Positions 1-17,575 of a DNA stretch of 17,575 nucleotides are shown here, piece by piece. The position numbers and the translations under genes are program-made. The notes under the pieces were generated by a model. The model made no database searches. It had not been told where the DNA came from and saw only the letters and a program-made list of their open reading frames with translations. The stretch spans positions 1 to 17,575 of the forward strand of contig JBMCXW010000065.1 of NCBI GenBank assembly GCA_048623775.1, in the 5' to 3' direction. This stretch comes from Myxococcota bacterium. Its GTDB lineage: Bacteria; Myxococcota_A; Polyangia; Polyangiales; Houyiibacteriaceae. The number at the start of each line of letters is the position of its first letter. Within the stretch, counting starts at the first letter, position 1.

Positions 1-426
1 GGCGGCGGGCTGGGGATGCGCGGCTTGTCCGGCCCCTGGCCGGCCGGGGACGGTGCCCCGGCGCCCGACGGCCCCGCCGGAGGCGGCGCGGCTCCACCCG
101 CCCCGGCCCCGCCGCCCGGCGGGGTCATGGGCCCCATCATGGTCTGCTGGAAGGCCAGGTTCTTCTTCGGCTCCGCTTGCGATTCCCCAGGCGTGCCGGC
201 GGCCGGGCCCTGGGCCTCGCCGCCCGCCGGGGCGGCCTGCCCCTCCTCCTCGCCCTCGGCCGATTTGCCGGGCGGCTTGGGCGGGCTCATCCCCGTCATC
301 ATCATGGTGCCCTTGAACTTCGAGCCGGCGGGCTTGGCCTTCTCGAGCTCCTTGCCGCACGAGGCGCACTTCTCCGCCTGGTCGGTGTTGGGCTTGCCGC
401 AACTCGGACAGTAGATGGTCAACGCT
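1..426 (-). CDS. Small zinc-ribbon domain protein with a Pro/Gly/Ala-rich low-complexity tail. The gene is partial because the C-terminus runs off the window.
   Basis: The reverse-complement reading frame is open to the window edge. The N-terminus reads (TTG)TIYCPSCGKPNTDQAEKCASCGKELEKAKPAGSKFKGTMMMTG..., a double CxxC zinc-ribbon motif. A GGAGG Shine-Dalgarno sequence lies 6 nt upstream of the TTG at 426..424. The gene diverges from the nuo operon. The ORF tool did not list it because the frame runs off the edge. Confidence 0.45.
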
Positions 427-557
427 CCCCTCCAGGCTTCATAATGGGTGGGGGGCCGGAGGCCCACCGCCAGCCGCTTGCGAGGCAGCCGTACCGTAGC
501 GGCTCCGCCGGTCCGAGGAAACCCCTTTTCCCGCGGTTCGGCGGGGGTTTGCGGTCC

Positions 558-586
558 TTGACTTAAGCCACGTCGGCGCCTAGCGT
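558..586 (+). promoter_or_regulatory. Candidate sigma70-like promoter for the nuo operon: TTGACT, 17 bp spacer, TAGCGT.
   Basis: TTGACT lies at 558-563 and a TAnnnT hexamer (TAGCGT) at 581-586 with a 17-nt spacer. Both sit in the 247-bp divergent intergenic region about 90 nt upstream of the nuoE ATG. Confidence 0.3.
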
Positions 587-673
587 CCCGCTCGCTTGCC
601 CCCGCGAGAGCGCCTCGTGGTGAGGTGCGAGCACGGTCCGCCCTTCCCCGGGCGGGCTCCGCGGAACGCACCC

Positions 674-1174
674 ATGGCCTTCGCCCTCACACCCGAGCGA
701 GACAAGCGAGTCGACGAGATCCTCGGCCGATATCCCGATCGGCGGGCTGCCCTGATTCCGGTGCTCTGGCTCTGCCAGGAGCAGAACGGCTGGGTGAGCC
801 CCGACGTCATCCTGTTCGTGGCCGAGCGCCTGGGGATCTCGACCGCCGCCGTCAAGGGGGTGGTGACCTTCTACACCATGTTCCACGAGGAGCCGGTCGC
901 GCCGAACGTGGTGTGGGTGTGCCGGACGCTTTCCTGTGAGGTCCGCGGGGCCAAGGCGATCCAGGAGCACCTCGAGAAGCGCTTCGGATGCCACGTCGGG
1001 GAGACGAGCAAGGACGGCAAGTTCACGCTGCTGAAGGCGGAGTGCCTGGCCGCCTGCGGCCAGGCGCCCATGGTGCAGATCAACGACCGCTACTACGAGG
1101 ACCTGTCGATCGAGAAGCTGGACGAGGCCCTCGACCGGATCGACGCCGAGACACGGGTCCCGCAGGAGTCCTAA
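674..1174 (+). CDS. nuoE: NADH-quinone oxidoreductase subunit E (24 kDa subunit, thioredoxin-like [2Fe-2S]).
   Basis: The sequence MAFALTPERDKRVDEILGRYPDRRAALIPVLWLCQEQNGWVSPD... is followed by the four-Cys pattern CRTLSCEV...CLAACGQAPMVQIND that is typical of NuoE. The ATG at 674 was chosen over the upstream TTG at 596 because the N-terminus then matches the family. TAA stop at 1172-1174. Confidence 0.9.
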   Translation: MAFALTPERDKRVDEILGRYPDRRAALIPVLWLCQEQNGWVSPDVILFVAERLGISTAAVKGVVTFYTMFHEEPVAPNVVWVCRTLSCEVRGAKAIQEHLEKRFGCHVGETSKDGKFTLLKAECLAACGQAPMVQINDRYYEDLSIEKLDEALDRIDAETRVPQES

Positions 1175-1179
1175 CCGCC

Positions 1180-2559
1180 ATGTCGGAGCTCGAGCCCCTT
1201 CTGACCGCCCGCTACGGCATCGCCGACAGCCACACGATCGCCGTGGCTGAACGGGAGGGCGCATACCAGGTGGCGCGCAAGGCGTTCACGACCATGCAGC
1301 CCGAGCAGATCAAGGAAGAGGTCAAGAAGGCCAACATCCGGGGTCGGGGCGGTGCCGGTTTCCCCGCTGGCGTGAAGTGGGGGTTCTTGAACCCGGCGCC
1401 CGGGCAGAAGGTCTATCTGGTCGTCAACGCCGACGAGAGCGAGCCGGGGACGTTCAAGGACCGCACCATCATGGACCTGGATCCCCACCGGTTGCTCGAG
1501 GGGGTCCTCATCAGTTGCTATGGAATCGGTGCGAACACGGCGTACATCTACGTGCGCGGTGAGCTGAAGTTCTCCATCGACCGGCTCGAGCAGGCCATCG
1601 AGGAGGCGCGGGCGAAGGGCTATGTGGGTGACCGTCCCTTCGGCAAGGACCACCCGGTGAACATCTACGTTCACTCGGGGGCGGGGGCCTACATCTGCGG
1701 CGAGGAGACGGGGCTGCTCAACTCCCTCGAGGGCAAGCGAGGCGAGCCGCGGCTCAAGCCGCCGTTCCCGGCGCAGGTGGGGGTGTTCGGGGAGCCGACG
1801 ATCGTCAACAACGTGGAGACCATCGCGGCCGTGCCGGACATCATCGCCATGGGCGGCGACGCCTGGTCGGGGCTGAGCCGTCTCCCCGGGGACGGCGGGG
1901 TGCGGCTGTACGGCGTGAGCGGGCACGTCAAGAAGCCCGGCATCTACGAGGCGCCGGTGGGCATCACCCTTCGGGAGCTCATCGACGAATACGGCGGCGG
2001 CATGCTGCACGACGACCGCCCCCTGAAAGGGGTCATCCCGGGCGGCTCCTCCACTCCGGTTCTGCGGCCCGACCGCATGGTCGAGGCGCCCGATCCCGAG
2101 CACCCCTTGCACCAGTGGCACGGAAAGAGCGAGATCGACGTCCCCATGGGGGTCGATACCTACCGCGCGCTCGGCACCATGCTGGGGACCACCTGCGCCA
2201 TCGTGATGGACAGCTCGGTCAACATGGTGGACGCCTGTCGCAACCTGATGCGCTTCTACGCCCACGAGTCGTGCGGGCAGTGCACCCCGTGCCGCGAGGG
2301 CACCGGATGGCTCGTGGACGTGCTGGACGGCATCTGCGAGGGCCGCGGGCGCCCGGAGGACGTGGCGCTGCTCGTGGACATCGCCAACAACATGATGGGC
2401 AACACCATCTGTGCCTTCGCGGACGGCACGGCCATGCCGATGCTCGGGTTCATCCGGCAGTTTCGCGACGAGTTCCTCGAGGTGGTGAAGGCGGGGGGGC
2501 TCGGGTCCGAGGTCCGGCTCGACGACAGCACGCGCAAGCTGCTGGGGAGGGCCGCGTGA
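1180..2559 (+). CDS. nuoF: NADH-quinone oxidoreductase subunit F (51 kDa subunit; NADH, FMN and [4Fe-4S] binding).
   Basis: Motifs present are GRGGAGFPAGVKWGF, ESEPGTFKDR, CGEETGLLNSLEGKRGEPRLKPPFPAQVGVFGEPTIVNNVET and ESCGQCTPCREGTGW. The ATG at 1180 is 5 nt after the nuoE stop. The product is 459 aa. Confidence 0.93.
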   Translation: MSELEPLLTARYGIADSHTIAVAEREGAYQVARKAFTTMQPEQIKEEVKKANIRGRGGAGFPAGVKWGFLNPAPGQKVYLVVNADESEPGTFKDRTIMDLDPHRLLEGVLISCYGIGANTAYIYVRGELKFSIDRLEQAIEEARAKGYVGDRPFGKDHPVNIYVHSGAGAYICGEETGLLNSLEGKRGEPRLKPPFPAQVGVFGEPTIVNNVETIAAVPDIIAMGGDAWSGLSRLPGDGGVRLYGVSGHVKKPGIYEAPVGITLRELIDEYGGGMLHDDRPLKGVIPGGSSTPVLRPDRMVEAPDPEHPLHQWHGKSEIDVPMGVDTYRALGTMLGTTCAIVMDSSVNMVDACRNLMRFYAHESCGQCTPCREGTGWLVDVLDGICEGRGRPEDVALLVDIANNMMGNTICAFADGTAMPMLGFIRQFRDEFLEVVKAGGLGSEVRLDDSTRKLLGRAA

Positions 2560-3197
2560 ACGCGTCCACCGAGATCTTCGTGCTCCTGTGCGGCGTGTTC
2601 GCCTTGGGCGGCGCGCTGGCCACGGTGCTCGCCAAGAGCCCGCTCCGGGCGGCCATGGGGCTCCTGCTGAACATCGTGTCCCTGGCCGGGTTGTTTCTGG
2701 CGCTCCACGCCCAGCTTCTGGCGGTCATCCAGCTCATCGTGTACGCGGGCGCGGTCGTCGTGCTGTTCGTGTTCGTCATCATGCTGATCGGTCCGTCGGC
2801 GACCGTGGGGCACGACGCGCGGGGGCTCCTCGCGCGCACCGTCGGGTTGGCCTCCATGGCCATCGTGACGGGGGGGCTGCTCTTCGTTGCGCGCCGGTTC
2901 GTATTGCCGCCCGCCCAGGTGCCCACCTGTGCGCCCGGCCAGGCCGACTGCGTGCCCTTCGGCGGGGTGGAAGCCGTGGCTCGGGCCCTCTACGTCGACG
3001 CGGCGCTGCCCTTCGAGCTGCTCTCGGTCGCGTTGCTGGTTGCCGTCGTCGGTGCGGTGGCGGTGGCCCGCGGCCGATCGGCCGCGGAAGCGGAGGCGGC
3101 GCGGCGGCTGCAGGCGGAGCGCGAGGCCCGGGCGGCCAAGAAGCGCGAACAAGAAGAACGGTTGTCCGCCGAAGTGGCGGCCCACGGCGGGCACTGA
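2556..3197 (+). CDS. nuoJ: NADH-quinone oxidoreductase subunit J (ND6-like), with a charged C-terminal extension.
   Basis: The GTG start at 2556 overlaps the nuoF stop as GTGA, and GGGGAGG lies 5 nt upstream. IVYAGAVVVLFVFVIML and PFELLSVALLVAVVGAVAVAR are NuoJ hallmarks. The C-terminal roughly 40 aa are rich in E, R, A and K. Confidence 0.85.
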   Translation: MNASTEIFVLLCGVFALGGALATVLAKSPLRAAMGLLLNIVSLAGLFLALHAQLLAVIQLIVYAGAVVVLFVFVIMLIGPSATVGHDARGLLARTVGLASMAIVTGGLLFVARRFVLPPAQVPTCAPGQADCVPFGGVEAVARALYVDAALPFELLSVALLVAVVGAVAVARGRSAAEAEAARRLQAEREARAAKKREQEERLSAEVAAHGGH

Positions 3198-3221
3198 GAC
3201 CCATGGGAACGGGAGGGACGG

Positions 3222-3530
3222 TTGGAGATCGGCATCGGTGAGCTGTTGGGGCTTTCGACGGTCCTGTTCGGGATCGGCGCGATGGGCTTCCTCACGCGCC
3301 GGAACGTGCTCATCCAACTCATGTGCATCGAGCTGATGCTCAATGCGGTGAACGTGGCCCTGGTGGGGATGAACCGCTGGCTTCCGGGCGACCACGTCGG
3401 GCAGGTGTTCGCGTTCTTCGTCATCGCCGTTGCGGCTGCCGAAGCCGCGGTGGGGCTCGCCATCGTCATCAGCTACTTCCGGCTGAAGAAGACGGTGGAG
3501 ATCGACAAGGCGGACGCTCTGAGGCACTAG
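3222..3530 (+). CDS. nuoK: NADH-quinone oxidoreductase subunit K (ND4L-like).
   Basis: TTG start with GGGAGGG upstream. The 102-aa product has three TM segments and the conserved IELMLNAVNVALV and AAAEAAVGLAIV stretches. Confidence 0.85.
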   Translation: MEIGIGELLGLSTVLFGIGAMGFLTRRNVLIQLMCIELMLNAVNVALVGMNRWLPGDHVGQVFAFFVIAVAAAEAAVGLAIVISYFRLKKTVEIDKADALRH

Positions 3531-3557
3531 CGACGGGCAGGCTGGGGAAGAAGACCC

Positions 3558-7818
<4,261 letters not shown>

Positions 7819-7822
<4 letters not shown>

Positions 7823-9309
7823 GCCCCTGGTTCGTGCTCCTGCCCCTGTTCGTGCTGGCTGGCGGCGGCCTGATCGTGATGCTCGTGGACGCGTTCTCGA
7901 AGCGGGACGCGCAGGGGCGGGGTCCGGAGTTGCCCGTGCTCACGGCAGCGCTGCTCACCATCGCCGGGCTGAGCTCGCTCGCCCTGTGGCTGTTCGGCGG
8001 GCCGGCCGAGGTGCCCGAGCTGCTCGACGACTACCTGGCCGTGGACTCCATGGCCCTGTTCTTCGACGTGGTCATCTGCGGCGGCGGCGCGCTGAGCGCC
8101 CTGCTCGCGGGCGGCTACCTCGCCGAGCACCGGTTCGAGCGCGGTGAGTTCTACGTGCTTCTGCTGTTCAGCGCCTTCGGGGCCATGGTCCTGGCCCGCG
8201 CGACCGACCTGCTCACCCTGTTCATCGGCCTCGAGACCATGTCGCTGGGCGTGTACTGCATGATCGCCTTTCGGCGCACCAGCTCCCGCGCGGCGGAGGC
8301 GGCCATCAAGTACTTCCTGCTGGGCTCCTTCGCCGCGGCCATTCTCCTGTTCGGGAGCGCGTTGCTGTACGGCGCCACGGGCCATACGCGCCTGGCCGCG
8401 ATCGGCACGGCGGTGGCTGGCGGCGACGCGATCCTGCCGGTGGCCCTCATGGGGCTCGTGCTGGTGCTCGTGGGGCTCGCCTTCAAGGTGAGCGCCGTGC
8501 CGTTCCACATGTGGACGCCGGACGCCTACGAGGGCGCCCCCACGCCGGCCACCACCTTCATGTCGGTGGCGGTCAAGGCGGCGGCGTTCGCGGTGCTCGT
8601 GCGGGTGCTGGCGGTGTCCTTCGGCGACGAGCTGAGCGCCTCGGTGGCCACCGGCTGGCCCCCCGTGGTCGCGGGCCTGGCGGCGCTCAGCATGGTGGTT
8701 GGCAACGCCGCGGCGGTGGTCCAGCCCAGCGTCAAGCGCATGCTGGCGTACTCCTCCATCGCCCATGCCGGCTACGCGCTGGTGGCCGTGGCGGCCATGC
8801 ACGCGGTGGGGCAGGAGGGCGTGAGCGCCGTCCTGTACTACATGATGGCGTACACCGTCTCGAACGTGCTCGCCTTCGGCTCGCTCATCCTGATGGGGTC
8901 GTACGGCAAAGAGGCGGTGACGTACGAGGACCTGGCGGGGCTCGGCCGCCGGCACCCGCTCGCGGCGTTGCCGTTCGTGGTTGGCGTGCTTTCGCTCCTC
9001 GGCCTGCCGCCCACGGCCGGGTTCTTCGGCAAGTACTACGCCTTCAACGCGGCGGTGCAGGCCGACATGGTGTGGCTGGCGGTGCTGGGAGTCCTCGCAA
9101 GCGCGGTGGGTGCCTACTACTACCTGCGCGTCATCGTGTTTCTCTTCATGCGGGAGCCGCGGGCGGGCGCCCCGATCGCGGTGCCCATGCGGTCCGGGTA
9201 CGTGGCGGCGGCGCTGGTGGTCTCCGGCTACTTCGTCATGAAGATGGGCATCACACCCGGGACGTACCTGGACTGGGCCATCGAGGCGGCCCAGCAACTG
9301 GTGTCATGA
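7819..9309 (+). CDS. nuoN: NADH-quinone oxidoreductase subunit N (ND2-like).
   Basis: ATGA overlap with nuoM. 496 aa. Motifs FHMWTPDAYEGAPTPATTFMS and SIAHAGYALVAV are present. The protein is strongly hydrophobic. Confidence 0.9.
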
Positions 9310-10202
9310 GCGGGCGCGCGGCGGCACGGGCGTCGCAGTGGCTGCCGATTGCGCTCGTCGCGCTCGTCGGCTGCGAGAGTTGCCATCGCCCACCCGGCGA
9401 GGCGGCCGAGCCCGGTGCCGAGTCGGAGCCGGCGGTGCAGGGAGCCGAGGGGATCGGGGTCGTGGAAGGGGTGGTCCGCCTGGCCGAGGGCGCCGAGCTT
9501 CCCGAGTACTCGCGCGCGGCGCTCGAGGAGAAGCCGGACACGGAGCGGCCCGAGGGATGTCCGCCCCCGAAGCGGTCCGAGGTGCGGCCCGTGCGGCTCG
9601 GCGACGGGCGTGGGCTCGAGGGGGTGCTCGTGAGCGCGACCGATTTCTCCGAGTCGCCGCCGCACGAGCCGAAGCAGCGCGAGGTGGTGATCCGCGACTG
9701 CATCCTGCAGCCCGCGCTCGTGGTCGGCATGCGGGGCGAGCAGCTCGTCGTCCGGAACGAGAGCGACTATCCGTTCCTACCCCGCATCGCCGGCGACCCG
9801 TTCATGCAAGCGCTTCCCAAGGGGAAGAGCCGGGAGATCCCGCTCGAGCGCGGGGGCGCCTACCCGCTCGTGTGCGGGATGGGAGCCCCCTGCGGCCGGG
9901 CCGACGTGATCGTGCTGTATCATCCGGTGTACGCCGTGACGGAGTCGGGAGGCCGTTTCCGCATACCCAACGTGCCTGCGGACGGCCCGGTCAAGCTGCA
10001 CGCATGGCATCCGCTCTTCGAGGAGGCGGAGCTCGAAGTGGACGTCGAGCCCCGCGAGGCCCGGCAGGTCGCGCTGACGCTGAAGCCCGCCGAGCGTGTG
10101 CCCACCGACCCCGAGAAGAGGGATCCAAAGGCAAAGCCGGACGAAGCCGACACCGACGCGGAGGGCGACGACGACGAAGCCGATACCGACGCCGGCACCT
10201 GA
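9306..10202 (+). CDS. Putative lipoprotein, translationally coupled to nuoN, with a beta-sandwich segment like the carboxypeptidase regulatory domain and an acidic C-terminal tail.
   Basis: The ATG at 9306 overlaps the nuoN stop as ATGA. The N-terminus MSGRAAARASQWLPIALVALVGC has an LVGC lipobox. An internal stretch YAVTESGGRFRIPNVPADGPVKLHAW resembles the CarboxypepD_reg motif. The C-terminus is DEADTDAEGDDDEADTDAGT. I do not recognise a known family. Confidence 0.6.
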   Translation: MSGRAAARASQWLPIALVALVGCESCHRPPGEAAEPGAESEPAVQGAEGIGVVEGVVRLAEGAELPEYSRAALEEKPDTERPEGCPPPKRSEVRPVRLGDGRGLEGVLVSATDFSESPPHEPKQREVVIRDCILQPALVVGMRGEQLVVRNESDYPFLPRIAGDPFMQALPKGKSREIPLERGGAYPLVCGMGAPCGRADVIVLYHPVYAVTESGGRFRIPNVPADGPVKLHAWHPLFEEAELEVDVEPREARQVALTLKPAERVPTDPEKRDPKAKPDEADTDAEGDDDEADTDAGT

Positions 10203-10214
10203 ACGCGCGCGCCC

Positions 10215-10243
10215 TTGACACACGGGGGACGGGTATCCAAATG
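10215..10243 (+). promoter_or_regulatory. Candidate promoter for the encapsulin operon. A TTGACA hexamer is present but the -10 element is weak.
   Basis: TTGACA lies at 10215-10220, 35 nt upstream of the EncFtn start. No -10 element close to consensus was found at 16-18 nt spacing; the best candidate is CCAAAT. Confidence 0.2.
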
Positions 10244-10254
10244 TGGGGAACCAG

Positions 10255-10647
10255 ATGGCAGGTCAGTATCACGAGCCTCGCGACGTCCTGAGCACCAAGA
10301 CGCTCGACGTCAAACGCGCCATCGACTCCATGATGGAGGAGCTCGAGGCGATCGACTGGTACCGGCAGCGTGCGGAGGCCGCGTCCGATCCTGCGCTCCG
10401 CGCCATCCTGGACCACCACCAGCGCGAGGAGATCGAGCACTTCGCGATGCTGCTCGAATGGCTGCGCCGCAACGATGCGGACTTCGCCGACCAGCTCCGC
10501 GACTACCTGTTCACCGAAGGCGACATCGTGGCCGCCGAGGAAGAGGCGAACGGGCCCGGCGATCGGGGGAGCGGCTCCGCCGGCGAGGCGCCGGCCGAGC
10601 GCGAGTCCCGCCGCCGCACCATCGGGGGCCTGAAGGAGGGCACATGA
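10255..10647 (+). CDS. Encapsulated ferritin-like cargo protein (EncFtn) with a C-terminal encapsulin targeting peptide.
   Basis: MAGQYHEPRDVLSTKTLDVKRAIDSMMEELEAIDWYRQRAEAASDPALRAILDHHQREEIEHFAMLLEWLRRNDADF is near-collinear with the EncFtn of Rhodospirillum rubrum as I remember it, including the MEELEA...EEKEH ferroxidase residues. The C-terminal ...SRRRTIGGLKEGT fits the cargo-loading peptide pattern xIGxLK. A GGGGAA Shine-Dalgarno sequence lies 4 nt upstream of the ATG at 10255. A GTG at 10243 is an alternative start. Confidence 0.85.
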   Translation: MAGQYHEPRDVLSTKTLDVKRAIDSMMEELEAIDWYRQRAEAASDPALRAILDHHQREEIEHFAMLLEWLRRNDADFADQLRDYLFTEGDIVAAEEEANGPGDRGSGSAGEAPAERESRRRTIGGLKEGT

Positions 10648-11447
10648 TTCAGCCGGTGGTCCCCCACGGCCTGAGCGGGGAGCTGCTGCATCGCATCGAA
10701 GAGGCCGCGATGGAGCAGGCGCGCGAGGTGCTCACGGCGCGCAGGTTCCTGGAGTTCGAGGGGCCGCTCGGTGCGGGGGTTCCGTCCTTGCAGGTCGGCG
10801 ACCTGATCGAGGAGTCGGTGGACGACGAGGGCACCCTCATCGCCGCCCGGCGCGCGCTGCCCATCCCGACGCTACACGCCACCTTCCGGCTGCCCACCCG
10901 GGAGCTGCAGGGGGCGCAGGAGCACGGCTTCCCGCTGTCCACGGGGCCGGCCGAGGACGCCGCCGAGCGGGTGGCCCTCGCCGAGGAGCGGCTCATCTAC
11001 CACGGCCACGCCGATCTCGGCATCGGCGGCCTGCTGAACACCTCGGGCGCGCAGCGGACGGCCCTGTCGGACTGGTCGAACCCGGGCGCCGCCATCGGCG
11101 ACGTCATCGCCGCCGCCGACAAGCTGGACGCGGCCGGCGTGCACGCGCCCTTCGCCCTGGTGCTGGCGCCCACGCTCTACAACCAGCTCTTCCGCAAGTA
11201 CGAGGGCAGCGACGTCCTGGCCCTCGACCACCTGCGGCGGCTCGCCGCCGGAGGCATCTACAAGTCCCACGTGCTGCGGGACACGGCCGCCCTGGTGTCG
11301 CCGGACGTCGGGCCCCTCGTCTGCGCGCAGGACCTGCAGGTGAGCTTCCTCGACATGGCCGCCGACACGGTGCGCTTCCTCGTGTCGTCCAGCGTGGTGC
11401 TGCGGCTCGACGACGCCGCCGCCGTATGCGTGCTCGCTAGGAAGTAG
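10644..11447 (+). CDS. Family 1 encapsulin shell protein (linocin M18-like, HK97 fold).
   Basis: The ATG at 10644 overlaps the EncFtn stop as ATGA, and GAAGGAGGG lies upstream. The 267-aa product has RRFLEFEGPLGAGV and EERLIYHGHADLGIGGLL...DWSNPGAAIGDVIAAADKLDAAGVHAPFALVLAPTLYNQLFRKYEGSDVLALDHLRRLAAGGIYKSHVLR, which closely parallel the EncA of Myxococcus xanthus and the encapsulin of Thermotoga maritima as I remember them. Confidence 0.9.
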   Translation: MIQPVVPHGLSGELLHRIEEAAMEQAREVLTARRFLEFEGPLGAGVPSLQVGDLIEESVDDEGTLIAARRALPIPTLHATFRLPTRELQGAQEHGFPLSTGPAEDAAERVALAEERLIYHGHADLGIGGLLNTSGAQRTALSDWSNPGAAIGDVIAAADKLDAAGVHAPFALVLAPTLYNQLFRKYEGSDVLALDHLRRLAAGGIYKSHVLRDTAALVSPDVGPLVCAQDLQVSFLDMAADTVRFLVSSSVVLRLDDAAAVCVLARK

Positions 11448-12954
11448 CGAGCCGCACGACGCGGTCGCCGGGGCGGACGACGGCCCGTCGCGGCCGATCC
11501 GCGGGAAGGGCGTCGAAGGCGGCCTTCCAGTCCCGGAAGCGGCCGCCCGCGCGCACCGCCTCGAGCACCGCCCGCCCCTCGGCCTGCCCGCCCTGGGCCA
11601 GCACGTGCTCGACCCACGCCCAGCGCACGCTCGTGGCGCGGATGTCCACCCGTCCCTTGACCCCCTTGCGCAGCCGGGCGAGCCGGCGCTCCACCACGTC
11701 CATGCCCGCAAAGGGCAGCCCGTCGAGGGGCGTGTTGCGCTTCGACACGAAGGGAGCGATGCCGAGCGACAGGGGCGCGATCCGAGACAGCTCCACCGAG
11801 AACCGCACCAGCTCGTCCACGTCCTCGTCGGTCTCCTCCGGCAGGCCGAGCATCATGTAGAGCTTGAGCCGCTCGAGCCCGTGGCGGCGGACGAGCTCGG
11901 CCGCCCGTCGCAGATCGTCCTCGCGGGCGCGCCGCTTGATGACGTTGCGCAGGCGCTGGCTGGCGCCGTCGCTGGCGGTCGTGAGCGTGCGGTACCCGCC
12001 CGCCTTGAGCGCGGCCACGAAGCGATCGTTCAGGCGATCGGCCCGGAGCGACGAGATGCCCACCTCGCAACCGCGCTCCACCAGCGCCTCGACGATGTCC
12101 ACGATCCGGGGATGGTCGGTGACGGCGGCGCCCACCAGCCCCACGCGGCACGCGTCCTCGGGCACCAGCGCCAGGAGCCGCTCGGGCGAAACCACGCGCA
12201 TGCCCCCGTTGGTGGAGCGCCGCATGACGCAATAGGTGCAGCCGCGGTGGCACCCTCGCTCGGGCTCCACGAGGAACATGTCCCGGAGCTCGGTGTGCGG
12301 GGTGCGGATCTGGGCGTAGGCCGGCAGCCGGGCGTCGTCGCACTTGGCGACCGGGGGCATGGCGTCGCCGTGCAGCGATGGAACGAAGCAGCTCGGGATG
12401 GTATCGGCCAGCCGCCGCAGCGCCCGGCGCTTGTCCGGCGCCGCGAAGACCACGTCCAACGCCTGGTGGATCGTCTCGTCCGCCTCTCCCATCAGGATGG
12501 CGTCGACGAAGGGGGCCAGGGGGAGGGGGTTGGAGAAGGTGAGGGGGCCGCCGCCGAGCACCAGCGGGTCCACCTCGCGCCGCGCCTCGGCCAGCGGCGC
12601 GAGGCCCGCCTGCTCGAGGCATTGCACGACGCCGGCCAGCTCGGTCTCGTAGGCGACCGAGAAGGCGACCACCGGGTAGTCGCCCACCGGCAGGCCCCCC
12701 TCGTAGGTCGTCAGGGGGCCCCCCGCGTCGCCGGCCGCCCGGAGCTCGTCCGGCAAGAACGCGCGGTGGGCGGTGCGGCCCGGGTGCTCGTTGATCTCCC
12801 GGTAGATCGTCTGGAACCCGAGGGAGGACATCCCGACCGAGTAGGGGCTCGGATACACGAGGGCCACCCGCTCGGGCGCGTCCTTGTAGACCGTCCCGAT
12901 CTCGTCCTCGAGGCGCCGCCGGACGTCGGCGCCCGCATCTCGGCGGCTGGCCAT
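11437..12954 (-). CDS. B12-binding-domain radical SAM protein. The family is uncharacterised.
   Basis: 505 aa. The N-terminal Rossmann-like stretch VALVYPSPYSVGMSSLGFQTIY resembles a B12-binding domain. The CxxxCxxC motif is ERGCHRGCTYCV. The MiaB MTTase motifs and a TRAM domain are absent. The stop at 11437-11439 overlaps the encapsulin 3' end by 11 bp, and the two genes are convergent. Confidence 0.8.
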   Translation of the reverse strand: MASRRDAGADVRRRLEDEIGTVYKDAPERVALVYPSPYSVGMSSLGFQTIYREINEHPGRTAHRAFLPDELRAAGDAGGPLTTYEGGLPVGDYPVVAFSVAYETELAGVVQCLEQAGLAPLAEARREVDPLVLGGGPLTFSNPLPLAPFVDAILMGEADETIHQALDVVFAAPDKRRALRRLADTIPSCFVPSLHGDAMPPVAKCDDARLPAYAQIRTPHTELRDMFLVEPERGCHRGCTYCVMRRSTNGGMRVVSPERLLALVPEDACRVGLVGAAVTDHPRIVDIVEALVERGCEVGISSLRADRLNDRFVAALKAGGYRTLTTASDGASQRLRNVIKRRAREDDLRRAAELVRRHGLERLKLYMMLGLPEETDEDVDELVRFSVELSRIAPLSLGIAPFVSKRNTPLDGLPFAGMDVVERRLARLRKGVKGRVDIRATSVRWAWVEHVLAQGGQAEGRAVLEAVRAGGRFRDWKAAFDALPADRPRRAVVRPGDRVVRLATS

Positions 12955-13059
12955 GTCGCGCCAGAACCTAGCGCCCCACCCCCCTCCCGCCCACCCCCGG
13001 TCTCAAGGCTGGAAGCATATCCCAGGAGCGACCGAAGGGAGCGACCCGCGGGGGCTCAA

Positions 13060-13851
13060 TTAATGCACCCCGTCGAACATCCGCCTCCAGCGAATGTTGC
13101 CGAGATTGCCGAAGAAGCTGGCCTCGGGGTCGTCGTAGCTCGACCAGTAGATGAACAGGGCCCTGCCCTTCACCCGCTCGACGGGCACGGGGCCGATGAG
13201 CGGATTGCGGCTGTCGTTGGACCGGTCGCGGTGGTCGCCGAGCACGTACACGTGGCCTGGTGGGACGTGCACCTTGGGCGAGGTGTCCATGGCGTTGTCG
13301 GAGGAACGGCTGGTCAGGTAGACCTCGCCGCCCACCTTCTCCTGGACCCACACGCAGTCGTCGAGGGGCGAGGCGAGGACGGTGTCGCCCTCCAGGTCGT
13401 CGCAGGGCCCGATGACCTCGGTGGGCACGGGCTCGCCATTGCGCCAGACCACGTTGTCCCGCATCCAGACCGTGTCGCCCGCCACTCCGATCACCCGCTT
13501 GACGATGTCGATGTTGTCGGCCGGGCTGCGCACGATGACCACGTCGCCGAGCTCGGGCTCGCCCCAGGTGGCCGCCGCCTCGTTCGTGAAGGGCAGAAAC
13601 AGCCCATACAGGAGCTTGGCCACCACCACCCGGTCGCCGTTGAGGAGCGTGGGCTCCATGGACGGCCCCTCGATCTCGAACGCCTCGAACAGGACGATCC
13701 GGATGAACATGGCGAGCAGCACCGCACCGCCGATGGTTTTGGCGTTGGCGCTGAACCGCTCCCAGCGCGTGTCCTCGCGCGAATTGGATGCCGTGCCGGA
13801 CCCCTCCTGCGCCCGCCCCTCGCCCTCCTTCGCTCCGTGACCCGGGTTCAT
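13060..13851 (-). CDS. lepB: Signal peptidase I.
   Basis: SPase I boxes are present: GPSMEPTL (catalytic Ser), DIVKRVIGVAGDTV, VYVLGDHRDRSNDSR and GRALFIYWS. The ATG at 13851 was chosen over the longer listed ORF. It overlaps the miaE stop as ATGA. Confidence 0.88.
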   Translation of the reverse strand: MNPGHGAKEGEGRAQEGSGTASNSREDTRWERFSANAKTIGGAVLLAMFIRIVLFEAFEIEGPSMEPTLLNGDRVVVAKLLYGLFLPFTNEAAATWGEPELGDVVIVRSPADNIDIVKRVIGVAGDTVWMRDNVVWRNGEPVPTEVIGPCDDLEGDTVLASPLDDCVWVQEKVGGEVYLTSRSSDNAMDTSPKVHVPPGHVYVLGDHRDRSNDSRNPLIGPVPVERVKGRALFIYWSSYDDPEASFFGNLGNIRWRRMFDGVH

Positions 13852-14429
13852 CCGTGTACCGTGGGGCCCAGGGGCAGCCGGTCGGCCACCTCCGCCTCGC
13901 GCCGCGCGAGCTGCTCGAGCCGCGCGCGTGCATCCTCCACGCCGAAGCGCATTTCCGCAAGGCCCGCGAAGAGCCGGTAGTGCCGGGCTTCGCTCGCCAT
14001 CAGATCGCGGTAGAACGACCGCAGGCTCCCGCACCCGAGGCGCTCTGCCAGGAGCTTGAAGCGCTCGCAGGAGCGGGCCTCGATGAGCGCCGAGACGAGC
14101 AGCCGGTCGAGCAGCGCCGGCACGTCGCCGTCGCGGCGCGCCGCCCCCCGCAGGGCCCGCACGTAGGGGTCCGCTGCCGGGGGCCCGAGCCGGGCTCCCC
14201 GGGCCCCGAGCCGCCGCTGCACCTGCTGGAAGTGGCCCGTCTCCTCCTCGGCCAGGGCCACCAGGGGCTCGATCAGCGCGGGCAGCTCGCCGCCGAAGCG
14301 TGCCACCAGCGCGAGGGCGGATTGGGCCGCTTTGAGCTCGCAGTGGGCGTGGTCGGACAGCAGCCGGTCGAGGTCGCCCTCCACGGCCTCCACCCAGACC
14401 GGGTCGGTGGGCGTGAGCAGGCCAAGCAT
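13848..14429 (-). CDS. miaE: tRNA-(ms2io6A)-hydroxylase MiaE (ferritin-like di-iron).
   Basis: DHAHCELKAAQSALAL, LIEARSCERFKLLA and FYRDLMASEARHYRLF match the MiaE of Salmonella almost motif for motif. The start was set at the internal Met, MLGLLTP; the remaining 96 codons of the listed ORF run antisense over tsaB. Confidence 0.8.
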   Translation of the reverse strand: MLGLLTPTDPVWVEAVEGDLDRLLSDHAHCELKAAQSALALVARFGGELPALIEPLVALAEEETGHFQQVQRRLGARGARLGPPAADPYVRALRGAARRDGDVPALLDRLLVSALIEARSCERFKLLAERLGCGSLRSFYRDLMASEARHYRLFAGLAEMRFGVEDARARLEQLARREAEVADRLPLGPTVHG

Positions 14430-14484
14430 CAACGTGGCGCGAACGCTAGCCCTGGTGTACAGGCCAGGCAAGCGAGGAGCCCCC

Positions 14485-15216
14485 GTGAACGTCCTGGCCG
14501 TCGACACCTCCACCGATGCGAGCGCCGTGGCCGTGGTGCGCGACGGATCCCTGGGGGCCGAATCGGCGGCCGTGGGCCGGGCCCGCCACGGGGAGGTGCT
14601 CCTGGCGCGCATCGAGCAGGCGCTCGAGGCGGCCGGCATCGCCCTGTCCCAGGTGGACCTGCTGGCGGTGGGCATCGGGCCCGGGTCGTTCACGGGGCTG
14701 CGGGTGGGGCTGGCCACGGTGAAGGGGCTGGCCCTGTCGCAGGGGCTGCCGGTGGTGGGGGTGCCCTCGCTGCGCGTGCTCGCGCTGGGGCTCGGCGCCG
14801 GCGGCGGGAGGCTGGTGGCCCCGGTGGTGGATGCGCACCACGACGAGGTGTTCTCGGCTGCTTACCGGGTCGACGGTCGGGGCGTGGCCCGGGAGGTGCT
14901 GCCCCCGTTCCACGCGCTGCCGGAGGAGGTGGCGGGGCGGCTCGTGCAGGCCGCGGGCGGCGACGGGCTCGTGCTCTGCGGGGGCGGGGCGCGCCGGCAT
15001 GCGGCCCGCATGGAGGCCGTGCTCGGCGAGGCCGCCTCCGTGGCCCCGGCGGTGTGGGATGTGCCCCGGGCCTCGCTGCTGGCGCTGGAGGCCGCCGCCC
15101 GGCACGCGCAGGAGGGGCCCTCGGATCTGATGGGGCTCGAGCCCCTGTACGTCCGGCCGAGCGACGCCAAGCTCCCCCAGTCGGGGGGAGGGGGCGGCGC
15201 CTCCGCCGGGGCCTGA
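14485..15216 (+). CDS. tsaB: tRNA threonylcarbamoyladenosine (t6A) biosynthesis protein TsaB (YeaZ).
   Basis: The GTG at 14485 has GAGGAG 5 nt upstream. NVLAVDTSTDASAVAVV and GPGSFTGLRVGLATVKGLALSQGLPVVGVPSL are classic for TsaB. The C-terminus is Gly-rich. Confidence 0.85.
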   Translation: MNVLAVDTSTDASAVAVVRDGSLGAESAAVGRARHGEVLLARIEQALEAAGIALSQVDLLAVGIGPGSFTGLRVGLATVKGLALSQGLPVVGVPSLRVLALGLGAGGGRLVAPVVDAHHDEVFSAAYRVDGRGVAREVLPPFHALPEEVAGRLVQAAGGDGLVLCGGGARRHAARMEAVLGEAASVAPAVWDVPRASLLALEAAARHAQEGPSDLMGLEPLYVRPSDAKLPQSGGGGGASAGA

Positions 15217-15223
15217 GGCGCGC

Positions 15224-16645
15224 TCAGTCCTCGACGCCGAGGGCGAGCCGGTACTCGCGGTCGTACAGCCGCGCGCTGCGCTCCCAGGAGTGGTCGATGC
15301 GCATGGCCCGCTGCTGCAGGGCGGTGAAGGCCTCGCCCCGGGTGAAGGCGACCAGCGCGCGGGCGAGGGCGGCGCCGAGCTCCGTGGCGGAGGCCTCGTC
15401 GAACACGAAGCCGCTGCCGGTGCGGAGCTGGGCGTCGCAGTCCACGACCGCGTCGGCGTGGGCGCTCACGCGGCGGACCACCGGGAGCGTGCCGTAGCGG
15501 TGGGCCTGCATGGCCAGCTCCCCGTGGGGCGCGCGGCGGTGGGGAACGGCCAGCAGGTCCGCACCGGCGATCAGGCGATGCGCTTCGGTCTCGTCCGGGG
15601 CCGGGAGCACCGCCAGGCGATCGGGAAACCGCTCCGAAAGCGCCTGGAGCCCGGCCAGGCCGGGCTGCCCGTCGGGGGCGCGCACCACGAGCTGCACGTC
15701 GTTGCGCAACACGTCGGGGGCCGCCTCCGCGAGCAGGTCGAGCCCCTCGTCCTCGCCACCGCGCCCGAGGCAGCCCACCACGCACACGTCGGCCCGCACC
15801 TGCAGGCCCGCCGCTTGCTGCAGGTCCGCCTTGCAGCGGCGCTTGCCGCGCAGGTCCATGGGGTCGAACCGCGACGGCAGGTGGGCGTCGGTGGCCGGGT
15901 TCCAGACGGCCCCGTCCACCCCGTGCGGGACGCCGATGAACCGGTCGCCCAGGTCGGCCACGACGGCGGACAGGCCCGCGCCCTCGCGGCCCTCGCGCAC
16001 CTCGCGGGCGTAGGCGGGCGAGCCGGTGGTCACCCGGTCGGCCTGCAGGAACGCCGCCTTGACGGGGACGACCCGGCCCTCGTGCTCGGCGCCGGCGGGC
16101 CCTCGGAGGGCCTCCGGGATCCCCAGGTCGCCGGCGAGCGCGGGCGGGAACCGGCCCTCGGTGGTCAGCTCGGGCACGGTGAGCACGGTGGCGACGTTGC
16201 CGTGGGCGCGCGTCACCGCGAGGGCGCCCGGCCAACCGAGCCCGTGCAGCACCTCGGGCCGGGGCTCCCGCGTCTCCACCAGGCCGGCGGCGGCGCGCCC
16301 GAAGAGCCCCGCCCGGCGCGCCACGGTCGCTTCGTCGCCCTCTTCCATGTGCCCGGCGCTGCCGAAGAGCCCCTCGTGCCCGATGAAGAGCAGCTCCACC
16401 CCGGCCGAGGTGCGGCCGTCGTACAGCTCGCAGGCGTGGGTCTCGCCGCCGACATCGAGCTCCAGGCGCGTGAGCCGGCGGGCGAGCTGCAGCGCCACCG
16501 GATCGATGCCGCGGTACAGGGGCGACACCACCGTCACCCGGTGGTCGAGCCCCCGCAGTGCCTTGGGCAGGGCGCTCGACACGCGCGCCAGCGGACCGTC
16601 GCCGCTGATGGGCGAGAGCTCGGGTGTGACGAAGAGAATCTCCAT
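15224..16645 (-). CDS. Glycogen/starch-synthase-like (GT5) glycosyltransferase with degenerate catalytic motifs.
   Basis: The N-terminus MEILFVTPELSP...SSALPKAL matches GlgA (MKILFV..E..P..KTGGLADV.GALPKAL), and the later stretch RYGTLPVVRRV matches RYGT.P.VR.TGGL. KTGGL is replaced by SGDGPL, HAHDW by HGLGW, and EPCGL by APHGEL. The product is 473 aa. Confidence 0.7.
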   Translation of the reverse strand: MEILFVTPELSPISGDGPLARVSSALPKALRGLDHRVTVVSPLYRGIDPVALQLARRLTRLELDVGGETHACELYDGRTSAGVELLFIGHEGLFGSAGHMEEGDEATVARRAGLFGRAAAGLVETREPRPEVLHGLGWPGALAVTRAHGNVATVLTVPELTTEGRFPPALAGDLGIPEALRGPAGAEHEGRVVPVKAAFLQADRVTTGSPAYAREVREGREGAGLSAVVADLGDRFIGVPHGVDGAVWNPATDAHLPSRFDPMDLRGKRRCKADLQQAAGLQVRADVCVVGCLGRGGEDEGLDLLAEAAPDVLRNDVQLVVRAPDGQPGLAGLQALSERFPDRLAVLPAPDETEAHRLIAGADLLAVPHRRAPHGELAMQAHRYGTLPVVRRVSAHADAVVDCDAQLRTGSGFVFDEASATELGAALARALVAFTRGEAFTALQQRAMRIDHSWERSARLYDREYRLALGVED

Positions 16646-16711
16646 GGGCCGCGAACCATACACGCTCCGGTGCCCCCGAGCCATGCAGGGGGACGGGGGC
16701 GTGGGAGGGCG

Positions 16712-17344
16712 TCAGCGACGCTTCTTCGAGGCCTTCTCGTAGGTCGCCACGGCCTGGGAGGGGACCGCGGTGTCGGGCGCGTCGTAGCGCTCGCGATCGG
16801 TGGCCAGCCGGGCGTCCAGCCGCTCGCGCACCTCGGGATGGGTGGCGGCCAGGATGCGGGCGGCGAGGAAGGCCGCGTTACGCGACCCGTCCACGCCCAC
16901 GGTGGCCACCGGGATGCCCGGGGGCATCTGCACGGTGGACAGCAGCGCGTCCACCCCTTGCAGCGCGCCCGAGGCGAGCGGCACGCCGATGACGGGCAGG
17001 GTGGTGTGGGCGGCCACGACGCCCGCCAGGTGCGCCGCCATGCCCGCGCACGCGATCAGGACCTCGATCCCGTGCTCGCGGGCGCGGGACACGTACTGCA
17101 CCGTCTGCTCCGGCGTGCGGTGCGCCGACAGCACCCGCACGTCGCAGGGGATGCCGAGCTCGTGCAACGTGTCGCGCGCCTTGAGCACCACCGGCAGGTC
17201 GCTCGGGCTCCCCGTCAAAATGCCCACCACCGGCGCCCCGTCCGCCCGCAGCGCCCCGCCGCGGGCCCCCGCCGTCCGCGCCCCCTTCCGGGTGCTCCCC
17301 GCCTTCTTCTTCGAGGTCTTCTTCTTCGCCACCTTGGCCATCAC
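16712..17344 (-). CDS. purE: N5-carboxyaminoimidazole ribonucleotide mutase PurE with a Lys/Ala-rich N-terminal extension.
   Basis: VVGILTGSPSDLPVV...VRVLSAHRTPEQ...LIACAGMAAHLAGVVAAHTTLPVIGVPL...VQMPPGIPVATV is collinear with PurE of E. coli. A strong Shine-Dalgarno sequence, GAGGAGGG, lies 5 nt upstream of the ATGATG at 17344. That start gives a 37-aa leader, MMAKVAKKKTSKKKAGSTRKGARTAGARGG.... Confidence 0.88.
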   Translation of the reverse strand: MMAKVAKKKTSKKKAGSTRKGARTAGARGGALRADGAPVVGILTGSPSDLPVVLKARDTLHELGIPCDVRVLSAHRTPEQTVQYVSRAREHGIEVLIACAGMAAHLAGVVAAHTTLPVIGVPLASGALQGVDALLSTVQMPPGIPVATVGVDGSRNAAFLAARILAATHPEVRERLDARLATDRERYDAPDTAVPSQAVATYEKASKKRR

Positions 17345-17379
17345 TACCCTCCTCGTGGCCGCTCCATCTACCAGACCTT

Positions 17380-17495
17380 CGCCCGCCCGTCACCGCCTCC
17401 CGGCCCGCCCCAACCGGCCCCCCGCGAGCCCCCACCACCCCCCGCTCCACCGCCTTGACACCACCCCCCACCCGCGCCAACCTCCCGGCCCCCTT
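17380..17495. repeat. Strand-asymmetric C-rich low-complexity tract of about 115 bp in the purE/tRNA intergenic region.
   Basis: The plus strand reads cgcccgtcaccgcctcccggcccgccccaaccggccccccgcgagcccccaccaccccccgctccaccgcc...ccaccccccacccgcgccaacctcccggccccc. There are runs of C3 to C6 with very few G. A shorter tract of the same kind lies at 12976-13000. Confidence 0.5.
17455..17483 (+). promoter_or_regulatory. Candidate promoter upstream of tRNA-Asn. A TTGACA hexamer is present.
   Basis: TTGACA lies at 17455-17460, 37 nt upstream of the mature tRNA 5' end. The -10 element is unclear in the C-rich context. Confidence 0.2.
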
Positions 17496-17496
17496 T

Positions 17497-17572
17497 TCCG
17501 GGATAGCTCAGTTGGTAGAGCGGTCGGCTGTTAACCGATTGGTCGTAGGTTCGAGTCCTACTCCCGGAGCCA
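17497..17572 (+). tRNA. tRNA-Asn (anticodon GTT).
   Basis: A cloverleaf can be drawn by hand. The acceptor stem is TCCGGGA/TCCCGGA, the D-arm GCTC-AGTTGGTA-GAGC, the anticodon arm GTCGG-CTGTTAA-CCGAT with GTT at 17530-17532, the T-arm GTAGG-TTCGAGT-CCTAC, the discriminator G, and an encoded CCA. The sequence is near-identical in pattern to bacterial tRNA-Asn. Confidence 0.9.
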
Positions 17573-17575
17573 TTT

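What the first reader, a model, noticed from the sequence alone, without database searches (positions are those of the whole stretch)
10203..11447. Two-gene encapsulin nanocompartment operon (EncFtn cargo and family-1 shell) immediately downstream of a complex I membrane-arm operon
Two ORFs overlap as ATGA. The first is a 130-aa ferritin-like protein. Its Glu/His ferroxidase pattern (MEELEA...EEIEH) and its C-terminal xIGGLK tail match the encapsulated ferritins. The second is a 267-aa protein collinear with HK97-fold encapsulins (YGPLGAGV / DWSNPG / YKSHVLR blocks). Together they would form an iron-mineralising or oxidative-stress nanocompartment. The architecture belongs to a known class, but the placement is unusual. 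It sits directly after nuoN and a coupled lipoprotein, and it converges on a radical SAM gene with an 11-bp overlap. I have not seen that placement described.
Basis: partly seen in the sequence, partly recalled or inferred. Interest (0 to 1): 0.6.

Follow-up and report, generated by a model that had tools for sequence, protein, structure and literature searches.

The report
Ordinary encapsulated-ferritin encapsulin operon
The two overlapping genes are a textbook iron-storage protein nanocompartment: a ferritin-like cargo enzyme and its virus-like shell, already named as such in the public annotation, and their position next to respiratory complex I genes is a gene order shared only by a few close relatives.

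Summary
Window 10255-10647 encodes a 130-aa EncFtn (Pfam PF22277, E=1.9e-36; 51% identical to the solved Rhodospirillum rubrum EncFtn). All ferroxidase and metal-entry residues are present, and so is a C-terminal TIGGLK targeting motif. It overlaps by ATGA the gene at 10644-11447, a 267-aa family 1 encapsulin shell (PF04454, E=7.6e-58; NCBIfam equivalog encap_f1, 213 bits against a cut-off of 100). The AlphaFold model (pLDDT 91) matches solved encapsulins at TM 0.84-0.86.

The window is a whole NCBI contig from a Myxococcota MAG. There the shell is already named 'family 1 encapsulin nanocompartment shell protein' and the cargo 'ferritin'.

In 89 of 90 related loci an EncFtn gene lies directly upstream of the shell. 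74 of 80 distinct cargo C-termini carry T[IVL]Gx[LM][KR].

The 'unusual placement' does not hold up as a functional link. The order nuoEF-JKLMN, lipoprotein, encFtn, enc occurs only in relatives with at least 71% shell identity, where the whole region is collinear. It is absent from every relative at 65% identity or less. The radical SAM neighbour is separated by five inserted genes in one nuo-linked relative.

Verdict: a known system type. Low interest.

The parts
10255..10647 (+). encFtn, the encapsulated ferritin-like cargo (130 aa). The ferritin-like two-helix domain covers residues 4-96. A Gly/Ser/Ala/Glu-rich linker covers about residues 97-120. The targeting peptide is at the C-terminus. 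Ferroxidase-centre residues are E29 (10339-10341), E59 (10429-10431) and H62 (10438-10440). Entry-site residues are E28, E31 and W35.
   Evidence: Pfam EncFtn-like PF22277, E=1.9e-36, 124 bits against GA 27, covering 85/85 profile positions. The best PDB matches are R. rubrum EncFtn 33bf/5da5, E=1.7e-33 and 3.4e-31. Residue correspondence to Rru E31/E32/E34/W38/Y39/E62/H65 was read from the alignment. E31, W35, Y36, E59 and H62 are invariant in alignment A1; E28 and E29 are conserved in all rows except the frameshift-garbled L005 row. NCBIfam TIGR04535 scores 124.2 bits against a cut-off of 125. The NCBI name is 'ferritin'.
10618..10635 (+). C-terminal cargo-loading (targeting) peptide core TIGGLK, residues 122-127 of EncFtn, preceded by RRR.
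   Evidence: It aligns with LGIGSLK of R. rubrum EncFtn. 74 of 80 distinct EncFtn C-termini next to related shells carry T[IVL]Gx[LM][KR] within their last 22 residues. It is the only ORF tail in the window with such a motif.
10644..10647 (+). ATGA start/stop overlap between encFtn and enc (translational coupling).
   Evidence: Read directly from the sequence. The same 4-bp overlap is present in L001, L003, L005, L007 and L008.
10644..11447 (+). enc, the family 1 encapsulin shell protein (267 aa, HK97 fold). The N-helix covers residues 12-27 and the E-loop hairpin about 48-73. A flexible loop at about 181-200 (YEGSD region) has low pLDDT and may be the A-domain pore loop, which is an inference.
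   Evidence: Pfam Linocin_M18 PF04454, E=7.6e-58. NCBIfam encap_f1 equivalog, 213.3 bits against a cut-off of 100. PDB sequence hits: M. xanthus EncA 2.3e-37 and Q. thermotolerans 7.5e-35. AF2 model pLDDT 91.1, pTM 0.87. Foldseek against PDB: the top 50 are all encapsulin shells or engineered cages derived from them, TM 0.78-0.86. The NCBI name is 'family 1 encapsulin nanocompartment shell protein'.
10215..10220 (+). TTGACA hexamer in the 52-nt gap between the lipoprotein stop and the encFtn start. It is a possible -35 element of an operon-specific promoter (inference only).
   Evidence: The hexamer is invariant in the window, L001 and L003 and is present, offset, in L005, although the flanking bases diverge. 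The consensus scan found no complete sigma-70 promoter and no plus-strand terminator between 9200 and 11800; its single terminator-like site is on the minus strand at 10151-10136.

Best explanation
This is a classical family 1 encapsulin iron-storage and iron-detoxification nanocompartment.

The two translationally coupled genes are expressed together. The 267-aa HK97-fold protein self-assembles into an icosahedral shell. A 60-mer T=1 shell of about 24 nm is most likely; T=3 is not excluded.

The 130-aa EncFtn forms annular decamers. Its di-iron ferroxidase centres (E29, E59, H62, contributed across a dimer interface) oxidise Fe(II) that enters through the shell pores. A flexible linker and the C-terminal TIGGLK peptide dock the cargo to the pocket on the shell's inner face formed by the N-helix and P-domain. 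Fe(III) mineral therefore accumulates inside the shell.

Shown here by computation: family membership of both proteins, conserved catalytic residues, the conserved C-terminal motif, the HK97 fold, and obligatory gene pairing. Inferred from characterised homologues (R. rubrum, H. ochraceum, T. maritima, M. xanthus): decamer formation, ferroxidase activity, peptide docking and mineralisation.

The adjacency to nuoEF-JKLMN, the lipoprotein and the radical SAM gene is lineage-specific synteny without demonstrated functional meaning.
For: Both proteins pass curated family thresholds.

EncFtn is 51% identical to the solved R. rubrum EncFtn. All ferroxidase and entry-site residues are conserved.

The C-terminal T[IVL]Gx[LM][KR] motif occurs in 74 of 80 distinct homologous cargo tails.

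The shell AF2 model (pLDDT 91) superposes on solved encapsulins at TM 0.84-0.86.

EncFtn lies directly upstream of the shell in 89 of 90 related loci. The exception is cut by a contig end.

For the T=1 leaning: the model fits T=1-state protomers at 2.8-3.0 A (EncA T=1 8v4n and 9b9i, H. ochraceum 7odw), against 6.4-7.0 A for T=3-state EncA chains. The E-loop is about 9 residues shorter than in EncA.
Against: Nothing contradicts the assignment.

Minor caveats:
- TIGR04535 scores 0.8 bits below its curated cut-off.
- By sequence the shell is closest to M. xanthus EncA (T=3) and the Firmicutes T=4 shells, not to the T=1 shells that carry EncFtn in R. rubrum and H. ochraceum. The triangulation number is therefore not settled.
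- An AF2 monomer conformation is a weak predictor of assembly state.
- There is no experimental data for this MAG.
Confidence: 0.93

Rival explanations
1. The encapsulin operon is functionally coupled to complex I in this Myxococcota clade. It would be co-transcribed with nuoEF-JKLMN and the lipoprotein, for example to buffer or supply iron for Fe-S cluster assembly, or to protect against respiratory ROS.
For: The genes are on the same strand. The gap is only 52 nt, and no plus-strand terminator-like site was found in it. The arrangement recurs in three related lineages besides the window.
Against: The linkage is confined to relatives with at least 71% shell identity, and their whole 17-20 kb region is collinear. 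This is what shared ancestry alone would give.

1 of 80 species-level loci (L012, the same contig as L005) has nuo genes immediately upstream. One other (L057) has only weak, opposite-strand hits about 10 kb away.

In L005, three extra genes lie between nuoN and encFtn.

A conserved TTGACA in the gap suggests the operon has its own promoter.

A full-text search for encapsulin, 'genome neighborhood' and 'NADH dehydrogenase' together returned no paper.
Confidence: 0.05
2. The 267-aa protein is a degenerate prophage HK97 major capsid protein, and the upstream ferritin-like gene is unrelated to it.
For: There is a weak secondary Pfam hit to Major_capside PF09950 (E=6.9e-8). Encapsulins share the HK97 fold with phage capsids.
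Against: The equivalog-level encap_f1 match is far above its cut-off. The top 50 structural matches are all encapsulin shells or engineered cages derived from them. Pfam annotation of the window's main ORFs shows no terminase, portal, protease or other phage gene. Pairing with a targeting-peptide-bearing EncFtn is obligatory in 89 of 90 loci.
Confidence: 0.01
3. This is a M. xanthus-type multi-cargo EncA system forming a T=3 shell of about 32 nm, with EncB/C/D-like cargos elsewhere in the genome and this EncFtn as only one of several cargos.
For: M. xanthus EncA is the closest solved shell by sequence (2.3e-37) and by fold. The organism is a Myxococcota member.
Against: The cargo falls below the EncB-family cut-off (71 bits against 90) and fits the classical EncFtn models far better. 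The shell is 20 residues shorter than EncA, including an E-loop about 9 residues shorter. The model resembles T=1-state protomers. No other ORF in the window has a targeting-peptide-like tail, but only 17.6 kb of the genome is visible.
Confidence: 0.15

Closest known systems
Rhodospirillum rubrum EncFtn/encapsulin system (Rru_A0973/Rru_A0974; PDB 5da5, 33bf, 9ry4)
   Same: It has the same two-gene layout, with the cargo directly upstream of the shell. The cargo is 51% identical over the ferritin-like domain. The ferroxidase residues (E32/E62/H65) and entry-site residues (E31/E34/W38) are identical. Both have a flexible linker followed by a C-terminal xIGxLK targeting peptide.
   Different: The shell here is only distantly similar to the R. 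rubrum shell (E=4e-17, against 2e-37 for EncA). The targeting-peptide core is TIGGLK rather than GIGSLK.
Myxococcus xanthus EncA shell (PDB 4pt2, 7s20, 7s21)
   Same: It is the closest solved shell by sequence (about 32-33% identity, E=2.3e-37) and by structure (TM 0.84-0.86). Both are from Myxococcota, and both are iron-storage encapsulins.
   Different: EncA is 287 aa with a longer E-loop. It forms mainly T=3 shells. Its cargos are EncB, EncC and EncD, which are encoded partly elsewhere. Here a single classical EncFtn is encoded in the operon, and it does not reach the EncB-family cut-off.
Haliangium ochraceum encapsulin:EncFtn complex (PDB 7odw, 7oe2, 5n5f)
   Same: It is a Myxococcota T=1 shell with EncFtn cargo. 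The cargo matches at E=6.4e-29, and the shell model superposes at TM 0.86 and 2.9 A.
   Different: Shell sequence similarity is low (26% identity, E=7.6e-19). It belongs to a different shell subclade.

Membership tests
Family 1 (classical) encapsulin shell | Sequence match to the curated shell models (Pfam PF04454 Linocin_M18; NCBIfam NF041155 encap_f1 equivalog) above their cut-offs | tested here: met
   PF04454 scores 196.2 bits against 24.3, covering 239 of 253 profile positions. NF041155 scores 213.3 bits against 100.
Family 1 (classical) encapsulin shell | HK97 phage-like fold with A-domain, P-domain, E-loop and an N-terminal helix, and without a Family 2 N-extension or cNMP-binding insertion | tested here: met
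   AF2 model pLDDT 91.1. The N-helix covers residues 12-27 and the E-loop hairpin 48-73. The Foldseek top 50 are all Family 1 encapsulin shells or engineered cages derived from them, TM 0.78-0.86. At 267 aa there is no room for extra domains.
Family 1 (classical) encapsulin shell | Primary cargo gene directly upstream that carries a short C-terminal targeting peptide | tested here: met
   EncFtn ends in RRRTIGGLKEGT and overlaps the shell gene by 4 bp. The pairing holds in 89 of 90 loci and the motif in 74 of 80 distinct tails.
Family 1 (classical) encapsulin shell | Self-assembly into an icosahedral T=1, T=3 or T=4 shell that encloses the cargo | not testable with these tools
   Only a monomer model could be made. 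Its E-loop conformation resembles T=1-state protomers, which is a hint and not a test.
Encapsulated ferritin (EncFtn / Flp cargo) | Match to the EncFtn family models | tested here: met
   Pfam PF22277 scores 124.1 bits against GA 27, full-length 85/85. NCBIfam TIGR04535 scores 124.2 bits, 0.8 bits below its cut-off of 125. That near miss explains the generic NCBI name 'ferritin'.
Encapsulated ferritin (EncFtn / Flp cargo) | Ferroxidase-centre residues Glu32, Glu62 and His65, and entry-site residues Glu31, Glu34 and Trp38 (R. rubrum numbering) | tested here: met
   E29, E59 and H62, and E28, E31 and W35, align exactly with them. E31, W35, Y36, E59 and H62 are invariant in A1; E28 and E29 are conserved in all rows except the frameshift-garbled L005 row.
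Encapsulated ferritin (EncFtn / Flp cargo) | Annular D5 decamer with ferroxidase activity, unable to store iron without the shell | not testable with these tools
   This needs expression, native mass spectrometry or crystallography, and ferroxidase assays.
M. xanthus EncB/EncC-type cargo | Match to NCBIfam NF058679 (EncB_fam) above its cut-off | tested here: not met
   71.4 bits against a cut-off of 90. NF058678 EncB scores 29.6 against 210.

The most novel reading that the evidence does not exclude
In one Myxococcota clade the EncFtn encapsulin operon has been recruited as a downstream module of a split complex I operon (nuoEF-JKLMN plus a coupled lipoprotein). It would be co-transcribed with that operon, linking compartmentalised iron storage to respiratory-chain Fe-S supply or ROS protection. 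A second, smaller open point is whether this widespread shell subfamily forms T=1 or larger shells. The subfamily is EncA-like in sequence but only 267 aa long with a short E-loop, and it is always paired with EncFtn.
Probability: 0.05. Interest if true: 0.4.

Novelty: already known. Interest (0 to 1): 0.07.

Why it matters
It matters little beyond correct annotation. The system type (family 1 encapsulin with EncFtn/Flp cargo) has been structurally and biochemically characterised in several organisms. It is the second most common Family 1 class.

The useful by-products are small:
- The cargo, named only 'ferritin' at NCBI, can be re-labelled as an encapsulated ferritin with a targeting peptide.
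- The survey shows a coherent shell subfamily in Myxococcota, Alpha- and Gammaproteobacteria and Binatia that is invariably paired with EncFtn carrying a T[IVL]Gx[LM][KR] tail.

Tried and rejected
- Exact look-up of the shell protein in the contig index found nothing. The origin came instead from the homologue search and the cluster look-up.
- The sigma-70 and terminator consensus scan of 9200-11800 found no promoter and only one minus-strand terminator-like site, about the chance expectation. Co-transcription with nuo can therefore be neither shown nor excluded.
- By eye I saw no Fur- or PerR-like box in the upstream gap. Only a conserved TTGACA and a loosely conserved ATCCCCA(A/T)GTGGGG stretch are there. 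I did not pursue this.
- My first targeting-peptide regular expression was too strict and missed even the true cargo. I relaxed it.
- I mis-framed several neighbouring ORFs at first (nuoE, nuoJ, S26 peptidase) and corrected them using the gene tables of relatives.
- A literature search for an encapsulin-NADH dehydrogenase neighbourhood returned nothing.
- I considered and rejected a prophage capsid remnant, an EncB/C-type cargo, and horizontal-transfer composition bias. GC is 0.69-0.74 across 10001-11800, like the rest of the window.
- I did not model EncFtn, because 51% identity to solved structures made it unnecessary. Cargo-shell co-folding is not possible with the tools.

Full report
**Observation.** The ORF map and the raw sequence confirm two plus-strand genes that overlap as ATGA.
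- The first is a 130-aa ORF at 10255-10647. An in-frame GTG lies at 10243, but homologues and the NCBI gene call both start at MAGQYHEP.
- The second is a 267-aa ORF at 10644-11447.
- The minus-strand 505-aa radical SAM ORF (11437-12954) overlaps the shell gene's 3' end by 11 bp.
- Upstream, a 298-aa lipoprotein (9306-10202; lipobox LVGC, CarboxypepD_reg-like domain, acidic tail) overlaps the nuoN stop as ATGA.
- All quoted motifs are present except 'YGPLGAGV', which reads EGPLGAGV.

**Identity of the two proteins.**

The first protein is an encapsulated ferritin.
- It matches Pfam EncFtn-like end to end (E=1.9e-36).
- Among solved structures it is closest to Rhodospirillum rubrum EncFtn (E=1.7e-33), followed by H. 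ochraceum EncFtn and NE0167. M. xanthus EncB and EncC match only weakly, at about 1e-5.
- In the printed alignment, query positions are the R. rubrum positions minus 3. E28, E29, E31, W35, Y36, E59 and H62 therefore correspond to the entry-site and ferroxidase-centre residues E31, E32, E34, W38, Y39, E62 and H65. E31, W35, Y36, E59 and H62 are invariant across the aligned relatives. E28 and E29 are conserved in every row except the garbled L005 row.
- NCBIfam TIGR04535 scores 124.2 bits, a hair below its cut-off of 125. The EncB-family model is clearly not met.

The second protein is a family 1 encapsulin shell.
- It matches Pfam Linocin_M18 (E=7.6e-58) and the NCBIfam equivalog model 'family 1 encapsulin nanocompartment shell protein' (213 bits against a cut-off of 100).
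- An AlphaFold2 model built on 53 homologues has mean pLDDT 91 and pTM 0.87. It shows an N-helix, an E-loop hairpin and the mixed alpha/beta elements expected of the P and A domains.
- Foldseek against the PDB returns only encapsulin shells, or engineered cages derived from them, in the top 50, at TM 0.78-0.86.

**Origin and existing annotation.** The shell sequence is in NCBI as MFW6051456.1, 'MAG: family 1 encapsulin nanocompartment shell protein [Myxococcota bacterium]', on a contig of 17,575 bp. That length is the whole window. The cargo is MFW6051455.1, 'ferritin'. The system is therefore already recognised by routine annotation.

**Targeting peptide.** The cargo ends ...ERESRRRTIGGLKEGT.
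- I took the ORF that matches EncFtn in each of the 90 related loci and extended it to its stop codon.
- 74 of the 80 distinct C-terminal tails carry T[IVL]Gx[LM][KR] within their last 22 residues. TIGSLK and TLGSLK are the commonest forms.
- Four of the six exceptions carry near variants (TIGRIE, TIGAIE, TIGKLP, FTVGKP). One (L088) ends in a similar FTIGKP, and L009 comes from a frameshifted assembly.
- The motif aligns with GIGSLK of R. rubrum EncFtn.
- It fits the short C-terminal targeting peptides described for Family 1 cargo, which bind a site formed by the N-helix and P-domain (PMC8346489 and PMC11664910).
- No other ORF tail in the window has such a motif.

**Context test.**
- Gene tables for metagenomic relatives show the same order in the 82%, 80% and 71% identity relatives: nuoE, nuoF, nuoJ, nuoK, nuoL, nuoM, nuoN, a CarboxypepD_reg-like protein, EncFtn, Enc. 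In the first two this is followed by the convergent radical SAM, S26 peptidase and MiaE genes, then TsaD-family and GT5 genes. Those loci are thus collinear with the window across the whole region.
- In L005 (71%), three genes separate nuoN from encFtn, and five genes separate enc from the radical SAM gene: Fer2/FAD oxidoreductases, a kinase and an AAA_16 protein.
- Relatives at 50-65% identity, including Sandaracinaceae MAGs, have the same encFtn-enc pair in quite different surroundings. These include RlaP-like genes and FxsA, a response regulator, and LrgAB.
- I ran a tblastn survey of all 90 loci held, 80 of them species-representative genomes. EncFtn lies immediately upstream of the shell in 89; the exception is cut by a contig end. 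Nuo genes are adjacent only in L001-L003 and L005/L012.
- Only the two-gene unit is conserved. The nuo and radical SAM placement is shallow, lineage-specific synteny. Base composition across the operon (GC 0.69-0.74) matches the rest of the window.

**Expression.**
- The 52-nt gap upstream of encFtn has no consensus sigma-70 promoter. The scan found no plus-strand terminator-like site anywhere in 9200-11800, including after the lipoprotein gene and after enc.
- A TTGACA at 10215-10220 is conserved in the nuo-linked relatives although neighbouring bases vary.
- A GGGGA lies 6 nt before the ATG.
- An independent promoter, read-through from nuo, or both remain possible. This is inference only.

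**Shell size.**
- By sequence the shell is nearest M. xanthus EncA (T=3) and the Firmicutes T=4 shells. T=1 shells score far lower, including those that naturally hold EncFtn.
- However, the protein is 20 residues shorter than EncA, and about 9 of the missing residues are in the E-loop (alignment).
- The AF2 protomer superposes at 2.8-3.0 A on T=1-state protomers (EncA T=1 forms, H. ochraceum) but at 6.4-7.0 A on T=3-state EncA chains.
- According to PMC11664910, E-loop orientation is the main protomer difference between T=1 and T=3/T=4 shells.
- I lean towards T=1. A monomer prediction does not settle it.

**Mechanism.** By homology with the characterised systems (PMC5012862, PMC8791618; listed):
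- EncFtn decamers are tethered by their C-terminal peptides to the inner face of the shell.
- They oxidise Fe(II) that enters through the shell pores.
- The Fe(III) mineral is retained in the shell lumen.
- This gives iron storage and protection from Fenton chemistry.

Family membership, catalytic residues, the tail motif, the fold and the gene pairing are shown here computationally. Oligomer state, activity and loading are inferred.

**Verdict.** The only claimed novelty, the placement, is explained by shared ancestry within a small clade. This is a known system type that is already annotated. Interest is low.

Noticed in passing
window 3558-6194 (+), especially 5598-6194: NuoL is 878 aa. The NuoL family model ends at residue 681. 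The last ~197 residues or so are a soluble, non-membrane extension with a PKD-like 'FRWDLGADGTFE' motif and no Pfam hit. The extension is conserved in relatives (876 and 887 aa in L001 and L003; called as 575 + 343 aa in L005).
   Followed up: partly
window 596-9309 (+): The complex I cluster is nuoE-nuoF-nuoJ-nuoK-nuoL-nuoM-nuoN. There is no nuoG/H/I between F and J, and no nuoA-D in the window. The same split order is seen in L001, L003 and L005. The remaining subunits must be encoded elsewhere.
   Followed up: partly
window 9306-10202 (+): This is a 298-aa lipoprotein (lipobox LVGC, Cys23) with a CarboxypepD_reg-like domain at residues 193-260 and an acidic D/E/T-rich tail. It is translationally coupled to nuoN by an ATGA overlap. 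It is present after nuoN in the nuo-linked relatives (45-54% identity) and absent from the other encapsulin loci, so it belongs with nuo rather than with the encapsulin.
   Followed up: partly
window 10215-10249 (+): A conserved TTGACA, followed about 17 nt later by an ATCC(A/C)(A/C)A(A/T)(G/T)TGGGG-like stretch, sits upstream of encFtn in the window, L001 and L003. It could be a promoter or operator. No regulator is identified.
   Followed up: partly
window 1-566: ORFs at 16-414, 53-316 and 177-566 (+) upstream of nuoE give no Pfam match. What is encoded at the left end of the contig is unresolved.
   Followed up: no
L005 9600-10004 and L009 9559-10001: Both loci come from the same long-read assembly (ERZ25039495). 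They show apparent frameshifts in encFtn (L005 N-terminus, L009 C-terminus) and a truncated shell gene call (244 aa). These are probably assembly indels, not biology.
   Followed up: no
window 11437-12954 (-): The convergent radical SAM protein has a Radical_SAM_N2/B12-binding-like N-terminus. It matches TIGR03960 only partially (180 bits against a cut-off of 462). Its function is unknown. It travels with the S26 signal peptidase and MiaE genes, not with the encapsulin.
   Followed up: no
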